From: Candidatus Levyibacteriota bacterium
GTDB taxonomy: Bacteria > Patescibacteriota > Microgenomatia > Levybacterales > UBA12049
NCBI GenBank assembly: GCA_016182185.1
Contig: JACOXU010000001.1
Span: forward strand, 466,915-530,914
DNA length: 64,000 bases
Direction: 5' to 3'
Shown: positions 1 to 64,000 of the stretch, in pieces
Position numbering within the stretch: position 1 is the first letter of the stretch
Layout of the letters: every line of letters starts with the position of its first letter
Made by a program: the position numbers and the translations under genes
The notes under the pieces: generated by a model
What the model was told of the DNA's origin: nothing
Database searches by the model: none
The model's input: only the letters and a program-made list of their open reading frames with translations

Positions 1-213
1 GAAGATCTCAGGATTAACTCGCCTTACAATACTTATCGAAATGCAGGACTTCCTCCTACTCCAATTTCAAATCCCGGTCTTGAAGTTTTAAAAGCTGCGG
101 CAAATCCGGCTAGGACAAATTATTTGTATTATATTTCTGATAAAGATGGGCGTTTGCACTTTGCTGAAACGCTTGAAGAACAAAATCAAAATATCAAAAG
201 GTATGGGTTATAA
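1..213 (+). CDS. mltG: Endolytic murein transglycosylase MltG/YceG family, C-terminal fragment (5' partial; gene starts upstream of the window).
   Basis: Frame-1 translation is ...SPYNTYRNAGLPPTPISNPGLEVLKAAANPARTNYLYYISDKDGRLHFAETLEEQNQ..., stop at 211-213. SPYNTY and GLPPxPI are the conserved C-terminal motifs of YceG/MltG. Confidence 0.7.
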   Translation, partial: EDLRINSPYNTYRNAGLPPTPISNPGLEVLKAAANPARTNYLYYISDKDGRLHFAETLEEQNQNIKRYGL

Positions 214-214
214 T

Positions 215-547
215 TTATCTTCTTTTGAAGAATCTTCTCCTAAGTGATTGCGGTTTCTTTTGATCTTCCACATTACTCTGGGATTCACCATTTGATCCCG
301 ATCTAATCGGGTTTGAAGTGCCATTACCTGATGAAACTACTTCCTCTTCGGGTTCTTCCTCGTACTCCTCTTCTTCATCGGCTTGCTCTTTCAAGAGTTC
401 TGAAATATTTCCTATTCCTTCTTCTGAGATCATTTTGAGAAATTTTTTACCCTTTTTTGTTCCTAGCAAAAACATCAACCCTCCACCGATAATAAGACCC
501 CATAAAAATCCATCAAAAAATCTGCTTCCACCGGAATTATTATTCAT
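215..547 (-). CDS. Small membrane-anchored protein with an acidic E-rich C-terminal tail (YtxH/DUF948-like general stress protein).
   Basis: 110-aa ORF with an N-terminal hydrophobic helix (FFDGFLWGLIIGGGLMFLLG) followed by a charged low-complexity tail. This is only a compositional resemblance to the YtxH family. Confidence 0.3.
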   Translation of the reverse strand: MNNNSGGSRFFDGFLWGLIIGGGLMFLLGTKKGKKFLKMISEEGIGNISELLKEQADEEEEYEEEPEEEVVSSGNGTSNPIRSGSNGESQSNVEDQKKPQSLRRRFFKRR

Positions 548-550
548 GAT

Positions 551-820
551 TTAGTTCTCCTTTTTATGTTTTTTGCTTTTGCTCAAAAGGCTTGCAATCG
601 CAGCCCCTGCCTTGACGCCGGATGCAAGGTTTGAAAGAGAAGAAATTGGACCCGAGACACTTTCCGTTATCACTCCTGTATCATCCAATACCTTATTTGC
701 CTTGTCCACTGTTTTTCTGAGTTCCCGCAGGATAAAAAATACTTGAATTCCTAATACTAATAAAAGTATCGTCAGGACAATTATTACCAAAAATAGGGCT
801 GTTTGGGCAGGGTCAATCAT
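551..820 (-). CDS. DUF948-like small membrane protein.
   Basis: 89-aa ORF with an N-terminal TM helix then a predicted helical region. It is co-oriented with, and 3 nt from, the previous small ORF. Confidence 0.3.
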   Translation of the reverse strand: MIDPAQTALFLVIIVLTILLLVLGIQVFFILRELRKTVDKANKVLDDTGVITESVSGPISSLSNLASGVKAGAAIASLLSKSKKHKKEN

Positions 821-935
821 ACTTTATAAAGATAACATTTCGAAAATTCCCTGTCAACTCGACACCAATCGGTAAAACTAGAGCTTTGAATATCATTTTT
901 TTAAATATCGACACTGAACTATAATGTTGGGTTTA

Positions 936-1568
936 TTATTCTACTTCTATGTGGCGGTTGAGAACTGTTCGTTTTCCAAAACGATTCACTGAAGATATAT
1001 TTATTGTTGTTTTTCCGGGAAAAACCGTTATTTCTTTTCTAAACTTACCGTCTTGATCAACAGAAACTGACTCTTCATTTACAAAAACCGCAGCGCTTGG
1101 CTCCGTTTCCCCCGTAACTATCAAAGTGTTTGAAGAAATTTTGGCATTCTCAATAGGATTTAATACTTCAAGAGGAGGATTAATAATTGCATATCTGTAT
1201 TGGAATGCAATATACCCTAAAAGTATGGAAAGAATTAAAAATATTAAAACTGCAGCTCTTTTTATTTTCGTTCTTTGGATCGGAATATCTGTTTTCCCAG
1301 ACAAGCCAACTGGCAAAACTCTTAATTCTTTATTTGTATCAATTTCTCTCTTGAATAGTGCCAGTATTTCTTTTTCGTTAAATTTTAGAAATTTTGCGTA
1401 ATTTCTGACAAAGCCCTGGGCATAAGCAGTAGAAGGAAGTTTTTTGTAATCGCTTTTTTCAATAGCTACCAAAAAATCTTTTCTGATTTTGGTAGCACTT
1501 GCAATTTCTTCAAGCGTTAATCCTTTTCTCTGACGTTCTTCAGAAAGACGTTCTCCAACTTTTATCAT
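936..1568 (-). CDS. rodZ: RodZ-like cytoskeleton/shape protein (N-terminal XRE-type HTH, single TM, C-terminal domain).
   Basis: The N-terminal MIKVGERLSEERQRKGLTLEEIASATKIRKDFLVAIE segment is a typical HTH_XRE helix-turn-helix, followed by one TM helix (AAVLIFLILSILLGYIAF). Confidence 0.5.
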   Translation of the reverse strand: MIKVGERLSEERQRKGLTLEEIASATKIRKDFLVAIEKSDYKKLPSTAYAQGFVRNYAKFLKFNEKEILALFKREIDTNKELRVLPVGLSGKTDIPIQRTKIKRAAVLIFLILSILLGYIAFQYRYAIINPPLEVLNPIENAKISSNTLIVTGETEPSAAVFVNEESVSVDQDGKFRKEITVFPGKTTINISSVNRFGKRTVLNRHIEVE

Positions 1569-1577
1569 AAATTACAT

Positions 1578-3689
1578 TCATACCTGCTGTTCATGCAAGC
1601 TGTTTATTATCTCATCAGCATTTCTAATAAGTACGTCTCTGGGTTTTGATCCTTCTGCATGTCCAACAATTCCGGCTGCTTCGAGTTGATCAAGAATTCT
1701 AGCAGCTCTAGAATAACCAATAGATAGTCGCCTCTGAAGAAGCGATGCCGATGCCCGATCATGCTGGCATACAGTTCTTATCGCTTCTTCAAAGAAAGGA
1801 TCATGTCCATCTCCACCACTACCCATCATTCCTCTTTTTGAGACAAGCGGTTTTGCAGTAATTTCTTCCGTGTATTCAACCGGCGGTCCTTTTGATTTAA
1901 GATAATCAACTAGACGTTTAACTTCTTTTTCGGAGACAAATGCCCCTTGTATACGTGTTGGTTTAGCTTGATCCGGAGGAATATAAAGCATATCCCCTCG
2001 TCCTAAAAGTTTCTCAGCCCCGGGCGTATCGATAATTACTCTTGAATCAATCATTGAGGATACATTGAAAGCAACTCTGCAAGGAATATTTGCCTTGATA
2101 AGCCCTGTTATAACATCGACTGATGGTCTTTGGGTTGAAACTACCAGGTGAATACCAGTTGCTCTTGCCATCTGGGCCAGGCGAGCAATTGCATCTTCAA
2201 CCTCAACCGGTGCAAAAGCCATGAGATCGGCAAGTTCATCAATAAAAATTACTATATAAGGAAGCGCTTGAAATCCTGCGAGTTCATTATATGAATCAAT
2301 ATTACGAACTCCTCTTTCTGCAAAAGTTTTATAGCGTCTGTCCATTTCATCCATTGCCCACTTAAGAGAAGCAAGAATTTTTTCGACTTCTACAATTACC
2401 GGAGTCATCAAATGAGGAATACCATTATAGCCAGTCAGTTCTACTCTTTTGGGATCAATAAGAATGAGTTTTACCTCAGAGGGAGCGGATCTAAAGAGAA
2501 GTGAAGTTATGAACGAATTTATAAGGACTGACTTTCCGGAGCCTGTAGTTCCGGCCACTAGAACGTGTGGCATTTTAGCAATATCAGCAGCCACTGGATT
2601 ACCGGATACATCAAGGCCCAAAGAAACTGTAAGCTTGGATTTGCTTTTTGTCATGGTTTGGGACTCAAGCATTGTTTTCAACGTTACGACTTCCAAGCTT
2701 CTATTAGGAATTTCAATACCCACTAAATTTCTTCCTGGAATTGGAGCCTCGATTCTTATCTGCCCTGTTGGTGCTTCTGTAGCCAAGGCCAGATCATTTG
2801 AAAGTGAAGTAATTTTTGAAACCTTAGTGCCTAGGGCGATATTTAAGGCATACTGGGTAACAGCCGGTCCAAGATTTACTTCAACGACTTTTGCCCCAAT
2901 ACCAAAACTCTGAAGGGTATTTTCAATTACCGAAGCAATCTTTTTGATGTCCCCTCTTTCTGCCTTCTGTCCAGGAACTTCTGAAAGAAGCGATAGAGGA
3001 GGATATTCCCAAATTTCACCAGTTGTGGGATTACTGACTAATTTGTCCGACAATATAGATGGTTCTTTTTTGATTACTGTAGCCTTTACAGCAATATCCG
3101 AGGATTTTGAAAAATCTTTAAATCCTCCCCTTATGGTCATCTGTCCATCTTTAAGATTTGGTATGCTTTTAGTTTTGAAGAATGAAAATACCCTTTTTGG
3201 AATTAATCTTGAAATAACATTAATTACATTGCCAATAAGTTCGGCAAGCTCATCAATTGAAGTATCAAACAAGACAATCAACCCAATAAAGATACCAGCA
3301 GCGTATACAAGATTTGCGCCAATATCTGTAAGAGGATCTGATAGAACTTCAAAAAGAAATTGCCCTAAAACACCGCTTTTAAACAAAGAGGAGAAAGAGA
3401 CAAAAAAAAGTATAAATCCAATAGAAACGTTTGTTCGGGATAAAAAAAACTTAAGTCTTAAAAATAAAAATCCTAGCAGGATAAGCGCAATTGGAAAAAA
3501 AAATGAGGTTAAGCCAAAATATTTTTCTAATATTGTATTTAGGATTTCCAATGAAGGCTGACTTTTACTAAAAGATAAAAAAGAAATTAATCCAGACAGA
3601 ATTAATCCAAAAGAAAATATAGAATATACCGTAGTCTTTTTAAGCTTGAGTTTTAATTTTTTTCTTCTATAATGTTTTCTTCTTGCCAT
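1578..3689 (-). CDS. ftsK: DNA translocase FtsK/SpoIIIE.
   Basis: 703 aa with N-terminal TM helices, Walker A VAGTTGSGKS, Walker B IVIFIDELADLM and a C-terminal winged-helix gamma domain (LLQRRLSIGYSRAARILDQLEAAGIV). Confidence 0.9.
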   Translation of the reverse strand: MARRKHYRRKKLKLKLKKTTVYSIFSFGLILSGLISFLSFSKSQPSLEILNTILEKYFGLTSFFFPIALILLGFLFLRLKFFLSRTNVSIGFILFFVSFSSLFKSGVLGQFLFEVLSDPLTDIGANLVYAAGIFIGLIVLFDTSIDELAELIGNVINVISRLIPKRVFSFFKTKSIPNLKDGQMTIRGGFKDFSKSSDIAVKATVIKKEPSILSDKLVSNPTTGEIWEYPPLSLLSEVPGQKAERGDIKKIASVIENTLQSFGIGAKVVEVNLGPAVTQYALNIALGTKVSKITSLSNDLALATEAPTGQIRIEAPIPGRNLVGIEIPNRSLEVVTLKTMLESQTMTKSKSKLTVSLGLDVSGNPVAADIAKMPHVLVAGTTGSGKSVLINSFITSLLFRSAPSEVKLILIDPKRVELTGYNGIPHLMTPVIVEVEKILASLKWAMDEMDRRYKTFAERGVRNIDSYNELAGFQALPYIVIFIDELADLMAFAPVEVEDAIARLAQMARATGIHLVVSTQRPSVDVITGLIKANIPCRVAFNVSSMIDSRVIIDTPGAEKLLGRGDMLYIPPDQAKPTRIQGAFVSEKEVKRLVDYLKSKGPPVEYTEEITAKPLVSKRGMMGSGGDGHDPFFEEAIRTVCQHDRASASLLQRRLSIGYSRAARILDQLEAAGIVGHAEGSKPRDVLIRNADEIINSLHEQQV

Positions 3690-3738
3690 CTTATATATTA
3701 TATATGCTTAAAAATGAGTACTCAAGTTCGACTTTAAT

Positions 3739-5409
3739 TTAAACCTCTATCACGACGGGGAGAACAAGAGGACGACGATGAATATTGTTCAAGATCGATT
3801 TTTCAGCTTTCTCCCCTATAAATTTTCTAATATACATCCAATCTGTCACTCTGCCTTTGTTTTGAGTAAGAGAATTTTTTATATCCATCGATATTTTGGT
3901 ATTCGCAATCTGTCCTTCAGGCTTGGTAAAACCTCTTGAAATAATTGTAGGAGTATTTACAATTATACTCGTAGCGCTATCCACCTCAACTATTACGACC
4001 ACTACTCCTTCTTTTGAAATTTTTTGCCTGTCTCTTAGAACAAATTGTTCGACTTCTTCTCCTGATATTTCATCAACATATACACTCTTGATTGCCAGCT
4101 TATTTCCAAAAACTAAACTTTCTTTTGAAAATTTCACTTCCTGCCCGTCTTCAATAAGCAGAATATCCTTATCTTCAAATTTTTGTTTTTGAGCAAGATT
4201 CTTATAAGCTACCATTTGCCGATATGTTCCCCCAATGGGCAAGACTTTCTTCGGGCGGACAAGTTCCATCATAAGCATAAGGTCATCCGAAGCTGCATGG
4301 CCTGAAACATGAAAATCGTCACTGATCTGTGAATAAACTACCCTTGCTCCTTTCTTGGAAATGCTATCAATTAATGAATTTATTGAAACTTCATTCCCGG
4401 GAATAGGATCTGCTGAAAAAACGACTACGTCTTTTGAATTTATACTGATAATCGGATGTTCTCCATTAACGATGCGTGAGAGCGCAGAATTTTCTTGAGC
4501 CTGGCTGCCTGCCACCAAGAGCAATAAATCCTGATCTTTGTATTTTTTTATATGGTCAGGGCTTATTTCTAAATCTTTTCCAAGATTCATGTATCCTAAT
4601 TCCTGAGCAGCATCTGATGTCTTAACTAGTGATCTACCCAAGAAACATACCTTTCTACCTAGCTTCTTGGCAGCGAGTATTGCCTGATTAAGTCTTGATA
4701 TATTTGAAGAATAAGTTGTAAGTATAAATTTTCCCGAACATTGTTTCATCTCTTTTTCGATATTTTCATAAAGCACCTGTTCGGACGGAGTGTGCCCCTC
4801 CTTTTCGGCTCTCAAACAATCGGACATAAGACACAGCACTCCTTCATCTGATAATTTAACGATTTTTGCAAAATCAGTTTTTTTTCCATCAAAGGGTGTC
4901 AAGTCAAATTTAAAGTCGCTTGCGTGATAAAAATTTCCAACTGGAGATTTTATAAAAATATGTGCACTATCTGGGATCGAATGAGTCACTCTAATAAATG
5001 ACAAGGAAAAATTTCCTAAATTTATATAGTCATTGTCATAATTCACGCTCTTAACTTTTGCCGAGATTTTGTATTCATTGAGTTTTTCATTGGCAAGTAC
5101 CGAAGTTAAAGGTCCGCCAAAAATTGGAAAATCTACTCTCCCATTTTGTGCAAGCTGGGGAAGAATAAAAGGCAGAGCTCCTACATGATCTTCGTGTCCG
5201 TGAGTCAGTGCCATTCCAACAATCTTTTTTTTCGTTTTCAAAAGATATGAAATATCAGGGAGCAAAAGGTCGACTCCAAGCATGGTTTCATCTGCAAATC
5301 CCAAACCACAATCAACAATCAGAATTTCATCTCGATATTCATAGAGGTACATATTCCTTGTTACATCTCCAACTCCTCCGAGCGGAATAAATGATACTGT
5401 GTTATTCAT
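3739..5409 (-). CDS. rnj: Ribonuclease J (metallo-beta-lactamase/beta-CASP RNase).
   Basis: 556 aa with the HGHEDHVGALPF zinc-binding motif, beta-CASP region and RNase J C-terminal domain. Confidence 0.85.
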   Translation of the reverse strand: MNNTVSFIPLGGVGDVTRNMYLYEYRDEILIVDCGLGFADETMLGVDLLLPDISYLLKTKKKIVGMALTHGHEDHVGALPFILPQLAQNGRVDFPIFGGPLTSVLANEKLNEYKISAKVKSVNYDNDYINLGNFSLSFIRVTHSIPDSAHIFIKSPVGNFYHASDFKFDLTPFDGKKTDFAKIVKLSDEGVLCLMSDCLRAEKEGHTPSEQVLYENIEKEMKQCSGKFILTTYSSNISRLNQAILAAKKLGRKVCFLGRSLVKTSDAAQELGYMNLGKDLEISPDHIKKYKDQDLLLLVAGSQAQENSALSRIVNGEHPIISINSKDVVVFSADPIPGNEVSINSLIDSISKKGARVVYSQISDDFHVSGHAASDDLMLMMELVRPKKVLPIGGTYRQMVAYKNLAQKQKFEDKDILLIEDGQEVKFSKESLVFGNKLAIKSVYVDEISGEEVEQFVLRDRQKISKEGVVVVIVEVDSATSIIVNTPTIISRGFTKPEGQIANTKISMDIKNSLTQNKGRVTDWMYIRKFIGEKAEKSILNNIHRRPLVLPVVIEV

Positions 5410-5478
5410 AAAGAGTTTTAAAATTTAAATTTTCAAAAATTTTCATTTCTTCAAAAGTTAAAAGATGAAAAATTAGTT

Positions 5479-6561
5479 TCAAGCTGTTAAAAATTGTTTG
5501 ACATTATCCAAAGTAACATGCACTGAACTCCCATGTGGAACTTTACCCTCTACGATAAATCTTGCAGTTTTCCTGCAGATGCTGTCGATTGTTCGCTCAA
5601 GACTCCTTATTCCTGAATCAAAACCTAAGGGTCTTATAACAGAAGGCCAGACCGATTCGTCAACCAATAATTGATTCTCCGAGAGTCCTGTTTGTTTTCT
5701 AATTTTAGGAAAAAGATAATTTTTGGCAATTGCAATTTTTTCTTCATCTGTATAAGAAGGCATCTGTACTATCTCGAGCCTATCCAAAACTGCAGTTGAA
5801 ATATTAGTTGTGTTATTCGCAGTTGAAACAAATAAAATTCGGGAAAGATCAAAAGGATAATCTACGTAATGATCAGTGAACGCTCTATTTTGTTCTGGGT
5901 CCAAAAGCTCAACTAAAACTCCCATAATATCGGCACGCGCCGCCTCGGTGACCCTATCTAGCTCATCCAAAAGAATAACAGAGTTCTTACTTTGAGCATG
6001 AATTATTTTTTTTATGACTGCTCCCGGTTCTGCATCGGCCATTGCACGTGATTGACCACGAAGCGCTCGAGCATCGCCCATTCCACCGAACGGAATTCTT
6101 TCAAATTTACGGCCCAGAGCCTCTGCTATAGAATAAGCAAGAGTAGTCTTACCTGTTCCTACTAAACCTATCAGACAAAGTATCGGAGCATGGAGGACTC
6201 CCGAAGGATTCTGCGAAAGGCTAAGAATGATTGAAGCAAGATATTCAAGGATTCTATTTTTTACACTATCAAGACCAAAGTGGTTTTTGTCCAAAATTTG
6301 CCGGGCAAGATTTAGATCGAGTGCGTCTTTTGTTTCCTTATGAAATGGTAAGGAGATAACCCAGTTAATATAATTTGAGACACTTTCAAAATTTATAAAT
6401 GTTCCGCTTCCTGACTTAAGACTTGCGCGCAGAAGCGTTATCATTCCTTCAATTTTTTCAAAAAGATACTGAGGAAGTTGAGAGGATTTTGCTTTTTCCT
6501 CAAGTTTCTGTATCTGGCTCTCAAGGTTCGGGTTCTGATCCATATATTTATAATACAACAA
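5479..6561 (-). CDS. Lon-like AAA+ ATPase module, lacking both the Lon N-terminal substrate domain and the C-terminal S16 protease domain.
   Basis: Co-linear with the Lon ATPase core: GLDSVKNRILEYLA, Walker A GLVGTGKTTLAYSIAEALGRKF (Lon has GPPGVGKTSLGKSIA), Walker B VILLDELDR, LDPEQNRAFTDHYVDYPFDLSRILFVSTAN and MPSYTDEEKIAIAKNYL. The protein ends at the position where the Lon protease domain would begin. Confidence 0.6.
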   Translation of the reverse strand: MLYYKYMDQNPNLESQIQKLEEKAKSSQLPQYLFEKIEGMITLLRASLKSGSGTFINFESVSNYINWVISLPFHKETKDALDLNLARQILDKNHFGLDSVKNRILEYLASIILSLSQNPSGVLHAPILCLIGLVGTGKTTLAYSIAEALGRKFERIPFGGMGDARALRGQSRAMADAEPGAVIKKIIHAQSKNSVILLDELDRVTEAARADIMGVLVELLDPEQNRAFTDHYVDYPFDLSRILFVSTANNTTNISTAVLDRLEIVQMPSYTDEEKIAIAKNYLFPKIRKQTGLSENQLLVDESVWPSVIRPLGFDSGIRSLERTIDSICRKTARFIVEGKVPHGSSVHVTLDNVKQFLTA

Positions 6562-6578
6562 TATATATTTTAAGTCAT

Positions 6579-7580
6579 CTATAGCAAATCTTTTAACTTG
6601 ACCAGAATTTTATAACTATTAGCATGTTTTAATACACCAAGGTAAGATTGCACTGTCTGGTTTAAAGAAAAATCTGATATCTTTCCCGATCGATGAACCT
6701 TAATTTTTATTTTGACTTTATTTAAAATTCTTCTTTTAGTCTTTGTCCTCGGCAACAGGTAATACGGCAAAACAATGTATCCTAAAAAATCTATTCCCCA
6801 AGAGAGTTTGCGGAAAATAATCTTTTGTTGATGAAGTTCTAGATTCAAATTATTTAGCAAAAATTCTTTTATTATGTGTAAGTATTGAAATAGACTTTCC
6901 TTTGTATTTGAAATGATAATAAAATCATCGGCATAACGAATATAATATTTAACTCTTAATTTGTGTTTTACAAACTGATCCAGTTCATTTAAGTAAATAT
7001 TGGCAAAAATCTGGCTTGTTAAATTTCCTAAAGGTATTCCTCTTCCCTCCTCTTTGTTAAAGCTTGTTATAACATGTTCTAACAACTTAAGCACATTTCT
7101 ATCTTTTATTTTTTCTTTTAATAATCTTAAAAGTATCTTATGGTCTACGCTTGCGAAGAACTTTCTAATATCGAGTTTTAAAGCCCAGCATTCTCCGGTG
7201 TAATTTTTAGAAACCTCCCCTGCAAAGTTCTCAAGTCTCTTTACTCCTCTATGTGTTCCTTTACTCAATCTGCAGGAATATGAATCATAAATAAACGTTT
7301 TATCAAAAACACTATACAGGTATTTATATAAAAGGTGATGAACTATCCGATCTGTAACTTTTGCTTTGTGAATATGTCTTCTTTTAGGATCATTTATATA
7401 GAAATCTTCATAATCTCCGTGTTTATATGTTTTGCTTTTTAACTTTCGGTGAAGTTCAAACAGATTGTCTTCTAGATTTAAATGAAATTCTTGGACATCT
7501 TTTTTCTTTCTTTTTCCTTTGACAAACTCATTCCATGCTTGAAAAAGATTTTCTATTGAAATAAGATTATCGTATGTCAT
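6579..7580 (-). CDS. Diversity-generating retroelement (DGR) reverse transcriptase.
   Basis: 333 aa with RT motifs including YADDFII (motif 5) and IPLGNLTSQIFANIYLNELD. The [I/L]GxxxSQ motif 4 is diagnostic of DGR RTs, where group II intron and retron RTs have QG. A template repeat/variable repeat pair with an adenine-only mismatch pattern lies adjacent. Confidence 0.8.
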   Translation of the reverse strand: MTYDNLISIENLFQAWNEFVKGKRKKKDVQEFHLNLEDNLFELHRKLKSKTYKHGDYEDFYINDPKRRHIHKAKVTDRIVHHLLYKYLYSVFDKTFIYDSYSCRLSKGTHRGVKRLENFAGEVSKNYTGECWALKLDIRKFFASVDHKILLRLLKEKIKDRNVLKLLEHVITSFNKEEGRGIPLGNLTSQIFANIYLNELDQFVKHKLRVKYYIRYADDFIIISNTKESLFQYLHIIKEFLLNNLNLELHQQKIIFRKLSWGIDFLGYIVLPYYLLPRTKTKRRILNKVKIKIKVHRSGKISDFSLNQTVQSYLGVLKHANSYKILVKLKDLL

Positions 7581-7598
7581 TTAAGAAAGCAGGTAGTT

Positions 7599-8012
7599 CT
7601 GTTCACACACACACACACACACACCGATAGTATTTTTGACATACCGATATTCTCAAAACTATATGAGTTTTATAAAACTTTAACATCCGCAATTACTTCC
7701 TTTCCAAAAACAAAACGCTATACATTAGGACAGAAATTAGACAATATAACTTTAGAAATTTTGGAACTTTTGTTTTCCATTCCTGTCAATGAAAATAAAT
7801 ATCTTATCTTAAAAAAAATCAGCGTCAAATTGGATATTTTAAAAATTCTCGTCCGTCTCTCCAAAGATACTCAGTGTTTAAGAGAAGATAAATATTTAGT
7901 CCTCCAAGCAAGTCTTGCGGAAATTGGAAAAATGCTTGGAGGATGGATACGTTCCCATGAAAATTTATCAAGCAAGAGACTATCAGAGGAACCAACCTCA
8001 AGTTCGGATTGA
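7599..8012 (+). CDS. avd: Accessory variability determinant (Avd)-like four-helix-bundle protein, transcribed divergently from the RT. The start codon is uncertain because no in-frame ATG exists.
   Basis: The frame is open from 7560 to the stop at 8010-8012. Translation ...HTHTHTHTDSIFDIPIFSKLYEFYKTLTSAITSFPKTKRYTLGQKLDNITLEILELLFSIPVNENKYLILKKISVKLDILKILVRLSKDTQCLREDKYLVLQASLAEIGKMLGGWIRSHEN resembles Bordetella phage bAvd (from memory ...QVLIAEVGRILGSWIARVNRK) and the 23S-rRNA-IVS four-helix-bundle family. The ORF track starts it at a TTG at 7761, which would delete the first two helices. The nearest candidate start is CTG at 7599, downstream of the SD-like aagcaggt. Confidence 0.6.
   Translation: MFTHTHTHTDSIFDIPIFSKLYEFYKTLTSAITSFPKTKRYTLGQKLDNITLEILELLFSIPVNENKYLILKKISVKLDILKILVRLSKDTQCLREDKYLVLQASLAEIGKMLGGWIRSHENLSSKRLSEEPTSSSD
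7605..7624. repeat. (CA)10 dinucleotide microsatellite at the 5' end of the avd reading frame.
   Basis: Read directly: cacacacacacacacacacac, giving 10 AC units over 7605-7624 with a flanking c at 7604. Confidence 0.9.
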
Positions 8013-8091
8013 CATTGTCAGGATTCCAGAAATTGCCATTGAAACCATTAGTCTCATTCCAATTGCCTGCGATTGCACGGTTGGCACCTTT
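7984..8091 (-). repeat. DGR template repeat (TR).
   Basis: 108 nt aligning base-for-base with 8393-8500 at a constant offset of 409. There are 20 mismatches, and every one is a T on the + strand of TR, which is an A on the minus (coding) strand. The TR-encoded peptide has Asn AAY codons at most variable positions. Confidence 0.8.
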
Positions 8092-8157
8092 ATTAGCACT
8101 TCTCCGTAATCAATATTCCACCGAAGATTCTTTTCAGTCTCTTCTGAATTTTATCCT

Positions 8158-8174
8158 CCCCGCCAAAGGCGGGG
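8158..8174. other. GC-rich perfect hairpin (ccccgcc aaa ggcgggg) in the TR-VR spacer.
   Basis: Read directly: 7-bp stem with an AAA loop. It has the same core as the hairpin at 8350-8362 in the opposite orientation. Confidence 0.5.
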
Positions 8175-8349
8175 AAAAAGAGAAGCACCGTAGTAATCTT
8201 GCTTTCCCTGGAAGCACTCTTTCTCATCAAAAGATGAAAAACTCAGGCTTGTGGAAAGGTAAAAAGGCGGTCAGGATAAAAATATCGAAACTCACTGCCT
8301 TATCCTAATTTTAAAAAACGGAGAACCAAAATTCAAGAGGAAAACCAAT

Positions 8350-8362
8350 CCGCCTTTGGCGG
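8350..8362. other. GC-rich hairpin (ccgcc ttt ggcgg) about 10 nt downstream of the DGR target stop codon. It is a candidate DGR cruciform/hairpin element and/or terminator.
   Basis: Read directly. On the minus strand it reads gcccgccaaaggcgg followed by attggtttt. It lies about 30 nt 3' of the VR end, where DGR hairpins are typically found. Confidence 0.45.
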
Positions 8363-8371
8363 GCCAAAAAC

Positions 8372-9124
8372 CTATTTCCTAGGAATTTCTACCAGAGGAA
8401 CCAACCTCAAGCGCGGAGAGACATAGTCAGGATTCCAGAAACCGCCATCGAAACCACGAGTCCCAGGCCAACGGCCCGCGATGGCACGGCTGGCACCTGG
8501 TTGATCATTTTCATATGTATCAGTCCATGTATAGTTGTATCCGTAATCTTTTCCGTGAACTCTTACGCCGGTCTTCTTAAAATGTTTTAAGGCAAGTTCA
8601 GGCCATTCCGGAAAATGACCAACTCTTGTAACAAGCCCTGCTCCGGTATAATCCCTTTCGACTTTCATTTTTCTTTCTTCAAGAAGAACCAATTGATCCT
8701 CATATGGAATATCTTGGCTTCCTTTCAGATAAAACTCGGCCGGGTCTTTTGAAAATGCCAGAAGCGCAGGCTCGGCTGTCAAATCTTCAAGAGTAGGATT
8801 TAAATACCAGTATTTCATTCCTTCTCCTCGCAGACTTGCCGGGGTTTTGCCTGAAGTTTCATAGACGGCGAATCCATCTTTCTCCATATGTTCAACCAAC
8901 TTTTGGATCTCAGGGGATAAAGGAGATCTGACAACTTCTACTCTTGTAGCCTGTACCGCCGCATTTTCAGGTCTTACTTGTGATCTGGGAACTGCAATCT
9001 CACCATAAGCCTCTCTCCAAGTTTTTGAAGCGGCTATAAGCGTTCTTGCGAGACCACTTTTCGCCTTATCAGTTTTATCTGATTTAATATTTTTTCTTAA
9101 CTCTCTTTCAAGAAACTGAGACAT
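8372..9124 (-). CDS. DGR variable (target) protein with a C-terminal C-type-lectin/FGE-like variable region.
   Basis: 250-aa ORF whose last ~40 codons (YENDQPGASRAIAGRWPGTRGFDGGFWNPDYVSPRLRLV) are encoded by the VR. YNYTWTDTY resembles the GNVWEW motif of CLec-fold DGR targets. No signal peptide or TM helix was seen. Confidence 0.7.
   Translation of the reverse strand: MSQFLERELRKNIKSDKTDKAKSGLARTLIAASKTWREAYGEIAVPRSQVRPENAAVQATRVEVVRSPLSPEIQKLVEHMEKDGFAVYETSGKTPASLRGEGMKYWYLNPTLEDLTAEPALLAFSKDPAEFYLKGSQDIPYEDQLVLLEERKMKVERDYTGAGLVTRVGHFPEWPELALKHFKKTGVRVHGKDYGYNYTWTDTYENDQPGASRAIAGRWPGTRGFDGGFWNPDYVSPRLRLVPLVEIPRK
8393..8500 (-). repeat. DGR variable repeat (VR) at the 3' end of the target gene.
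   Basis: Homologous to TR 7984-8091, with 20 substitutions confined to template adenines. It ends 18 nt before the target stop codon. Confidence 0.8.
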
Positions 9125-9165
9125 AATTACGCTTTATATCACAACTATAAGGTATTTGTCAACTA

Positions 9166-11481
9166 TTAATAGGTGTCTTTTCTGAAGCGTGGTCTTCTTT
9201 GAGGAAAACCTCCCCTACTACCTCTCTCTTGTGCTCTTTCTCTTTTGAACTGTCTTGCCAACGGATGTTCTTCTACAGGAGGTCGTCTTTGAAAACTTTT
9301 ATCTTCGTGTCCATGTCTTTCAGGACGTACGCCGCCAGAACTCTGAGAGGCTGGACGCTGACGATCTCGACCCTGTGCCTGTTCACCAAATAGCATTGAC
9401 AGATTTAATCTGCCCTGTTCATCTTTTTCTAACACTCTTACTTTTACTTTTTGCCCGATCGATACCACGTCATTTGGATTTTTGACAAACTCTGTGGACA
9501 TTTGTGAAACATGAACCATTCCCTCTTTGCCTGGCAGCATCTCTACAAATACACCAAAAGGCAGAATTCGTTTTACTTCTCCTTCAAATTCTTCCCCCGG
9601 AACAATCTCTTTAGTTAATCCCTGCACCCATTCAACTGCTTTTTGAACTGCTTCCTCTGTGGTACCTGATATTGCCACAGATCCATCATCTTCAACATCT
9701 ACAGTTGCTCCCGTTTGAGAAATAATATTTCTTATGGTTTTTCCTCCCGGACCAATTACTTCTCCGATTTTCTCAACGGGGATATGGATAAGTTCGATTT
9801 TGGGAGCATATTGGGAAACTTCTCCCCTTGATTTTGGCATAACAGAAAGCATTTTTTCCAAAATTGAAAGGCGGGCAATTTTTGCTTTTTCAAGTGTTTC
9901 TCTTATCTGATCTATAGTTAAGCCTGATGATTTTACATCCAGCTGAATTGCCGTGACTCCCTGTGTCGACCCTGCAACTTTAAAGTCCATATCGCCTGAA
10001 AAATCCTCAAGCCCTAAAATATCAGTCAATATAAGATAGTTTTTCTCATCGGACATCATACCCATTGCGATTCCTGAAACAGGATTTTTTATAGGAACTC
10101 CTGCATCCATAAGCGCTAATGTTGAGCCACAGGTTGCGGCCATAGAAGTTGACCCGTTGGATGATAAAACTTCTGTAACCACTCTAATTGTATAGGGAAA
10201 TACCTCCTGTTTTGGAATAACTGCCAGAAGTGCCCGCTCGGCCAAAGATCCATGCCCGATTTCACGTCTTGAAGGAAATCCGACTCTTCCTGTCTCTCCC
10301 ACAGAATAAGGAGGCATTGAATAATGATGCATATAACTTTTTGTTTCTTCTCCTCCTGCAGATTCAACTAACTGCTCAAGCTTCGGGGAGCCCAATGTAG
10401 CAACTGTTAATGCCTGCGTATCTCCTCTTTGGAAAATTGCTGATCCATGAGTTCTTGGAAGAATAGAAACATGGGAACTTATCTGACGAACCTCATCAAT
10501 TCCGCGGCCATCAGGCCTTTTCTTGCTTTTTATAATATTACTTTTTATAATCTTGAAGAGCACCGTCTCAACTCCCTTTGCTACTAATTTTTTGTCGATT
10601 TCCATATCAGGATTTGCCATTTTTTCTTCTTCAAAAATCTTATTGATCAAATCACTTGAAGATGAATTTGATTCTTTTCCGGCTCTTTCGGGAATCAGAG
10701 CTGAGATTTCGTCTTTATATGTTTTTTCCAGTCTTTGGATAAGTTCAAAAAGATTCGTATTTGGAGAAACTGCCTCTTTCTTTGCTCCTGTTTTTTTTAC
10801 AAAATCCTCTATCAAGCCAATTATTTTTTTGTTTTCTTCACTTGCCTTACCGATTGCCTCAAGGATAATATTCTCTCCGATTTCCAAAGCTCCCGCCTCA
10901 AGCATGAGAGTTTTTTCTTTCGTCTGGGTAACTACCAGATCAAGTTCTGAAAATTCAGTCTCTGCTATTCCGGAGTTTATAATGTATTCTGTATTTCCGT
11001 TGTCTTTTTCTTTTATAAAACCTACTCTTGTTGCTCCAATCGGGCCGTTCCACGGAACAGGAGAGATAGAAAGCGCCGCTGATGTAGCAATTATTGATAA
11101 GATATCGGGTTCATTTTCTCCATCTACAGATAAAACAGTCACAACTATCTGAACTTCTTTTTTGTATTCTTTTGGGAATAGAGGTCTTATTGAGCGGTCG
11201 ATAAGCCGTGCCGTGAGTATAGCATCGTCACTTGGCCTTCCTTCTCTTTTGACCCAGCGGCTTCCTTTTATTCTCCCGCCGGCATAAAGCCTTTCTACAT
11301 ATTCAACCGTAAGGGGAAAATAATCTATATCTTCCCTCTCTTTTCCTGCCACAAGGGTTACTAATACCATTGTATCCCCGAGTCTTCCGAGAATTGATGA
11401 TGTTGCCTGTTTCGCAAGTTCTCCGGTTTCAAGCGTGAGTGTCTTTCCGGCTAATTCTAAACTAACTGAGGTTTTATTCAT
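9166..11481 (-). CDS. pnp: Polyribonucleotide nucleotidyltransferase (PNPase) with an unusual ~70-aa Arg/Gln-rich C-terminal tail.
   Basis: 771 aa with two RNase PH domains, KH and S1 domains (GEVKRILPFGVFVEM), immediately downstream of rpsO as in the conserved rpsO-pnp operon. Confidence 0.9.
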   Translation of the reverse strand: MNKTSVSLELAGKTLTLETGELAKQATSSILGRLGDTMVLVTLVAGKEREDIDYFPLTVEYVERLYAGGRIKGSRWVKREGRPSDDAILTARLIDRSIRPLFPKEYKKEVQIVVTVLSVDGENEPDILSIIATSAALSISPVPWNGPIGATRVGFIKEKDNGNTEYIINSGIAETEFSELDLVVTQTKEKTLMLEAGALEIGENIILEAIGKASEENKKIIGLIEDFVKKTGAKKEAVSPNTNLFELIQRLEKTYKDEISALIPERAGKESNSSSSDLINKIFEEEKMANPDMEIDKKLVAKGVETVLFKIIKSNIIKSKKRPDGRGIDEVRQISSHVSILPRTHGSAIFQRGDTQALTVATLGSPKLEQLVESAGGEETKSYMHHYSMPPYSVGETGRVGFPSRREIGHGSLAERALLAVIPKQEVFPYTIRVVTEVLSSNGSTSMAATCGSTLALMDAGVPIKNPVSGIAMGMMSDEKNYLILTDILGLEDFSGDMDFKVAGSTQGVTAIQLDVKSSGLTIDQIRETLEKAKIARLSILEKMLSVMPKSRGEVSQYAPKIELIHIPVEKIGEVIGPGGKTIRNIISQTGATVDVEDDGSVAISGTTEEAVQKAVEWVQGLTKEIVPGEEFEGEVKRILPFGVFVEMLPGKEGMVHVSQMSTEFVKNPNDVVSIGQKVKVRVLEKDEQGRLNLSMLFGEQAQGRDRQRPASQSSGGVRPERHGHEDKSFQRRPPVEEHPLARQFKRERAQERGSRGGFPQRRPRFRKDTY

Positions 11482-11751
11482 TTAATCCTTTAAGTTGAGA
11501 TTCTTCAACATTCCAGTGTGGCGGGTCTTATCTATACCCTTTAAGAAATTGATAAGTCTTCTCCTTTTTGCGATCATCGAAAGAAGGCCGCGCCTTGAAT
11601 GAATGTCATGAATGTGCTGCTTGAGATGACCTGTTAATCTTTCAATGCGGCTTGATAAAAGTGCAATCTGTACCTCAGGGCTGCCTGTATCTCCTGCTCC
11701 CGTTTGAAATTTTTTAATGATTTCCTGTTTTTGCGTTGAACTTAATGACAT
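11482..11751 (-). CDS. rpsO: 30S ribosomal protein S15.
   Basis: 89 aa: GDTGSPEVQIALLSSRIERLTGHLKQHIHDIHSRRGLLSMIAKRRRLINFL matches the S15 family closely. Confidence 0.9.
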   Translation of the reverse strand: MSLSSTQKQEIIKKFQTGAGDTGSPEVQIALLSSRIERLTGHLKQHIHDIHSRRGLLSMIAKRRRLINFLKGIDKTRHTGMLKNLNLKD

Positions 11752-11815
11752 AGAAACTAATTATAGCAATTTTTTAAATCCATCTCAAGATCGAATTCTT
11801 ATCAATCGAGGTTGA

Positions 11816-12760
11816 TTAAATATTTGTTGAGCCTTTATAGATCTTAGGCGTTAGCCATTCCATGGGAGGATTTTTTTTGGGTTTCCCTATGTTGCGAGTC
11901 TGATCCTGGGGAGGATTTTTTCTGTCTCTTCTTTCCTCTCGTCTTGCTTCTTGAAATCCTGGAGTTTTTTGAGGAGCAAAAATCGAAGACTCCTCTTCTG
12001 GCATATTTTCAGCTCTAACAGATTGTTCTACGTTCTTTCTCCTGGCGCCTTTTTTCAGAAGGTTTGCCGCCATTTCAAAGGCCAAGGAGCTTGTTCTTGG
12101 ATTTTGAAACGAAGAAGTGGCATCTTCTATCCCCAATAATAAGTTTTGCGCAATATCCGGATCCATGGGAAAGTTAAGAGATAACATAAGATCGGCAACT
12201 TTTTCAGAAACCGATGAAAATGAGGAGCTTGCCAAAACTATATCACCAAATCCTTGGTTGTCAGCTTTGTTATCAATATTTACAACGGCGGTATCCTTGA
12301 AAGCATGAGGGTCAAAAATCTTCTCAAGATCTGACAAACGAGGCGTGCCTACAACAAAAAGTAAATCCGGATTACCACTTGATCTTTTGAAGACTACATC
12401 CTTTTCGCTAAATGAGAGCCCTTCTTCGCCTGCCTTGACAATGATATTTAAGAATCCGTCCTCAAGAGTATATGAAATTTTCTCGATCTCACCTTCTTGA
12501 TATGGAAAAGAAACTGTCATATCGCCCGCTGCTTCATCAAAGCTTGATTTTACTCGATCAATTCCAAAGATCACCGAATGTTGAACTAGAGTCTCTGCTG
12601 GGCTTGCAATCGAAACATTCTTACCTTGCTTTTCCAAAGACAAATAAAGAGCCAGGGCTCCTGCCAAATCATCAATTTGGAGGGTTTTGCCCACGGCAAT
12701 TCCTATTTTGTTGGCTTTATTTATATAATCGTTGATCTGTTCAAACATTTTTTGATCCAA
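11816..12760 (-). CDS. DHH/DHHA1-family phosphoesterase-like protein (NrnA-like) with a low-complexity basic C-terminal tail. The catalytic motif may be degenerate.
   Basis: 314 aa; the position between infB and rpsO matches the conserved DHH-protein slot of the nusA-infB operon. The N-terminal IDDLAGALALYL aligns to the DHH motif region but lacks the His residues. Confidence 0.45.
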   Translation of the reverse strand: MDQKMFEQINDYINKANKIGIAVGKTLQIDDLAGALALYLSLEKQGKNVSIASPAETLVQHSVIFGIDRVKSSFDEAAGDMTVSFPYQEGEIEKISYTLEDGFLNIIVKAGEEGLSFSEKDVVFKRSSGNPDLLFVVGTPRLSDLEKIFDPHAFKDTAVVNIDNKADNQGFGDIVLASSSFSSVSEKVADLMLSLNFPMDPDIAQNLLLGIEDATSSFQNPRTSSLAFEMAANLLKKGARRKNVEQSVRAENMPEEESSIFAPQKTPGFQEARREERRDRKNPPQDQTRNIGKPKKNPPMEWLTPKIYKGSTNI

Positions 12761-12777
12761 CTTCTTTAGCTATGAAA

Positions 12778-14322
12778 TTATTCATGAGATACTAACATAT
12801 CTCCTATAGTAAAGTCAAGGAGAGGAGACAGTATTACTCCTGCCTCACTTCCCTTCTCGGCTTTTGAAACCTGAGTTTTACCTTGACGAACTGAGGTTAT
12901 AGTACTTTCGCCAATTATGTCTTCTCCTCTTATTAACCTTGTTTTATCTCCCCTTGCTATTCTTCCATCTACAACTTTTACTCCAAGAGCTTTTGTTTTC
13001 TCAAACGGAAATGAAGCCAGAATTTTTGCGGTGCCAAAGATTTCTTCCTGGGCGGAAATCTGTTTTCCCTCAAGAACATCTTTTAATTCATCTATCAGTT
13101 CGTAAATTAATGAATAATTCTTTGCGAGTATTTTCTCGGTTTTGGCAAGCTTGAGAATATCAGGCTTTATTTTTATGTTAAATCCTAAGACTAATGCCTT
13201 GATCGATTTGGCAAAAATAATATCTGCCGGTGTAATGTCTCCTGTTTTTTGTTTGGCAACGTTTATTTCAGGCGGAAGTGCATTTATGATTGCCTCAAGC
13301 GATCCTAACGTGTCTGCGCAAAGAACAATAGATAAAATTGGTTCTTCTTTTTCAAAAAAATTAAGCGGGGAGCTTGCAAAATTTTCTTCGCGAGTATTTG
13401 CGCCGGATGCGCCTTGATTTACAGAGGAAACCTTACCCGCGTTACGAGCGGGAAAATTCTTGGAAGCGACCTCAGCTTGTCCTTTCTTTATAACTAACGA
13501 TCCAACTTGCGGAGCTTTATCAAATCCCAAAACTTCGACTGCATCTCCAATAGATGCGCTATTTAACCGTTCTCCTTGATCATTTATAAGAGATCTTACT
13601 CGACCATTTATATCTGCGCACACAATTTCATCTCTTACATTCAAAATTCCGTTTTTTATGACTACGGTAGCAAGAGGACCTGATTTTGAATCTTGCTTTG
13701 ACTCTATAATAACGCCTCTAAGCAAATTGTCCGATATTTGAGGCTTCTCTCTCATTTCAAAAACAAGCGATATTAATCCCAAAAGTTCTTTGATATTTGC
13801 ATCTGTCTTGGCACTAACTTCAATGACCGGTATGTCTCCTCCATAGCCTTCGACTTTAATATCTTCTTTAAGCAATTGTTGTTTTACCTTTTCAGGATTT
13901 TTCTCAGGCAGATCGGATTTGGTCAGAACTACAATAAAAGGGACCTGAGCCTCTTTAAGAATCTCGATACTTTCTTTTGTTTGCGGCTTGACACCATCAA
14001 CTGATGAAATTATCAAAAGCCCTATGTCTGCGACCTGGGCTCCTCTGCCCCGCATTTTTGAAAACGCTTCGTGTCCCGGAGTATCAATAAAAGTTATATA
14101 TTTTTTATTTCCGCCCTCAATAAATTCAATTTTTGATGCTCCAATTTTTTGTGTAATACCGCCGGATTCTCTTTGGGCTACATTTGTCTTTCTGATGGCA
14201 TCAAGAAGAGTCGTTTTGCCATGATCGACATGACCCAAAACCGCTAGGACCGGAGGAAATTCCGGGGTGAGCTTAATTGGAGTTGATTTTGAGCTGATAA
14301 TTTTTTTGTTGTCTTTACGCAT
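12778..14322 (-). CDS. infB: Translation initiation factor IF-2, short form.
   Basis: 514 aa with the G-domain motifs VLAVLGHVDHGKTTLLD, DTPGHEAF and TKSD, plus the C-terminal beta-barrel domains. Confidence 0.9.
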   Translation of the reverse strand: MRKDNKKIISSKSTPIKLTPEFPPVLAVLGHVDHGKTTLLDAIRKTNVAQRESGGITQKIGASKIEFIEGGNKKYITFIDTPGHEAFSKMRGRGAQVADIGLLIISSVDGVKPQTKESIEILKEAQVPFIVVLTKSDLPEKNPEKVKQQLLKEDIKVEGYGGDIPVIEVSAKTDANIKELLGLISLVFEMREKPQISDNLLRGVIIESKQDSKSGPLATVVIKNGILNVRDEIVCADINGRVRSLINDQGERLNSASIGDAVEVLGFDKAPQVGSLVIKKGQAEVASKNFPARNAGKVSSVNQGASGANTREENFASSPLNFFEKEEPILSIVLCADTLGSLEAIINALPPEINVAKQKTGDITPADIIFAKSIKALVLGFNIKIKPDILKLAKTEKILAKNYSLIYELIDELKDVLEGKQISAQEEIFGTAKILASFPFEKTKALGVKVVDGRIARGDKTRLIRGEDIIGESTITSVRQGKTQVSKAEKGSEAGVILSPLLDFTIGDMLVSHE

Positions 14323-14467
14323 ATTCCTGATTCAAATTCTAAATTCGAATATCTAAATCCTAAATAAATTCCAATTTTAAAATTTCCAAATTTCCTAAAC
14401 ATAGGTTTTGGATTTTGTTTTTCGGTTATTTAAATTTATTTGTGATTTGCGATTTGGAAATTGAAAT
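14323..14467. repeat. AT-rich imperfect palindromic intergenic element rich in aaatttccaaattt/gatttggaaattgaaattt units, a member of a dispersed GGAATTT-type repeat family.
   Basis: Read directly. The left arm ...aaatttccaaatttcctaaac and right arm ...gatttggaaattgaaattt are approximate reverse complements. Related units occur at 41521-41560 and inside 59181-59300 and 59715-59835. Confidence 0.4.
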
Positions 14468-15571
14468 TTATCCCTTTTCATTTTTCTTTGATTTTACTTC
14501 AGCTTTTTTAGCCTTTGCCTTCTTGACTGCTTCTCTTACTTTTGGTTCTTCTTTTTCTTCTACCCCTTTGCCCGCCAGCTTGTCCGTCGAAACTTTAGTG
14601 GAGTCGGAAGCTTCAGCGGCGGTGGATTCGCCCTCAATTTCAATCCTGTAATCAGTCAGTTTTGAAGCAAGTCGAACATTCTGACCGTCTTTGCCAATTG
14701 CAAGCGAGAGCTCATCATTTGGAACAAATACATGGGCTGTTTCTCCTTCCTCATCTACTTCTACTCTTACATGTTTGGCAGGAGAAAGTGCTTGGGCAAT
14801 ATATTCCTTTGGATTTTCTTGCCATTGGATGATATCAATTTTTTCAAGTCCTCCAAATTCCTGAATAATCGCCTGAACTCTCACTCCTTTCTGTCCGACA
14901 CAGCTTCCGACCGGATCAATTCCTGATTGACCTGAGTATACTGCGACTTTACTTCGGCTACCAGGTTCTCTCACGATATTTTTTATCTCAACATTTCCCT
15001 GGGCGACTTCTGGAACTTCTCTTTTGAAAAGCCCAGCCAGTAGGCCGTTACTTGCTCTTGACGCGATAATCTCTTCACCCTTGAGCCCCTCTCTTATTTC
15101 TGAAAGATAAACTGTCAATCTTTGATTAAGAAAGTACTTTTCGTTTGGAATTTGTTCTGTAATGGGCATTATTGCCTCGGTTTTGCCTATATCCAAAATT
15201 ATATTTGGGCCGGCAAATCTAAGTATCATTCCATTGATGACAGTTCCGATTCTCGTCCTGTAATCTGTGAGAATAGCCTCTTTTTCCTTTTCTCTGATCT
15301 TCTGAAGAATGACTTGCTTGGCAGTCTGAGCAGCAATTCTTCCAAAACCAGGCGGAGTAACGTCTTTGTCTTTGAGAAATATTTTTGCCTCACCGGTATT
15401 TTTGTCCAAACTTGCAGAATAATCCTCGATTTCAATTCCCGGATGGTCTTTTTTGTAAGCTGCAAGAATTGCATTTTCAACCGTGTCCAAAACCACAGAA
15501 ACATCAACGCCGCGTTCATTGGCGACCTGATTAAGTGCAAGCGCAAATTCACTTCTCTGCAAAGCTGGCAT
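14468..15571 (-). CDS. nusA: Transcription termination/antitermination factor NusA with a Lys-rich C-terminal tail.
   Basis: 367 aa with an N-terminal domain, an S1 domain and two KH domains, immediately upstream of infB. Confidence 0.85.
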   Translation of the reverse strand: MPALQRSEFALALNQVANERGVDVSVVLDTVENAILAAYKKDHPGIEIEDYSASLDKNTGEAKIFLKDKDVTPPGFGRIAAQTAKQVILQKIREKEKEAILTDYRTRIGTVINGMILRFAGPNIILDIGKTEAIMPITEQIPNEKYFLNQRLTVYLSEIREGLKGEEIIASRASNGLLAGLFKREVPEVAQGNVEIKNIVREPGSRSKVAVYSGQSGIDPVGSCVGQKGVRVQAIIQEFGGLEKIDIIQWQENPKEYIAQALSPAKHVRVEVDEEGETAHVFVPNDELSLAIGKDGQNVRLASKLTDYRIEIEGESTAAEASDSTKVSTDKLAGKGVEEKEEPKVREAVKKAKAKKAEVKSKKNEKG

Positions 15572-15738
15572 AATATTTCAGGAGGTTGGAGTTAAAGAAG
15601 GCAAATAATAAATAAACTGTTCATTAAAATCTTCAAATCCTACTTCCTGTTTGTAGAGTATACCAAATTTGCCTCAATCTAGCAACGATTCAAAGCATTG
15701 ACTTTTTTAAAAGTTGGGAATAAAATGGTTCTAATTAT

Positions 15739-16782
15739 ATGGCAGCACCATTTGCAGATAGACTAAGAGGAAAACCAACGGAAGCCGAACAGCAACGAGA
15801 ACAAACTAAAAATCTTTTTAATGAAATAACTGAACTTGCTCCGCAAGCAGGTAATGATTATTACGTATCTTCTTCTTTAGCTAAAAGTTTAATTTCTTCC
15901 TCAGTGTTTGGAGGCGCTGCAAGAATTGCTGCTGATTCTCTGAATTTAAAAGAAACAGACTTGTTGTATATATCTTGGGATCCCAATAGATGGCCCGGCA
16001 CTCTTTTAATCCATAATAATAGTAATGGAACAAGAGACTTTGCTGTAGATTTTGACCGAAAAACATTCAAGATGGAAGGCGTCAGAATAGAGAACAAACC
16101 ATTTCATAATAACGACCAATCCGTTTTAAATGGTCTGCTTGAGTCCATTAGAGATGACCTCGTTAAGAGAAGAGGGCAATGGAAGCATGATTTAGGAAAG
16201 CAACGTCGTGAATTTGTTGAAAGACTTGATCTTCAAGAAGCCTTAGTTTTAACTCGTGTCATGGATTCACTAGCTGATACGTTTTTGGATACTTGTAACT
16301 ACTCGATATTTGGAGTTGTTGAAAATAAAGACGGAGAAGATAGTACGACCAAAAACAAAGATCAGACAAAAGTACTTAGATTATTCGTCACAGAACCAAT
16401 AACAGAAGAAGTAGCGGTCAAAGTTTCCAGAGACATTGATGATAATTCAGTAATTGATAGTTATTATGTAAATAAATTAAATCAACCACCCATCACTAGC
16501 TCTACGATAGACACTAGAATGTTGGTGCTACGTTATTCAGATTTTCAAGTTCAAGTTGAAAATTTCTGGCCCGCAACTAATAGAGACAACCATACAATTC
16601 TTGACAGATCGATCACAGAAAGATTTTTTGAAGCATTCCTAGAAGGTCACGGGCAAGCAATCCGTCCTCTAAGTTCTGCTCAGGATTCAGTTCTTTTAGA
16701 ACAATGGGTAGATTTTGAAGATTTCTTTGATACCGAGATCAATGAAACACCTAATGCGCCTAAGAGTCCTGTGACCGCATAG
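15739..16782 (+). CDS. Hypothetical cytoplasmic protein with no recognisable motifs.
   Basis: 347-aa ORF on the opposite strand to the surrounding housekeeping genes. It overlaps the 3' end of the ClpC-like gene by 23 nt, convergently. Confidence 0.4.
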   Translation: MAAPFADRLRGKPTEAEQQREQTKNLFNEITELAPQAGNDYYVSSSLAKSLISSSVFGGAARIAADSLNLKETDLLYISWDPNRWPGTLLIHNNSNGTRDFAVDFDRKTFKMEGVRIENKPFHNNDQSVLNGLLESIRDDLVKRRGQWKHDLGKQRREFVERLDLQEALVLTRVMDSLADTFLDTCNYSIFGVVENKDGEDSTTKNKDQTKVLRLFVTEPITEEVAVKVSRDIDDNSVIDSYYVNKLNQPPITSSTIDTRMLVLRYSDFQVQVENFWPATNRDNHTILDRSITERFFEAFLEGHGQAIRPLSSAQDSVLLEQWVDFEDFFDTEINETPNAPKSPVTA

Positions 16783-19156
16783 AAATATTATTCCCTTGAT
16801 CAACAGAAACTGTGATTTTGTCGCCGCGTTTGATTTCTTCTTTTAAAATCTTCTGTGCAATGAGATCCTCTATATTATCCTGAAGATACCGGCGAAGGGG
16901 CCGGGCTCCGAACTGCTCATCAAATCCTTCATTTATAATCTTCTCAATTATTTTGCTATCAAAAGTGATTTCTATGTCTTTTTCCTTCATTTTCTTTTTT
17001 AATTCTTCAAGCATGAGTTTTGTAATTTGAGTTATTTCTTCTTTTTCTAAAGGTTTGAAAACTACAATAGCGTCAAAACGATTCAAGAGCTCAGGCTTGA
17101 AGATTCCTTTTGTCTGCAAAAACTCAAGAAGCTTATTCTGAAAGTTCTTGTCAATTTTGCCACCTTTTTCAATTTCTTCACGAATAAATTCTGAGGCGGC
17201 GTTTGAGGTGGCGATAATAATTGTATCTACAAAAGAAACTGTTCTGCCTTTATTGTCCGTAAGTCTGCCATCATCAAGAACTTGCAAAAACAAATCAAGA
17301 ATTTTTTTATCAGCCTTTTCAAATTCATCGAGAAGAACAAGTGAAAAAGGGTTGCTATGGACATCGTCGGCAAGACTTCCTTCCTTATCGTCCTCACCAA
17401 GTGAAAAACCAAGCAGTCTTTTATTCCCGTCGGAACCTGAGTATTCGCTCATATCAGCCCTTATCATTTTCCCCTCTCCCCCGAAATAAATCCTGGCAAG
17501 TGTCTTGGCTGTTTCGGTTTTCCCAACTCCGGTGGGGCCTAAGAAAAGAAATGAAATCGGTTTTTCTTTGACTTCAATCTCAGTCCTTATCCGCCTCATT
17601 GCTTCTGAAATGACACTTACTGCTTCATTCTGGCCAATAATACTTTTGTGCATTTCCTTCTCGAGGTTAAGAAGAAGTTCCTTTTCCTTACTGCTTGGTT
17701 TACCAACGGCAATTTTTGTTTTGTTTTCAACTTCATTGAGTATATCTTGCTCATTTACCGAATTTTTTCCAGAAAGCTTTACGGAAATTGAGGAATCATC
17801 AAGAAGAGTTACCGCAGAACCTGGCAAGACAAAATCAGGCATATATTTCTTGGAATACTTAAGTGAGGCCATTATAGCTTTGTAAGTCAGGTTAATTTTA
17901 TTTTTCTCTTCAATTCTTTGTGTATTGCTAAATAACATATTCAAGGCCAAATCCTGATTCGGCTCTGAAATTTTTACCGCATCAAAAACCTCCAAAAGGT
18001 CCTTCCTTTGTTCGATAAATTTCTTATATGCCCCTGGAGACACAGTAGCAACGATTCGAATTAATCCTCTTTCAAGATAAGGAACCAAGGCACCTGAAAG
18101 ATCAAGATGAAAAGATGATGCGCCCAAAATGTTCTCAAAATACGGTACAAAAATAATTATATTTCCGCTATGCGCAAGTTCTGCGATCAGATTGTTAAGT
18201 CTTTCTTCAAGTTCTCCTTGATCTTTGGATCCTGCCAGAAGCGCATCAACCATAAACTGAAAAAATCTCTGATGATACATGCTCCCGGAAAGTGTACCTG
18301 AGATACTGTCAAAGGCTATTGTTCTGACAAGTTCTCCTCTTCCGCTTCCTGCCTCTCCCACCAGAATCACGCTTTTTCGGTTATACAATGCTTCGATAAT
18401 CTCTTTATATTCAATCTCTCTATCATAAAGGACAGGTTTCTTCATATATATTTCGTATGTCAGATCAAGCATGTACTTTTTGGACTCAATTGTCCAGCCA
18501 ATTGCCCAATCTTCACCGATGCCCTCGCCTTCAAAATTAATCCTGTAAGGTTTTGGGCGCTCTTCATCCGGGAATCTGTTACGGGCCCAGCTTAATATGT
18601 GAAGGAGTTCTTCTTTCTTAAGATTTTTGTTGAATAATAATTTTTCATCATCTTCTATAAGTAGCAAATAGGCAACAAGAATATCCATTACGGTTACGAA
18701 TTCCCCTTTAACGTTTTTTGCGATTTCAAATGCAAAAGATGTAACTTTTTCTTTGGGTAAAAAAAGCAAAGGCACTTCTCCCTTCTTGATACCGGATTTT
18801 TCAAGAATAAAAAGAATACTTTCATTTGCAAAAAGTGCTTCTATGACTTTTGAGATTTTGTCACTTTTCAAAAAACTGCCTAGGCTTGTAAGCGTAAAAG
18901 ATCTAAAGATATCACTGCCATCATTTTCAGATATTAAAACCTTGGGTGTAATTCTTGAAATTTTAAAACGGAAAAATATTTCAAGCATAAGAAAAAGAGA
19001 AAGGAAGAAAATTGATAAACGAGAAGAGTAAGAAGGAAAAAAGCTGGTAGTAATATTTTCATAAAGAAGATAAATTAGAAAAATTAAGACAATCAATCTT
19101 AATATTCTTATTAGTAAAGAGGAATAAAAATTATATAGTCTTGCGTAATTTTCCAT
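16760..19156 (-). CDS. Membrane-anchored ClpC/ClpA-like AAA+ protein with a degenerate first ATPase domain.
   Basis: 798 aa. The N-terminal ~70 aa form two hydrophobic helices. The D1 Walker A is GEAGSGRGELV (canonical GEPGVGKTA) and the Walker B region reads IIIFVPYFEN with no DE. D2 is intact: LGPTGVGKTETAKTLA, LVLLDEFEKA, ATSN and GARPLRR. Confidence 0.65.
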   Translation of the reverse strand: MENYARLYNFYSSLLIRILRLIVLIFLIYLLYENITTSFFPSYSSRLSIFFLSLFLMLEIFFRFKISRITPKVLISENDGSDIFRSFTLTSLGSFLKSDKISKVIEALFANESILFILEKSGIKKGEVPLLFLPKEKVTSFAFEIAKNVKGEFVTVMDILVAYLLLIEDDEKLLFNKNLKKEELLHILSWARNRFPDEERPKPYRINFEGEGIGEDWAIGWTIESKKYMLDLTYEIYMKKPVLYDREIEYKEIIEALYNRKSVILVGEAGSGRGELVRTIAFDSISGTLSGSMYHQRFFQFMVDALLAGSKDQGELEERLNNLIAELAHSGNIIIFVPYFENILGASSFHLDLSGALVPYLERGLIRIVATVSPGAYKKFIEQRKDLLEVFDAVKISEPNQDLALNMLFSNTQRIEEKNKINLTYKAIMASLKYSKKYMPDFVLPGSAVTLLDDSSISVKLSGKNSVNEQDILNEVENKTKIAVGKPSSKEKELLLNLEKEMHKSIIGQNEAVSVISEAMRRIRTEIEVKEKPISFLFLGPTGVGKTETAKTLARIYFGGEGKMIRADMSEYSGSDGNKRLLGFSLGEDDKEGSLADDVHSNPFSLVLLDEFEKADKKILDLFLQVLDDGRLTDNKGRTVSFVDTIIIATSNAASEFIREEIEKGGKIDKNFQNKLLEFLQTKGIFKPELLNRFDAIVVFKPLEKEEITQITKLMLEELKKKMKEKDIEITFDSKIIEKIINEGFDEQFGARPLRRYLQDNIEDLIAQKILKEEIKRGDKITVSVDQGNNISMRSQDS

Positions 19157-19159
19157 ACC

Positions 19160-19486
19160 TTAAATAAACAAAAATAAAATTATACCTATTGGCCAGAAAA
19201 TAAATGCCAAAAGAAATATAATTTCCAATGAAATAAGAGCGAGAAACAAGAGTATATCTGCAGTTATGACAAAGGTTTTTATAAACATGCCCATGGCAAT
19301 TGAAAATCCGACCAATCCTTTTCTGTATTCGTTTTTCCACGGCCTGAAATAAGTTCTAATAAGAATTGGGAGAGAAACCATTTTAAGAAATGAGTTATTT
19401 AATGAGGCAAAAAAGGCAAAAATTCCTTGAGGTGCTTCAATAAACCAGAATTTTATAAAAGTTAAAGGAAGGAATAGATAAAACAT
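19160..19486 (-). CDS. Small polytopic membrane protein.
   Basis: 108 aa with 3-4 hydrophobic helices, ending 3 nt upstream of the ClpC-like start and likely co-transcribed. Confidence 0.4.
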   Translation of the reverse strand: MFYLFLPLTFIKFWFIEAPQGIFAFFASLNNSFLKMVSLPILIRTYFRPWKNEYRKGLVGFSIAMGMFIKTFVITADILLFLALISLEIIFLLAFIFWPIGIILFLFI

Positions 19487-19555
19487 GGGCAGATTCTTTC
19501 TTCTAGTTTAAAAGGTTTCAACCTAAAATGCAATTTATCCCGATTTAATCAGAAT

Positions 19556-21838
19556 TTATTTTGGCGTACAAATAAGAGGACAGAACTGTAGATTTTTCTG
19601 ACCAGAAGAACATTTGGGATCAATAACGCAATTGAAGGTAACTATTGGAGTTGGCGTGGGAGTCGGGCTCAATCCTCCTACTGGTCCTCCTGTTGGAATT
19701 GGTGTATTTGTCGGAATGGGAGTCGGTGTGGGCGTTGGAATAACAGGCTGTGTCACAATTACCGGAGGCGTCGTGGAAGGAATAGGAGGAAGCGGTAAAA
19801 TTACCGGCACATCAAAATTGGTAATTGTTATTGTTATTGGATTTATAGTAAATCCGGTTATATTAGTTATCCTAATTATGTATGTTCCGGGTAAAAGATT
19901 GGGGAAAACGAGAGTACCTGAGGAATTCGTTACCCCGCTTGAATTAATAAGGCCGGTAAGAGTTACTGTTGCTCCCTGATATGGAATATCTCCATTGTCA
20001 AAAACATTTCCGCTGTTATTCACATCTGTCCAGACCTGAACAGAAATATTAAACCTGATTGGCGCTTTGGTTACCGTCGGTGTGGGAGATATGGGCGTTG
20101 GGGAAATCCCAGGAGGAAGTGTAACCGTGGGCGTTATGGAGCCTGTGGGAATCGGTGATCCACCTGCGCAAATTGGAGTCTGGCGAGGAATATTTTGACA
20201 ATACGCGCCAGTTTGCGTGCTGTCGGGTTGTTGATCCATTTCTGTTGCCTGAAGCGCACTCTTGACAGTCTCACAATCTGAAGAACCCGAAGAATACAAA
20301 TCATTACATGCCTGAAGCATACTGTTATACATTGACTTGAAATTTGAGGTTGAAGTAAGATATCTTGTCAATGCCTGATAAACTACCGCAGAGCTCTTGT
20401 CTCTACCAACTCCAACAACGGAACACCCGTTAAAATTGTCGCCATCAGTCATGAGATAAAAAGCCTTATTCATGATCCCGCTATTTCTGTGCACTCCGCA
20501 CCAGTCATTTGCTTTAGCACAGCCAGACGATAAGCCACTACATGAATATAGAGAAGAAAAAAGTCTATCGGGCTGATTTTTAAGAGGTGGATTATTCATA
20601 TATCTGATTATTCCAATTGCACTTCCTTCTCCCATTGTCCAGTTATTATCAAGATCACTACCAAAAATATCAGATATGCTTTCATTAAGAGCTCCTGATT
20701 GAGCGTTATACTGCAATCCTGCTGTATATTGAGTTACGGCATGAGTAAGTTCATGCGCTGTAATATCTTTTATTACCATATTTGTACAAAATCTCATTTC
20801 ACTGCTTTGTCCAACCCACGAGGCATTTGGGCAGCTCATTGGATAATGCATCTTTCCTTTCAAAACTGCACCTTGATTGTTGTAGCTGTCTCTTCCAAAA
20901 CTATTAAAATAAAAGTTGTAGGTATCTCCAAGAAAATCATAAGCATTATCAACATCACTATCTCCAGTTGGTGGACTCCCTTCCGGTCTTACTAAAATAC
21001 AGCTGCCTCCTGAACAATCGTAGGCTTGTCTATTCAAGACATCCATAATGTTTGATAATTTATATAATATTTCACCTTTTTCGAGATCAATGAAATACAT
21101 CATAGAAAAAGTTGGTTGATTATCGCTAGAATCAATCTGCATTCCCAAAGCTAAATGATTTGTTTCATCATCCGAGATCCCAAGCACCTTTTTATTTAAA
21201 ATATACCTCTGACCTTTAATAATCTTAAATTGAGTAGCACCCGGCACTTCTTTTTGCACATCATTTAAGGCAATCTGTCTTGCCTGATCTTCTGTTATTT
21301 TTTGTACGGTAGTGGTTTTTGTATTAACTAAATTACCGGATACTGAATAAATTTCATTCTTGTTTCTTAAATGAACAGCAAGTTGTGCTCCGTAAATTGG
21401 TATTTCATTTATTTTCTGTTCGAAAAAATAATGCTCATTTGAGATATTTATATTTTTATTTTTTAAAAATGGATCTTCGCTGTCTTTCTCGCTTCTTGTT
21501 AAATCAGAATTTTTATTAAAATCTTCAGGAAGTAATTTTATCTTGTTAAAAGGGGCATTCTTATCAATAAAATCCCTAACCGCATTTATGCCTTCTTTTG
21601 AACTTTTATAGAGATAGCCGCTATCTTTCTGAAGAACAAAGTAGTTTGTTTGATCATCCGGTGCTACTTTGGAATAGTCTGATAAATTTTTAATATTTAA
21701 AGATGGATTTAAGATGCTCGAAAGAAAGAGAATTAGAACAGGAATAAGAACTGCCAGTGAAGAAATTAAAACGGGAATTATTACTTTTTTTTGACTGAAT
21801 AATTCTTTTATTTTCAGAAAATAATTTTGGAAAAACAT
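19556..21838 (-). CDS. Secreted thermolysin-family (M4) zinc metalloprotease with a Pro/Thr-rich linker and a C-terminal Ig/PKD-like domain.
   Basis: 760 aa with an N-terminal TM/signal helix, HELTHAVT (HExxH) followed by GALNESISDIFG (M4 NExxSD glutamate zinc ligand), and C-terminal PTPTPTP repeats. Confidence 0.7.
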   Translation of the reverse strand: MFFQNYFLKIKELFSQKKVIIPVLISSLAVLIPVLILFLSSILNPSLNIKNLSDYSKVAPDDQTNYFVLQKDSGYLYKSSKEGINAVRDFIDKNAPFNKIKLLPEDFNKNSDLTRSEKDSEDPFLKNKNINISNEHYFFEQKINEIPIYGAQLAVHLRNKNEIYSVSGNLVNTKTTTVQKITEDQARQIALNDVQKEVPGATQFKIIKGQRYILNKKVLGISDDETNHLALGMQIDSSDNQPTFSMMYFIDLEKGEILYKLSNIMDVLNRQAYDCSGGSCILVRPEGSPPTGDSDVDNAYDFLGDTYNFYFNSFGRDSYNNQGAVLKGKMHYPMSCPNASWVGQSSEMRFCTNMVIKDITAHELTHAVTQYTAGLQYNAQSGALNESISDIFGSDLDNNWTMGEGSAIGIIRYMNNPPLKNQPDRLFSSLYSCSGLSSGCAKANDWCGVHRNSGIMNKAFYLMTDGDNFNGCSVVGVGRDKSSAVVYQALTRYLTSTSNFKSMYNSMLQACNDLYSSGSSDCETVKSALQATEMDQQPDSTQTGAYCQNIPRQTPICAGGSPIPTGSITPTVTLPPGISPTPISPTPTVTKAPIRFNISVQVWTDVNNSGNVFDNGDIPYQGATVTLTGLINSSGVTNSSGTLVFPNLLPGTYIIRITNITGFTINPITITITNFDVPVILPLPPIPSTTPPVIVTQPVIPTPTPTPIPTNTPIPTGGPVGGLSPTPTPTPIVTFNCVIDPKCSSGQKNLQFCPLICTPK

Positions 21839-22360
21839 TTATTTCTTAATTATTTTAAGCTTCAGCATATCTTTGGCCGGATTGTCAATAATCTCGATTT
21901 CATAACCATAAGCTTCCTGTTTGGTAATACACTTCCCGGTAATTCCGCCACACGAATAATCCAATATTTTTTTCTCCCCATTCATCGCTATCTCAAGAAC
22001 ATTTGATGTTACGCAATCATAACAGTTCTCTCCCGGGATATCGGCACTTGCATAAGTTATTGAAATTTGAGTGTCCGGAATTGTAATTGTCTCCTTTAAT
22101 TTTAAAATAAGAATCAACTCATTTGTCCCTTGAGTTGGAATTGGCACAGCTGTTGGGGTAACATTAGGAATCGGCTTGGGAGGAGTTTGTTTAGTTTGAC
22201 TCAAAAACCAAAAAGAAAGTGAACCAAAAATTATTAATACAAACAAGAAAAGCAACAGGGCAATTTTTTTTGAATTTAGGAAAGGAGATTTGGGATTTGT
22301 TAAACTAGGATCGGGACTTGCAATTGGAATATTTTGAGGATTTATGTTTTCATCACTCAT
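21839..22360 (-). CDS. Hypothetical membrane-anchored or secreted protein.
   Basis: 173 aa with an N-terminal TM helix (IALLLFLFVLIIFGSLSFWFL) and a Pro-rich linker, directly upstream of and abutting the M4 protease gene. Confidence 0.35.
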   Translation of the reverse strand: MSDENINPQNIPIASPDPSLTNPKSPFLNSKKIALLLFLFVLIIFGSLSFWFLSQTKQTPPKPIPNVTPTAVPIPTQGTNELILILKLKETITIPDTQISITYASADIPGENCYDCVTSNVLEIAMNGEKKILDYSCGGITGKCITKQEAYGYEIEIIDNPAKDMLKLKIIKK

Positions 22361-22366
22361 ATATTT

Positions 22367-24970
22367 TCAATTTTGCGGCTGCATCTGTGTACCACCAACA
22401 CCTTGGACTGACGGCTGGCTTGGTTGCGCTGGCTGTTGAGGATTGATACCGTTTGCCGGAGGAACTTGTCCAGATCCATTTTGAACAACTCCCGGCTGGT
22501 TTGATTGCTCAATATTTTGCGGATTAGCTTGTGAGGTCTGTGCTGTTGATGCGGTTTTTGTAAAAATAAATTCTTGCTTTGTCTGATCAAAATTAATCAG
22601 AATCTTATCTCCTGAGACAAAAGTTTTGTTGATAATAAGAATTGCAATTGGATTTTCTATTGCGCTTTGAATAAGACGTCGCAACGGCCTTGCTCCGTAA
22701 ATCGGATCATATCCTTCTCTGGCAAGCTGATTAAGTGCTTCTTGTGTAACAGATATGTCAATCCCTTGTTGATTCAATAATTTTTGGGTTGCCTTTATGC
22801 CAAGGAGAGCCACTTCGTTCATATTCTTCTGAGATAAAGGTTCAAAGATTACCACGCCATCGAATCTGTTTAAGAGTTCCGGCTTGAAAAACTTTCTAAG
22901 CTCAACAAGCAAAATTTTAGACAATTCTTCAAATTTTTTAGCAACGTCTGATTGAATTTCTGGTTGTCCAAGTTTGGTTTGAGCTGACTGTTCTTTCTTG
23001 GTTGATTCAAGTTGCTGCTGAATAAGGGAGCTTCCAATATTGGATGTTGCAATAATAATAGTATTTTTAAAAGAGATCGTGTTGCCTTTATTGTCTGTAA
23101 GCCTTCCGTCTTCAAGAAGCTGGAGTAAAATATTGAAAACATCAGGGTGTGCTTTTTCTATTTCATCAAGAAGGACAATTGAGTAGGGTTTGGTTCTAAC
23201 TGCTTCGGTCAGTTGTCCGCCCTCTTCATACCCTACATATCCAGGAGGCGCTCCGATCAATTTAGAAACCTCGTGTTTCTCCATATATTCACTCATATCA
23301 AGTCTTACCATAGCTTCTTCTTTACCAAACAGTATCTCACCCAACGTTTTCGCAAGTTCGGTTTTACCAACTCCAGTTGGACCTAAAAAAATAAATGAGG
23401 CAATTGGCCTATTTGCGCTTGAAAGTCCTATTCTTCCGCGCCGTACAGCTTCTGCAACAGCTTTGACTGCCGTTTCCTGATTTATCAATCTTTTGTGGAT
23501 CGTGTCTTCAAGATGTAAAAGCTTCTCGCTTTCATTTTCTGTAAGTTTGGTGATAGGAATTCCCGTCCAGTTGCTTACTACTTTCTCGATGTCACTTCTT
23601 GAAACTGCATTGTCAGACCTTTTTCCTTCATTCTGACCAAGTCTGACTTCTGCAGCTGCTTCATCCAGAAGATCTACGGCCTTATCAGGAAGATATCTTT
23701 CTCCGATATAGCGTTTTGAAAGATATACAGCTGCCTTGAGTGAATCCGGAGGAAAAGTAACTTTGTGGAATGCTTCGTACTTAGGCTTTAACACATTTAA
23801 CATCTCTACCGCTGTATCCTCATCAGGCTCTGTAACAATTACCGGTTGAAATCTTCTCTCAAATGCTTTGTCTTTCTCGAAATGTTTTCTGTACTCAGAA
23901 GTTGTTGTAGTTCCGATTATTTGAAGCTGGCCACGAGCCAAGAACGGCTTAACTATATTTGAAGCATCCAAGGCACCCTCTGTATCTCCTGCGCCTATTA
24001 ATGTATGAATTTCATCGATGAATAAAATGACCATCCCGGCTGCAGATTGTGTTTCTTTGATAAGACTTCTTAATCTTTCTTCAAATTCTCCTCTATGAGA
24101 AGCTCCTGCCACAAGGGAGGATAAATCAATTTGAATAATCTTTTTCTGCAACAGATCTTTTGGAGCGGAGCCGTCTACTATTTTTTTTGCTAAGCCTTCA
24201 ACAATCGCAGTCTTTCCGACTCCTGCTTCTCCGATTATAATTGGATTATTTTTCGTTCTTCTAAGAAGAATGTGGATCACTCTTTCGATTTCTTTGTCTC
24301 TTCCTGCGATCGGATCTAGTTGTCCGTTTTTCGCCTGTTCGGTAAGATCTATGCCATAACTTTCAAGAGCGGATTTTTTACCGGAAACGTAGGTCGAATT
24401 CTTTGACAGTTTGTTTTCAAGATCTTCTTTTTTAATTCCTTGGGTACTTAAATAATTAGCAGTCGCAATATTTTGCGAAAAAAGTGCAAGAAGAATATCC
24501 TCAGGACTTATAAATTCTACCCCTCTTTTTTTGACCATTGAATACGCATCTTCAAAAATTTTTTTCGAGGGCTCAGAAAGTGTGGGCTCGTCTGTAAATT
24601 GACCCGTCATTTCTTTCCCTTCGATTTCTTTAATGATTTTTGTTGGATCCGAAGAAAATTGAGAAATAAGTCTAAATATTTCTCCGTCAAATAAAAGTCC
24701 GTACAGAATTTGTTCGGGTTCAATAAGAGCCTGTTGAATCCTTTTAGTTTCTTTTTGAGCAAGTTGTAAAACCTGAGTTGCTCTTGTATCCAAATGCGAC
24801 ATGACCGAAAGATCCTGTCTGAGTATCGGATCCATAGCAGAACCAACTATATTCTGACTCTGAGATTGGACCGGAGCTGATCCAGAAGACATTAAAGGCG
24901 CTTGAGATTGAGGAGCTTTTGACTCATCAACTACTGAAAATTTTGATGATCCAAACAAATTTCCAAACAT
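22367..24970 (-). CDS. clpC: ATP-dependent Clp ATPase, ClpC-type (two AAA+ domains, short middle domain), with Gln/Pro-rich low-complexity termini.
   Basis: 867 aa with a Clp_N repeat, D1 IIIGEAGVGKTAIVEGLA with Walker B ILFIDEIHTLIGAG, D2 FLGPTGVGKTELAKTL with IVLLDEIEKAH, and LIGAPPGYVGYEEGGQLTE. Confidence 0.85.
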   Translation of the reverse strand: MFGNLFGSSKFSVVDESKAPQSQAPLMSSGSAPVQSQSQNIVGSAMDPILRQDLSVMSHLDTRATQVLQLAQKETKRIQQALIEPEQILYGLLFDGEIFRLISQFSSDPTKIIKEIEGKEMTGQFTDEPTLSEPSKKIFEDAYSMVKKRGVEFISPEDILLALFSQNIATANYLSTQGIKKEDLENKLSKNSTYVSGKKSALESYGIDLTEQAKNGQLDPIAGRDKEIERVIHILLRRTKNNPIIIGEAGVGKTAIVEGLAKKIVDGSAPKDLLQKKIIQIDLSSLVAGASHRGEFEERLRSLIKETQSAAGMVILFIDEIHTLIGAGDTEGALDASNIVKPFLARGQLQIIGTTTTSEYRKHFEKDKAFERRFQPVIVTEPDEDTAVEMLNVLKPKYEAFHKVTFPPDSLKAAVYLSKRYIGERYLPDKAVDLLDEAAAEVRLGQNEGKRSDNAVSRSDIEKVVSNWTGIPITKLTENESEKLLHLEDTIHKRLINQETAVKAVAEAVRRGRIGLSSANRPIASFIFLGPTGVGKTELAKTLGEILFGKEEAMVRLDMSEYMEKHEVSKLIGAPPGYVGYEEGGQLTEAVRTKPYSIVLLDEIEKAHPDVFNILLQLLEDGRLTDNKGNTISFKNTIIIATSNIGSSLIQQQLESTKKEQSAQTKLGQPEIQSDVAKKFEELSKILLVELRKFFKPELLNRFDGVVIFEPLSQKNMNEVALLGIKATQKLLNQQGIDISVTQEALNQLAREGYDPIYGARPLRRLIQSAIENPIAILIINKTFVSGDKILINFDQTKQEFIFTKTASTAQTSQANPQNIEQSNQPGVVQNGSGQVPPANGINPQQPAQPSQPSVQGVGGTQMQPQN

Positions 24971-24999
24971 ATATCTAATATTTATCTTAGCATTTCTTT

Positions 25000-27372
25000 T
25001 TATGGATTGCCATTCTCCTCTGGTGTTTCTTCGTTATTATTTTTTTCATCTTCACTTAACGATTTTTGCTCTTGCATCTCCATCTCTTTGGGTTTTTCTT
25101 CTTTGGCCTTTGCAGTATCGACCATGGTTTCTTCCTCTTCCTCCTTTTTATCAATTTCTGAAATTATATCTTTGGCTGCTTCAAGCTTGGCCTTAAGATA
25201 TGCAATTACCTCTGTTTGAGCAAACCCTCCAATTAAGAGGAAGGGCAATATGGCGCCTACTGCCTCCATGCCTTTTGAAATACGTTGGGCATCAGCCGAA
25301 GTAAGTAGATTGATTATTTCTGTGATTTTATCAATATCAGTCTTAAGCCAGTCTTTTCTGCTTCTTTCCTTGCCCTCGATAGTTTTTGGCGGTTCAAGTT
25401 TTTGGTAGTTTTCCTGCCAGATCTTTTTGACTGATTCATAGTCATCTATGCTTACTGTTTGTATTCGATTTGCTACAGGGAAAGATTTTGCACCGAGCTC
25501 TTTAGCTCTTGAGATGTCGGCGCTTTCCAAAACAGATGCTGCAAGTGTACTTCCTTTTTCTTTGGCTTCCATTAATTGCTCTTTGAGGGTTTCATCAGGT
25601 GACTGTCCGGATGTAAGTGCGGTCATTATTGAGGAAGCCAGAGGATCCCCTCTTTGTTGAGCTTCAATAAGCGAATTCTTAAGATTATTAAGTTTTGCTC
25701 GCTCAGTCAGCGAACTTACACTATCAAGACTATTTATTTTATTAAATACTGTGGTAAGTCTACTTGTTTCTCTCTGGCGCTCAAAAGAAGAAGCACTAAC
25801 TCTGGTTTTTGAAACAGTATTTACGGCGGATAATATTGAGGAAGCCAGGGGGTCTCCCTTCTGAGCTTCCTGTTTAAGTCTTTCCTGCATAAGAGAAAAG
25901 TGTTGTCTCTGTGCAGGCAAAGCTACGAGCCGTGGGTTAGCAATACTTTCAAGCGTCTCATGAACTTTTGCCACTTGTTCATGCCTTGAAATATCCCGCG
26001 ACAACAAAGACGTTTCATATTTTGCAATATCAGTCATCTTGGGAACACTAAGATTCGCAAGATGAAGTATCTCAGACGTTGTCTGAGTACCCCTGACATT
26101 TGCTACTTGTGCTTGAATATCAGCCTGAGAAACCTTAAGATCAGGTATTTCAATTTTACTCGCAGTATAAGGTAATGGACGTGCCATGCCAGTAGGCTGG
26201 AAAAGCGGCGGTATCGGAGCCTGAGGTGTTTTAGGCGGAGGCGTAACTTTATTAACAAACGATGATCCTCCGGCTATAACTTGTTTAATAAATGTGTTTT
26301 CACTAAACGAAAAGTTGTTGAGGTAATCCAAGAATATCTGAAGAAGAAGAAATGGCAAAATAATTACGACCCAAAGCATCAGAAGTGCCACAACATAAAG
26401 AGCGAATGTATCTTTGTTGTTAACACTATTTGTCAAAGACAAAATCTGTCCGGGTCCTCCCAAAAGAATATTGATAGCTGTTGGATAAATAACATTATTT
26501 GGAATAAAGTTAAATTTCATTGGAATTCCCGAACGCCATACTGCAACTAAACCGGAGAGAAAAATTGCAAAAAGCGGTGCATAAAGCAACCATCTGAAAA
26601 ACTCACCTACCCAAATTTTGGCTGTATTTCGAATTGGTGAGTATAAAATAAGAAGTGGAAACACCGGAGATATAACAATAAAGAACCAGAGGATTATCTT
26701 ACGAAGAAGAAGGATTCCAACCATCACATAATACGTGATAGCGGTAAGTCTGACAAGAAGAAGTGAAATAAATGCTGATTCATCGTTTGCCGACCCAAAT
26801 TTGCGGTATCCTTCAAAACTTGAATAATCAAAACCAATATATAATAGGTCTTTTTGACAAATGTTAACGCATCCCGGAGATTGGCTTTTTAAGAAAAACC
26901 CTTGCACAGCATCATTTATTTGATAAATAAATTGAATAAGTGCAAATGAAAATGTTACTAAAAGAAGAATTATTATAAATCTGGGAATAAATTTCATGAC
27001 AGTAATATTCCTTCCCCGTGTAACTATGATTACAAAAGCTGTCACAAGAACAAGAAGTGCAAAAAAGGCATAGACAATATTTCTAATATCTGCCCAGAAG
27101 GAGGACAGAGGATTATTCTGCCCTCCTGTGACAAAAGACCAGTTGTAATTCTGAAGGGTCCAATCAAGAAATTCTCCAGACCGGGCACCCGTCTTGCCGA
27201 CGAAAGTAACCTCATCATCCTTGACCCATTGTCCCTCCACAGATCCCGTAGGAGTTGGCGTCTGTGCATTGACGCTTACGGAAAAAATGAAAAATTGAAA
27301 AATAATTATAAGAAGACCTAGAAAAACAGGCAGAATTTTTCTAAAATCGGGCAGGAATTTCTTCATATTCAT
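25000..27372 (-). CDS. Large polytopic membrane protein, VirB6/TrbL-like (type IV secretion inner-membrane component), with a long C-terminal hydrophilic domain containing internal repeats.
   Basis: 790 aa with a signal peptide, a short extracytoplasmic segment, about 6-8 TM helices, then a ~400-aa hydrophilic extension ending in a Glu/Lys-rich tail. Two copies of Q(R/K)GDPLASSI(M/L)(T/S)A. occur. The assignment rests on topology only. Confidence 0.35.
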   Translation of the reverse strand: MNMKKFLPDFRKILPVFLGLLIIIFQFFIFSVSVNAQTPTPTGSVEGQWVKDDEVTFVGKTGARSGEFLDWTLQNYNWSFVTGGQNNPLSSFWADIRNIVYAFFALLVLVTAFVIIVTRGRNITVMKFIPRFIIILLLVTFSFALIQFIYQINDAVQGFFLKSQSPGCVNICQKDLLYIGFDYSSFEGYRKFGSANDESAFISLLLVRLTAITYYVMVGILLLRKIILWFFIVISPVFPLLILYSPIRNTAKIWVGEFFRWLLYAPLFAIFLSGLVAVWRSGIPMKFNFIPNNVIYPTAINILLGGPGQILSLTNSVNNKDTFALYVVALLMLWVVIILPFLLLQIFLDYLNNFSFSENTFIKQVIAGGSSFVNKVTPPPKTPQAPIPPLFQPTGMARPLPYTASKIEIPDLKVSQADIQAQVANVRGTQTTSEILHLANLSVPKMTDIAKYETSLLSRDISRHEQVAKVHETLESIANPRLVALPAQRQHFSLMQERLKQEAQKGDPLASSILSAVNTVSKTRVSASSFERQRETSRLTTVFNKINSLDSVSSLTERAKLNNLKNSLIEAQQRGDPLASSIMTALTSGQSPDETLKEQLMEAKEKGSTLAASVLESADISRAKELGAKSFPVANRIQTVSIDDYESVKKIWQENYQKLEPPKTIEGKERSRKDWLKTDIDKITEIINLLTSADAQRISKGMEAVGAILPFLLIGGFAQTEVIAYLKAKLEAAKDIISEIDKKEEEEETMVDTAKAKEEKPKEMEMQEQKSLSEDEKNNNEETPEENGNP

Positions 27373-27686
27373 CTATTAAACCCAGGTATACGCAGTATGT
27401 CAACTGCAATGACTTGGATAAATATAAAACCAAAAATTGCCAAAAGTAATCCTGCAATTGCATAGTAAATGTAGTTTTTCCCAGAGGCAACTCTTGCAGG
27501 ATTTCCCGAAGAGGTAAGAATGGTATAGCCTCCCAATATGATAAACAGAAGTGCCACGCCGCCAATAAGACCTAACCCAATTCCATAGGTTTTTGCTACA
27601 AAACCAACCGGATCGGTGGGAATACAAGCGATGTCTGTGGCTATTTCATTGGCGCCACAATTGAGTGCAGCAAGAAGCGCTAACAT
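27369..27686 (-). CDS. VirB2/TrbC-like pilin-type small membrane protein.
   Basis: 105 aa with two hydrophobic segments (YGIGLGLIGGVALLFIILGG and YYAIAGLLLAIFGFIFIQVI) separated by a short polar loop. It overlaps the VirB6-like gene by 4 nt, suggesting translational coupling. Confidence 0.3.
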   Translation of the reverse strand: MLALLAALNCGANEIATDIACIPTDPVGFVAKTYGIGLGLIGGVALLFIILGGYTILTSSGNPARVASGKNYIYYAIAGLLLAIFGFIFIQVIAVDILRIPGFNR

Positions 27687-27711
27687 AATTTTATGTTAGC
27701 ATAATCAATAT

Positions 27712-28605
27712 TTAAAACCAACCCTTTTTCTTATCGGTTTTCTCGAATTCTTCAAGAAGTTCTTTCTGTTTACTGTTTAAGTGTTTTGGAACAATAACTT
27801 TTATTCTCACATAATGATCTCCTCTTGCCGAGCTTTGAACAACTGGAGCGCCCCTATGCCTTAATCTAATAACAGTATCTGGTTGGGTACCAGATGGTAT
27901 TCGAAGTTTAACCGGACCATCAATTGTTTCAACGGCTATAGTGTCCCCCAAGGCTGCCTTGATAAACGAGACCTCTATTTCTGAGATAATATTCGGACCC
28001 TCTCTTTTAAATCTTTTGTCAGGGGTTACTTCGATCAGAATATCATAGTCACCGAAACGAATTCTTGAACCGGTATCAACACCTTTAGGAATCTTTATCG
28101 TCTGTGTTTTGCCGTCAACTGTAACTCTTTTTGTAACCCCCTTCATAGCTTCCATAAAATCTATAGTTACTCCATAAACAGGTCTTCGGGCTCGCTGTGT
28201 AAAGGGAGAACCGCCGCCAAAAAACTGTTCAAATATTTCAAAAGGGTCTGTAAATCCTCCAAAATCAAAGTCATTTGTTCCACCACCAGTTGTATACGTA
28301 TAAGTAAATGGACCATAACGGCCCTGCCTTGATTCTCCCTGAAAACCTCCGCCAAAAGGACTGCCGCCAGGATATCCTTGGGAAAATGCAGCCGGTCCAT
28401 ATTGATCGTAAGTTTGTCTTTTGTTAGAATCAGACAAAACTTCGTAGGCCTGAGTTATTTCTTTGAATTTTTCATGAGCCTCTTTTGATTTATTGCGATC
28501 CGGATGATAGGCGAGTGCAAGCTTTCGATAAGCCTTTTTAATCTCATCTCCGGTTGCATTTTTTGAAATGCCTAAAATCTTGTAATAATCTTTTTCACTT
28601 GCCAT
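27712..28605 (-). CDS. dnaJ: DnaJ-family co-chaperone (J domain plus G/F region, no Cys-rich zinc finger; type II/CbpA-like).
   Basis: 297 aa: J domain [33 protein letters not shown], a Gly/Phe-rich region and C-terminal substrate-binding domains. No CxxCxGxG repeats are present. Confidence 0.8.
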
Positions 28606-28623
28606 AGGTTACACTATTATACT

Positions 28624-28646
28624 AAAAAGGCGCGTTTACAGCGCCT
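28624..28646 (-). terminator. Rho-independent terminator downstream of dnaK.
   Basis: The minus strand reads aggcgc-tgtaaac-gcgcct followed by ttttt: a 6-bp GC stem, 7-nt loop and U-run. Confidence 0.5.
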
Positions 28647-28672
28647 CAATATTTATCTGCGCGGGGAGCTTG

Positions 28673-28754
28673 CAAAATTTTCGCTGTGAACATTTGTGCC
28701 CTCTATCTTGAGTTTCTGAATTACATTGTTCACATTGTGAACACGAAAATTTTG
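28673..28754. promoter_or_regulatory. Cluster of TGTGAACA/TGTTCACA 8-mers between dnaK and dnaJ, including the 17-bp palindrome TGTTCACA-T-TGTGAACA. Candidate operator.
   Basis: Read directly: tgtgaaca at 28685-28692, tgttcacattgtgaaca at 28727-28743, and flanking aaaattttcg/cgaaaatttt inverted units. No match to the CIRCE, HAIR or CtsR consensus. Confidence 0.3.
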
Positions 28755-28777
28755 TGAGCAACCTCAGCGCTTAATTC

Positions 28778-30682
28778 TTAATTAACTACTTCTCCCTCAA
28801 CAGGTTCCTCCGTCTTAGGCTCTTCTGTCTTTGTCTCTCCGTCTGTCTTTGCCTCTTCTCCTGTTTTCTTTTCTCCATCTGACGGAGATTTACTTTGATA
28901 CATAGCCTGACCTATTTTCTGAAGGGAATCAGAAAGTTCTTTTGTCTTTTCTTCTAAATCTTCCTTTGTCCCGCTATCAAGAATGCTCTTAAGATTTGAG
29001 ATTTTTTCTTCTACTTCTTTTTTAAGCGACTCATCTGCCTTGTCTCCTGCCTCTCGTAGTGTCTTCTCGGCGGTAAAGATAAGTGAATCGGCTGCATTTT
29101 TGGTCTCAATTAAGTCTTTTTTCTCTGTATCTTCCTTCGCGTGTTCCTCTGCCTCTTTGGTCATTCTCTCAACTTCATCTTTGGTCAATCCGGTTGATCC
29201 GGTAATCTTGATACTTTGTTCCTTGCCGGTTGCCTTATCTTGTGCTTTTACTTTTAAGATTCCATTGGCATCAATGTCAAAAGTAACTTCAATTTGTGGC
29301 ACTCCACGAGGTGCGGGAGGAATACCATCTAAGATAAAACGTCCAAGTGACTTATTATCAGAGGCCATGGGGCGCTCACCTTGAAGAATATTAATTTCAA
29401 CCTGTGTCTGATTATCGGCTGCAGTTGAAAATACTTGAGATTTTGATGTTGGAATAGTTGTATTTCTTGAGATAAGGGGGGTAGAAACTCCTCCTAAAGT
29501 TTCTATTCCAAGTGTCAAAGGAGTAACATCCAAAAGAAGAACATCCTTCACTTCCCCTCCCAATACTCCTCCCTGAATTGCCGCGCCGATTGCTACGACC
29601 TCATCCGGATTTACTGATTTATTCGGTTCTTTACCAAAGAATTTGCTGACGGCCTCGACAACTTTTGGCATTCTTGTCATTCCGCCTACCATAACGATTT
29701 CATCTACATCTGAGGTTTTGATCTTAGCATCCTTCAGAGCAAGCTCAACCGGCTTTATGGTTTTTTGAATCAAAGGATCAACTATTTGTTCAAGTTTTGC
29801 TCGGGTTAATGTCATTGTCAGATGCAAAGGACCATCTTTTCCTTGAGTAATGAAGGGCTGATTAATTTGAGCCTCCTGGGTGGATGATAATTCTATTTTT
29901 GCTTTTTCTGCTGATTCTTTAAGTCTTTGAAGAGCCTGAGGATCTTTTTTTAGATCTACTCCGTGTTCTTTCTTAAATTCCTCAGCAAGATAATCAATAA
30001 TTGCTTTATCAAAATCATCTCCTCCCAAATGAGTATCTCCATTGGTTGATTTTACTTCATATACTCCCTCTCCAAGTTCAAGAATTGAGATATCAAATGT
30101 TCCTCCTCCTAAGTCATAAACTGCAATCGTGTGTGCATTTTTCTTATCCAGTCCATAGGCCAAAGCGGCAGCGGTTGGTTCATTAATAATTCTTAAAACC
30201 TCAAGTCCGGCGATTTCTCCTGCCTGTTTGGTAGCCTGGCGTTCACTGTCATCAAAATAGGCTGGCACTGTAATTACTGCTTGTGTAATTTTTTCTCCCA
30301 GATACGTTTCGGCATCTTTTTTAATTTTTTGTAGAATTTGAGCGGAGATTTCCTGGGGGGTAAAAGTTTTACCATCGACTTCAACCAACGCCATACCATC
30401 ACGTCCTCCCTTTACTGTATATGGCAGCCATTTAAGATCGTACTGGACTGATTCATCCTTGAATTTTCGTCCGACAAGTCGCTTGATGGAATAAATAGTT
30501 GTTTTGGGCTTGAGCACCAATTGGCGTTTTGCCACATCTCCCACAACATGAGAAATCGGATCTACAACCGACGGTATGACATTTCTGCCTTCTGCTGAAT
30601 GTATAACTTTGGGACTTCCTCCTTCCATCACGGCAACACATGAATTTGTTGTACCTAAATCTATTCCAATTATTTTTCCCAT
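28778..30682 (-). CDS. dnaK: Chaperone DnaK (Hsp70).
   Basis: 634 aa: [22 protein letters not shown], the Hsp70 signatures and an acidic C-terminal tail. Confidence 0.95.
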
Positions 30683-30685
30683 ATT

Positions 30686-31147
30686 TTATCCTTTCTTTCC
30701 TACTATTACTTGAGCTGGTCTTAAAACTTTTTCTTCCATAATATATCCTTGCTTTATTTCTTCAATGACTATTCCCTCTTGTCCTGAGCCTGTCGAAGGG
30801 TCGACTTCTCTTGCTTGCACGCATTCCATAACTTTTGGATCAAATTCTTTACCCTTGGTTTCTATCTGTTTTACTCCTTCGTTTTCTAGTATATCCAAGA
30901 ATTTTTTTATACTCAAGGCTACTCCCTCATCTTTTGTATGTTTTTCAGCCAAGATAAGTGCGTCAAGAGCCGGCAAAAGTCTAAGTATCAAGCCTTTATT
31001 TGCCGATCTTATGAGATCTTCTCTTTCAAGCGCTACTCTTTTCTCAAGGTTCTGATAATCTGCTAATGTTCGTTTTAATTGTTCTTCAAGCTCTTTCTCT
31101 TGTGTTTCTAATTTTTTTGTTTCTTCTTGCTTTGCTCTTTTTGCCAT
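30686..31147 (-). CDS. grpE: Nucleotide exchange factor GrpE.
   Basis: 153 aa with an N-terminal coiled coil and a C-terminal GrpE beta-domain, positioned between hrcA and dnaK. Confidence 0.8.
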   Translation of the reverse strand: MAKRAKQEETKKLETQEKELEEQLKRTLADYQNLEKRVALEREDLIRSANKGLILRLLPALDALILAEKHTKDEGVALSIKKFLDILENEGVKQIETKGKEFDPKVMECVQAREVDPSTGSGQEGIVIEEIKQGYIMEEKVLRPAQVIVGKKG

Positions 31148-31197
31148 TTTCTCATTATTTTATTTTATTTTTTATTTTCAATATTTAATATTGAAGC

Positions 31198-31929
31198 TTA
31201 CCATCCTTCAGCAATTTCACTGATTAGATTTCCGTAATATCTGACCGTAGGTATTACAGAAGTATAATTTAATCTATTCGGACCAATCACGCCAATTTCT
31301 CCAACTGAATGCTTTGGGGTTTTGTATTGGGTAAAGATAAATCCATAAGGACCCTTAAGCCTTGGGCCCAATTCCTCACCCAAGAGTATATGAATATCTT
31401 CATCGTCAATTGTCTTTGCAAAGATATCATTAAAAAATTCAAACTCATCAAGTACGCTGAGTAAATTTTTGGTGATATCTATATCAAAAAATTCAGGCAT
31501 ATCTAATATATTTGAATACCCGGAGCAGAAAATATCTCCCTCTTCATTTGCTGCAATCGCCACAGACTTAGTCTTCTCAGCCAGTGATTTAGTAAGTTCT
31601 TTTAAAAGCCGCTGTTGTTTGGCTCTATAATCCCAGACTTTTTCTTTAAGCTGTACTTCCTCGGTCACTGAAATTTCCTTTTCTTTCATTAGCTGACTTA
31701 CATAAAATTTCATACCCATAGGAGTTGGTGTTCTTCCTGCAGATGAGTGGGGTTTTTGAAGATAACCAAGCTGGGTTAATTTGACCATTTCATTTCGAAT
31801 CGTTGCCGGAGAAGCAGAGATATTGTGTTTTTTTTCCAAAGTCTCAGAGCCCACAGGAGCTGCTGTCTCAATATATTCTTCAATAAGATTTTTTAGAATT
31901 TCGACTTGTCTTTGTGTTAAATTATGCAT
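31198..31929 (-). CDS. hrcA: Heat-inducible transcription repressor HrcA (short form).
   Basis: 243 aa with the N-terminal winged helix LTQRQVEILKNLIEEYIETAAPVGSETL, the first gene of the hrcA-grpE-dnaK-dnaJ block. Confidence 0.8.
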   Translation of the reverse strand: MHNLTQRQVEILKNLIEEYIETAAPVGSETLEKKHNISASPATIRNEMVKLTQLGYLQKPHSSAGRTPTPMGMKFYVSQLMKEKEISVTEEVQLKEKVWDYRAKQQRLLKELTKSLAEKTKSVAIAANEEGDIFCSGYSNILDMPEFFDIDITKNLLSVLDEFEFFNDIFAKTIDDEDIHILLGEELGPRLKGPYGFIFTQYKTPKHSVGEIGVIGPNRLNYTSVIPTVRYYGNLISEIAEGW

Positions 31930-31977
31930 AGTAAAAACTCAAAAATTAAATCTCAAATGTCAAAACTTGAGATTGGA

Positions 31978-32004
31978 TTAGCACTAATATAGCATGACTG
32001 CTAA
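31978..32004. promoter_or_regulatory. CIRCE-like inverted repeat (HrcA operator) upstream of hrcA.
   Basis: TTAGCACTA-ATATAGCAT-GACTGCTAA against the consensus TTAGCACTC-N9-GAGTGCTAA, matching 8/9 positions in each half with the correct 9-nt spacer. Confidence 0.6.
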
Positions 32005-32109
32005 TTTCTGTCAAGACCCAAAATTATTATTTTCAAATTTTGAGTCGCATATTCTAAGCCTGTCAAATGCATCAAGGCTTGATTCAAATATTTGTGCTAA
32101 ACTGAATTT

Positions 32110-32445
32110 ATGAGACGAGGAAAAAGACCATTTTGGCTGTTAGCTATTAGTCTTTTGTCATTAGTTTTTTTAATCTACTTAATCGTTTCTTTGTCTCCAA
32201 ATTATCAATTCTCAACTCTCAATTTTCAACTTCCGATATTACCGGTTTTTCTTCTCACCGTTTTTTTGTCTCTTTTCTTTTCTTTCTCTTATATTTTCAT
32301 CAATTTCAGAAGAGGTTTTGTTGTAGGATTATTTACCGTAACTTATCTACTTCTCAGACTTTTTGACCTAACTCACATTTTTTTTCTAATAATCCTCACA
32401 ATCCTCTTCCTTACTCTTGAATTATTTTTCTCATATAAAAAATAA
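32110..32445 (+). CDS. Small hydrophobic membrane protein (hypothetical).
   Basis: 111 aa consisting almost entirely of three predicted TM helices. Confidence 0.3.
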   Translation: MRRGKRPFWLLAISLLSLVFLIYLIVSLSPNYQFSTLNFQLPILPVFLLTVFLSLFFSFSYIFINFRRGFVVGLFTVTYLLLRLFDLTHIFFLIILTILFLTLELFFSYKK

Positions 32446-32480
32446 TTTGACAACTGCTGGCTAATTGTTATAATTGCCTT

Positions 32481-32879
32481 GTGACTACAGAGACAAAAGA
32501 AGCTACGCACGATCCGCTTTGGATCAGATTTGATGAAAGAATAAGCATTTTTATAGATGGTAGGCCAGATCAAGAGGAGGAAGCATTGGAGTGGCTTGTT
32601 ACATTAACACAATTCTTCGGCCCAGAGACAAGACACAAAGAAGATTTTGGCGTAAGAGATATTGAATCAGTACTTACGAAACTGATGAGAAACCGAATTG
32701 AATGGAATAGAAAGCAAGGTCGACAAGTAACTGAAGAGCAATTTGTTGATTGGGTTTTCGAAGAGCCGGTTCCCGAATTGTTACCCCCAGGCTGTTCAAC
32801 TTTAGATTTAATTATGAGAAAAGTTATGCCTGCTGGCGAATTTTTTGGGCCTATGCCAAAAGAGTTTAAAAAATATTAA
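32481..32879 (+). CDS. Hypothetical protein (GTG start) preceded by a sigma70-like promoter.
   Basis: 132-aa ORF with locally higher GC. Upstream is TTGACA (32448-32453), a 17-nt spacer, then ATAATT. Confidence 0.35.
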   Translation: MTTETKEATHDPLWIRFDERISIFIDGRPDQEEEALEWLVTLTQFFGPETRHKEDFGVRDIESVLTKLMRNRIEWNRKQGRQVTEEQFVDWVFEEPVPELLPPGCSTLDLIMRKVMPAGEFFGPMPKEFKKY

Positions 32880-32924
32880 TTCCTTGTCCGCGTTTACCTT
32901 CTCTGATAAAATTACTTCACAGCT

Positions 32925-34343
32925 ATGAATAAATTTTATATAACCAATGCGATTCCTTATGTAAATGCCAAGCCTCATATCGGACATGCGCTCGAATTTG
33001 TGCAATCAGATGTCATTGCCAGATACCAAAGACAAATCGGAAATGAAGTAATACTTCTCTGCGGATCTGATGAGAATGCTTTGAAGAATGTTCAGGCCGC
33101 AGAGCAAGAGAAAATCTCCGTGCAGGAATTGGTCGATCGAAATTCCAAACTTTTTGAAGAACTTGCAGTAAAATTGAATGTTCAATTCGATATTTTCCAA
33201 AGAGGAAGTGATCCCAAGCATCACAAATCATCACAGGAACTGTGGAATTTGTGTTTTAAAAACGGCGATATATACAAGAAAAAGTATACGGGGCTTTATT
33301 GCGTCGGATGCGAATTATTTTATGAGAAAAATGAACTTGATGAAAATGGAGAATGCTTAGAGCACCCGGGTAAAAAACTCGACGAGGTTTCTGAAGAAAA
33401 TTATTTCTTCAAACTTTCCAAGTACCAAAATGAAATTGAAAAAATTATAAAATCCGATCAAATTCAAATAATTCCGCAAAATAGAAAAAATGAAGCACTG
33501 GAATTTATTAAACTTGGTCTTCAGGATATAAGCATTTCCCGCTCAAATGAAAGGGCCAAAAACTGGGGTGTTTCGGTTCCAAACGACCCAAGTCAAAAAA
33601 TGTATGTTTGGTTTGATGCTTTAAATATTTATAGAAGCGGGGCGGAGAAATGGTGGCCGGCAGATCTACACGTAATCGGTAAGGGAATTTTAAGATTCCA
33701 TGCGATTTATTGGCCCGCCTTTCTTCTCTCAGCAGGTCTTAAGCTTCCCAAAAATATTTTTGTCCATGAATACATTACGGTTAATGGACAAAAAATGTCA
33801 AAAACTCTCGGCAATATTATTGATCCGATTGATTTAATCAAAAAATATGGCCCAGAGGCTCTTCGTTACTATCTCCTTCGTTATATTTCTCCTTTTTCGG
33901 ACGGAGATTTCTCAGAAGATAAGTTTATCAAAGCATATAATGCAGACCTGGCAAATGGATTGGGGAATCTTATTGCCCGCGTCGCCAAACTTTGTGAAAC
34001 AGAAAACTATACTCAAATGGGTTCCAGGATCAATGTTTCAGCCCACATTATAAATATTGAGAAATACTCGGAGGCAATCTTGAATTTTCATTTTAATGAT
34101 GCTTTATCTCTCGTCTGGGAAAAGCTTGCCGGCATTGATAAATTTATCAGTGCTGAAAAACCATGGATTCTAATCCAGGAAAAAAATCCCAGAATAAAAA
34201 GTATTCTCTCCCATCTTATTGATCAGATTCAAGAGGTCGCAGCGCTTCTTGAACCATTTCTTCCCGAAACCGCCCAGAAAATCGAAGATCAATTCAAGGG
34301 TCCCAAAATAATTTCTGGCGCACCCTTATTTCCCAGAATCTAA
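32925..34343 (+). CDS. metG: Methionyl-tRNA synthetase (minimal form with a zinc knuckle).
   Basis: 472 aa with the HIGH motif (PHIGHAL), KMSKS (KMSKT) and the knuckle CVGCELFYEKNELDENGECLEHPG. Confidence 0.9.
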   Translation: MNKFYITNAIPYVNAKPHIGHALEFVQSDVIARYQRQIGNEVILLCGSDENALKNVQAAEQEKISVQELVDRNSKLFEELAVKLNVQFDIFQRGSDPKHHKSSQELWNLCFKNGDIYKKKYTGLYCVGCELFYEKNELDENGECLEHPGKKLDEVSEENYFFKLSKYQNEIEKIIKSDQIQIIPQNRKNEALEFIKLGLQDISISRSNERAKNWGVSVPNDPSQKMYVWFDALNIYRSGAEKWWPADLHVIGKGILRFHAIYWPAFLLSAGLKLPKNIFVHEYITVNGQKMSKTLGNIIDPIDLIKKYGPEALRYYLLRYISPFSDGDFSEDKFIKAYNADLANGLGNLIARVAKLCETENYTQMGSRINVSAHIINIEKYSEAILNFHFNDALSLVWEKLAGIDKFISAEKPWILIQEKNPRIKSILSHLIDQIQEVAALLEPFLPETAQKIEDQFKGPKIISGAPLFPRI

Positions 34344-34352
34344 TTTAGACTT

Positions 34353-35159
34353 ATGGTAGATGTACACTGCCATCTAAACTTTCATTCTTTTGAAAAAGAT
34401 TATGATGAGGTTATTAAACATGCCTCAAAAAACGGAGTTAAAAAAATAATAAATGTAGGTACTAAGATTGACTCAAGCCAAGAAGCAGTTGAATTGGCTA
34501 AAAAGTATGAGAATCTTCATGCAATCGTCGGTGTTCATCCTCATCATGCAGATAAATTGGAAAGAAATTGGATATTAGAACTTGAGAAACTTACCAAAAA
34601 TCCTAAAATCGTCGGCATCGGAGAATGCGGAATGGATTTTTACCGATATAAATCAAACGATATAGTTGATCCTAGCCTTCAAAAAGAAGTCTTTATTAAG
34701 CAGATAGAACTTGCTTATAAACTTAAACTTCCACTTCAGATTCATAACCGTCACGCGGGAAAAGAAATTATCGAAATTCTCACACATCATAAATCTTCTC
34801 TTTTAAATACTCCTGGTATGTTTCACTGCATGTCGGGAAATATTGAATTATTAAAAGGGGTACTTGAGCTTGGTTTTTATATTGGGTTTGACGGAAATAT
34901 TACATATAAAGGTATCGCGCCCGGAGAAGATACTTTTTTGCCTGATTTGGTCAAATATACGCCTCTTGATAGGATAGTTACAGAAACAGACAGTCCATTT
35001 CTGACACCTGAGCCTTACCGAGGTAGAAGAAATGTTCCCTCGTATGTTATAATTGTGGGTGAATCCATAGCAAAAATTAAAAACGCTTCTTTCGCCGAAG
35101 TTAATAAAATTACAACCGAGAACGCAATGAATTTATTCAAACTAAACGCTATGCCCTAA
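34353..35159 (+). CDS. tatD: TatD-family metal-dependent DNase/hydrolase.
   Basis: 268 aa: MVDVHCHLNF, GECGMDFYR and the conserved His/Asp/Glu ligand pattern of TatD. Confidence 0.85.
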   Translation: MVDVHCHLNFHSFEKDYDEVIKHASKNGVKKIINVGTKIDSSQEAVELAKKYENLHAIVGVHPHHADKLERNWILELEKLTKNPKIVGIGECGMDFYRYKSNDIVDPSLQKEVFIKQIELAYKLKLPLQIHNRHAGKEIIEILTHHKSSLLNTPGMFHCMSGNIELLKGVLELGFYIGFDGNITYKGIAPGEDTFLPDLVKYTPLDRIVTETDSPFLTPEPYRGRRNVPSYVIIVGESIAKIKNASFAEVNKITTENAMNLFKLNAMP

Positions 35160-35178
35160 TTGCTTAGCACTAAAACAT

Positions 35179-36669
35179 ATGACAAATTTCTTTAATGCTA
35201 TTTTTACTCGTTATCCCATTAAATCAAGACGGTTTCTGGAAATACTGCCGGGTTTATTCTCATGGACACTTATTACCTTTCCCATTTGGGGTTCGCTAAC
35301 CATTCCTTTCGTCGTAGCCTATTTTATTTTATTTTTTGATATTTACTGGTTTTATAAATCATTCGTGGCTGCTACAACCGCATACATTGCTTCAAATAAA
35401 ATCAAGGAGGCAGAAAAAAAGAACTGGCTTCTTAAAGCATCTGGCCTTGCTGATTTTGATAAAGTAAACCACGTAATTATAATTCCTAATTATAAAGAAA
35501 GAGTTGAAAAATTAAGAGAAACTTTAACAACAATTGCCAAACAAACATTCCCAATTAAAAGAATCTATGTAGTTTTGGCGATGGAACAAAGAGAAGAAGA
35601 TGCCAAACGAAAAGCTGAGACGCTAATGCTTGAATTCCAGGATATTTTTGGCGGAATATTTACAACATATCATCCAGATATAGAGGGGGAGGTCAAGGGC
35701 AAATCTTCAAATGAAGCATTTGCAGGAAAAGAAATTTATAAAATTTTAACAGCAAGAAACTTAGTCGATATGGATTTTACTACAGTTTCCTCTGTTGATG
35801 CAGATTCGATATTTGACATGCAATATTTCTCATACTTGACCCACAGCTTTCTGACCGATAATGATCGATATAAAAAATTCTGGCAATCAGCAAACGTAAA
35901 TTATAATAATTTCTGGAAGATTCCCGCTCCAACCCGAGTAATTGCATTCTTCGGCAGCGTCTGGAGGATGGCCGTCTTAGTTCAAAAAGACAAATTAGTT
36001 TCAAACTCAACTTATTCGCTTTCTTTTAATCTTCTCAAAAACATCGGCTATTGGGATACGGACGTAATTCCTGAGGATTACAGAATTTTCTTTAAAGCTT
36101 TTTATCAACTTAAAGGTAACGTCTGGGTTGAGCCCATTTTTCTCAAAACTTCTATGGACGCGCCTCTTTCGACAAGCTATATCAAAAGCCTTAAAAATAA
36201 ATATGATCAGGAAAGACGCTGGTCCTGGGGAGTCTCAGATGATCCTCTATTTATTAAATGGTGGTTTACAGTGCCCAATGTTCCATTTTTGAGAAAAACG
36301 ATTATGCTTTATAATGTCTTGCTTGATCATTTCTTATGGCCGGTGAACTGGTTCATAATAACAATTGCAGCAAATATTATACCCTTTATTAATCCTGTTT
36401 TTTCCCGAACTACTCTTGGGTATAGACTCCCGAGCATCGCAGGAGCGATACTTACCTCTTGTCTGTTTGCTCTACTTGTTTTAATTCTCATTGATTTAAG
36501 ACATAGACCTCGAAATTCCACAAGTAAGGCGAGGCAATTTTTGTTTCCACTTGAGTTCATACTCTTGCCAATTGTTGGTTTCTTCTTCCACAGCCTTCCT
36601 GCAATAATCTCTCACACACAGCTTATGTTCGGCAAACGTCTTGAATATAAAGTAACTGAAAAAGCATGA
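35179..36669 (+). CDS. Membrane-embedded processive family-2 glycosyltransferase (cellulose/chitin-synthase-like).
   Basis: 496 aa with N- and C-terminal TM helices, VIIIPNYKE, DxD (VDADSIF) and the Q(Q/R)xRW motif QERRWSWG. Confidence 0.7.
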   Translation: MTNFFNAIFTRYPIKSRRFLEILPGLFSWTLITFPIWGSLTIPFVVAYFILFFDIYWFYKSFVAATTAYIASNKIKEAEKKNWLLKASGLADFDKVNHVIIIPNYKERVEKLRETLTTIAKQTFPIKRIYVVLAMEQREEDAKRKAETLMLEFQDIFGGIFTTYHPDIEGEVKGKSSNEAFAGKEIYKILTARNLVDMDFTTVSSVDADSIFDMQYFSYLTHSFLTDNDRYKKFWQSANVNYNNFWKIPAPTRVIAFFGSVWRMAVLVQKDKLVSNSTYSLSFNLLKNIGYWDTDVIPEDYRIFFKAFYQLKGNVWVEPIFLKTSMDAPLSTSYIKSLKNKYDQERRWSWGVSDDPLFIKWWFTVPNVPFLRKTIMLYNVLLDHFLWPVNWFIITIAANIIPFINPVFSRTTLGYRLPSIAGAILTSCLFALLVLILIDLRHRPRNSTSKARQFLFPLEFILLPIVGFFFHSLPAIISHTQLMFGKRLEYKVTEKA

Positions 36670-36711
36670 CCCATTCGACAAGCTCAGGGTCATACTGAAC
36701 GAAGTGAACGT

Positions 36712-38217
36712 ATGAAGTTATTGGCAAAAGCAGAAAAGAATAAAGACATCTGGTTTCTTATTAAGGTTTCTTTTATTTTTTTTCTTCTCAGGCTTCCTTC
36801 GCTCTTTGAGCCTAATTGGTACGGAGATGAAGGCATCTATCAAGTTTTAGGGACCGGTATACGAGCCGGCAGACTTCTCTATAAAGAAGTTTTCGATAAC
36901 AAACCGCCGTTACTTTATTTAATTTATGCAATATTCAATTCAGATCAATTCGCTGTAAGATTGGCGTCGCTTGTTTTTGGAATTTTAGCTTTAATTTTGT
37001 TCTTTTTGCTGGCAAAAAAACTTTTTAATCAAAATGGAGAAGGTCGAAAAACTGTATTTATCGCAACTTCCGTTTTTGGCCTTTTGTTCGCCCTACCTCT
37101 TCTTGAAGGCAACATTGCCAATGCCGAAAATTTTATGCTTTTTCCTATAATCACAGCGGGTTTTTTAATTTTCAGTTTTAGGGAAAAAATTTTACAAAGT
37201 AAAAAATCCAATAAAATATTATTCGTATCCGGCTTTCTCCTTGGACTCTCTTTTCTTTTTAAGATTGTCGGTGCTTTTGATTTTGTAGCGTTTTTAGTAT
37301 TTATTATATTAATAAATTTACCCCATAAATTAGCATTTAAATCATCAGATTTAAAAAATTATTTTTCTCCTTTGGTTAAACCAATTCTATATTTTGTATC
37401 TGGGTTTTCCGCTCCAATTTTTATCACCACAATATACTTTTTTATAAATGGTGCACTTGGAGACTTACTTATTGCAACTTTTGTACAAAACGTAGGATAT
37501 GTGGGTTATGGAAATAAATTATTTATTCCTCAAGGCTTCCTTATTCTGAAATTATTACTACTAATCGGTTTTCTCGTATTTTTATTTTCAAAGAGGGCTA
37601 AATTTTCCAAAACTACCTTATTTGTTTTAGCTTGGTTTGCATTTTCTCTTTTTAACGCTTATTTCTCGCAACGTCCATATACACATTATGTACTGGTATT
37701 AATTCCTAGTTTTTCATTGCTGATAGGGCTCGTTTTGTGGGACAAGAAATACCAAATTTTTAATCTTGTTTTGTTGATGATCTCGCTCCTATTTATTTTT
37801 AAAGATTTTAACTTTTATACAAAAATAATACCCTACTATCAAAATTTCAGTTCCTTTATAATGAGCACAAATTCAATTTCTTCCTACCAAGCTTTTTTTG
37901 ACAGAAAAACTCCGACGGATTATGAAGTTGCTCAGTTTATTAAATCAAAAACAACCAGTAAAGATAATATATTTATTTGGGGGAACAATGCCCAGCTTTA
38001 TACCCTGACTAATAAACTTCCGCCTGGCAAATATACTGTTGCCTATCATATTACTTATTACAAAGACGGAGCGAAAAATACTTATGATGGAATTTTGAAA
38101 ACCAAGCCTAAATTCATTATAGTGATGCCCAGTCAAAATATGCCTCCAATTCCCCTCGCAAATTATAATAAAAATTACGATATTAATAATGTCCTGATTT
38201 ATGAAAGAATTTTTTAA
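36712..38217 (+). CDS. GT-C fold glycosyltransferase of the ArnT/PMT (GT39/GT83) family.
   Basis: 501 aa, polytopic. The N-terminal PSLFEPNWYGDEGIYQ...FDNKPPLLYL carries the ArnT/PMT catalytic DE motif and the KPPL loop. Confidence 0.65.
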   Translation: MKLLAKAEKNKDIWFLIKVSFIFFLLRLPSLFEPNWYGDEGIYQVLGTGIRAGRLLYKEVFDNKPPLLYLIYAIFNSDQFAVRLASLVFGILALILFFLLAKKLFNQNGEGRKTVFIATSVFGLLFALPLLEGNIANAENFMLFPIITAGFLIFSFREKILQSKKSNKILFVSGFLLGLSFLFKIVGAFDFVAFLVFIILINLPHKLAFKSSDLKNYFSPLVKPILYFVSGFSAPIFITTIYFFINGALGDLLIATFVQNVGYVGYGNKLFIPQGFLILKLLLLIGFLVFLFSKRAKFSKTTLFVLAWFAFSLFNAYFSQRPYTHYVLVLIPSFSLLIGLVLWDKKYQIFNLVLLMISLLFIFKDFNFYTKIIPYYQNFSSFIMSTNSISSYQAFFDRKTPTDYEVAQFIKSKTTSKDNIFIWGNNAQLYTLTNKLPPGKYTVAYHITYYKDGAKNTYDGILKTKPKFIIVMPSQNMPPIPLANYNKNYDINNVLIYERIF

Positions 38218-38554
38218 TGATATCAAGAATGATAGAGTCTTTATTGGCGGATTTTCGCTTGCATTTGTACTAATATTGTTAAGTACGATTTATGTATTAT
38301 TGTCTTATACCAAAATTCCTCCATATATTCCACTTTTTAATCAGCTTCCCTGGGGATACGACAGATTGGGAACAAGGCTTATGATATTTCTTCCCATAGC
38401 TCTAGCATTTACTACTGCAATTGGAAATATTATTTTCTCATCAATTATTTACAGAAAAACCCAAATCGTGTCAAGAATGCTAGCGGCAACTGGCCTTATT
38501 GTTGCTTTTCTCTCATTCCTTTTTATTGTAAGAACAATACAGTTGGTGATTTAA
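38201..38554 (+). CDS. Small 4-TM membrane protein (possibly GtrA-like).
   Basis: 117 aa, hydrophobic, embedded in a glycosyltransferase operon. Confidence 0.3.
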   Translation: MKEFFNDIKNDRVFIGGFSLAFVLILLSTIYVLLSYTKIPPYIPLFNQLPWGYDRLGTRLMIFLPIALAFTTAIGNIIFSSIIYRKTQIVSRMLAATGLIVAFLSFLFIVRTIQLVI

Positions 38555-38561
38555 TATTTAC

Positions 38562-39644
38562 ATGTTTACTAATGTAATCCTCTTTCCCTTTCTAATTGCA
38601 TTTATCGCGACTCTTGTGACTACACCTATTTGCATAAATATTTTTAAACGGATAGGACTCATCGATGATCCAAGATCTCATAAGCATCCGGCAGTAATCC
38701 ACAAGAAACCTATTCCAAGAGGTGGAGGAATTCCTATGTTTATAGGAATTACATTAGCCGGAATAATTTTTCTTCCTCTAACAAAAATTGTGGCTGCTCT
38801 CTTTCTTGCAGCCCTCATTGCATTGGCAATTGGCACTTTGGATGATAAGTTCGACATCTCGCCTTACGTTAGATTTTTTATCAATATTGTTGTCGCGGTA
38901 ACGGTTGTTGGAAGCGGAATTGGAATACCTTTTGTCACAAATCCCCTCGGTGGAGGGACACTATTCTTAAACACTATTCGCTTTTCCATTGATTTTTTTG
39001 GGAATCATTCTGTAATTATTTTCTCAGATCTTATTGCAATTATTTGGCTTGTATGGGTAATGAACATGCTTAATTGGAGTAAGGGGGTCGATGGACAAAT
39101 GCCCGGAATTGTCGCAATCTCTGCTTTTGTAATCGGTATTCTCAGTTTGAGATTCCCGGTATTTGATCAAACAAATCTTATTAGCGCAAAGCTCTCATTT
39201 ATCTTGTCAGGAGCAGCCCTTGGATTTCTTTTCTTTAATTTCTATCCAGCCAAAATTTTCCCAGGATATGGGGCGACCGCGATCTACTTATTACTTGGCA
39301 CAGTCTCAATATTGTCAAGTGCTAAACTGGCTACGGCAATTTTAGTAATGGGAGTGCCTATGACTGACGGAATATTCACAATAATCCGGAGAATATTAAG
39401 CGGAAAATCTCCTTTCTGGCATGACAAAAAGCACTTGCATCACCTACTTCTTCATCTTAAATTTGGACAAAGACAGATAGCATTGTTTTATTGGACTATT
39501 TCTGCTATATTAGGTTCTCTTTCTTTACTTTTGTCAAGTAAGGGAAAACTTTTTGCAGTTATTATGGTTATAATAATTGTAGGAGGAATGTTGCTTTTTC
39601 TACATTTTCTTTTAAGAAAAACGAATGATGAAAATAATCTATAA
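38562..39644 (+). CDS. Polyprenyl-phosphate N-acetylhexosamine-1-phosphate transferase (WecA/TagO/MraY family, Glycos_transf_4).
   Basis: 360 aa with ~10 TM helices, DDPRSHKHP...PRGGGIPMF and LDDKFDISP motifs typical of the WecA/MraY superfamily. Confidence 0.7.
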   Translation: MFTNVILFPFLIAFIATLVTTPICINIFKRIGLIDDPRSHKHPAVIHKKPIPRGGGIPMFIGITLAGIIFLPLTKIVAALFLAALIALAIGTLDDKFDISPYVRFFINIVVAVTVVGSGIGIPFVTNPLGGGTLFLNTIRFSIDFFGNHSVIIFSDLIAIIWLVWVMNMLNWSKGVDGQMPGIVAISAFVIGILSLRFPVFDQTNLISAKLSFILSGAALGFLFFNFYPAKIFPGYGATAIYLLLGTVSILSSAKLATAILVMGVPMTDGIFTIIRRILSGKSPFWHDKKHLHHLLLHLKFGQRQIALFYWTISAILGSLSLLLSSKGKLFAVIMVIIIVGGMLLFLHFLLRKTNDENNL

Positions 39645-40572
39645 CACTTTTAGATTATTGAGACCGCGGCAGTGGATAAAAAATTTTGCAGTTTTTGCCG
39701 CCATAACCTTCTCCGGAGAACTATTCGAATTCCCAATTTTTCAAAATGTTCTGATTGGCTTTATTGTTCTTTGCGCAATATCTTCAGCAAGCTACATTGT
39801 CAACGATATCTTTGATATAAAAAGTGACAGACTCCATCCATTTAAAAAATTCAGACCGCTGGCAAATAATGATATTAAACCCGCTCCGGCCCTTATTCTC
39901 GCCATTTTTCTTATAGGCATTTCTCTATATGTCAGCCTAGCATATGTCACTACAACATTTTTCCTGATAGTTCTTGTATACCTGGCAATTCAGCTTTTTT
40001 ATTCAAGTTTCTTAAAAACAATTGCGGTTATAGATATTTTGGCAATTGCCGCAGGTTATATACTAAGAGTTTATGCTGGGGAATTTGCTAGCGGATTTCA
40101 TATTTCTGTATGGTTACTTCTTACAACAATTTCTCTTTCTTTATTTTTGGCTGTCGGAAAACGAAAATCAGAGCTCACTCTTGTCTCTCAAATTAAAGAT
40201 TCTACCATTATTAACGTTAGGAAATCACTATCTCATTATTCTGAAAGACTTCTTGATACTTATGCTTCGATTTTCGCAACTTCAAGTTTTGTCTTCTATT
40301 CACTTTTTACATTTTTGGAAAACCCGAAAGGATTTAGGCTGGGGCTAAGTATTCTTTTACCCGATTTTCTCCCTACTTTTTTTTACCGAAAATGGCTGAT
40401 GATAACAATAATTCCTGTGGTTTATGGCCTTATGAGGTATATTCAGGATATTTATGAAAAACATGAAGGAGAAAGTCCTGAAAAAGTTCTTTTGTCAGAT
40501 AGGCCACTTCTTGTAACTGTAGCTATTTGGGTTTTCCTGGTCATTGCCGTTATCTACTTCATCTCCCCCTAA
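39625..40572 (+). CDS. UbiA-family prenyltransferase resembling decaprenyl-phosphate 5-phosphoribosyltransferase (DPPR synthase).
   Basis: 315 aa with 8-9 TM helices and NDIFDIKSDRLHPFKKFRPLA (the NDxxDxxxD...KxxRP motif of the DPPR-synthase branch). Confidence 0.6.
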   Translation: MMKIIYNTFRLLRPRQWIKNFAVFAAITFSGELFEFPIFQNVLIGFIVLCAISSASYIVNDIFDIKSDRLHPFKKFRPLANNDIKPAPALILAIFLIGISLYVSLAYVTTTFFLIVLVYLAIQLFYSSFLKTIAVIDILAIAAGYILRVYAGEFASGFHISVWLLLTTISLSLFLAVGKRKSELTLVSQIKDSTIINVRKSLSHYSERLLDTYASIFATSSFVFYSLFTFLENPKGFRLGLSILLPDFLPTFFYRKWLMITIIPVVYGLMRYIQDIYEKHEGESPEKVLLSDRPLLVTVAIWVFLVIAVIYFISP

Positions 40573-40573
40573 T

Positions 40574-41410
40574 TTATTTTTTTTCTGCGTATTGACTGCT
40601 TATCCAGCCTGTTTTCCCGTTCTTGAGTTTAATCTCAAACCAACCTTCCTCCTCAGAAATTAAATCAAAGATATCACCTGGATTGACCCTGTCAATCTCT
40701 AAAGATCCGACTGAACTTTCTTCCCTAACTCTTAAGAATCCAGTGGGCGTATCAAGAATTACTACTTTTGAAACTGACGGGCTCGGAGTTACTGCACGTG
40801 AGTCTGGCGCTGCTGAAGGACTTGAAATGTCAGGATTTATTCCTAGAGTAACAATTGATTTTAGTCTGAAACCCATTGCTGTTCTTATCCTTATTGATTT
40901 ATCAAGGTATCCAGTTTTTGTGAGTTTCAGATCATGATCTGATTCTGTAACATTTTTAAGAATAAGCGGCGTAATCCCAACTAAATTGTTGTCGATAAAA
41001 ACACTTGATTTATCAGGAAAAGAAATTACCATTATTTCAAGCGCCTTCTTATCAGATAACGGCTCAAGCGTTATAACGCTTCCTGAAGACAGCGTACTAT
41101 CCCCAAAATTTCTGTCAATAACCGACAGGGTTGCTCTATTAATCGTTATTTTCTCTCCATATGGACGGAGCCCCGATTGATTTGGGGCAATTTGAACATT
41201 ATAATCTCCAACCGGAAGCATATCAGATGAATTACATTTACAAAGCGGGGTAATTCCGATAAGTTTTCCGTTTAAATACACCTTGCTTTCAGGAACAGCA
41301 GTCACTTGAAGTGCTCCTTTGCCTGTTTTTCTATTAAGATAAAACAATGTTCCGGCAAAAATAATAATTGTCAAAACCAAAAAGGCAAAAAGCCAAAGAA
41401 ATTTCTTCAT
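40574..41410 (-). CDS. PEGA-domain surface protein with an N-terminal TM anchor and a C-terminal SH3b-like domain.
   Basis: 278 aa with two PEGA-like repeats (PESKVYLNGKLIGITP and SVFIDNNLVGITP) and a C-terminal NGKTGWISSQYAEK. Confidence 0.5.
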   Translation of the reverse strand: MKKFLWLFAFLVLTIIIFAGTLFYLNRKTGKGALQVTAVPESKVYLNGKLIGITPLCKCNSSDMLPVGDYNVQIAPNQSGLRPYGEKITINRATLSVIDRNFGDSTLSSGSVITLEPLSDKKALEIMVISFPDKSSVFIDNNLVGITPLILKNVTESDHDLKLTKTGYLDKSIRIRTAMGFRLKSIVTLGINPDISSPSAAPDSRAVTPSPSVSKVVILDTPTGFLRVREESSVGSLEIDRVNPGDIFDLISEEEGWFEIKLKNGKTGWISSQYAEKK

Positions 41411-41482
41411 TGCAATTGAAAAAGACTAGAATAATATAACATATTGATTTTTAATATTCCAATAAATTCGCAACAAAAAAAC

Positions 41483-41510
41483 CGCCGGTCATTGGCGATT
41501 TTTAAAAATC
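41483..41510 (-). terminator. Weak rho-independent terminator downstream of groEL.
   Basis: The minus strand reads cgcc-aatgacc-ggcg followed by gttttttt: a 4-bp GC stem with a U7 run. Confidence 0.3.
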
Positions 41511-41560
41511 TATCTTGGTATTTATTTGGGGTTTGTAATTTGGAATTTGGAATTTCTTAG

Positions 41561-43207
<1,647 letters not shown>

Positions 43208-43260
43208 TTAGTTTATTAGCGTCTAGCGTTTAGTTTTAACTATACGCTAATCTCTACACG

Positions 43261-43563
43261 CTACCCAACTATCGCTAAGATATCTTTCTGTTCAACCATT
43301 GTCCATTCTTCATTTCCTACTTTTACTTCGGTTCCGCCCCATTTTTTATACATTACTTTTTGGCCAACCTTAACTATCATGGAGTTAGGAATTATTTTCC
43401 CATCGTCAACCGATCCTTGACCAACTGCCATGACAAGACCGATTTGTGGTTTTTCTTTTGCGGTATCAGGAAGAATGATTCCGCTGGCAGTTTTTTCTTC
43501 CGCCTCAAGCGGTTTAACAAGCACATTGTCAAACAGAGGTTTTATATTGTTTTTTGTTTTCAT
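43261..43563 (-). CDS. groS: Co-chaperonin GroES.
   Basis: The likely start is MKTKNNIKPLFDNVLVKPLEAEEKTASGIILPD... The ORF-track start 9 codons upstream is probably an artefact. Confidence 0.9.
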   Translation of the reverse strand: MKTKNNIKPLFDNVLVKPLEAEEKTASGIILPDTAKEKPQIGLVMAVGQGSVDDGKIIPNSMIVKVGQKVMYKKWGGTEVKVGNEEWTMVEQKDILAIVG

Positions 43564-43600
43564 AAGTAAAACTTGACCAAAAAATATCACTTGATCAAAG

Positions 43601-43610
43601 TGACTGCTAA
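43601..43610. promoter_or_regulatory. Degenerate CIRCE element upstream of groES, with only the right half-site conserved.
   Basis: GACTGCTAA is identical to the hrcA CIRCE right half. The left half 18 nt upstream (atatcactt) retains only CACT, embedded in the near-palindrome cacttgatcaaagtg. Confidence 0.3.
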
Positions 43611-43662
43611 TTTATACTACAAAATAAAAATCCTGTCAATAACCTATAGTATATAAATCCTT

Positions 43663-43683
43663 AACCCCGATCTAATCGGGGTT
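43663..43683. other. Perfect 9-bp stem hairpin aaccccgat-cta-atcggggtt abutting a TTGACA -35-like hexamer.
   Basis: Read directly. Its 15-nt core cccgatctaatcggg is duplicated exactly at 297-311. Confidence 0.4.
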
Positions 43684-43729
43684 GACATCCTCTTTTTTCT
43701 TCTATACGATAAATTAAGGTCATATCTAT

Positions 43730-44902
43730 ATGTCATCATTATTATCCCCTAAAAAATTAATACTATTTGGTTTTATAGTTATTCTCCTCATAGCAATCCC
43801 TCTCACAGTTTACTTAGTTCAAAAACAGCAAGAAATCCGGGGGAAGGCTGCTCCTTCAACAATTCTCTCATTCGTGCCAGAATCAACTGCTATTCAGGTC
43901 GGGCAAACCGTGAGTTTTGATTTAATGGTAGATCCGGGAAGCAATCAAGTTTCATTCGTTAAACTAGGCATTATTTACGATCCTGCCAAACTTAAAGTAA
44001 CTACAAATGGATTTGTCCCAAATGCTATTGCCTTCCCGACTATTCTTCAAGAACCAGTTTATGAGTCGGGAAGTATCTCTGCAACTCTTTCTGTTGGTGC
44101 TGATCCTACAAAGGTAATTCAAGCTATCACAAAAATTGCTACTGTAACTTTTGAAGCCCTAGAACAAACAGATGCTGGAATCCCTACTCGAATTACATTT
44201 GATAGTCAAACCCAAGTATTATCCATCGCATCAGGAGATGTCTTCAATGAAAATGTATTATCAACAACTAAGCCAGCAAGCGTTGCAATAACAGCGGGCA
44301 CAATTTCCCCTACTCCTACCTTAATTCCAAGTGTAAGCCCGACGGCAACCCCTAGGGTAACATTAACTCCAACACCCACTCCAACCGGAGTCCCCACTCC
44401 CACCCCTACTACTGTAGTTGTTCAACCAACAAATCAAACACCTTCCTGTACCGCTTTGACTTTGGACCAAGCTGCAACTGGCACTGCCCCCTATACCTTG
44501 ACATTTACTGCGGTCGGAACAGATTCTGATGGAACGGTAAGCAAAGTAACCTTTAGTTTCGGGGATGGAATAACACAGGACGAAACCCAAACAGGAGGAA
44601 TAGGTACAAATTCGGTCAATGTTTCTGCTTCTCACACCTATAGCAATGCCGGAACATTTACTGCAACTGCAACTATAACTGATAATGAGGGCGCAGTAAG
44701 TGATACTACCTCGTGCACTCAGACAATCACTGTAAATTCTGCTATAGCAGTTGTTCCCACCACTCCACCCGCTCCACCCCCCGTAGCTGCCACCCAAATA
44801 CCAACCGTGCCTCCAACTGGACCAGCAGAAACAATTCTTGGAATTGGAGCAATCGGCATAATACTTATAATTATTGGGGGCGCATTACTTTTAATACTTT
44901 AG
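43730..44902 (+). CDS. Cell-surface protein with an N-terminal TM/signal, a cohesin-like domain, a Pro/Thr linker, a PKD domain and a C-terminal TM anchor.
   Basis: 390 aa: VSFDLMVDPGSNQVSFVKLGIIYDPAKLKV is cohesin-like, followed by a TPTPTPT linker. The PKD-like segment is TFSFGDGIT...SHTYSNAGTFTATATITDNEGA. It ends in a hydrophobic helix. Confidence 0.5.
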   Translation: MSSLLSPKKLILFGFIVILLIAIPLTVYLVQKQQEIRGKAAPSTILSFVPESTAIQVGQTVSFDLMVDPGSNQVSFVKLGIIYDPAKLKVTTNGFVPNAIAFPTILQEPVYESGSISATLSVGADPTKVIQAITKIATVTFEALEQTDAGIPTRITFDSQTQVLSIASGDVFNENVLSTTKPASVAITAGTISPTPTLIPSVSPTATPRVTLTPTPTPTGVPTPTPTTVVVQPTNQTPSCTALTLDQAATGTAPYTLTFTAVGTDSDGTVSKVTFSFGDGITQDETQTGGIGTNSVNVSASHTYSNAGTFTATATITDNEGAVSDTTSCTQTITVNSAIAVVPTTPPAPPPVAATQIPTVPPTGPAETILGIGAIGIILIIIGGALLLIL

Positions 44903-44903
44903 A

Positions 44904-46676
44904 TTAAATCTTAAGTATTGCCAGAAAAGCTTCCTGGGGAATATCTACATTTCCAAAGCGTTTCATTCTTTTCTTTCCTTTTTTTTGTTTTTCCAAAAGT
45001 TTAATTTTTCTGGTCACATCTCCGCCGTATAATTTGGCGGTAACATCTTTTCTATATGCAGGTATTGTCTCGCGAGCCAAGATTTTCCCTCCGGCTCCGC
45101 CCTTTATTTTTGTAAAGTTAATAACTGCTTGAACAGGAATTGGGATGTTTTGACGGGGAATTACTTCTTTTAATTTTTCGACAAGTTTTCTTCCCAATTC
45201 CTCTGCTTTTTCGCTGGGAATTATTTGAGTGAGTCCTTCGACTGGTTCAAAATTAATCAAAATATCTAATTTCACTAATTTGGCTGGTCTGTAATCCATT
45301 ACCTCAAAATCAAAAGATGCATAGCCTGAAGTTTGAGATTTTAAATCATCATAAAATCCAATGAGAATCTCAAGGAGTGGAACTATGGCTTCAATTTTCT
45401 GAGAAGTTCCGATACTTTCAAGATGTTCGATCATTCCTCTTTTTTTATAAATAAGATCACTAATCTGTCCGTAATATTTCTGAGGAGCAAAGATTGTGAC
45501 TCTGGCATATGGCTCAAGAACTTGAGCGCTTACGCTGGGATTAAAGTCCGAAGGTTTATTGATAACTTCCCCATCAACGATAAAATTAACCGAAGGTGAT
45601 GTCAAAACAATATTGAGTCCATATTCCCTCTCAAGTCTTTCCTGGGTGATTTGTGAATGCAAAAGTCCTAAGAATCCAACACGAAGCCCTTGACCAAGAC
45701 TGACAGAAGATTCGATGGAATAAGAAAGAGCAGCATCATTTAATTTAAGTTTTTCGAATGCTTCTTTCATTTTGGGAAAATCAGATGAATCGATGGGAAA
45801 AAAAGAAAGAAAAACTACCGGTCTTGCCTCTTGATATCCAGGCAGTGGTTTTACTATTTCTTTTGGATGAGCTATTGTATCCCCAACCTTCACAAGTGCT
45901 AAATCTTTTATGTTGGTAACAATAAAGCCTACTTCTCCTGACTGCAATCCTTGAGCATAATCTGGTTTGGGTGTTAAAAAACCTGTCTGCAAGATCTGTC
46001 CCTTTGCTTTTGTTGCCATAAACAATACCTCGTCTTCTGCCCTTAGTGATCCCCCAAAAATTCTTATAGTAGCAACTACTCCTTTATAAGGATCGAGACT
46101 TGAATCGAAAATAAGACCAGAAAGCTTATCATCCAACTGTTTAGGAGGTGGTATCTTTGCTATAATTTCATCCAGAAGCCTTACAACATTTTCACCGGTT
46201 TTGGCAGAAATTTTTATAATTTCATCTTCTTTGAATCCTAAATCCAAAAGCTCAGCCGTAGTTCTAGCAACATCTGCAGCAGGCATATCGATTTTGTTAA
46301 TAACTGGAATGAGAGTCAGATTTGCGTTGACTGCCAAATTAAAGTTTGAGAGAGTTTGAGCTTGCACCCCTTGTGTCGCATCAACTACCAAGACAGCGCC
46401 TTCAACCGAAGCCAATGATCTTGAAACTTCATAGGAAAAATCAACATGTCCAGGAGTGTCAAGAAGATTTAGCTGGTAATCTTTATATTTAAGTCTTACT
46501 GCCTTAAGCTTTATGGTAATTCCGTGTTCTCTCTCAAGTTCAAGACTATCTAGAATTTGCGCCTCATGCTTTTCGGGAAGTGCTCCGCAAATTTCCATAA
46601 TCCGATCGGCAAGCGTAGACTTACCATGATCAATATGCGCAATAATGGCAAAATTCCTAATTTTATCCGTATCCAT
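44904..46676 (-). CDS. lepA: Elongation factor 4 (LepA).
   Basis: 590 aa: NFAIIAHIDHGKSTLADRI, DTPGHVDF and the LepA C-terminal domain. Confidence 0.9.
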   Translation of the reverse strand: MDTDKIRNFAIIAHIDHGKSTLADRIMEICGALPEKHEAQILDSLELEREHGITIKLKAVRLKYKDYQLNLLDTPGHVDFSYEVSRSLASVEGAVLVVDATQGVQAQTLSNFNLAVNANLTLIPVINKIDMPAADVARTTAELLDLGFKEDEIIKISAKTGENVVRLLDEIIAKIPPPKQLDDKLSGLIFDSSLDPYKGVVATIRIFGGSLRAEDEVLFMATKAKGQILQTGFLTPKPDYAQGLQSGEVGFIVTNIKDLALVKVGDTIAHPKEIVKPLPGYQEARPVVFLSFFPIDSSDFPKMKEAFEKLKLNDAALSYSIESSVSLGQGLRVGFLGLLHSQITQERLEREYGLNIVLTSPSVNFIVDGEVINKPSDFNPSVSAQVLEPYARVTIFAPQKYYGQISDLIYKKRGMIEHLESIGTSQKIEAIVPLLEILIGFYDDLKSQTSGYASFDFEVMDYRPAKLVKLDILINFEPVEGLTQIIPSEKAEELGRKLVEKLKEVIPRQNIPIPVQAVINFTKIKGGAGGKILARETIPAYRKDVTAKLYGGDVTRKIKLLEKQKKGKKRMKRFGNVDIPQEAFLAILKI

Positions 46677-46708
46677 ATTGAGGAAAATTATATCAGATAC
46701 GAGATCTT

Positions 46709-47827
46709 TTAACGAAGACTAAGTGTCTTTCCCCTAAAAGTGATGTTTTTAGGTTTTATTAATACTTGTCTTTTCCCCGTCCTGATGAATCCCGCATCTA
46801 ATACATGCATTGAATGGTTATTTCTTGCTACTTCAATCGCTCTTGCTACATCTTTTGGTGGTAGAAAAATAGCAAATCCTGCTCCCATATTGAAATTCCC
46901 ATACATTTCTTTATCATCATTTCCGGATTGTTCTTGAATAAAATGAAAAACAGAATGCGGGGCAGGAATACTGTTTATAGTATAAGTAAAATCCTCTTTG
47001 GCTCTCATAAGTTTTCTCCATCCATGCCCTGTTATATTAACCATGTAATGAATATCTATTCCTTGTTCAAAAAGATCATTTATTAACTTTGCATAAATGT
47101 AAGTAGGAGTTAAAAGAGCTTCTCCATACGTTGACCCGTCCGGCAGTTCTGTCGCATAGCCTTCAGGCAAATTATCCGTTATTCCTCTTGCAAGAGTTAG
47201 TCCATTTGCATGAATTCCGCTGCTTTCTACTAAAAGAACTCTATCCTCTGATCTTAACTTATCTCCTAAAGTTAATCTGGTTTTGGGTTTTATAATTCCA
47301 GTTGCTGCTCCTAATATTTCACCCGTATTTGGCACAATAACTCCTTTCAATGTTGGGCTTTCTCCTCCACCCCAGGCTGTTCCGGCAAGATCGCAAGCTT
47401 TCCCCCACCCCTCAAGTAAATCTTTTCCTCTCTCTGTATCTTCAAACCAATCTGATGTTCCGCTTCCAACGTACATATTTATTACCTCTGGTTGTGCACC
47501 TACAACAATAAGATCATTTACTATCATGGCGACTGCATCTTGCGCAACTTGGTCATAGTAAGTTTTCCCGGTAATTTCTCTTACTGCATCGGCGACTAAA
47601 TTCTTAGTTCCTAATCCTTCGATGACAAAAGCGGCATAATGATCTCCTCTATCCCAGACAAATGCTGACTCACCACGGCTTGATTCTACTACTCTCATTC
47701 CCATTTTTTTCAGATTTGATGAAGTCTCACGAGCATTTAATTGAGCTAGTCTTTTAAAAGGGTCCATTGCTTCGTAATTGACTCCTGTTGAAGCATAATT
47801 TATGGGCTGGGATTCATTACTAGCCAT
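46709..47827 (-). CDS. PurM-like (AIR-synthase-related) ATP-dependent enzyme.
   Basis: 372 aa: FVIEGLGTKNLVAD and AQDAVAMIVNDLIVVGAQP align with the PurM DGVGTK and VAMCVNDL motifs. The exact family (PurM, HypE or ThiL) was not resolved. Confidence 0.45.
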   Translation of the reverse strand: MASNESQPINYASTGVNYEAMDPFKRLAQLNARETSSNLKKMGMRVVESSRGESAFVWDRGDHYAAFVIEGLGTKNLVADAVREITGKTYYDQVAQDAVAMIVNDLIVVGAQPEVINMYVGSGTSDWFEDTERGKDLLEGWGKACDLAGTAWGGGESPTLKGVIVPNTGEILGAATGIIKPKTRLTLGDKLRSEDRVLLVESSGIHANGLTLARGITDNLPEGYATELPDGSTYGEALLTPTYIYAKLINDLFEQGIDIHYMVNITGHGWRKLMRAKEDFTYTINSIPAPHSVFHFIQEQSGNDDKEMYGNFNMGAGFAIFLPPKDVARAIEVARNNHSMHVLDAGFIRTGKRQVLIKPKNITFRGKTLSLR

Positions 47828-47887
47828 AAAATTGAGGACAGGATTTTAGATATAGTAATTTAAAAATTAGCAGAAATCAATAGCCAG

Positions 47888-49546
47888 CTAAACTTTAAAT
47901 CTTGTGCTGTCGATGGCTTCCTCGCTTTTGGTAAGTATTTCTCTCCAGTTTCCTATCTTCCTAAATATTAAAAGGAATGTCGAGGCTTCTTTTACATCAA
48001 AAAGCCATGTTAAAAAAAGATAAAGGGAAAGTCCAGCAAAACTTGAAATTCCGGTAAGCATAAGAAGATTAATAGTCCTTGTTGTGTCAAAAATAAGCTG
48101 GTCCAAAAGTTTTATAGGAATGTACAAAGCAAATCCCGTAAAAAAAGTCGCCAAAAATATTTTTGACATTGAGAACATAAACTCTATTTTTCTAAATCCA
48201 CCCACTTTTCTGTCAAGAAGTATCAGTGACAAAAGTAAATTTATAATCGCGGCAAGAGAAAAAGAAAGCGCAAGACTTTCAACCCCTAATTGGTAAACAA
48301 AAATAAAAAGATAGCTTAATAAAATCATCAGACCTGTAGTTGCGGTTCCTATAACAAGCGGAATCTTAGTATCATGAAGAGCATAAAAACCGCGAGACAC
48401 TAAATAAATCAGGGATTGTGCAAAAATCGAAATACTAAAAAAAGCCAGAGTTCTTCCAGTCAGAACAGTAGCTGGCCAGTCAAATCGAGAAGCACCATAA
48501 ATAAGACGGACCAATGGGATCCTCAAAACCAGAAATAAAACTGAAATTGGAAGAATTAGATAAAGCATCTGATTAAAACTGGTTACAAAAGTTGCTTTGA
48601 ATTCCTCTATTTTATCTTTTTCTCTGGATAATACCGGGAATGCCGCTTGAGCAATCGCGTTTCCAATGAGCGTGACCGGTGCAAAGGCAAGTGTCTGAGC
48701 AAGATCAAAGATTACGTATTTTCTTCCAGGATCAGAAAGATATGAAACAAAAGTCACGGTAAGCAAGGTCCCCAACTGAAAAATAGCAATCGAAAAAGTT
48801 CTTGGCCACATTAATTTAAAAACCTGTACTATGCCTTTATCTTTAAAAGACAGGGAAGGTTTAAGAGAAAATTTTACACTTCTTATGAGCGGTATTTGAA
48901 CTATGAAAAAGATAAATGCGCCTAAAATTACACCATATGCAGCTGAATATATGCCTACTGAAGAATTAAGAAATAATATTCCAATGATTATTCCTAAATT
49001 ATATAAAGCAGAAGCAAATCCCGGAACAAAAAAATGATTATGCGATTGAAGAACCGCTGAAAAAAAACTTCCAACCATAAAAAGGAGTTGTCCGATTATA
49101 ATAAGTCTCATCAAATTTGACATAAGATGTAGCTGTTCATCGGAAAAACCCGGAGCAATAAGTTTTGAAAAATTAAATGCAAAAATAAAAAGAATAATGG
49201 CAAGTACGGAAAATGCAATTAAGCCAAGTGTCAGTAGATTTGATCCAAGCCTGTGTGCTTCTTCCTCTTGTCCTTTTCCCAAATAATCAGAAAAAACTGG
49301 AATAAGAGCGGAGGATAATGCCCCTGCAATAATAAGCTGAAAAAGAAAATCAGGAAGTCGGGTTGAAATAAAATAAACTCCGAGAGTGTTTGAGGCACCG
49401 AAAATAGAAACGAGAAGTCTCTGCCTGATGAGTCCTAATATTTGCGACAGGATAATCGTTATCATGATGATAAAAGCAGCTTTCAAAATGTTTGTCTGGC
49501 GGGCAAGTAAAACGCTGAGGCCTTTTTTGATTAAATTTTGGGGCAT
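47888..49546 (-). CDS. murJ: Lipid II flippase MurJ/MviN.
   Basis: 552 aa with ~14 TM helices and an N-terminal region ILGLIRQRLLVSIFGASNTLGVYFISTRLPDFLFQLIIAGALSSALIPVFS typical of MurJ. Confidence 0.8.
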   Translation of the reverse strand: MPQNLIKKGLSVLLARQTNILKAAFIIMITIILSQILGLIRQRLLVSIFGASNTLGVYFISTRLPDFLFQLIIAGALSSALIPVFSDYLGKGQEEEAHRLGSNLLTLGLIAFSVLAIILFIFAFNFSKLIAPGFSDEQLHLMSNLMRLIIIGQLLFMVGSFFSAVLQSHNHFFVPGFASALYNLGIIIGILFLNSSVGIYSAAYGVILGAFIFFIVQIPLIRSVKFSLKPSLSFKDKGIVQVFKLMWPRTFSIAIFQLGTLLTVTFVSYLSDPGRKYVIFDLAQTLAFAPVTLIGNAIAQAAFPVLSREKDKIEEFKATFVTSFNQMLYLILPISVLFLVLRIPLVRLIYGASRFDWPATVLTGRTLAFFSISIFAQSLIYLVSRGFYALHDTKIPLVIGTATTGLMILLSYLFIFVYQLGVESLALSFSLAAIINLLLSLILLDRKVGGFRKIEFMFSMSKIFLATFFTGFALYIPIKLLDQLIFDTTRTINLLMLTGISSFAGLSLYLFLTWLFDVKEASTFLLIFRKIGNWREILTKSEEAIDSTRFKV

Positions 49547-49582
49547 ATTGTAATTTAAAGTATAGCATGGTAAAATCGCGCT

Positions 49583-49876
49583 ATGCCAGTGATAAAATCA
49601 GCTCAAAAAAAATTAAGAAAAGACAAAAAAAGGACACAAGAAAATAAAAAATTAAAAGATAGCTTTAAATCTGCTCTGAAAAAAGCACTTAAAACGCCGA
49701 CGCAGAAAACAATTACCCAAGCAGTTAAATTAACTGATAAAATGGCCAAAAAAAACATAGTTCATAAAAACAAAGCAGCAAGAATTAAATCCAAATTATC
49801 TAAATTAATTAATAAACCTGTCAAAAGGACAAAAGAGGCCTCTAAAAAATCCTCAAAAAGAACTAAAAAATCCTAA
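49583..49876 (+). CDS. rpsT: 30S ribosomal protein S20 with a basic C-terminal extension.
   Basis: 97 aa: MPVIKSAQKKLRKDKKR...NIVHKNKAARIKSKLSKLIN matches S20. Confidence 0.8.
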   Translation: MPVIKSAQKKLRKDKKRTQENKKLKDSFKSALKKALKTPTQKTITQAVKLTDKMAKKNIVHKNKAARIKSKLSKLINKPVKRTKEASKKSSKRTKKS

Positions 49877-49922
49877 AAATTCCTTTGACAAAAGGGAAAA
49901 AAATCCCTAGACTAAAAGTGAG

Positions 49923-50477
49923 ATGCCAAAGCAACGCCGCTTGATAAATCTACTTAAAGCAAAAGAAATTTCATTCTTGGATAAATTCCTCACTTGGGCT
50001 CTGACGATCGGAAGAATGGTCGTTATAATAACGGAAATTATCGCTTTGTCTGCATTTCTCTATCGATTTTCACTCGATAGACAACTAATCGATCTTCATT
50101 CAGATATAAGAGCAAAGGAAGCTCTAGTAAGCTCCCTTAAAAATAGTGAGGAGACTTATAGAAATTTACAAGATCGTCTTGCAACTGCAGCAATTTTTTC
50201 AAAAACGGGAGAAGAAGAATATACTATATTTAAAGACATCGTAAGCTTCATCCCGCAAGGGATGAAGCTTGATCAAGTTTCAATTTCCCACGATAGAATT
50301 CAAATTGATGCAAATTATCAATTCATCTCAAGCCTAACTGCATTTATTAACGCTCTTAAAGGGTACCCTAAGATAAGTTCTGTGAATATCAACAAGATTG
50401 AAAATAAATTATCTACTGCCGTAATAAGCGTTGGAATAACTGCCTCTATTGCTCAGGATAATAATTCTAATGAATAA
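49923..50477 (+). CDS. pilN: Type IV pilus assembly protein PilN-like.
   Basis: 184 aa with the N-terminal RRLINLL motif (PilN INLLP-type PilM-binding motif), one TM helix and a periplasmic domain. Confidence 0.5.
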   Translation: MPKQRRLINLLKAKEISFLDKFLTWALTIGRMVVIITEIIALSAFLYRFSLDRQLIDLHSDIRAKEALVSSLKNSEETYRNLQDRLATAAIFSKTGEEEYTIFKDIVSFIPQGMKLDQVSISHDRIQIDANYQFISSLTAFINALKGYPKISSVNINKIENKLSTAVISVGITASIAQDNNSNE

Positions 50478-51090
50478 AACAAACAAAATTAAAGAAACTT
50501 TCAAAAATATAAAAATTAGTAAATATTTTGAATTGCTACCAGATTTCAAAAATGAAAATGCTCAAAAATTTACAAGTCTTGTTCTAACTATTGTTGCCTT
50601 ATCGTTTTTAGGTTTGTTTGCCGTTGGCCCTACGCTCTCAACTATTGCCCGGTTAAATAAAGAGTTGGCCGACAATAAAAGAACAGATCAAGAGTTACAG
50701 CAGAAAATATCAAACTTGTCTATCCTTCAGCAAAAGTACAATTCCCTACTCGGAGATTTGCCTGTTATTCTTTCTTCCATTCCTAGTAATTCCGAAGTCC
50801 CGCTTTTCCTTGCTCAAATTCAATCGCTGGCAAGATCTTCGGGGATTGAAATTACATCTTTACAGAGTTTTCAAATTGAAGCAGTAAGTCCCAAAAATAC
50901 AAATAAAAAATATTCTTCTTATTCTTTTACATTTTCAGCCAATGGTTCTTACGAAAACATATCAAAATTTATATCATCACTTTTGACTATGCAAAGGATA
51001 GTATTGATTGATAATTTGTCGATAAGTAAAAGCAACCAGACAGGACTTTTACAGACAACTCTTAGGGGAGTCGTGTATTTCAAGGAGTAA
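50449..51090 (+). CDS. pilO: Type IV pilus assembly protein PilO-like.
   Basis: 213 aa with one TM helix, a coiled coil and a C-terminal domain, overlapping pilN by 29 nt in operon fashion. Confidence 0.45.
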   Translation: MLRIIILMNKTNKIKETFKNIKISKYFELLPDFKNENAQKFTSLVLTIVALSFLGLFAVGPTLSTIARLNKELADNKRTDQELQQKISNLSILQQKYNSLLGDLPVILSSIPSNSEVPLFLAQIQSLARSSGIEITSLQSFQIEAVSPKNTNKKYSSYSFTFSANGSYENISKFISSLLTMQRIVLIDNLSISKSNQTGLLQTTLRGVVYFKE

Positions 51091-51094
51091 TTAA

Positions 51095-51448
51095 ATGAAA
51101 CAACGAGACATATTGTTAATTCTAATTCCTACTCTTTTTTTGGTAGTTTTATGGGTAATCTTTAATATTTATCATAATTCCGTCAATAGCACGGTCTCAA
51201 AAAATATCGCAGCGGAGGTAGTTCCGATTGATCCTGATTTTGATTTTCAAACAATAGAAAATCTTAAAAAAAGAGATATAATTCAACCAGTTTATGAGTT
51301 ATCACCTGTAACTACTCCCTCTTCACCAATCAATGTAATTAATCAGGCAACTTCTTCAGCAACTGAGGAACCGGCAAATATAACTGCCCCGATAGAAATA
51401 CCAATTGAAACCGAATCCGAGCCTTCGCAAGACATAACTTCACCATGA
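51095..51448 (+). CDS. Small TM-anchored secreted protein with a Ser/Thr/Pro-rich tail (possible PilP-like).
   Basis: 117 aa with an N-terminal TM helix, placed between pilO and the FN3 protein. Confidence 0.3.
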   Translation: MKQRDILLILIPTLFLVVLWVIFNIYHNSVNSTVSKNIAAEVVPIDPDFDFQTIENLKKRDIIQPVYELSPVTTPSSPINVINQATSSATEEPANITAPIEIPIETESEPSQDITSP

Positions 51449-52806
51449 GATACTCATTCTGGAATAAGAGAATACCTACCATTCTGGGTTTAATCTTGCT
51501 TTCTGTTGGAATAGGAATTACCACATTTCTAGCTGGTAAGGGAGTGAACCTTACAAGTATTGCTGGTCCCTCCGAAGTCCCAACCGATATTAGAATAACG
51601 AATATAACCGACTCCTCTTTCACAGTTTCTTATGCTACGACTGATAATGTTTTAGGGTCTGTAAATTTCGGAAGGGACAACAATATGGACGGGATTGCCT
51701 TTGATGATCGGGACCAAAGTAGCAATACTCCAACTCAACACAAAATACACAGTATCACAGTAAAAAATCTGACTCCTTCATCTACTTATCACTTTTCTAT
51801 AAAATCGGGATCTGAAACATTTTTACAAAACGATTCCCCATTTACTGTAACGACAGCATCCCCTATCGAAGGCTCGGTGCCAGAAGAAAAAAATCTCACC
51901 GGAAATTTAGTTCTACCTGATGGTAATGTTCCTAAAGAGGCAATAGTATATCTTGCGTCTTTAGAAACTCAAGCAATTTCTAGCATAGTTCAGACTGATG
52001 GCACTTATTCATTGCCTTTAAGCTTCTTGCGAAATAGAGATCTCTTATCGTATTTTTTTACTTCGGAGAGTACGGTTTTTGATTTACTTATTAAAGGAGA
52101 TAATTTGTCTTCAGGCATCAAAATATCTGGACAGTCAAATAAAATTCCGACTGTTACTTTATCAAACGATTACGATTTTACTCAAAATATTAGCCCTATA
52201 ATTACTCAACCTGCATCATCACTTCTCCCAATACCCTTGTCTTCCATTTCTTCGGATAATCCAGTAATACTAATTCCTAAAAAAAATCAAGGATTTACAG
52301 ATCAACAGCCGCGATTTAGCGGAACAGCACCTCCGAACAGCGAAGTTGTGATCGAGATTCATTCCGAAGAGGCAATAAAAGCCCAGGTCCTAGCGGATGT
52401 AAGCGGAAACTGGACATACCGTCCGCCTAACCCTCTCTCACCAGGTGAGCATACAATAACAATTATTACTCGGACTGCCTCAGGAATCTTAAGAACTGTG
52501 ACTCAGTCATTCGTAGTATTTGCTCAAGGAGAACAGGTTCAGGAATCGGCTACTCCATCTGCCACTCCAACCATAACCATATCTGTTAATCCAACTCAAA
52601 TGCCTACGCAAGCTCCCACAATTACAACTGTCCCTACTATCACAGTGGTTCCTACTCTTCCTCCGGTTGCTTCTGTCTCTCCCACAATTCCGCCTATTCC
52701 GCCTCCTGGAAATTCAACCGCAGTAGCTGTCGGTATTTTAGGTATAGTAACGACTGTTGTTGGTATGCTATTATTTCTTCTCTCCCGCGGCAACATATCC
52801 TTATGA
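51445..52806 (+). CDS. Surface protein with a fibronectin-type-III domain, Ig-like domains, a PT-rich linker and a C-terminal TM anchor.
   Basis: 453 aa. DIRITNITDSSFTVSYAT...STYHFSIKSG is FN3-like, followed by PTITTVPTITVVPTLPP and a terminal hydrophobic helix. Confidence 0.45.
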   Translation: MRYSFWNKRIPTILGLILLSVGIGITTFLAGKGVNLTSIAGPSEVPTDIRITNITDSSFTVSYATTDNVLGSVNFGRDNNMDGIAFDDRDQSSNTPTQHKIHSITVKNLTPSSTYHFSIKSGSETFLQNDSPFTVTTASPIEGSVPEEKNLTGNLVLPDGNVPKEAIVYLASLETQAISSIVQTDGTYSLPLSFLRNRDLLSYFFTSESTVFDLLIKGDNLSSGIKISGQSNKIPTVTLSNDYDFTQNISPIITQPASSLLPIPLSSISSDNPVILIPKKNQGFTDQQPRFSGTAPPNSEVVIEIHSEEAIKAQVLADVSGNWTYRPPNPLSPGEHTITIITRTASGILRTVTQSFVVFAQGEQVQESATPSATPTITISVNPTQMPTQAPTITTVPTITVVPTLPPVASVSPTIPPIPPPGNSTAVAVGILGIVTTVVGMLLFLLSRGNISL

Positions 52807-54089
52807 AAATCGCGATAATCGGGGCTGGTTTTACCGGTCTTTCAGCTGCCTTTGAATTAACAAAGAAAAAACATAAGGTTTCGGTCTTTGAAAAAGATAA
52901 CAATCCGGGCGGACTTGCTGTTGGTTTTGAAGAAAAAAAATGGAATTGGTCGCTTGAGAAACATTACCATCATTGGTTCACCAATGACCATAATGTCCTA
53001 GGCCTTGCAAAAGAAATAAAATTTGATGTTATAACTGAACGACCTAAGACTTCCATTTTTTTAGACAACAGCATATATCAGCTTGATTCTCCGATGAATG
53101 TTTTGACTTTCCCTCGTATATCTTTCTTTGACCGACTAAGAATGGCGGGAGTATTAGGATTTCTACGTTATAACCCTTATTGGAAAATGCTTGAGGGTAT
53201 AAAAACAGATAGATTTTTACGAGAGGCAATGGGAGAAAATGTATATAAAAAAATTTGGGAGCCACAGCTTAAAAATAAATTTGGAAATTATGCCAATGAC
53301 ATTGCTCTTTCTTGGTTTTGGGCAAGAATTAAGAAAAGAACTCCAGCACTTTCCTATCCTCAAGGCGGATTTTTGCAGTTTGCCGAAACTCTTGTTGCTA
53401 AAATTAAAAAAAACGGCGGCAAATTTTACTTCAATACAGAAGCAAAAGAAATTAAAAATAATACAAGGGTAAATATTAAATATAAAATGATCAATGATCA
53501 ATGGTCTTATGAAGATTTTGATGCGGCAATAGTTACTTTACCATCTTTCTTCTTTGTAAAAATAGCGCCGGGTCTCCCAGAGAATTACAAAAAAAAATTA
53601 TTATCTCTTAAGGGATTGGGGGCAATAAATTTATTGCTTAGACTCAAGAAAAAATTTTTAACTGACGATACATATTGGCTAAGTATCTGTGATCGAAATT
53701 CGCCAATTATGGCTATGGTTGAGCACACAAACTTCATGGATAAAAAGTTTTATAACAATGAGCATATTGTTTATCTGGGTAATTACTTGTCTTTTGATCA
53801 TCCATACATGAAAATGACTAAAGATGAACTCCTGAAAATTTATCATCCTTTTCTTAAAAAAATAAACCCCAATTATCAACTTTCAATTATCAATTCTCAT
53901 CTTTTCAAAACTCCATTTGCCCAGCCGATTATTCCGATTAATTATTCCAAGAAAGTTCCGCCTTTTGAAACTCCTTTTAAAAATGTTTACCTTGCAAATA
54001 TCCAGCAGGTCTATCCCTGGGATAGGGGCACGAACTACGCTGTAGAACTTGGCCAGAAAATCGCAAAACTTATAACAATTAAACAATGA
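52803..54089 (+). CDS. FAD-dependent oxidoreductase of the amine-oxidase/UDP-galactopyranose-mutase-like class.
   Basis: 428 aa with the Rossmann motif MKIAIIGAGFTGLSAAFEL. HYHHWFTNDHNV resembles the Glf HxFHTND motif. It is embedded in a glycosyltransferase locus. Confidence 0.45.
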   Translation: MKIAIIGAGFTGLSAAFELTKKKHKVSVFEKDNNPGGLAVGFEEKKWNWSLEKHYHHWFTNDHNVLGLAKEIKFDVITERPKTSIFLDNSIYQLDSPMNVLTFPRISFFDRLRMAGVLGFLRYNPYWKMLEGIKTDRFLREAMGENVYKKIWEPQLKNKFGNYANDIALSWFWARIKKRTPALSYPQGGFLQFAETLVAKIKKNGGKFYFNTEAKEIKNNTRVNIKYKMINDQWSYEDFDAAIVTLPSFFFVKIAPGLPENYKKKLLSLKGLGAINLLLRLKKKFLTDDTYWLSICDRNSPIMAMVEHTNFMDKKFYNNEHIVYLGNYLSFDHPYMKMTKDELLKIYHPFLKKINPNYQLSIINSHLFKTPFAQPIIPINYSKKVPPFETPFKNVYLANIQQVYPWDRGTNYAVELGQKIAKLITIKQ

Positions 54090-55768
54090 GGCAATTTAAC
54101 AATCTCTTGAATGTAAAACGCTCTTTCAAAATTATTAAAAAAAATGCATTAGAGATTTTATTTGTAATATCTTCTTTAGTCTTCAGTTTTTGGCTCATGT
54201 TCTCTACCTTTTCCTACCAAAACGGGTCATTTCGGATATCATCAAAAGTATGGAGCGATTTTGCCAGTGCCCTTCCATTAATTCGTTCATTCTCCCAAGG
54301 TGCAAATTTTCCCCCAGAATATCCATTATTTCCCGGAGAGCCAATTAGATACCACTTTCTTTTTTATTTAATGGTTGGAGGATTGGAAAAAATCGGATTT
54401 CCGATAGATTTTTCCTTAAATATTTTAAGCAGCATTTCATTTTTATTCTTAATGATGATGATTTATTTATTGGCAAAAAAAATGTTCAATAGCAAATCTG
54501 TTGGAATATTGTCGGTCGTTCTTTTTCTATTCAATGGATCTCTATCTTTTATTGAGTTCTTCAGGCTTCATCCACCGTCATTAAATACAATCAATGATAT
54601 TATCATCAACGTAAATTTTCCTTCTTTTGGACCCTATGATGGTAAGATCGTCTCTGCTTTTTGGAATTTAAATATTTATACCAATCAACGACATTTGGCT
54701 CTTTCCTTCGCATTATTATTATTTTTAATATACCTAAACTACCCAACTCAATTTTTAAAAAAGAATATTTTTTTAATATCGATCAATTCTTTTCTAGTAG
54801 TAACTCTTTTTTTTCTAAATCAACCTGCATTTATGATTGCCCTTCTTTTTCTTCTATTTTTCTTAATTTTTGAAATTAAAAAAATATTAAATTTTGGTAT
54901 CCCATTTGTAATCGGCGTGATCTTATTTTTTATTTATTCACTTTCCTTTTCTTTACAAAGCTTGAGTTTAAGATTAGGATTTTTAACCCCTGCCCCCCTA
55001 AATGCGATATCTTTTCTTAATTATTGGATAAGTAATTTCGGTTTATATCTTATTTTGATACCGGTTAGTTTTTTAATAATTCCCAAAAAATTAAGGTTAT
55101 TCCTGCTGCCTTTACTCGTACTTTTTCTGGCCGGAAATCTTTTTCAATTTTCAAGAGACATTATAAATAATCATAAGTTTTTTAATTTCATTCTAATTGT
55201 CGGGGGGATTTTTGTCAGCAATCTAATAGTTTCTGTTTGGAAAAAAGGGAAAATTATAAATAAAACAGCTTGTGTAATTATTTTTACAGTTCTTGTTCTA
55301 TCTGGGATTATTGATCTTATGCCTATCAAAAATGATAGCATAATAATCATGCAAGATGCGCCTAATAATCCAGACATTGCTTTTATTTTAAACAACACAA
55401 ATCCAAAGGATATAATTTTAAATAGCAGATTTTTATATCACCCTGCTTCCCTAGCAGGAAGACCAATTTTTTATGGATACCCTTATTTTGCCTGGTCTTA
55501 CGGATATAACACCCAGGAGCGTGAAAGGATTTATTTAGAAATATTTAGATCGCCGTCAAAACAAACGGCATGCAATCTGCTTAAAAAGTACAACATTTCG
55601 TATATTGAGCTGAGTGATGTTCCCGAGGAATTTATAAATCCCAATCTGGATTTATGGGAGAAAGAATTCAAAAAAATATACTACAATTCTTCGAGTGATT
55701 ATGCCTTATATGATGTGGCTGATTCCTGTTTATCTATAAATTCCTCTCAAACTATTAAATCTAATTAA
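54086..55768 (+). CDS. Large polytopic membrane protein, putative GT-C glycosyltransferase.
   Basis: 560 aa with more than 12 TM helices and no soluble domain, in operon with the Glf-like gene. Confidence 0.35.
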   Translation: MRQFNNLLNVKRSFKIIKKNALEILFVISSLVFSFWLMFSTFSYQNGSFRISSKVWSDFASALPLIRSFSQGANFPPEYPLFPGEPIRYHFLFYLMVGGLEKIGFPIDFSLNILSSISFLFLMMMIYLLAKKMFNSKSVGILSVVLFLFNGSLSFIEFFRLHPPSLNTINDIIINVNFPSFGPYDGKIVSAFWNLNIYTNQRHLALSFALLLFLIYLNYPTQFLKKNIFLISINSFLVVTLFFLNQPAFMIALLFLLFFLIFEIKKILNFGIPFVIGVILFFIYSLSFSLQSLSLRLGFLTPAPLNAISFLNYWISNFGLYLILIPVSFLIIPKKLRLFLLPLLVLFLAGNLFQFSRDIINNHKFFNFILIVGGIFVSNLIVSVWKKGKIINKTACVIIFTVLVLSGIIDLMPIKNDSIIIMQDAPNNPDIAFILNNTNPKDIILNSRFLYHPASLAGRPIFYGYPYFAWSYGYNTQERERIYLEIFRSPSKQTACNLLKKYNISYIELSDVPEEFINPNLDLWEKEFKKIYYNSSSDYALYDVADSCLSINSSQTIKSN

Positions 55769-56452
55769 TATCAAATCTATTAATGATCTGATAATATCTT
55801 CCGGAAACTTTACTTTTGTATTAATATTATGAGACCAGCTGATAGGAGCTTCATAAATTTTGTGTTCTAACTTGTTTGCAATAAAGAGTATTTCTGAATC
55901 AAATCCCCATCTGTTAATTCTTGATTTTTGGAAAATTTTTCCTGCTGCCTTTTCTCTGAACATTTTAAATCCGCAAGTGAAATCTGAAATTTCAAGAGAT
56001 AGAGTTTTTTGTGACAAAAAAGTAAAAAATCTTCCCATAAGTTCTCGTATGATTGGTTGATGAAGAATTATTTTGGATTTTGCAACTCTCCTTGAACCTA
56101 TTACAACTTGATTAAATTCTGCGAATTTCATCAATTTGCTACACTCCTCAATTGGAACAGAAAGATCAATATCAGTAAACAAACGAAGTTTTCCCTGAGC
56201 CTTAAGCATACCGATCTTCACCGCATATCCTTTTCCCTTATTCTCTTTGTAGGAAATTATTTTAAATTTCAGTTTTTTTCTCAAATCATCCAATATGTTT
56301 TTTGTACTATCATTACTTCCATCATTTACAACAATTAATTCTGTTTTAACTTTTAACTTCTTCAAATAAGAAGCAATCGTCGATAGATTATCTAATCGAT
56401 TAGACTCGTTATAAATAGGAACTATAATTGAGAGGTAGGGTTTTTCCTTCAT
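55730..56452 (-). CDS. Family-2 glycosyltransferase, polyprenol-phosphate sugar synthase (DPM1/GtrB-like).
   Basis: The likely start is MKEKPYLSIIVPIYNE, 30 codons inside the ORF-track start. Also present are VVNDGSNDST and DIDLSVP. Confidence 0.7.
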   Translation of the reverse strand: MKEKPYLSIIVPIYNESNRLDNLSTIASYLKKLKVKTELIVVNDGSNDSTKNILDDLRKKLKFKIISYKENKGKGYAVKIGMLKAQGKLRLFTDIDLSVPIEECSKLMKFAEFNQVVIGSRRVAKSKIILHQPIIRELMGRFFTFLSQKTLSLEISDFTCGFKMFREKAAGKIFQKSRINRWGFDSEILFIANKLEHKIYEAPISWSHNINTKVKFPEDIIRSLIDLILIRFNSLRGIYR

Positions 56453-56457
56453 GTTCT

Positions 56458-58170
56458 TCAATAGGCAGGGTTGTTCTGGGCAAGTCCAGTTCTCAATATA
56501 CAAACAAGATAGGATGGATTTTGAAATATAATACTCTTGCATAATTCAGAAACTTTTGTCTTAACATAGCCTGGAGGCTCAAACGACCAAGGACCTTGTT
56601 GGTACGGACCGATTATTAAATATGACTCTCCGCCATCTGGATTTTGCTGATTCAAATAAAAATATCTATTCAGTGAATAGAAGACCTTGTCGACCAATGG
56701 CGAAACTTCGGCCATGATAAACCACCCGAGATAATAAACTCTATCTTTCTGTCCTATATTATTTCTGAAAAAAGAAACTAATTCTTTCTGCTCTGAAAGT
56801 GAAAGAATAGGGTTGCTGGGAAATCCCTGCAAGCCTCTGATATTTCTATTCATATTCCATTTTTCAATTGTTGCCGAGCTTAAAACAGGTTTAATTATGG
56901 TACTTTCTGATTTTATTAAATTTAATATGAGAATAAAAAGTATAAATGCAAAGATTATTTTTTTAATTTTTAATCCAAGTAAATATTTATTATAAATTAT
57001 CCCAAGCCCAATACTGACCAGTGCCATACCAAGCATAATACCTTGCCATGCATGTCTTGCCCATCCAGTAGGAGAAAAAAATATAAACCAGATAAATGAA
57101 ATAAGAGAAGATGTGTACAGTGAAATTACCAAAACTTTATAACTCTTATTAATAAATTTTATAAACAATAAAGGAAGGGTTAAGAAAAATAACCAAGTTA
57201 CTAAAGAGTTTTTAATCGCTACATCTTTCGAAATTTGATACTTTTTATAAATAAATTCCCAATCAAATTTTAATAAATTATCAATTCCGCTCCCGTTTGA
57301 CTGAAAATGAATTTTATAATCCATCTGAACTGCGGCAACCCCGGCAGTCCCAAAATGAGAAAAAAGATATGAATCGCGGTAAAAATCAAATCCTTTGTAA
57401 AATAAGAAAAATCCGGCCATAAAGAGGATCCATAAAAATATCACGTGTTTTGCATGCTTTTTAAGAGTTTTCCGAATGTTCCAAAAATCTGTAAAGAAAA
57501 ATATGCCAACTGCTAATCCCGGTAAGAAAAACAATGTCTTTGTCAAAACTGAAAAAGAAAGAAAAACTCCTGCAAGGAAATATAACAGATTTCTTTTCGA
57601 ACCTTTGGCAATAAATAGCAAAAGAAAACTTATAATCAGAAACAAAAGCGCAATGTGTTCGGAGAACGATTCATAAGCATAAGTAGTATAAAATTGTGGG
57701 ACAATCCATAACCAGAGTTGAAAAATTATAAGAGATATGACTCCGCCTAATTTATAAACAAGAAGAAAAAGAATAAATAATAATCCTGTAAAAGCGATCA
57801 GGGGCCAGAGTCTATATTGCCAAAAATCATATCCGAAGATTTTAAGAAAAAAAGCCTGCGGAACTACATATCCGGGTCCTACTGTTACTCCTGCCGGGAA
57901 ATAGGAGTACCCATCTCTATCCTGAACAGAGAATCTACCATGGAGACTCGGATGAGCACCGGGTGAATTCTCCGTAATCGTATTTGTATATGATGCATAA
58001 ATTCCACGTAGAGCTAGATTTTTTGCAACTCCCAAATACCACCCGCTATCATGCTCTACTCCTCCAAAACTCCCTGCAAAAAGAAGAATACGCCCTAAAA
58101 AAATAAAAACAACCAGAGTTATATAAATTAAAATATTCCAATTATGCTCTTTAAATTTTACCAGGATCAT
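56458..58170 (-). CDS. GT-C fold membrane glycosyltransferase (ArnT/PMT-like).
   Basis: 570 aa, polytopic. The N-terminal GGVEHDSGWYLGVAKNLALRGIY matches the ArnT/PMT catalytic-loop pattern. Confidence 0.5.
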   Translation of the reverse strand: MILVKFKEHNWNILIYITLVVFIFLGRILLFAGSFGGVEHDSGWYLGVAKNLALRGIYASYTNTITENSPGAHPSLHGRFSVQDRDGYSYFPAGVTVGPGYVVPQAFFLKIFGYDFWQYRLWPLIAFTGLLFILFLLVYKLGGVISLIIFQLWLWIVPQFYTTYAYESFSEHIALLFLIISFLLLFIAKGSKRNLLYFLAGVFLSFSVLTKTLFFLPGLAVGIFFFTDFWNIRKTLKKHAKHVIFLWILFMAGFFLFYKGFDFYRDSYLFSHFGTAGVAAVQMDYKIHFQSNGSGIDNLLKFDWEFIYKKYQISKDVAIKNSLVTWLFFLTLPLLFIKFINKSYKVLVISLYTSSLISFIWFIFFSPTGWARHAWQGIMLGMALVSIGLGIIYNKYLLGLKIKKIIFAFILFILILNLIKSESTIIKPVLSSATIEKWNMNRNIRGLQGFPSNPILSLSEQKELVSFFRNNIGQKDRVYYLGWFIMAEVSPLVDKVFYSLNRYFYLNQQNPDGGESYLIIGPYQQGPWSFEPPGYVKTKVSELCKSIIFQNPSYLVCILRTGLAQNNPAY

Positions 58171-58226
58171 TTATTTAATAGTCTATGGGTATCATTATAT
58201 GGTAATATTATTTAAAATAAAACAGT

Positions 58227-60593
58227 ATGGTCGACCTAGTAATTTTTCGGTGGTGGGTTACGATTTTTTTAGCTGGAATTATCTTTCTTCCGCTTACTGT
58301 AAAACTTTTCTCAAGTTTTTTTGACAAAGGATACATCTTCTCAAAAATAATCGGCATTGCAATTATTTCCTATACAGTTTTTATACTTGGAATTTTCCAT
58401 ATTGCTCCATTTACTTTTATAACTATTCTTTCAGTAGGATTTATTTTTTTCTTATTAAATTATTTCTTGTTTAGAAAATCGCTTATTAAAATACTTACAA
58501 AAAGATGGCTCATATTCCTTATTGAGGAATTAATATTTATCTTGTCACTTTTGTTATGGTCATTTGTAAAATCTTATCAGCCTGATATTCACGGCCTGGA
58601 AAAATATATGGATTTTGGTTTTGTTAATTCAATCTTACGCAGTGACTACTTTCCGCCAGCCGATATGTGGTTCACCCCATTTCCAATAAATTACTATTAC
58701 TTTGGACATTTGGCAACTGCAGTTTTGACAAAGTTGTCTAATATCTCTTCGAATATCACTTATAATCTCATGCTCTCGTCTATCTTTGCCTTCACATTTG
58801 CTGCCTCTTTCTCAATCGGAGGAAACCTAGTATATAAACTCAAAAATCAAAACTCAAAAGTCAAAAATATTGTACAAAATTTTAAAATTATACTTTCTGG
58901 ACTATTAACTGCGTTTCTTGTCTCTTTTGCAGGAAATCTCCAGGTAATTTACTCTTTCTTCAAACCTTATCAAAATGAAAATCCTCTTCCTTTTTGGCAG
59001 TTGCCCCTTTCTCTTGAGTCTTTCCCAAATTCATATTGGTATCCTAATGCAACAAGATTTATCTATAATACCATTCACGAGTTTCCTATTTATTCTTTTG
59101 TGGTTTCTGATCTTCATGGACACGTTTTGGATATCCCTTTTGTATTGTTAATAATCGCATTACTGCTGTCACTAATTACCAAATCACAAATCTCAAACCA
59201 CAAATCTCAAATAAATAACAATGCTCAAAATTCAAAACGTTCTAAGATTTGGAATTTAAAAAATTGGAATTTATTTGGAGCTTGGAATTTGAGATTTGGA
59301 AATTTACTGCTAATAAGTTTCTTATTAGCAGTTATGTATATGACTAATGTGTGGGACGGGATTATTTATTTTATGCTGACTGTTCTAGTTTTATTTTTGC
59401 CTGTCGCAAGCGCAATTAAGAACTCCAAGAACGATAAATTTACTTTTCTGAAATTTACATTTTACATTGCTTCTATTGGGATTCTATTTCTTATTTTTTC
59501 AGCCCCATTTAACTTGAATTTTAAGCCCTTTGCTTCAGGAATAGGAATTTTATGCCCCCCTGAATTTCTAATCGAGAAAGGAAAGATTGGCCCCTTTCTT
59601 TTTGAGCAAAATACTTGCCAGAGGTCGCCCTTATGGCAACTAATGTTGCTTTATGGATTTTTTTATTTCTGGGTAGTTACATTTCTTTTAACATTTGTTA
59701 AAAGAAAAAATCCTAAATCCGAAATCTCAAATCCCAAACAAACCCAAAATCACAAAGATCAAAATTACAAACGTTTTGAGTTTTTGAATTTTAGGAATTG
59801 GAATTTATTTAGGACTTGGAATTTTGAATTTGGAATTTTAAACCCCAGCGATATTTTCGTTATCTTATTGATTCTGCTTTCCACTCTACTAATCATTATC
59901 CCTGAATTTATTTATATCAAGGACATTTACCCTGCACATTATAGAGCAAATACTATGTTTAAACTTGTTTATCAATCATTTATCATGCTTTCGATTTCTT
60001 CAGGTTATATAATAGTTCGCTTAATTTTAGGATTAAAACTTCATTTTTCAAATCTTAAATCTTATTTGAGGCTTTCGGTTTTTCTTATCGGAGGAATGTT
60101 ATTAATTTTAGTATTTTTATATCCGCAATTTGCCATAGGCTCTTACTACAATAATTTCCAAACCAAGTCTGGCATAGATGGAACAAAATATCTTAAGAGT
60201 CTTTATCCAACAGATTACGAGGCCATTAATTGGATCAATAAAAAAATTAAAAATCAGCCTGTAATGCTTGAAGCTCAAGGTGATTCCTATACAGACTTTG
60301 CCAGAATATCTGCCAACACAGGTCTTCCGACGGTTCTGGGGTGGACCGTACATGAATGGCTTTGGAGAGGAACCTATGATATACCTGCCCCGCGAATTAC
60401 CGAGGTGAAAACTATCTATGAAACCCCAGATATAAATGTTGCAAAAAAGCTCATCAATAAATATAAAATCTTATATATATTTATTGGAAATTTGGAGTAC
60501 CAGCAGTATCCAAGTCTCAATGAATCAAAATTTAAAATATTGGGAACATTAGTCTATCAAAACGGCAGTACAAAAATTTATAAAATTAATTAG
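58227..60593 (+). CDS. YYY-domain (DUF2298, chlor_Arch_YYY-type) polytopic membrane protein carrying two in-frame repeat-element insertions.
   Basis: 788 aa with more than 14 TM helices and the PFPINYYYFGHLA invariant YYY motif. Two ~40-aa low-complexity inserts share the pattern K(S/N)..ISN.K.Q...NWNLF..WN..FG. Confidence 0.55.
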   Translation: MVDLVIFRWWVTIFLAGIIFLPLTVKLFSSFFDKGYIFSKIIGIAIISYTVFILGIFHIAPFTFITILSVGFIFFLLNYFLFRKSLIKILTKRWLIFLIEELIFILSLLLWSFVKSYQPDIHGLEKYMDFGFVNSILRSDYFPPADMWFTPFPINYYYFGHLATAVLTKLSNISSNITYNLMLSSIFAFTFAASFSIGGNLVYKLKNQNSKVKNIVQNFKIILSGLLTAFLVSFAGNLQVIYSFFKPYQNENPLPFWQLPLSLESFPNSYWYPNATRFIYNTIHEFPIYSFVVSDLHGHVLDIPFVLLIIALLLSLITKSQISNHKSQINNNAQNSKRSKIWNLKNWNLFGAWNLRFGNLLLISFLLAVMYMTNVWDGIIYFMLTVLVLFLPVASAIKNSKNDKFTFLKFTFYIASIGILFLIFSAPFNLNFKPFASGIGILCPPEFLIEKGKIGPFLFEQNTCQRSPLWQLMLLYGFFYFWVVTFLLTFVKRKNPKSEISNPKQTQNHKDQNYKRFEFLNFRNWNLFRTWNFEFGILNPSDIFVILLILLSTLLIIIPEFIYIKDIYPAHYRANTMFKLVYQSFIMLSISSGYIIVRLILGLKLHFSNLKSYLRLSVFLIGGMLLILVFLYPQFAIGSYYNNFQTKSGIDGTKYLKSLYPTDYEAINWINKKIKNQPVMLEAQGDSYTDFARISANTGLPTVLGWTVHEWLWRGTYDIPAPRITEVKTIYETPDINVAKKLINKYKILYIFIGNLEYQQYPSLNESKFKILGTLVYQNGSTKIYKIN
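59181..59300. repeat. Copy 1 of a ~120-bp AT-rich palindromic repeat element, in-frame within the YYY gene.
   Basis: aaatctcaaa...caaaattcaaaacgtt...tttggaatttaaaaaattggaatttatttggagcttggaatttgagatttgg. The arms are reverse-complementary, and it is homologous to 59715-59835 and to intergenic units at 14323-14467 and 41521-41560. Confidence 0.45.
59715..59835. repeat. Copy 2 of the same repeat element, in-frame within the YYY gene.
   Basis: aaatctcaaatcccaaacaaacccaaaatcacaaa...acaaacgttttgag...ttgaattttaggaattggaatttatttaggacttggaattttgaatttggaatttt. Confidence 0.45.
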
Positions 60594-61692
60594 AAACTTC
60601 GGGAAATTTACAGCTTTCTAATTTTATTACACAATCCGTATATTTCTGAATTTCCGTGAAATTTCCATTTCCAATCCGCGGTATAAGCACCCAGCTATAA
60701 TTATATTCACCCGAAATCAGGGGATTAACTAGAAATCCCGGCCTTTTAGTTTTCCGATCCCCAACATCTAAAATTATATTTTCGATCTTGGCATTTTTTA
60801 GCTTCTGAACGAGTCTTATAAAATCATCGAATTCACTTTGCTTAATATCCGTATCAATACTCTCTCCAATGATATTGTAGAGATTTATAATTCTTGCTGG
60901 ATTAAAAACTGTATCTAGTGAAAAAATTTTATCTTTAAAAGCTTTTATGATCTTTTCTTGTCTTTTGCTTCTGGCAAAATCAGAACCTTCTTCTCCTTTG
61001 GCATGACGTGATCTCGCAAACATGAGCGAAGTCCCCCCGTCCATTTCTTGAAGGCCTTTATTAAAATGGATAGTCATATAACGGCATGGGAAAGCCTCAA
61101 GTTGAGAAGAGGCAGTTGCAAGAGTTACAAGTTCTTCTTCGCTGTGTCCACAGGGATCTTCTTCCTTCCCCTCAATCGGATATTCAAAATCATCAAATGC
61201 TCTTTCGACTTCAATATTAAGACCCCCCAATTCATCGACTGCCTTAACAAAACCGTCAAAATCAATTCGAACCCCATAATCTACAGGTTGTTTAAGTATT
61301 TTACTAACAACTGCTTTGGCAAGAACAAGACCTCCTCCCTCTCTCTTGTCTTCTCCTGTTGAATAGGCGGTATTTATTTTTGCATCAAGATCCGGAATCC
61401 ATAGATCTCGGGGAATTGATACCAGAGTTACCTTATTCTGAGAAATAGATATACTCGCAAATATAATTGTATCTGACAGATTGGGTCCTTCATGATTTTT
61501 ACCACCTATTCCTAAAAGAAGTACGTTAACGTTATGGTCTGCAGTTTTGAGCTTTATTTCCCTTTTGAAGATCAGTTCAAAAAGAAACGGACTAATTTTG
61601 ACAAAATCCAAGACTATCTTTCCAACAAAAATTACAAGCAGTAAGCTTAAAAAAAAGAAAATGTATTTTTTAAGTTTTTTATTTTTACGCAT
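60586..61692 (-). CDS. LytR-CpsA-Psr (LCP) family cell-wall glycopolymer transferase.
   Basis: 368 aa with an N-terminal TM helix. VNVLLLGIGGKNHEGPNLSDTIIFASI...LVSIPRDLWIPD...GGGLVLAKAVVSKILKQPVDYGVRIDFDGFVKAVDELGG is the LCP catalytic domain. Confidence 0.7.
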   Translation of the reverse strand: MRKNKKLKKYIFFFLSLLLVIFVGKIVLDFVKISPFLFELIFKREIKLKTADHNVNVLLLGIGGKNHEGPNLSDTIIFASISISQNKVTLVSIPRDLWIPDLDAKINTAYSTGEDKREGGGLVLAKAVVSKILKQPVDYGVRIDFDGFVKAVDELGGLNIEVERAFDDFEYPIEGKEEDPCGHSEEELVTLATASSQLEAFPCRYMTIHFNKGLQEMDGGTSLMFARSRHAKGEEGSDFARSKRQEKIIKAFKDKIFSLDTVFNPARIINLYNIIGESIDTDIKQSEFDDFIRLVQKLKNAKIENIILDVGDRKTKRPGFLVNPLISGEYNYSWVLIPRIGNGNFTEIQKYTDCVIKLESCKFPEVSN

Positions 61693-62356
61693 TCTTAACT
61701 ATCCGAAGGAATTCAAAAGGATCAAGACTTGCTCCACCCACTAATGCTCCGTTTATGGTTGGCATTTTGGTAAAACTATTTATATTTTTAGAAGTTACGC
61801 TTCCTCCATACAATATTGTTTCAATTCCAGTTTTTTCCTTTACATTCTTGGCAACTTCTTCTGCATTTTCTGGAGTATCAGGATTTCCCGTTCCTATTGC
61901 GGTTGGCGGTTCATATGCAACAATTTTTATATTCTCAGGAATTGGTGTTTGAGCATTCTGAATACAGAAAATTGCAGAGACATCATGCTTATTGGCCATC
62001 TCTACTTTCTTTTCAATTATCTTATTGTCTTCTGAAAAATTATCTCGTCTTTCAGAATGACCAATAATTACATAATTTGCTAATTCTTTTATTTGAACTC
62101 CATTTACCTCTCCCGTGTACGCTCCTGTCTCATAGGGTGAAATATTTTGTACGCCAATTTGAATCGGTAAATTTAAATTTTTACAACAGTAGTTAACATG
62201 TTCAAGACTAGTAAAAGAAGGACAAATAATTATTTCTTTGTAGCTCAAGTCAAGGTTTTCAGAAGTAAGTTTTTCCTGAAAATCATGCAACCATTTCTCT
62301 GCTTCTTGAAGAGTCTTATTTGATTTCCAGTTAGCAATTAAGAAAAGTTTTTTCAT
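61685..62356 (-). CDS. tpiA: Triosephosphate isomerase (compact form).
   Basis: 223 aa: ANWKSN, IIGHSERR, AYEPPTAIGTG, ILYGGSV and GALVGGASL. Confidence 0.9.
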   Translation of the reverse strand: MKKLFLIANWKSNKTLQEAEKWLHDFQEKLTSENLDLSYKEIIICPSFTSLEHVNYCCKNLNLPIQIGVQNISPYETGAYTGEVNGVQIKELANYVIIGHSERRDNFSEDNKIIEKKVEMANKHDVSAIFCIQNAQTPIPENIKIVAYEPPTAIGTGNPDTPENAEEVAKNVKEKTGIETILYGGSVTSKNINSFTKMPTINGALVGGASLDPFEFLRIVKNA

Positions 62357-62394
62357 ATGCTACAATGACTAGAAGTATTCATCTATTATAAAGT

Positions 62395-64000
62395 ATGGAT
62401 AAAGACTTACTCAAGGACTTAAATGATGACCAAAAAAAAGCGGTTCTAAATACAGATGGCCCAATGATCATTTTGGCAGGCGCGGGTTCGGGAAAAACAA
62501 GAGTTCTGACTTATAAAGTTATTTATTTAGTTAAAAAACAAAAGGTGTATCCTGATAATATTCTCATGGTCACTTTTACCAACAAGGCAGCCAATGAGAT
62601 GAAAGAAAGAATCAAAAAAAGTCAGATATCCTCCCAGCCCTCTGTATCCACTTTTCATTCTTTGTGCGCAAGGATTCTTAGAATTGACGGAAAGCATATT
62701 GGAATTTCACCAAATTTTATTATTTACGATGAACAGGACCAAATCGATGCGGTCAAAGAAGCCATGAAACTCCTTGAAATTTCAACTCGGGATTTTAAAC
62801 CTGGTTCAATTTTAAACACCATCTCTGAAGCTAAAAATGAATTGATAGAGGAAAGCGAATACCCAAAATACACCAGAGGGTTCTTTCAAGAAACAGTTGC
62901 TAAGGTTTATTTTCTTTATCAAAAAATTCTCAAAGAAAATGATGCCTTAGATTTTGATGATCTTATTCTTAAAACAATTTATCTTTTCGAATCAAGCCCT
63001 CAAGTACTGAAAGAATATCAAAACAAATTTCAATATATTTTAATTGATGAATATCAGGATACCAATCGTTCTCAATATATATTGACAAAAATGCTTGCGG
63101 GAAACGGAAGTATCAAAAAGCAAAATATCTGTGTTGTTGGAGATTTTTCTCAAAGCATATATAGCTGGCGCGGAGCTGATTTTCAGAACCTTATTCGGTT
63201 TAAAGATGATTTCAAGAATACGAAAACATTTTCTCTATCCCAAAATTACCGATCAACGCAAAAAATTTTGGATGCTGCATCCTCAGTAATTTCAAAAAAC
63301 ACTTCTCATCCGATACTTACACTTTGGACCGAAAATAGCAGTGGTGATGATGTGATACTTTACGAAGCAGCCAACGAACATAATGAAGCAGAATTTATTA
63401 TTAATAGAATAACCGATATTAAATTCCAAAACCCCAAACTTAAATATTCAGATTTTGCCGTTCTTTATCGAACCAACGCCCAATCAAGATCAATTGAAGA
63501 AGTGTTTCTGCATCTGGGAATTCCTTATGTTTTAATCGGGGGAACGAGATTCTACGAAAGAAAGGAGATCAAAGATATTCTTGCATATCTCAAGATTCTC
63601 GTAAATCCAAAAGACAAAGTTTCTTTAAAGAGAATCGAAAAATTGGGAAAGGGAAGATTTAAAAAATTTCAGGAATTCCACGAAAAATTTACAGATTCAG
63701 AAAAAGTAAACGAACTTATGACCCTTGAAATTCTAGACCAGGTGATATCTGCCTCTGATTATCTTTCTTTATATGATGAAAAGGACGAAGAGGACAGAGG
63801 AAGACTTGAAAATATAAAAGAACTCCGGTCTGTGGCAATTGAATTCCCCAACATTACTCAGTTTTTGGAAAATGTCGCATTGGTCGAGCAGGAATATCTG
63901 CCGGATCATCCCAAAAATGGTACTAAGAAAGATGCCGTGAATCTCATGACTCTTCACGCGGCCAAAGGCCTTGAATTCCCTGTAGTTTTTATGGTTGGGA
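62395..64000 (+). CDS. uvrD: UvrD/PcrA-family superfamily-1 DNA helicase (3' partial; continues beyond the window).
   Basis: ATG at 62395: MDKDLLKDLNDDQKKAVLNTDGPMIILAGAGSGKTRVLTYKVIYLV (Walker A, motif I). The downstream LIDEYQDTN (motif II), GDFSQSIYSWRGA, FSLSQNYRS and LMTLHAAKGLEFP stay in frame to the window end. This ORF is absent from the provided track because no stop falls inside the window. Confidence 0.85.
   Translation, partial: MDKDLLKDLNDDQKKAVLNTDGPMIILAGAGSGKTRVLTYKVIYLVKKQKVYPDNILMVTFTNKAANEMKERIKKSQISSQPSVSTFHSLCARILRIDGKHIGISPNFIIYDEQDQIDAVKEAMKLLEISTRDFKPGSILNTISEAKNELIEESEYPKYTRGFFQETVAKVYFLYQKILKENDALDFDDLILKTIYLFESSPQVLKEYQNKFQYILIDEYQDTNRSQYILTKMLAGNGSIKKQNICVVGDFSQSIYSWRGADFQNLIRFKDDFKNTKTFSLSQNYRSTQKILDAASSVISKNTSHPILTLWTENSSGDDVILYEAANEHNEAEFIINRITDIKFQNPKLKYSDFAVLYRTNAQSRSIEEVFLHLGIPYVLIGGTRFYERKEIKDILAYLKILVNPKDKVSLKRIEKLGKGRFKKFQEFHEKFTDSEKVNELMTLEILDQVISASDYLSLYDEKDEEDRGRLENIKELRSVAIEFPNITQFLENVALVEQEYLPDHPKNGTKKDAVNLMTLHAAKGLEFPVVFMVG

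Follow-up and report, generated by a model that had tools for sequence, protein, structure and literature searches.

In the diversity-generating retroelement (DGR) of Bordetella phage BPP-1, a phage-borne element, the order is mtd-avd-TR-brt, and the RNA 3' of the template repeat (TR) is the 'spacer' that primes cDNA synthesis. Reverse transcriptases (RTs) of the DGR clade carry YxDD and a diagnostic [I/L/V]GxxxSQ motif that replaces QGxxxSP. Paul et al. 2017 is reportedly the main paper on the DGRs of CPR bacteria. According to Wu et al. 2018 (PMC5758913), 90% of CPR DGRs have the order TR-(avd)-RT, architecture B3. A different kind of system is formed by the SSR contingency loci of Haemophilus, Neisseria and Campylobacter, phase-variable genes in which a perfect repeat with non-triplet units, placed in the 5' part of the coding sequence, sets the reading frame of surface antigens or restriction enzymes.

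Here we describe, from the genome of an uncultivated CPR bacterium of Candidatus Levybacteria (Patescibacteria), a locus that is almost certainly a DGR, found in a 64-kb window (the whole stretch of DNA that was analysed). The original prediction, a DGR composed of an RT, a TR, an oppositely oriented avd and a target gene bearing a variable repeat (VR), held, since every part was identified and the two repeats differ only at adenines:

6579..7580, minus strand: DGR reverse transcriptase, an ORF of 333 aa (Pfam RVT_1, 1.2e-24; LGNLTSQ at aa 184, YADD at aa 216)
7626..8012, plus strand: avd body, a four-helix-bundle accessory protein, in a frame open to the stop TGA at 8010-8012 (NF033474, Pfam bAvd)
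7984-8091, minus strand: TR, from self-alignment, with homology to 7980; the invariant 3' segment 7984-8002 is an IMH*-like end
8393-8500, minus strand: VR, target codons 209-244; the invariant 3' segment 8393-8411 is IMH-like
8372..9124, minus strand: target gene, 250 aa, with N-terminal helices, a disordered linker (aa 45-62) and a C-type-lectin/FGE-like domain (~aa 70-250) that includes the VR

TR and VR align without gaps at a constant offset of 409 nt, at the predicted positions, with the VR at the 3' end of the 250-aa minus-strand ORF. When the mismatches were tabulated against the minus-strand adenines of the TR, the alignment gave the same count as first reported: all 20 mismatches in the 108-nt core fall at a minus-strand A (a T on the plus strand) and none at another base. 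Because just 30 of the 108 TR nucleotides are A, such a pattern has P ~1e-14. In the VR, the A is replaced by C at 9 sites, by G at 9 and by T at 2. Over its full extent (7980-8091, 112 nt), the homology contains 21 mismatches, again all at TR adenines, the 21st being an A-to-G difference at 7983/8392, three nt short of the 3' end; the 5' edge is set at 8092, the first non-A mismatch. No further VR-like copy was found on either strand of the 64 kb when any base was allowed at the TR-A positions. The proposed AAY codon design was also recovered: in the target frame, the TR contains 10 AAY codons and 27 of its 30 adenines stand at codon positions 1 or 2, which keeps stops out of the target, an AAA at the edge being the only TR codon able to become one. 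The TR peptide given earlier lacked a G and correctly reads ...AIAGNWNE....

Could the RT be of the group II intron, retron or defence type and the repeat pair an ordinary duplication? Its top NCBIfam match is indeed a group II RT/maturase model, but the score of 146 bits is far below the cut-off of 300, and NCBIfam is without a DGR-RT model. Among solved structures, the best relative by a wide margin is 8ub7_A (E 2.1e-41 over residues 4-320), a 328-aa chain deposited as 'Reverse transcriptase' and presumably the Bordetella phage DGR RT (bRT); group II intron RTs reach only ~1e-18, about 76 bits less. The motif at aa 184 is LGNLTSQ rather than IGNLTSQ as first read, and the YADD is present as announced. 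Both the motifs and the structure match would thus place the RT in the DGR clade, as had been proposed. Moreover, an Avd and a target of C-type-lectin fold are present beside the adenine-only repeat pair, and 98 relatives of the RT carry A-specific TR/VR pairs of the same kind. A reading of the locus as something other than a DGR is therefore vanishingly improbable and effectively refuted.

The target has the variation-tolerant scaffold of DGR variable proteins, a C-type-lectin fold with the VR at the C-terminus of the domain. Its fold matches include the known variable proteins TvpA, Mtd and TaqVP. Like TvpA (2y3c, Treponema), TaqVP (5vf4, Thermus) and the Legionella Lcl-type domain, the target has its variable residues C-terminally; it differs from these proteins in being small (250 aa) and without detectable sequence similarity to them, and it has no family match at the sequence level. 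By reading of the sequence, no signal peptide or lipobox was predicted. Across 52 homologues, hypervariability falls exactly on the A-templated codons, where column entropy is 2.71 bits, compared with 0.55 at the other VR codons.

We compared the locus with 160 CPR loci whose RTs are 45-67% identical to that of the window; genome and metagenome scans found no sister strain (best RT identity, 67%). The layout had been called atypical, which the relatives contradict: avd lies reversed directly upstream of the RT in all 143 related loci that have an avd, and the order VR, TR, (avd), RT occurs in 98 of the 100 loci in which a TR/VR pair was found. The locus runs target/VR, TR, reversed avd, RT, which is B3. 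With other CPR DGRs of this architecture, it shares gene order, orientation, RT clade, the reversed avd, a place in the chromosome beside housekeeping genes, one neighbouring target that has its VR at the C-terminus, and a spacing of ~400 nt between VR and TR, and we found no structural difference. Since this layout is common to CPR DGRs, the locus is as a DGR one more example of an established class abundant in CPR bacteria, and its seemingly odd layout is the published norm. Compared with BPP-1, the element is chromosomal, its target has a different N-terminal region and its avd is probably gated by a repeat (see below). In addition, avd lies between TR and RT on the opposite strand and its last 29 nt overlap the TR in antisense; the counterpart of the Bordetella spacer, the RNA 3' of the TR, would therefore be antisense to avd.

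Around the repeats, we noted two hairpins and two promoter-like sequences:

8350..8362, minus strand: GC hairpin CCGCC-AAA-GGCGG with a T-rich tail, 9 nt past the target stop and 30 nt past the VR
8157..8175, no strand assigned: GC-rich hairpin with an 8-bp stem and an AAA/TTT loop, which on the minus strand precedes the TR by 66 nt
8308..8336, minus strand: promoter-like TTGAAT-17-TAAAAT in the VR-TR spacer, a bare consensus match
7539..7567, plus strand: promoter-like TTGAAA-17-TAAGAT inside the 5' coding region of the RT, a bare consensus match

The hairpin at 8350-8362 follows the VR and not the TR. It looks to be of the type of GC-rich inverted repeat found downstream of IMH, and may act as a terminator too. 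Of 98 related loci, 26 have a comparable hairpin; Wu et al. 2018 (PMC5758913) report 34%. The hairpin at 8157..8175 is an inverted copy of it (8159-8172 versus 8350-8363, 14 nt, 100% complementary). The 3' ends of TR and VR share a 19-nt identical segment, followed by the single A/G difference at 7983/8392 and then by divergence, and these segments together with the hairpin appear to constitute the IMH- and IMH*-like ends plus GC-rich inverted repeat of a DGR. We considered GATAG/GGTAG as a fixed IMH*/IMH difference; it occurs here and in the related loci L166 and L167, but in 6 of 86 loci only, and so does not hold for the clade as a whole. It is nonetheless common for a mismatch to lie 2-4 nt from the 3' limit of the homology. 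As for transcription, 8308..8336 is a candidate promoter of the TR-containing RNA. The match at 7539..7567 predicts a start at ~7574, which is the avd ATG, and therefore suggests a leaderless avd mRNA; a -10-like hexamer 4-6 nt before the ATG is also seen in related (CA)n loci. No known RNA was found in the whole window (Rfam at gathering thresholds; tRNA scan).

The original prediction placed an Avd homolog between RT and TR on the opposite strand, and the frame at 7626..8012 passes the curated Avd models (NCBIfam NF033474 DivGenRetAVD, 86.6 bits, cut-off 80; Pfam bAvd, 64.3, cut-off 40). It also called the DGR complete. The parts are all present, but avd lacks an in-frame start codon, its ATG standing behind a dinucleotide repeat:

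7574..7630, plus strand: avd start and leader as assembled, from frame analysis: ATG 7574, MSFKKAGSSV(HT)n, stop TAG at 7628-7630
7604..7623, no strand assigned: (CA)10, a simple-sequence repeat that separates the avd ATG from the Avd body and lies 24-45 nt upstream of the start codon of the RT

The frame of the Avd body stays open over 128 codons and has no ATG, GTG or TTG before 7761. The frame that begins at ATG 7574 ends after 18 codons, out of frame with the body by +2/-1 nt, that is, by one repeat unit, so that no full-length Avd would arise by ordinary translation of the sequence as assembled; with (CA)11 or (CA)8, start codon and body would share one frame. The leader peptide resembles those read in frame in the homologues P0056 (MSYKKIPSVKSVHIHTHTDSIF..) and P0055/P0109. 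The current gene call for avd in this genome is an 83-aa fragment. With the hypothetical in-frame Avd as query, this fragment aside, the best match in the protein database was 72% identical, and no ON-form closer than this was found. (CA)10 is the sole dinucleotide repeat of at least five units in the 64 kb. Like the repeats of SSR contingency loci, it is perfect, non-triplet and situated in the reading frame of the gene that it would gate.

Is this arrangement peculiar to the window? A non-triplet repeat at the avd-RT site is conserved across the clade: 88 of 138 scorable related loci have a simple repeat at the same spot, with units of C (C7-13), CA, AG, CAGA or ACAGG and never a triplet. 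Wu et al. 2018 (PMC5758913) make no mention of the repeat that most relatives carry there. In the first 74 loci, repeats number 11.7/kb in the avd-RT spacer as compared with 0.17/kb in the rest of the retrieved sequence, where almost every one is an A8/T8 run. Many relatives have one poly-C/G tract in the overlapping 5' ends of avd and RT, and in some the repeat is inside the RT instead of at the junction. The tract is also read at the protein level: of the 120 Avd homologues from the database, 48 open with M-x(3-12)-(HT)n-..DIPIF, 10 have a Met-initiated leader read through PPP (mostly MPPP..) and one has an (RE)n leader.

Among the relatives, as at SSR contingency loci, repeat number differs between near-identical contigs, and in-frame and out-of-frame states are mixed. 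L168 and L169 are 3 CA units apart with 1 mismatch in ~540 nt; L166 and L167, 98.8% identical over 3.7 kb, are 2 CA units apart, use alternative ATGs and have VRs that differ at TR-A sites only. The VRs of this last pair, like the family-wide entropy at A-templated codons, lend indirect support to the idea that mutagenic homing may be ongoing. Among 86 related loci, avd is in frame in 19 and out of frame in 67, with phases mixed. For the window's own strain, exact copies of the RT and target proteins led to four independent Logan contigs out of three SRA runs; each matches the window at 100%, (CA)10 and VR included, and hence they vary in neither repeat length nor VR.

This uniform state in all four assemblies, with no VR variation among them, would fit a DGR that has been inactivated, with the avd frameshift simply a product of decay at a hypermutable tract and the element surviving in this genome as a fossil. 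We regard this as improbable. The RT ORF retains its full length and catalytic motifs, the 128-codon Avd body exceeds the curated cut-off, the leader frame runs open into a perfect repeat and TR/VR are free of non-A mismatches. Furthermore, dozens of diverged lineages show this poised arrangement again, and decay would not maintain it.

Alternatively, Avd may still be made from the out-of-frame allele, with the repeat setting a low constitutive level rather than a heritable state. Possible routes are a ribosomal shift along the tract (tRNA-His/Thr can pair again at a distance of 2 nt on CACACA, and tRNA-Pro at 1 nt on runs of C), RNA-polymerase slippage, or a non-AUG start at ATT 7632 or ATA 7641. 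The predominance of out-of-frame avd among the relatives would be odd if Avd is needed. In-frame avd is in fact rarer than the one third expected at random (19/86, P 0.016; 1/13 in the (CA)n class), and Avd could therefore be made otherwise, with the tract tuning expression. The Avd profile's first position maps to ATA 7641, and relatives without a repeat start just 4-5 codons upstream of DIPIF. However, the out-of-frame loci are split between the two alternative frames (delta 1 and delta 2), and one programmed shift could not account for all of them. Bacteria initiate very poorly at ATA and ATT, and database Avd proteins consistently begin at an ATG upstream of the repeat. Thus, we consider this route to Avd unlikely, though it is the likeliest of the alternatives.

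A third possibility is that the repeat acts on DNA or transcription, either as the variable spacer of an avd promoter (TTCACA-18-GATAGT, 7602-7631) or as a non-B-DNA element, in which Z-DNA- or H-DNA-forming CA, GA or G tracts couple or insulate the divergent overlapping transcription units. A promoter-like match with the repeat as spacer does exist here, several (CA)n relatives have a TATAGT-like hexamer after the repeat, and CA, GA and G tracts, all the repeat types found, are able to form non-B DNA. Yet a transcript starting after the repeat would have no Avd start codon, and TATAGT doubles as the codons for a conserved Tyr-Ser of the leader. The promoter-spacer model ranks low because the called Avd proteins in the database are translated through the tract. 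Finally, in poly-C relatives whose RT lacks an ATG of its own after the tract, one length change restores the frames of both avd and RT in 36 of 40 cases, which indicates a function in the reading frame. Action on DNA or transcription is accordingly very unlikely.

What, then, is the role of the repeat? The locus as a whole is likely a CPR chromosomal DGR whose avd is gated by a slippage switch, and it seems fairly likely that (CA)10 itself works as a slipped-strand on/off switch. Switching, its effect on homing and the promoters are what we infer from sequence comparison. Following the Bordetella paradigm, a minus-strand RNA containing the TR would be reverse-transcribed by RT-Avd with misincorporation opposite template adenines, and the resulting cDNA would replace the VR at 8393-8500, the IMH-like invariant end and the GC hairpin after the VR marking the recipient off from the donor. 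Homing could thereby recode up to 16 residues on the ligand-binding face of the C-type-lectin-fold target (~1e16 possible peptides). Avd would be translated from ATG 7574 through (CA)n, encoding (His-Thr)n: with (CA)10, Avd and hence mutagenic homing would be OFF in this assembly, and slipped-strand mispairing that adds 1 unit or removes 2 would turn Avd ON. The outcome would be a heritable, reversible and stochastic switch on a mutator. In the many relatives with a poly-C/G tract at the overlapping gene starts, the tract would gate Avd and RT together. Such a switch would differ from classical contingency loci in that the gated product is the accessory subunit of a targeted mutator, that the RT is also gated in many relatives, that the host is an uncultivated CPR bacterium and that switching is here deduced.

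More broadly, we would cautiously favour the proposal that most CPR DGRs are under a hypermutable repeat at the avd/RT junction, with slippage deciding whether a lineage can hypermutate, a mode undescribed as far as we searched. Our search of the literature on DGRs and phase variation or slippage, incomplete in coverage, found no published description of a repeat-gated DGR, and an earlier description is possible. Gene callers shorten or miss avd, and sometimes the RT, in repeat-bearing loci, and surveys may for that reason count too few intact CPR DGRs or misread how active they are. DGR regulation is largely unknown and unrestrained homing should be costly; the repeat offers a concrete regulatory model, which predicts that VR micro-diversity in metagenomes tracks repeat phase. 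If the model is true, a stochastic repeat switch would control a programmed mutator.

The element in the window is a real, canonical diversity-generating retroelement (DGR) of the CPR type. Its parts, together with the adjoining gene, are the following:

5479-6561, Lon-like protein of 360 aa, adjoining RT, with AAA+ and Lon-lid domains only
6579-7580, minus strand, RT, a 333-aa ORF encoding an RVT_1 protein
7604-7623, perfect (CA)10 tract separating the RT start (7580) from the Avd body
7626-8012, plus strand, avd body
7984-8091, minus strand, TR
8157-8175, GC hairpin upstream of TR, the inverted copy of the next
8350-8362, GC hairpin 3' of the target stop codon
8372-9124, minus strand, 250-aa target gene, containing VR (8393-8500)

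TR and VR align without gaps at an offset of 409 and differ at 20 positions, each of which is a T on the plus strand of the TR copy and hence an A on the minus (coding) strand. In minus-strand terms, VR carries C at nine of these sites, G at nine and T at two. Since only 30 of the 108 TR bases are A, the probability that all 20 mismatches fall on A by chance is about 1e-14, and the alignment thus bears out the adenine-specific repeat pair of the original prediction. Read in the target frame, TR contains eight AAT and two AAC codons and places 27 of its 30 adenines at codon positions 1 or 2, and mutation of A can generate a stop only from the edge codon AAA (the TR peptide first proposed had lost one glycine). 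A scan of both strands found no further VR-like copies in the 64-kb window. The target protein has no sequence match in Pfam, NCBIfam or PDB; its 52 homologues include one identical sequence, a hypothetical protein from a Candidatus Levybacteria MAG (617-kb contig). Among these homologues, codons with a templating A in positions 1 or 2 have a column entropy of 2.71 bits, compared with 0.55 bits for the remaining codons of VR and 1.03 bits for the scaffold (P 4e-7).

TR/VR homology reaches 7980 with a further A-to-G difference at 7983, and the first mismatch at a non-A base lies at 8092. The pair 7983 (TR, A) and 8392 (VR, G) lies 3 nt from the 3' end of the homology and 19 nt past the last variable site. 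Two near-identical contigs, L166 and L167, and four other loci show this GATAG/GGTAG difference as well, and many relatives have a mismatch 2-4 nt from the homology end, sometimes at a non-A base. The A/G difference may serve as an IMH/IMH* discriminator. The avd gene ends within TR: its last 29 nt (7984-8012), which encode ...LSEEPTSSSD*, are antisense to the 3' end of TR and cover four variable-templating adenines. Three database homologues (P0053, P0056 and P0071) share the PTS(S/N)SD tail, so in this sub-lineage the end of TR doubles as coding sequence for the Avd tail. On the other side of TR, 8159-8172 and 8350-8363 are perfect 14-nt inverted copies that bracket the VR-TR spacer; the two GC hairpins could each fold locally or pair with each other across 177 nt. 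Among 98 relatives, a GC hairpin precedes TR in only 19.

The best solved relative of the RT is 8ub7_A (a 328-aa chain deposited as 'Reverse transcriptase'; E 2e-41, nearly full length), which we take to be the Bordetella phage DGR RT. Group II intron RTs are the next-best structure matches, at about 1e-18, and the NCBIfam group II model scores 146 bits, below its cut-off of 300; NCBIfam includes no DGR-RT model. The RT motif, initially typed as IGNLTSQ, reads LGNLTSQ. The proposed Avd homologue also stood: the plus-strand frame scores 86.6 bits with the NCBIfam DGR Avd equivalog model (cut-off 80) and passes Pfam bAvd as well. The neighbours are housekeeping genes: RNase J, the Lon-like AAA+ protein, PNPase, S15 and IF-2. 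The Lon-like protein gave no protease-domain match and leaves the N-terminal part of Lon models unmatched. Four of the five fetched Logan contig stretches of the window strain (L001-L004) end exactly at 5902, within this gene.

Is the layout unusual? The original prediction had called it atypical, with avd opposite to RT, TR and target. RT-based scans of species-representative genomes and metagenomes yielded 160 related loci, and those with titles are almost all CPR/Patescibacteria MAGs; the closest RT relatives (60–67% identity) belong to Levybacteria and Woesebacteria. In each of the 143 loci with a detectable Avd homologue, avd runs opposite to RT and sits immediately upstream of it, and the order VR, TR, (avd), RT holds in 98 of the 100 loci where a simple TR/VR detector found an adenine-specific pair. 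This TR-(avd)-RT order with reversed avd is exactly architecture B3 of CPR DGRs (Wu et al. 2018, PMC5758913). Thus, the supposed anomaly is the published norm and the window DGR is an ordinary representative of a class already described.

The original prediction had overlooked that avd lacks an in-frame start behind the (CA)10 tract. Its frame contains no ATG, GTG or TTG before 7761, well inside helix 1, and position 1 of the Avd profile maps to an ATA codon at about 7641. The tract is the sole dinucleotide repeat of at least five units in the 64 kb. An ATG at 7574 on the plus strand, one base from the RT start codon of the opposite strand, opens a frame, MSFKKAGSSV(HT)n, that enters the tract and ends at a stop at 7628; gain of one CA unit or loss of two would fuse this frame to the Avd body, and the ON-form Avd would have 146 aa. 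This leader (MSFKK..SSV), though out of frame here, is similar to those that the Avd homologues P0056, P0055 and P0109 carry in frame. A -10-like hexamer, a bare consensus match, lies 6 nt before ATG 7574, where a Shine-Dalgarno sequence has no room, which suggests that the avd mRNA is leaderless. Among four assemblies of the window strain there was no variation in VR or in the repeat, both being identical.

A non-A/T simple repeat sits at the avd-RT junction in 88 of the 138 related loci whose spacer could be scored (L006-L165): C7-13 in 71 (mode 9-10), (CA)6-20 in 13, (ACAGG)n in two, and (AG)n and (CAGA)4 in the remainder. No repeat unit has a length divisible by three. In the first 74 loci, repeats occur at 11.7/kb in the spacer versus 0.17/kb elsewhere in the fetched DNA, about 70-fold, and those outside the spacer are nearly all A8/T8. 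Repeat-free relatives have a plain ATG 4-5 codons ahead of the conserved DIPIF motif. Among 86 repeat-bearing loci, 85 have an upstream ATG whose frame runs into the repeat without a stop; this ATG shares the Avd frame in 19 loci and is displaced from it by 1 or 2 nt in the others. A search with the hypothetical in-frame Avd gave 120 homologues among the matches listed, of which 48 start M-x(3-12)-(HT)n-...DIPIF, 10 have a Met-initiated leader through PPP (most MPPP...) and one has an (RE)n leader. Translation from the upstream ATG across the repeat is therefore the normal gene structure. Simple decay would be another explanation of the avd frameshift, and the tract might instead work at the promoter or DNA-structure level. 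Alternatively, Avd may be produced regardless of phase, by ribosomal or polymerase slippage or non-AUG initiation, which the excess of out-of-frame states supports, as only 19 of the 86 loci are in frame (P 0.016).

Repeat length differs between close relatives. L168 and L169 have one mismatch in about 540 nt, yet are three CA units apart. L166 and L167 (contigs from ENA ERZ27248201 and JGI 3300032173) are 98.8% identical over 3.7 kb, differ by two CA units and use different upstream ATGs. Their TRs are identical, and all differences between their VRs fall at TR-adenine sites; relative to TR, the A-site differences number 20 in L166 and 11 in L167. A 6-nt indel also separates the two contigs at a (CT)n tract near a neighbouring gene (L166:2707-2726).

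In some relatives the repeat also touches RT. In 40 loci (including L018, L022, L023, L031, L051-L054, L065, L080, L103, L126, L157 and others) a single poly-C/G run lies within the 5' ends of both ORFs, avd on one strand and RT on the other; past the tract RT lacks an ATG, and its frame continues across to one on the far side. The start codons of avd and RT are each antisense to a His codon of the partner. A single length change restores both frames in 36 of the 40, nine with both genes joined to their upstream ATG (ON/ON) and 27 with neither (OFF/OFF). Seven further loci have their repeat not in the spacer but inside the RT ORF, (GA)8-11, (AG)9, (CT)14 or G10:

L021:5578-5599
L033:5550-5565
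L034:4622-4639
L062:5536-5545
L133:3146-3161
L138:1599-1626
L141:3534-3551

All seven fall at the same loop, around aa 178-186 of the window RT, just before LGxxxSQ, and may represent an alternative switch position.

How would such an element operate? DGR homing is established in the Bordetella model. By analogy, a minus-strand RNA, possibly transcribed from a candidate promoter at 8336-8308 (a bare consensus match), would carry TR followed by antisense-avd sequence; RT-Avd would make an adenine-mutagenised cDNA, which would take the place of VR, with the invariant 3' end and the hairpin directing the exchange. We infer that Avd supply is set by the (CA)n phase, which is OFF in this assembly. 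A literature search for links between DGRs and repeats, phase variation or slippage turned up no relevant work within its coverage, which did not extend to Paul et al. 2017. The repeat-gated avd is the feature of note at this locus. Gene callers annotate avd in this genome as an 83-aa fragment (TTG 7761 to 8012, P0095), so automated DGR surveys probably truncate or overlook avd genes of the repeat-gated kind.

Follow-up and report, generated by a model that had tools for sequence, protein, structure and literature searches.

A CA repeat in the first codons of avd as a candidate contingency switch of a Patescibacteria DGR

We describe an accessory gene, avd, of a diversity-generating retroelement (DGR), a targeted mutator, whose start codon is separated from the body of the gene by a perfect (CA)10 tract and lies out of frame with it, in a 64-kb stretch of Candidatus Levybacteria DNA (the window; the term refers to the whole stretch analysed). 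We propose that the (CA)n tract is probably a slipped-strand contingency frameshift switch that gates Avd, and hence DGR mutagenesis. We also lean towards a broader reading, in which the first avd codons of a large Patescibacteria DGR clade have acquired slippage-prone repeats, (CA)n, poly-C and (AG)n, on three or more occasions, placing a hypermutator under a second stochastic mutational switch; diversification could then be reversibly stopped, freezing a useful VR variant, or resumed, as a form of bet-hedging on mutability.

Results

Organization of the DGR

The DGR is complete in the window, with the reverse transcriptase (RT), TR, VR in a target gene, and avd all present. The features of the locus are as follows.

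6579..7580, minus strand: DGR reverse transcriptase, 333 aa (RVT_1, E=1.2e-24), divergent from avd
7539..7567, plus strand: promoter-like TTGAAA-17-TAAGAT, a consensus match only, within the RT 5' coding region
7574..7630, plus strand: avd start and 18-codon out-of-frame leader, MSFKKAGSSVHTHTHTHR and a stop (ATG 7574-7576, TAG 7628-7630)
7604..7624, no strand: perfect (CA)10 plus C repeat, the proposed slipped-strand switch (TRF, 10.5 copies, 100% matches)
7626..8012, plus strand: avd body, frame 0, from DSIFDIPIF through the four-helix bundle (TGA 8010-8012)
7627..7656, minus strand: promoter-like TTGAGA-16/18-AATACT/TACTAT, a consensus match only, on the RT strand
7980..8089, minus strand: template repeat (TR), 110 nt, pairing with VR
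8389..8498, minus strand: variable repeat (VR), at the C-terminal end of the target gene
9124..8372, minus strand: target gene, 250 aa, without a Pfam match

TR and VR differ at 19 positions and all 19 are at TR adenines (19 of the 30 TR adenines are changed), which, together with the adjacent RT gene, identifies the element as a DGR. The RT protein is identical to one from a MAG labelled at NCBI as Candidatus Levybacteria (P0121). The 3' 33 nt of TR are antisense to, and overlap, the avd C-terminal tail. The avd and RT genes are arranged head-to-head, an order shared by nearly all of about 150 related loci, and ATG 7574-7576 overlaps the RT start-codon region (RT start 7580..7578, minus strand), with an overlap of 7 nt between the avd leader ORF and the RT start codon. 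This overlap is absent from the preliminary description of the locus.

The avd start is out of frame across a perfect CA tract

The avd frame is open from 7560, with a TGA at 7557-7559 just before it, and, as first described, its first in-frame ATG, GTG or TTG is TTG 7761, which lies inside helix 2; ORF calling yields only an 83-aa avd ORF (7761..8012). The upstream ATG at 7574 reads MSFKKAGSSVHTHTHTHR in a frame other than that of avd and terminates at TAG 7628-7630, also in agreement with the preliminary description. That description had noted the CA tract as well, and the (CA)10 repeat is indeed present, although its coordinates are 7604-7624 rather than 7605-7624 and it consists of (CA)10 plus C. 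It is the sole dinucleotide run of five or more units within the window, there were no (CA)8 matches in 100 dinucleotide-preserving shuffles, and the tract is not a chance occurrence. Read in frame it codes for (His-Thr)n, and a perfect slip-capable repeat therefore sits in the 5' coding region of avd, as in known contingency loci.

We constructed alleles in silico with n=7-12, and full-length Avd is encoded only at n=8 (144 aa) or n=11 (146 aa), with n=7, 9, 10, and 12 giving peptides of 16-37 aa. The predicted 146-aa product of a single added unit is thus borne out, and the loss of two units works too. The window leader (MSFKKAGSSV-HTHTHTH), although out of frame, is homologous to the N-termini of intact Avd relatives such as P0003 (MSYKKIPSVKSVHIHTHTDSIF) and P0005 (MSYKNSPSKSVHTHTHTHTGNI), and aligns with their common pattern M-x4-10-(HT)2-6-x3-5-DIPIF. 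Both of the predicted in-frame alleles are found as proteins of relatives, with HTHTHT-DS at n=8 and HTHTHTHT-DS at n=11. This homology indicates that ATG 7574 is the ancestral avd start, as had been suspected, and that the window copy is frameshifted within the tract. Three Logan assemblies (SRR12113430, SRR12113383 and SRR12113384) match the window at every base across 2.1-5.7 kb, (CA)10 included, and no tract-length heterogeneity was seen in the window strain, with n=10 in all four assemblies (the window and the three from Logan). Judged from its sequence, the window avd copy is in the OFF phase in all four. We also considered an alternative genetic code in which the upstream TGA is recoded, and dropped it because the long neighbouring ORFs for PNPase, RNase J, and IF-2 are intact under code 11.

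The downstream frame encodes a conserved Avd under purifying selection

The Avd-like similarity was upheld by profile comparison. The avd body matches Pfam bAvd (PF22296) with E=2.1e-17 and 64 bits (cutoff 40) over profile positions 5-106 of 107, and a profile of Avd relatives searched against the PDB has 4dwl (E=0.006) and the 8ub7 Avd as its top sequences. The Avd body as a single-sequence query against the PDB returned nothing useful, whereas profile and fold searches succeeded. More than 250 Avd homologues were found, with identities of up to 72%. For the fold we used an AF2 model (pLDDT 85) of the in-frame homologue P0005, which is 72% identical, and not of the frameshifted gene in the window; the model has helices at residues 26-43, 47-73, 77-100, and 106-132, and its best Foldseek match is 4dwl_D (TM 0.90, rmsd 1.4 Å), so that bAvd family membership is seen in the sequence and the four-helix bundle in the homologue model. 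The repeat-encoded tail of the homologue model is predicted to be disordered (pLDDT <50 at residues 1-21), and because it precedes helix 1, changes in tract length would presumably be tolerated. Values of dN/dS for avd are 0.03-0.12 between OFF loci and 0.08-0.12 between the window and OFF relatives, and no internal stops were found in OFF avd cores. These sequence comparisons indicate that avd is under purifying selection in OFF lineages and is not decaying.

Repeats recur at the same site in related loci and fall in all frames

We collected 135 non-redundant related loci using avd-core patterns, and the set is therefore independent of gene calling. An in-frame ATG is present in 72 of the 75 repeat-free loci, the other three being OFF, whereas the repeat-bearing loci comprise 16 that are ON and 44 without an in-frame ATG (Fisher p=1.8e-18 for repeat presence against frame state over the 135 loci). 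In OFF loci there is an ATG upstream of the tract, in a different frame, that encodes a homologous leader. Three motifs occupy the one site across the CA clade and its sister clades: (CA)5-20, ATG followed by C9-11 (MPPP...), and (AG)12. The comparison of related loci that had been suggested thus shows a repeat conserved in position and variable in length and frame. Among the 41 (CA)n loci none of the three frames is preferred (13:12:16, chi-square p=0.73). The poly-C loci are skewed, with 12 of 18 in one out-of-frame state (p=0.011), which is at odds with simple random switching. Seven diverged loci with the pattern MS.H.K..THTH/LPKFEP are all in one out-of-frame state and have short tracts of 13-15 nt. 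In-frame proteins are known for every subgroup, including MSNH.K..HTHTLP.F and MPPP.DFTL. Clades farther removed, which share the head-to-head architecture, have no repeat, and their avd starts 12 nt before DIPIF. Where a repeat occurs, it always lies within the avd reading frame, downstream of the conserved ATG-leader, and never in a truly non-coding gap.

Length alleles are present within related strains

We define within-strain alleles as those on contigs sharing an identical RT protein. The clearest case is the P0124 strain, whose contigs are at least 99.4% identical over 2-3 kb and have tracts of 17 nt (ON, 139 aa), 19 nt (OFF), and 21 nt (OFF); the sole difference upstream of RT is a 2-nt indel, and the 21-nt OFF allele reads MSYKNSPANSGHTHTHTHR followed by a stop, the same configuration as in the window. 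Near-identical contigs from a single strain thus differ only in CA units and encode either full-length or truncated Avd, which supports the earlier proposal of a phase-variable switch, and natural ON and OFF alleles in relatives show the same effect of unit gain and loss as the in-silico series. Tracts in the P0163 strain (11, 17, and 23 nt) are all ON and those in the P0227 strain (19, 23, and 25 nt) are all OFF. Loci L007 and L085 match exactly in the avd core, but the tract of one is a single CA unit longer than that of the other, and the poly-C loci L012 and L096 have C9 and C10. Sister samples processed with one assembler (k141 contigs) also yielded differing alleles. All eight contigs of the P0124 strain, ON and OFF, have the same VR, so that no link between phase and VR diversification is visible among these consensus contigs. 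Two strains look to be fixed OFF over many samples, P0145 (OFF in 10 of 10 places, with an interrupted tract) and P0143 (OFF in three of three places). An interrupted tract of the form (CA)7TA(CA)4 is one of the alleles. One contig, L174, is in frame by a 1-nt difference, and we set it aside as an ON allele because five indels separate it from its siblings over 3 kb and it is probably error-prone.

A proposed switch and alternative explanations

We envisage that translation would start at ATG 7574 and that, at n=8, 11 and so on, the ribosome would pass through a short leader and a disordered (His-Thr)n linker into the complete four-helix Avd. With other values of n, translation would stop after 16-37 codons, and OFF alleles would presumably lack functional Avd. 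A review describes Avd as essential for retrohoming (PMC10053308), and by analogy with Bordetella phage BPP-1 it is likely to be essential in these DGRs. On that footing the DGR reverse transcriptase needs Avd as its partner, and mutagenic retrohoming of the target-gene VR should cease in OFF alleles and be permitted in ON alleles. Replication slippage would make the switch heritable and reversible, and switching may be both frequent and adaptive.

An explanation that we regard as unlikely is that Avd is made by programmed recoding, through RNA-polymerase slippage on the repeat or +1/-1 frameshifting by the ribosome (as might occur at CCC_C in the poly-C clade), with tract length tuning its level. 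This would account for the strong purifying selection on avd even in lineages and strains sampled only in the OFF state, for the same +1-type correction needed by 12 of the 18 poly-C loci, and for the shared out-of-frame state of the seven MS.H.K..THTH/LPKFEP loci with their 13-15 nt tracts. However, the even distribution of CA loci over the three frames means that no single shift direction is conserved there at a slippery motif, the nearest approach being the poly-C subgroup, and the in-frame proteins of the MS.H.K and poly-C subgroups weaken the idea further. All of the P0163 length alleles are in frame, which argues that the DNA frame itself matters. To our knowledge CAC-ACA is not a slippery site, and we know of no established RNA-polymerase slippage on dinucleotide repeats.

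It is more doubtful still that selection acts on the tract for a role in the opposite, RT strand or at the level of the DNA (as a promoter or 5' leader for RT, a spacer in the DGR RNA, or non-B DNA between the divergent genes), with the avd frameshifts a tolerated side effect. On the RT strand the tract is (TG)10 and lies 24-44 nt upstream of the RT ATG, the TTGAGA promoter-like site places a predicted RT start within or beside it, and CA/TG, poly-C/G, and AG/TC repeats are all capable of forming non-B DNA. A [T/G]ATAG motif directly follows the tract in 24 of 41 CA-clade loci and is conserved at the nucleotide level across differing reading frames, so that the tract, located as it is in the 5' leader or promoter region of RT, may serve a further or different function. 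Against this, the repeat is always inside the avd frame after the conserved ATG-leader, the distant head-to-head clades are repeat-free and their architecture evidently needs no repeat, and the promoter-like sites are weak consensus matches, with seven found in the region against 2.8 expected. On the avd strand, the TTGAAA-17-TAAGAT site hints that avd mRNA could begin at or beside ATG 7574, and so be leaderless or have a very short leader. We rejected a main role for the tract as an avd-strand promoter spacer (TTCACA-18-GATAGT), as transcripts from that site would have no start codon before TTG 7761.

The preliminary description had also allowed for a non-canonical avd start and for an assembly or length-calling error, and neither fares well. 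Initiation at CTG 7599, or at ATT/ATA near 7632-7647, with the tract as ordinary coding or leader sequence, has in its favour that CTG 7599 is 5 nt past an AGG (7591-7593), as stated previously, and that ATT 7632 is in frame just before the helix 1 region. We consider it very improbable, since OFF relatives share neither a conserved non-ATG start nor any in-frame near-cognate codon, the residues after the tract vary (DS.., PIVG, AYSS, LPKF), it is the ATG frame, not that of avd, that encodes the homologous leader peptide, and no Shine-Dalgarno-like GGAGG lies upstream. We give least credence of all to a miscalled repeat length, or to avd being a dead pseudogene of a defunct DGR. In favour of these, sequencing errors are common in simple repeats, and VR is identical in all assemblies of the window strain (consensus contigs only). 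Yet n=10 recurs in four independent assemblies, the 21-nt repeat is far below the assembly k-mer size, and the same OFF configuration is seen again in further strains and samples. The body of avd is intact, its dN/dS is about 0.1 rather than near 1 and no stops accumulate, and RT, TR, and VR are intact with adenine-only mismatches.

Discussion

Simple-repeat contingency loci are well known in host-adapted bacteria and include the (CAAT)n repeat of Haemophilus influenzae lic1, the (CTCTT)n repeats of Neisseria opa, the poly-G/C genes of Campylobacter jejuni, and the CT/AG dinucleotide repeats of Helicobacter pylori sabA and hopZ. As in these, the avd tract is a perfect repeat just past a start codon in which a change of unit shifts the frame between ON and OFF, every phase is represented among the genomes, related strains harbour several length alleles (the window strain showing n=10 in all four assemblies), and selection keeps the downstream ORF intact. 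What sets it apart is the gene under the proposed control, which codes for no surface or restriction-modification protein but for an accessory subunit in a targeted hypermutator; the hosts, too, are different, being uncultivated Patescibacteria (Levybacteria and relatives). In phasevarions, a repeat in one gene, that of a phase-variable Mod methyltransferase, stochastically toggles a higher-order system. The likeness is that a system rather than a single structural product is toggled, although what is switched here would be the presence or absence of ongoing diversification in a target protein's sequence, not a methylation-dependent regulon.

The DGR of Bordetella phage BPP-1 (mtd-avd-TR-brt; bAvd 4dwl/8ub7) shares with the window the Avd four-helix fold (TM 0.90), a DGR-type RT, and adenine-only TR/VR differences. 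Unlike in BPP-1, avd here is inverted and head-to-head with RT, TR is upstream such that a TR-to-RT transcript would be antisense to avd, and Avd has a repeat-encoded N-terminal tail where bAvd has no such tract. The 'Architecture B3' group, reported to comprise 90% of CPR DGRs (Wu et al. 2018, PMC5758913), is likened here through its text description, and likewise has only avd, TR, and RT in a non-canonical order and orientation; the portion of that survey text available to us makes no mention of a repeat tract, missing avd starts, or frameshifted avd. Contingency loci in phages T2 and T4, as presented in the accessible part of a preprint (PMC12633550), extend slippage-prone tracts as bet-hedging switches beyond classic pathogens, in other genes and hosts and with no retroelement link. 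In the literature searched, which left Paul et al. 2017 (PMC5436926) outside its scope, we found no earlier description of phase variation, simple repeats, or slippage for DGRs, avd, or Patescibacteria, and the avd repeat switch appears to be previously undescribed.

How a DGR keeps a beneficial variant and limits the cost of continual mutagenesis is an old question, and a heritable, reversible ON/OFF control on an essential accessory subunit would, if true, answer it directly. Such a control would likewise argue that the Candidate Phyla Radiation has classical contingency loci, extending simple-sequence contingency loci from the mostly host-adapted pathogens in which they have so far been found to uncultivated ultra-small bacteria. 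Metagenomes already available would allow a check of the idea, by setting the fraction of ON alleles against VR heterogeneity in each sample. Installation of a DGR in E. coli is reported (bioRxiv 10.64898/2026.07.21.739853), and engineered DGR mutagenesis could adopt such a tract as a tunable stochastic gate. A practical consequence is that surveys using called avd genes will miss or mis-start about two thirds of avd in this Patescibacteria DGR clade.

The avd gene lies within a complete DGR

The window annotation places the avd tract inside a complete diversity-generating retroelement (DGR), with the following features.

7580..6579, minus strand: reverse transcriptase (RT), 333 aa, RVT_1 match at E=1.2e-24
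Between TR and RT, plus strand: avd frame, head-to-head with RT, match to Pfam bAvd PF22296 at E=2.1e-17
7604-7624: perfect (CA)10+C tract, within the leader that begins at ATG 7574
8089..7980, minus strand: template repeat (TR), 110 nt, forming a repeat pair with the VR
8498..8389, minus strand: variable repeat (VR), at the C-terminus of the target gene
9124..8372, minus strand: target gene, 250 aa, no Pfam match at E<=0.01

Over the 110-nt alignment TR and VR differ at 19 positions, all 19 of which are at TR adenines (the TR has 30), and this adenine-only pattern is the DGR signature. The profile match bears out the Avd-like identity proposed in the preliminary description, and the window avd is a bona fide Avd in a bona fide DGR. 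The DGR is flanked by ordinary housekeeping genes (RNase J-like, Lon-like, PNPase, S15, and IF-2), and the NCBI record of a protein identical to the window RT is from a Candidatus Levybacteria MAG.

A CA tract separates avd from its start codon

TGA 7557-7559 is the last stop before the avd frame, whose first in-frame ATG, GTG, or TTG is TTG 7761; as this codon falls within helix 2 of the fold model, the 83-aa ORF it begins cannot be a functional Avd. ATG 7574, in a different frame, reads MSFKKAGSSVHTHTHTHR* across the tract. The preliminary description of the avd frame, TTG 7761, the ATG 7574 leader, and the tract was accurate throughout, as was its proposal that gain of one CA unit restores an avd of about 146 aa. 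Among in-silico alleles with n=7-12 CA units, full-length Avd is encoded only at n=11 (146 aa) and, by loss of two units (a route absent from the preliminary description), at n=8 (144 aa); n=7, 9, 10, and 12 give products of 16-37 aa. There is no other dinucleotide run of at least 5 units in the 64-kb window, and the number expected by chance is zero. Three independent Logan assemblies match the window base for base over 2.1-5.7 kb, with the same tract, so the tract is not an assembly accident, and the alternative of an assembly or length error is contradicted.

The nearest Avd relatives (60-72% identity), from Levy-, Curtiss-, and Blackburnbacteria and other Patescibacteria, have N-termini of the form M-x(4-10)-HTHTHT-x(3-5)-DIPIF, and the out-of-frame window leader MSFKKAGSSV-HTHTHTH aligns to them (for example MSYKKIPSVKSVHIHTHTDSIF in P0003 and MSYKNSPSKSVHTHTHTHTGNIL in P0005, two of these relatives). 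By this alignment, ATG 7574 is the ancestral avd start, and the frame disruption lies within the tract; the two in-frame alleles predicted above occur as relatives' proteins (HTHTHT-DS and HTHTHTHT-DS). The same homology contradicts non-canonical avd initiation, which had also been considered. In the modelled structure of P0005, an in-frame homologue, residues 1-21 (leader and His-Thr repeat) are disordered and are followed by four helices, the top structural match being Bordetella phage Avd 4dwl (TM 0.90, rmsd 1.4 A); the repeat is therefore predicted to encode a length-tolerant tail.

ATG 7574 and the RT start codon on the opposite strand (7580..7578) overlap in the sequence ATGTCAT (7574-7580), a point absent from the preliminary description, such that a conventional upstream ribosome-binding site could lie only within the coding region of the other gene. 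A promoter-like site at 7539-7567 would put the avd mRNA start at about ATG 7574, which suggests a leaderless mRNA; the TTGAAA hexamer of this site corresponds, in reverse, to the conserved LFQAW codons of RT.

Repeats and reading frame across related loci

Searching genome and metagenome contigs with avd-core peptide patterns, which take no account of start codons or gene calls, gave 160 related loci, and we classified the 135 that remained once duplicates were removed. The head-to-head avd/RT arrangement is the rule, and fits the CPR-specific DGR cassette type of Wu et al. (PMC5758913). An in-frame ATG is present in 72 of 75 repeat-free loci, compared with 16 of 60 repeat-bearing loci (Fisher p=1.8e-18). 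The orthologous comparison called for in the preliminary description gave 41 (CA)n loci with tracts of 10-41 nt, distributed 13:12:16 across the three frames, which cannot be told apart from uniform (p=0.73). In out-of-frame loci a homologous leader is encoded from an ATG 5' of the tract, in another frame. In sister clades the site is occupied by another slippery motif, C9-C11 immediately 3' of the ATG (MPPP...) or, in one locus, (AG)12; more distant clades share the architecture without a repeat, and avd starts 12 nt before DIPIF.

Two of the three repeat-free loci without an in-frame start are L108, with a tandem KPSQ(A/T) peptide repeat ahead of DIPIF, and L027, with a degenerate CA-like stretch (CTCACGACCACACC) and an out-of-frame ATG, possibly a decayed switch.

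Tract-length alleles within strains

Contigs encoding exactly the same RT protein were treated as one strain, named for that protein. ON denotes an ATG in frame with full Avd, and OFF one out of frame.

Tract lengths within strains
P0124: 17 nt ON (139 aa); 19 and 21 nt OFF
P0163: 11, 17, and 23 nt, all ON (139, 141, and 143 aa)
P0227: 19, 23, and 25 nt, all OFF
P0145 (interrupted tract): one length in 10/10 places, OFF
P0143: one length in 3/3 places, OFF

The P0124 RT is 70% identical to the window RT, and its contigs are at least 99.4% identical over 2-3 kb, the sole difference 5' of RT being a 2-nt indel; the 21-nt allele reads MSYKNSPANSGHTHTHTHR*, the exact configuration of the window. 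In the P0163 strain (L186-L193, eight samples) the alleles (CA)5, (CA)8, and (CA)11 differ by three-unit steps that are all in frame, which suggests that selection holds avd ON in this population while the tract still mutates. Loci L007 and L085 share an avd core and are one CA unit apart, and L012 and L096 share another and are one C apart. Sister samples processed with the same assembler have different alleles, and the tracts are much shorter than the assembly k-mers, so the length differences among contigs are real differences in the populations.

No internal stops were found in avd cores, and dN/dS is 0.03-0.12 between pairs of out-of-frame loci, with one in-frame pair (0.13) in the same range. 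By these sequence measures avd is not a pseudogene but is kept functional over evolutionary time, although sampled OFF two thirds of the time, and decay is contradicted.

A proposed phase-variable switch

The switch we propose builds on the observed geometry, leader homology, allele spectrum, and selection on avd. Slipped-strand mispairing would alter n, with frame-correct alleles giving Avd and others a short peptide; the window copy is OFF. In the Bordetella phage DGR, Avd is needed for cDNA synthesis and retrohoming. Because of this requirement, reviewed for retrohoming in PMC10053308, mutagenesis of the target VR should cease in the OFF phase. We infer the loss of Avd protein from OFF alleles, the rate of tract switching and, by analogy with the phage system, that Avd is essential in this clade. 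For the clade, each defining feature of an SSR phase-variable locus that could be tested is seen; for the window strain, within-strain length polymorphism was not seen among the window and the three Logan assemblies.

The most serious rival is programmed recoding, in which Avd is made from out-of-frame alleles through RNA-polymerase or ribosome slippage. This would accommodate the strains that look fixed OFF and the skew of the poly-C loci (L009, L012, L025, L030, L058, L095, L111, L124, and others) to one out-of-frame state, 12 of 18 being one base too long (chi-square p=0.011), but sits poorly with the lack of a preferred shift among CA loci, the in-frame proteins in every subgroup, and the strain with in-frame length alleles only. 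The poly-C skew could itself possibly reflect shared ancestry, homopolymer miscalls, expansion bias, or +1 frameshifting at CCC_C. It is also possible that the primary role of the tract is on the RT strand: it lies 24-44 nt 5' of the RT ATG, weak promoter-like hexamers put the RT start within or beside it, and directly 3' of it (7625-7631 in the window) 24 of the 41 CA-clade loci (L008, L014, L023, L028, and others) have a [T/G]ATAG(T/C) motif with the palindromic core CTATAG. Different frames translate the motif as DS, PIV, or AYS, so its conservation is at the nucleotide and not the protein level, and it may be the -10 element of an RT promoter. However, clades with the same layout and no repeat indicate that the architecture does not require one.

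As a switch, the avd tract would work like the classic contingency loci of Haemophilus, Neisseria, Campylobacter, and Helicobacter, and is nearest in logic to phasevarions, in which a repeat gates a higher-order system. Here the contingency switch would be placed on a targeted hypermutator; the literature searched, which covered work other than Paul et al. (2017), the principal paper on CPR DGRs, has nothing linking DGR/avd or Patescibacteria to repeat-mediated phase variation.

Other features of the DGR

The VR-encoded C-terminus of the target (…GRWPGTRGFDGGFWNPDYVSPRLRLVPLVEIPRK) resembles, by eye, the ends of C-type-lectin-fold DGR targets, and a terminator-like hairpin lies 3' of the gene at 8371..8350. 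The Rfam RT-16 RNA motif (RF03019) matches over its full length at 8088-8241 on the minus strand, though below threshold (36.6 bits, gathering score 50; E=5e-4 to 3e-3). This match ends exactly where the TR starts and may represent a structured element at the 5' end of the template RNA; just 5' of it, at 8336..8308 on the minus strand, is a promoter-like TTGAAT-17-TAAAAT. The final 33 nt of avd (7980-8012; tail ...RLSEEPTSSSD*) are antisense to the TR 3' end. Many relatives have the same tail (RLSEKPTSSSD or similar), probably as a consequence of the conserved TR end (GGTTGGTTCCTCTG) being read in the reverse direction. As avd is inverted within 7574-8089 between TR and RT, both on the minus strand, a TR-to-RT transcript would be fully antisense to avd mRNA over ~430 nt, and expression of Avd and template RNA could interfere.
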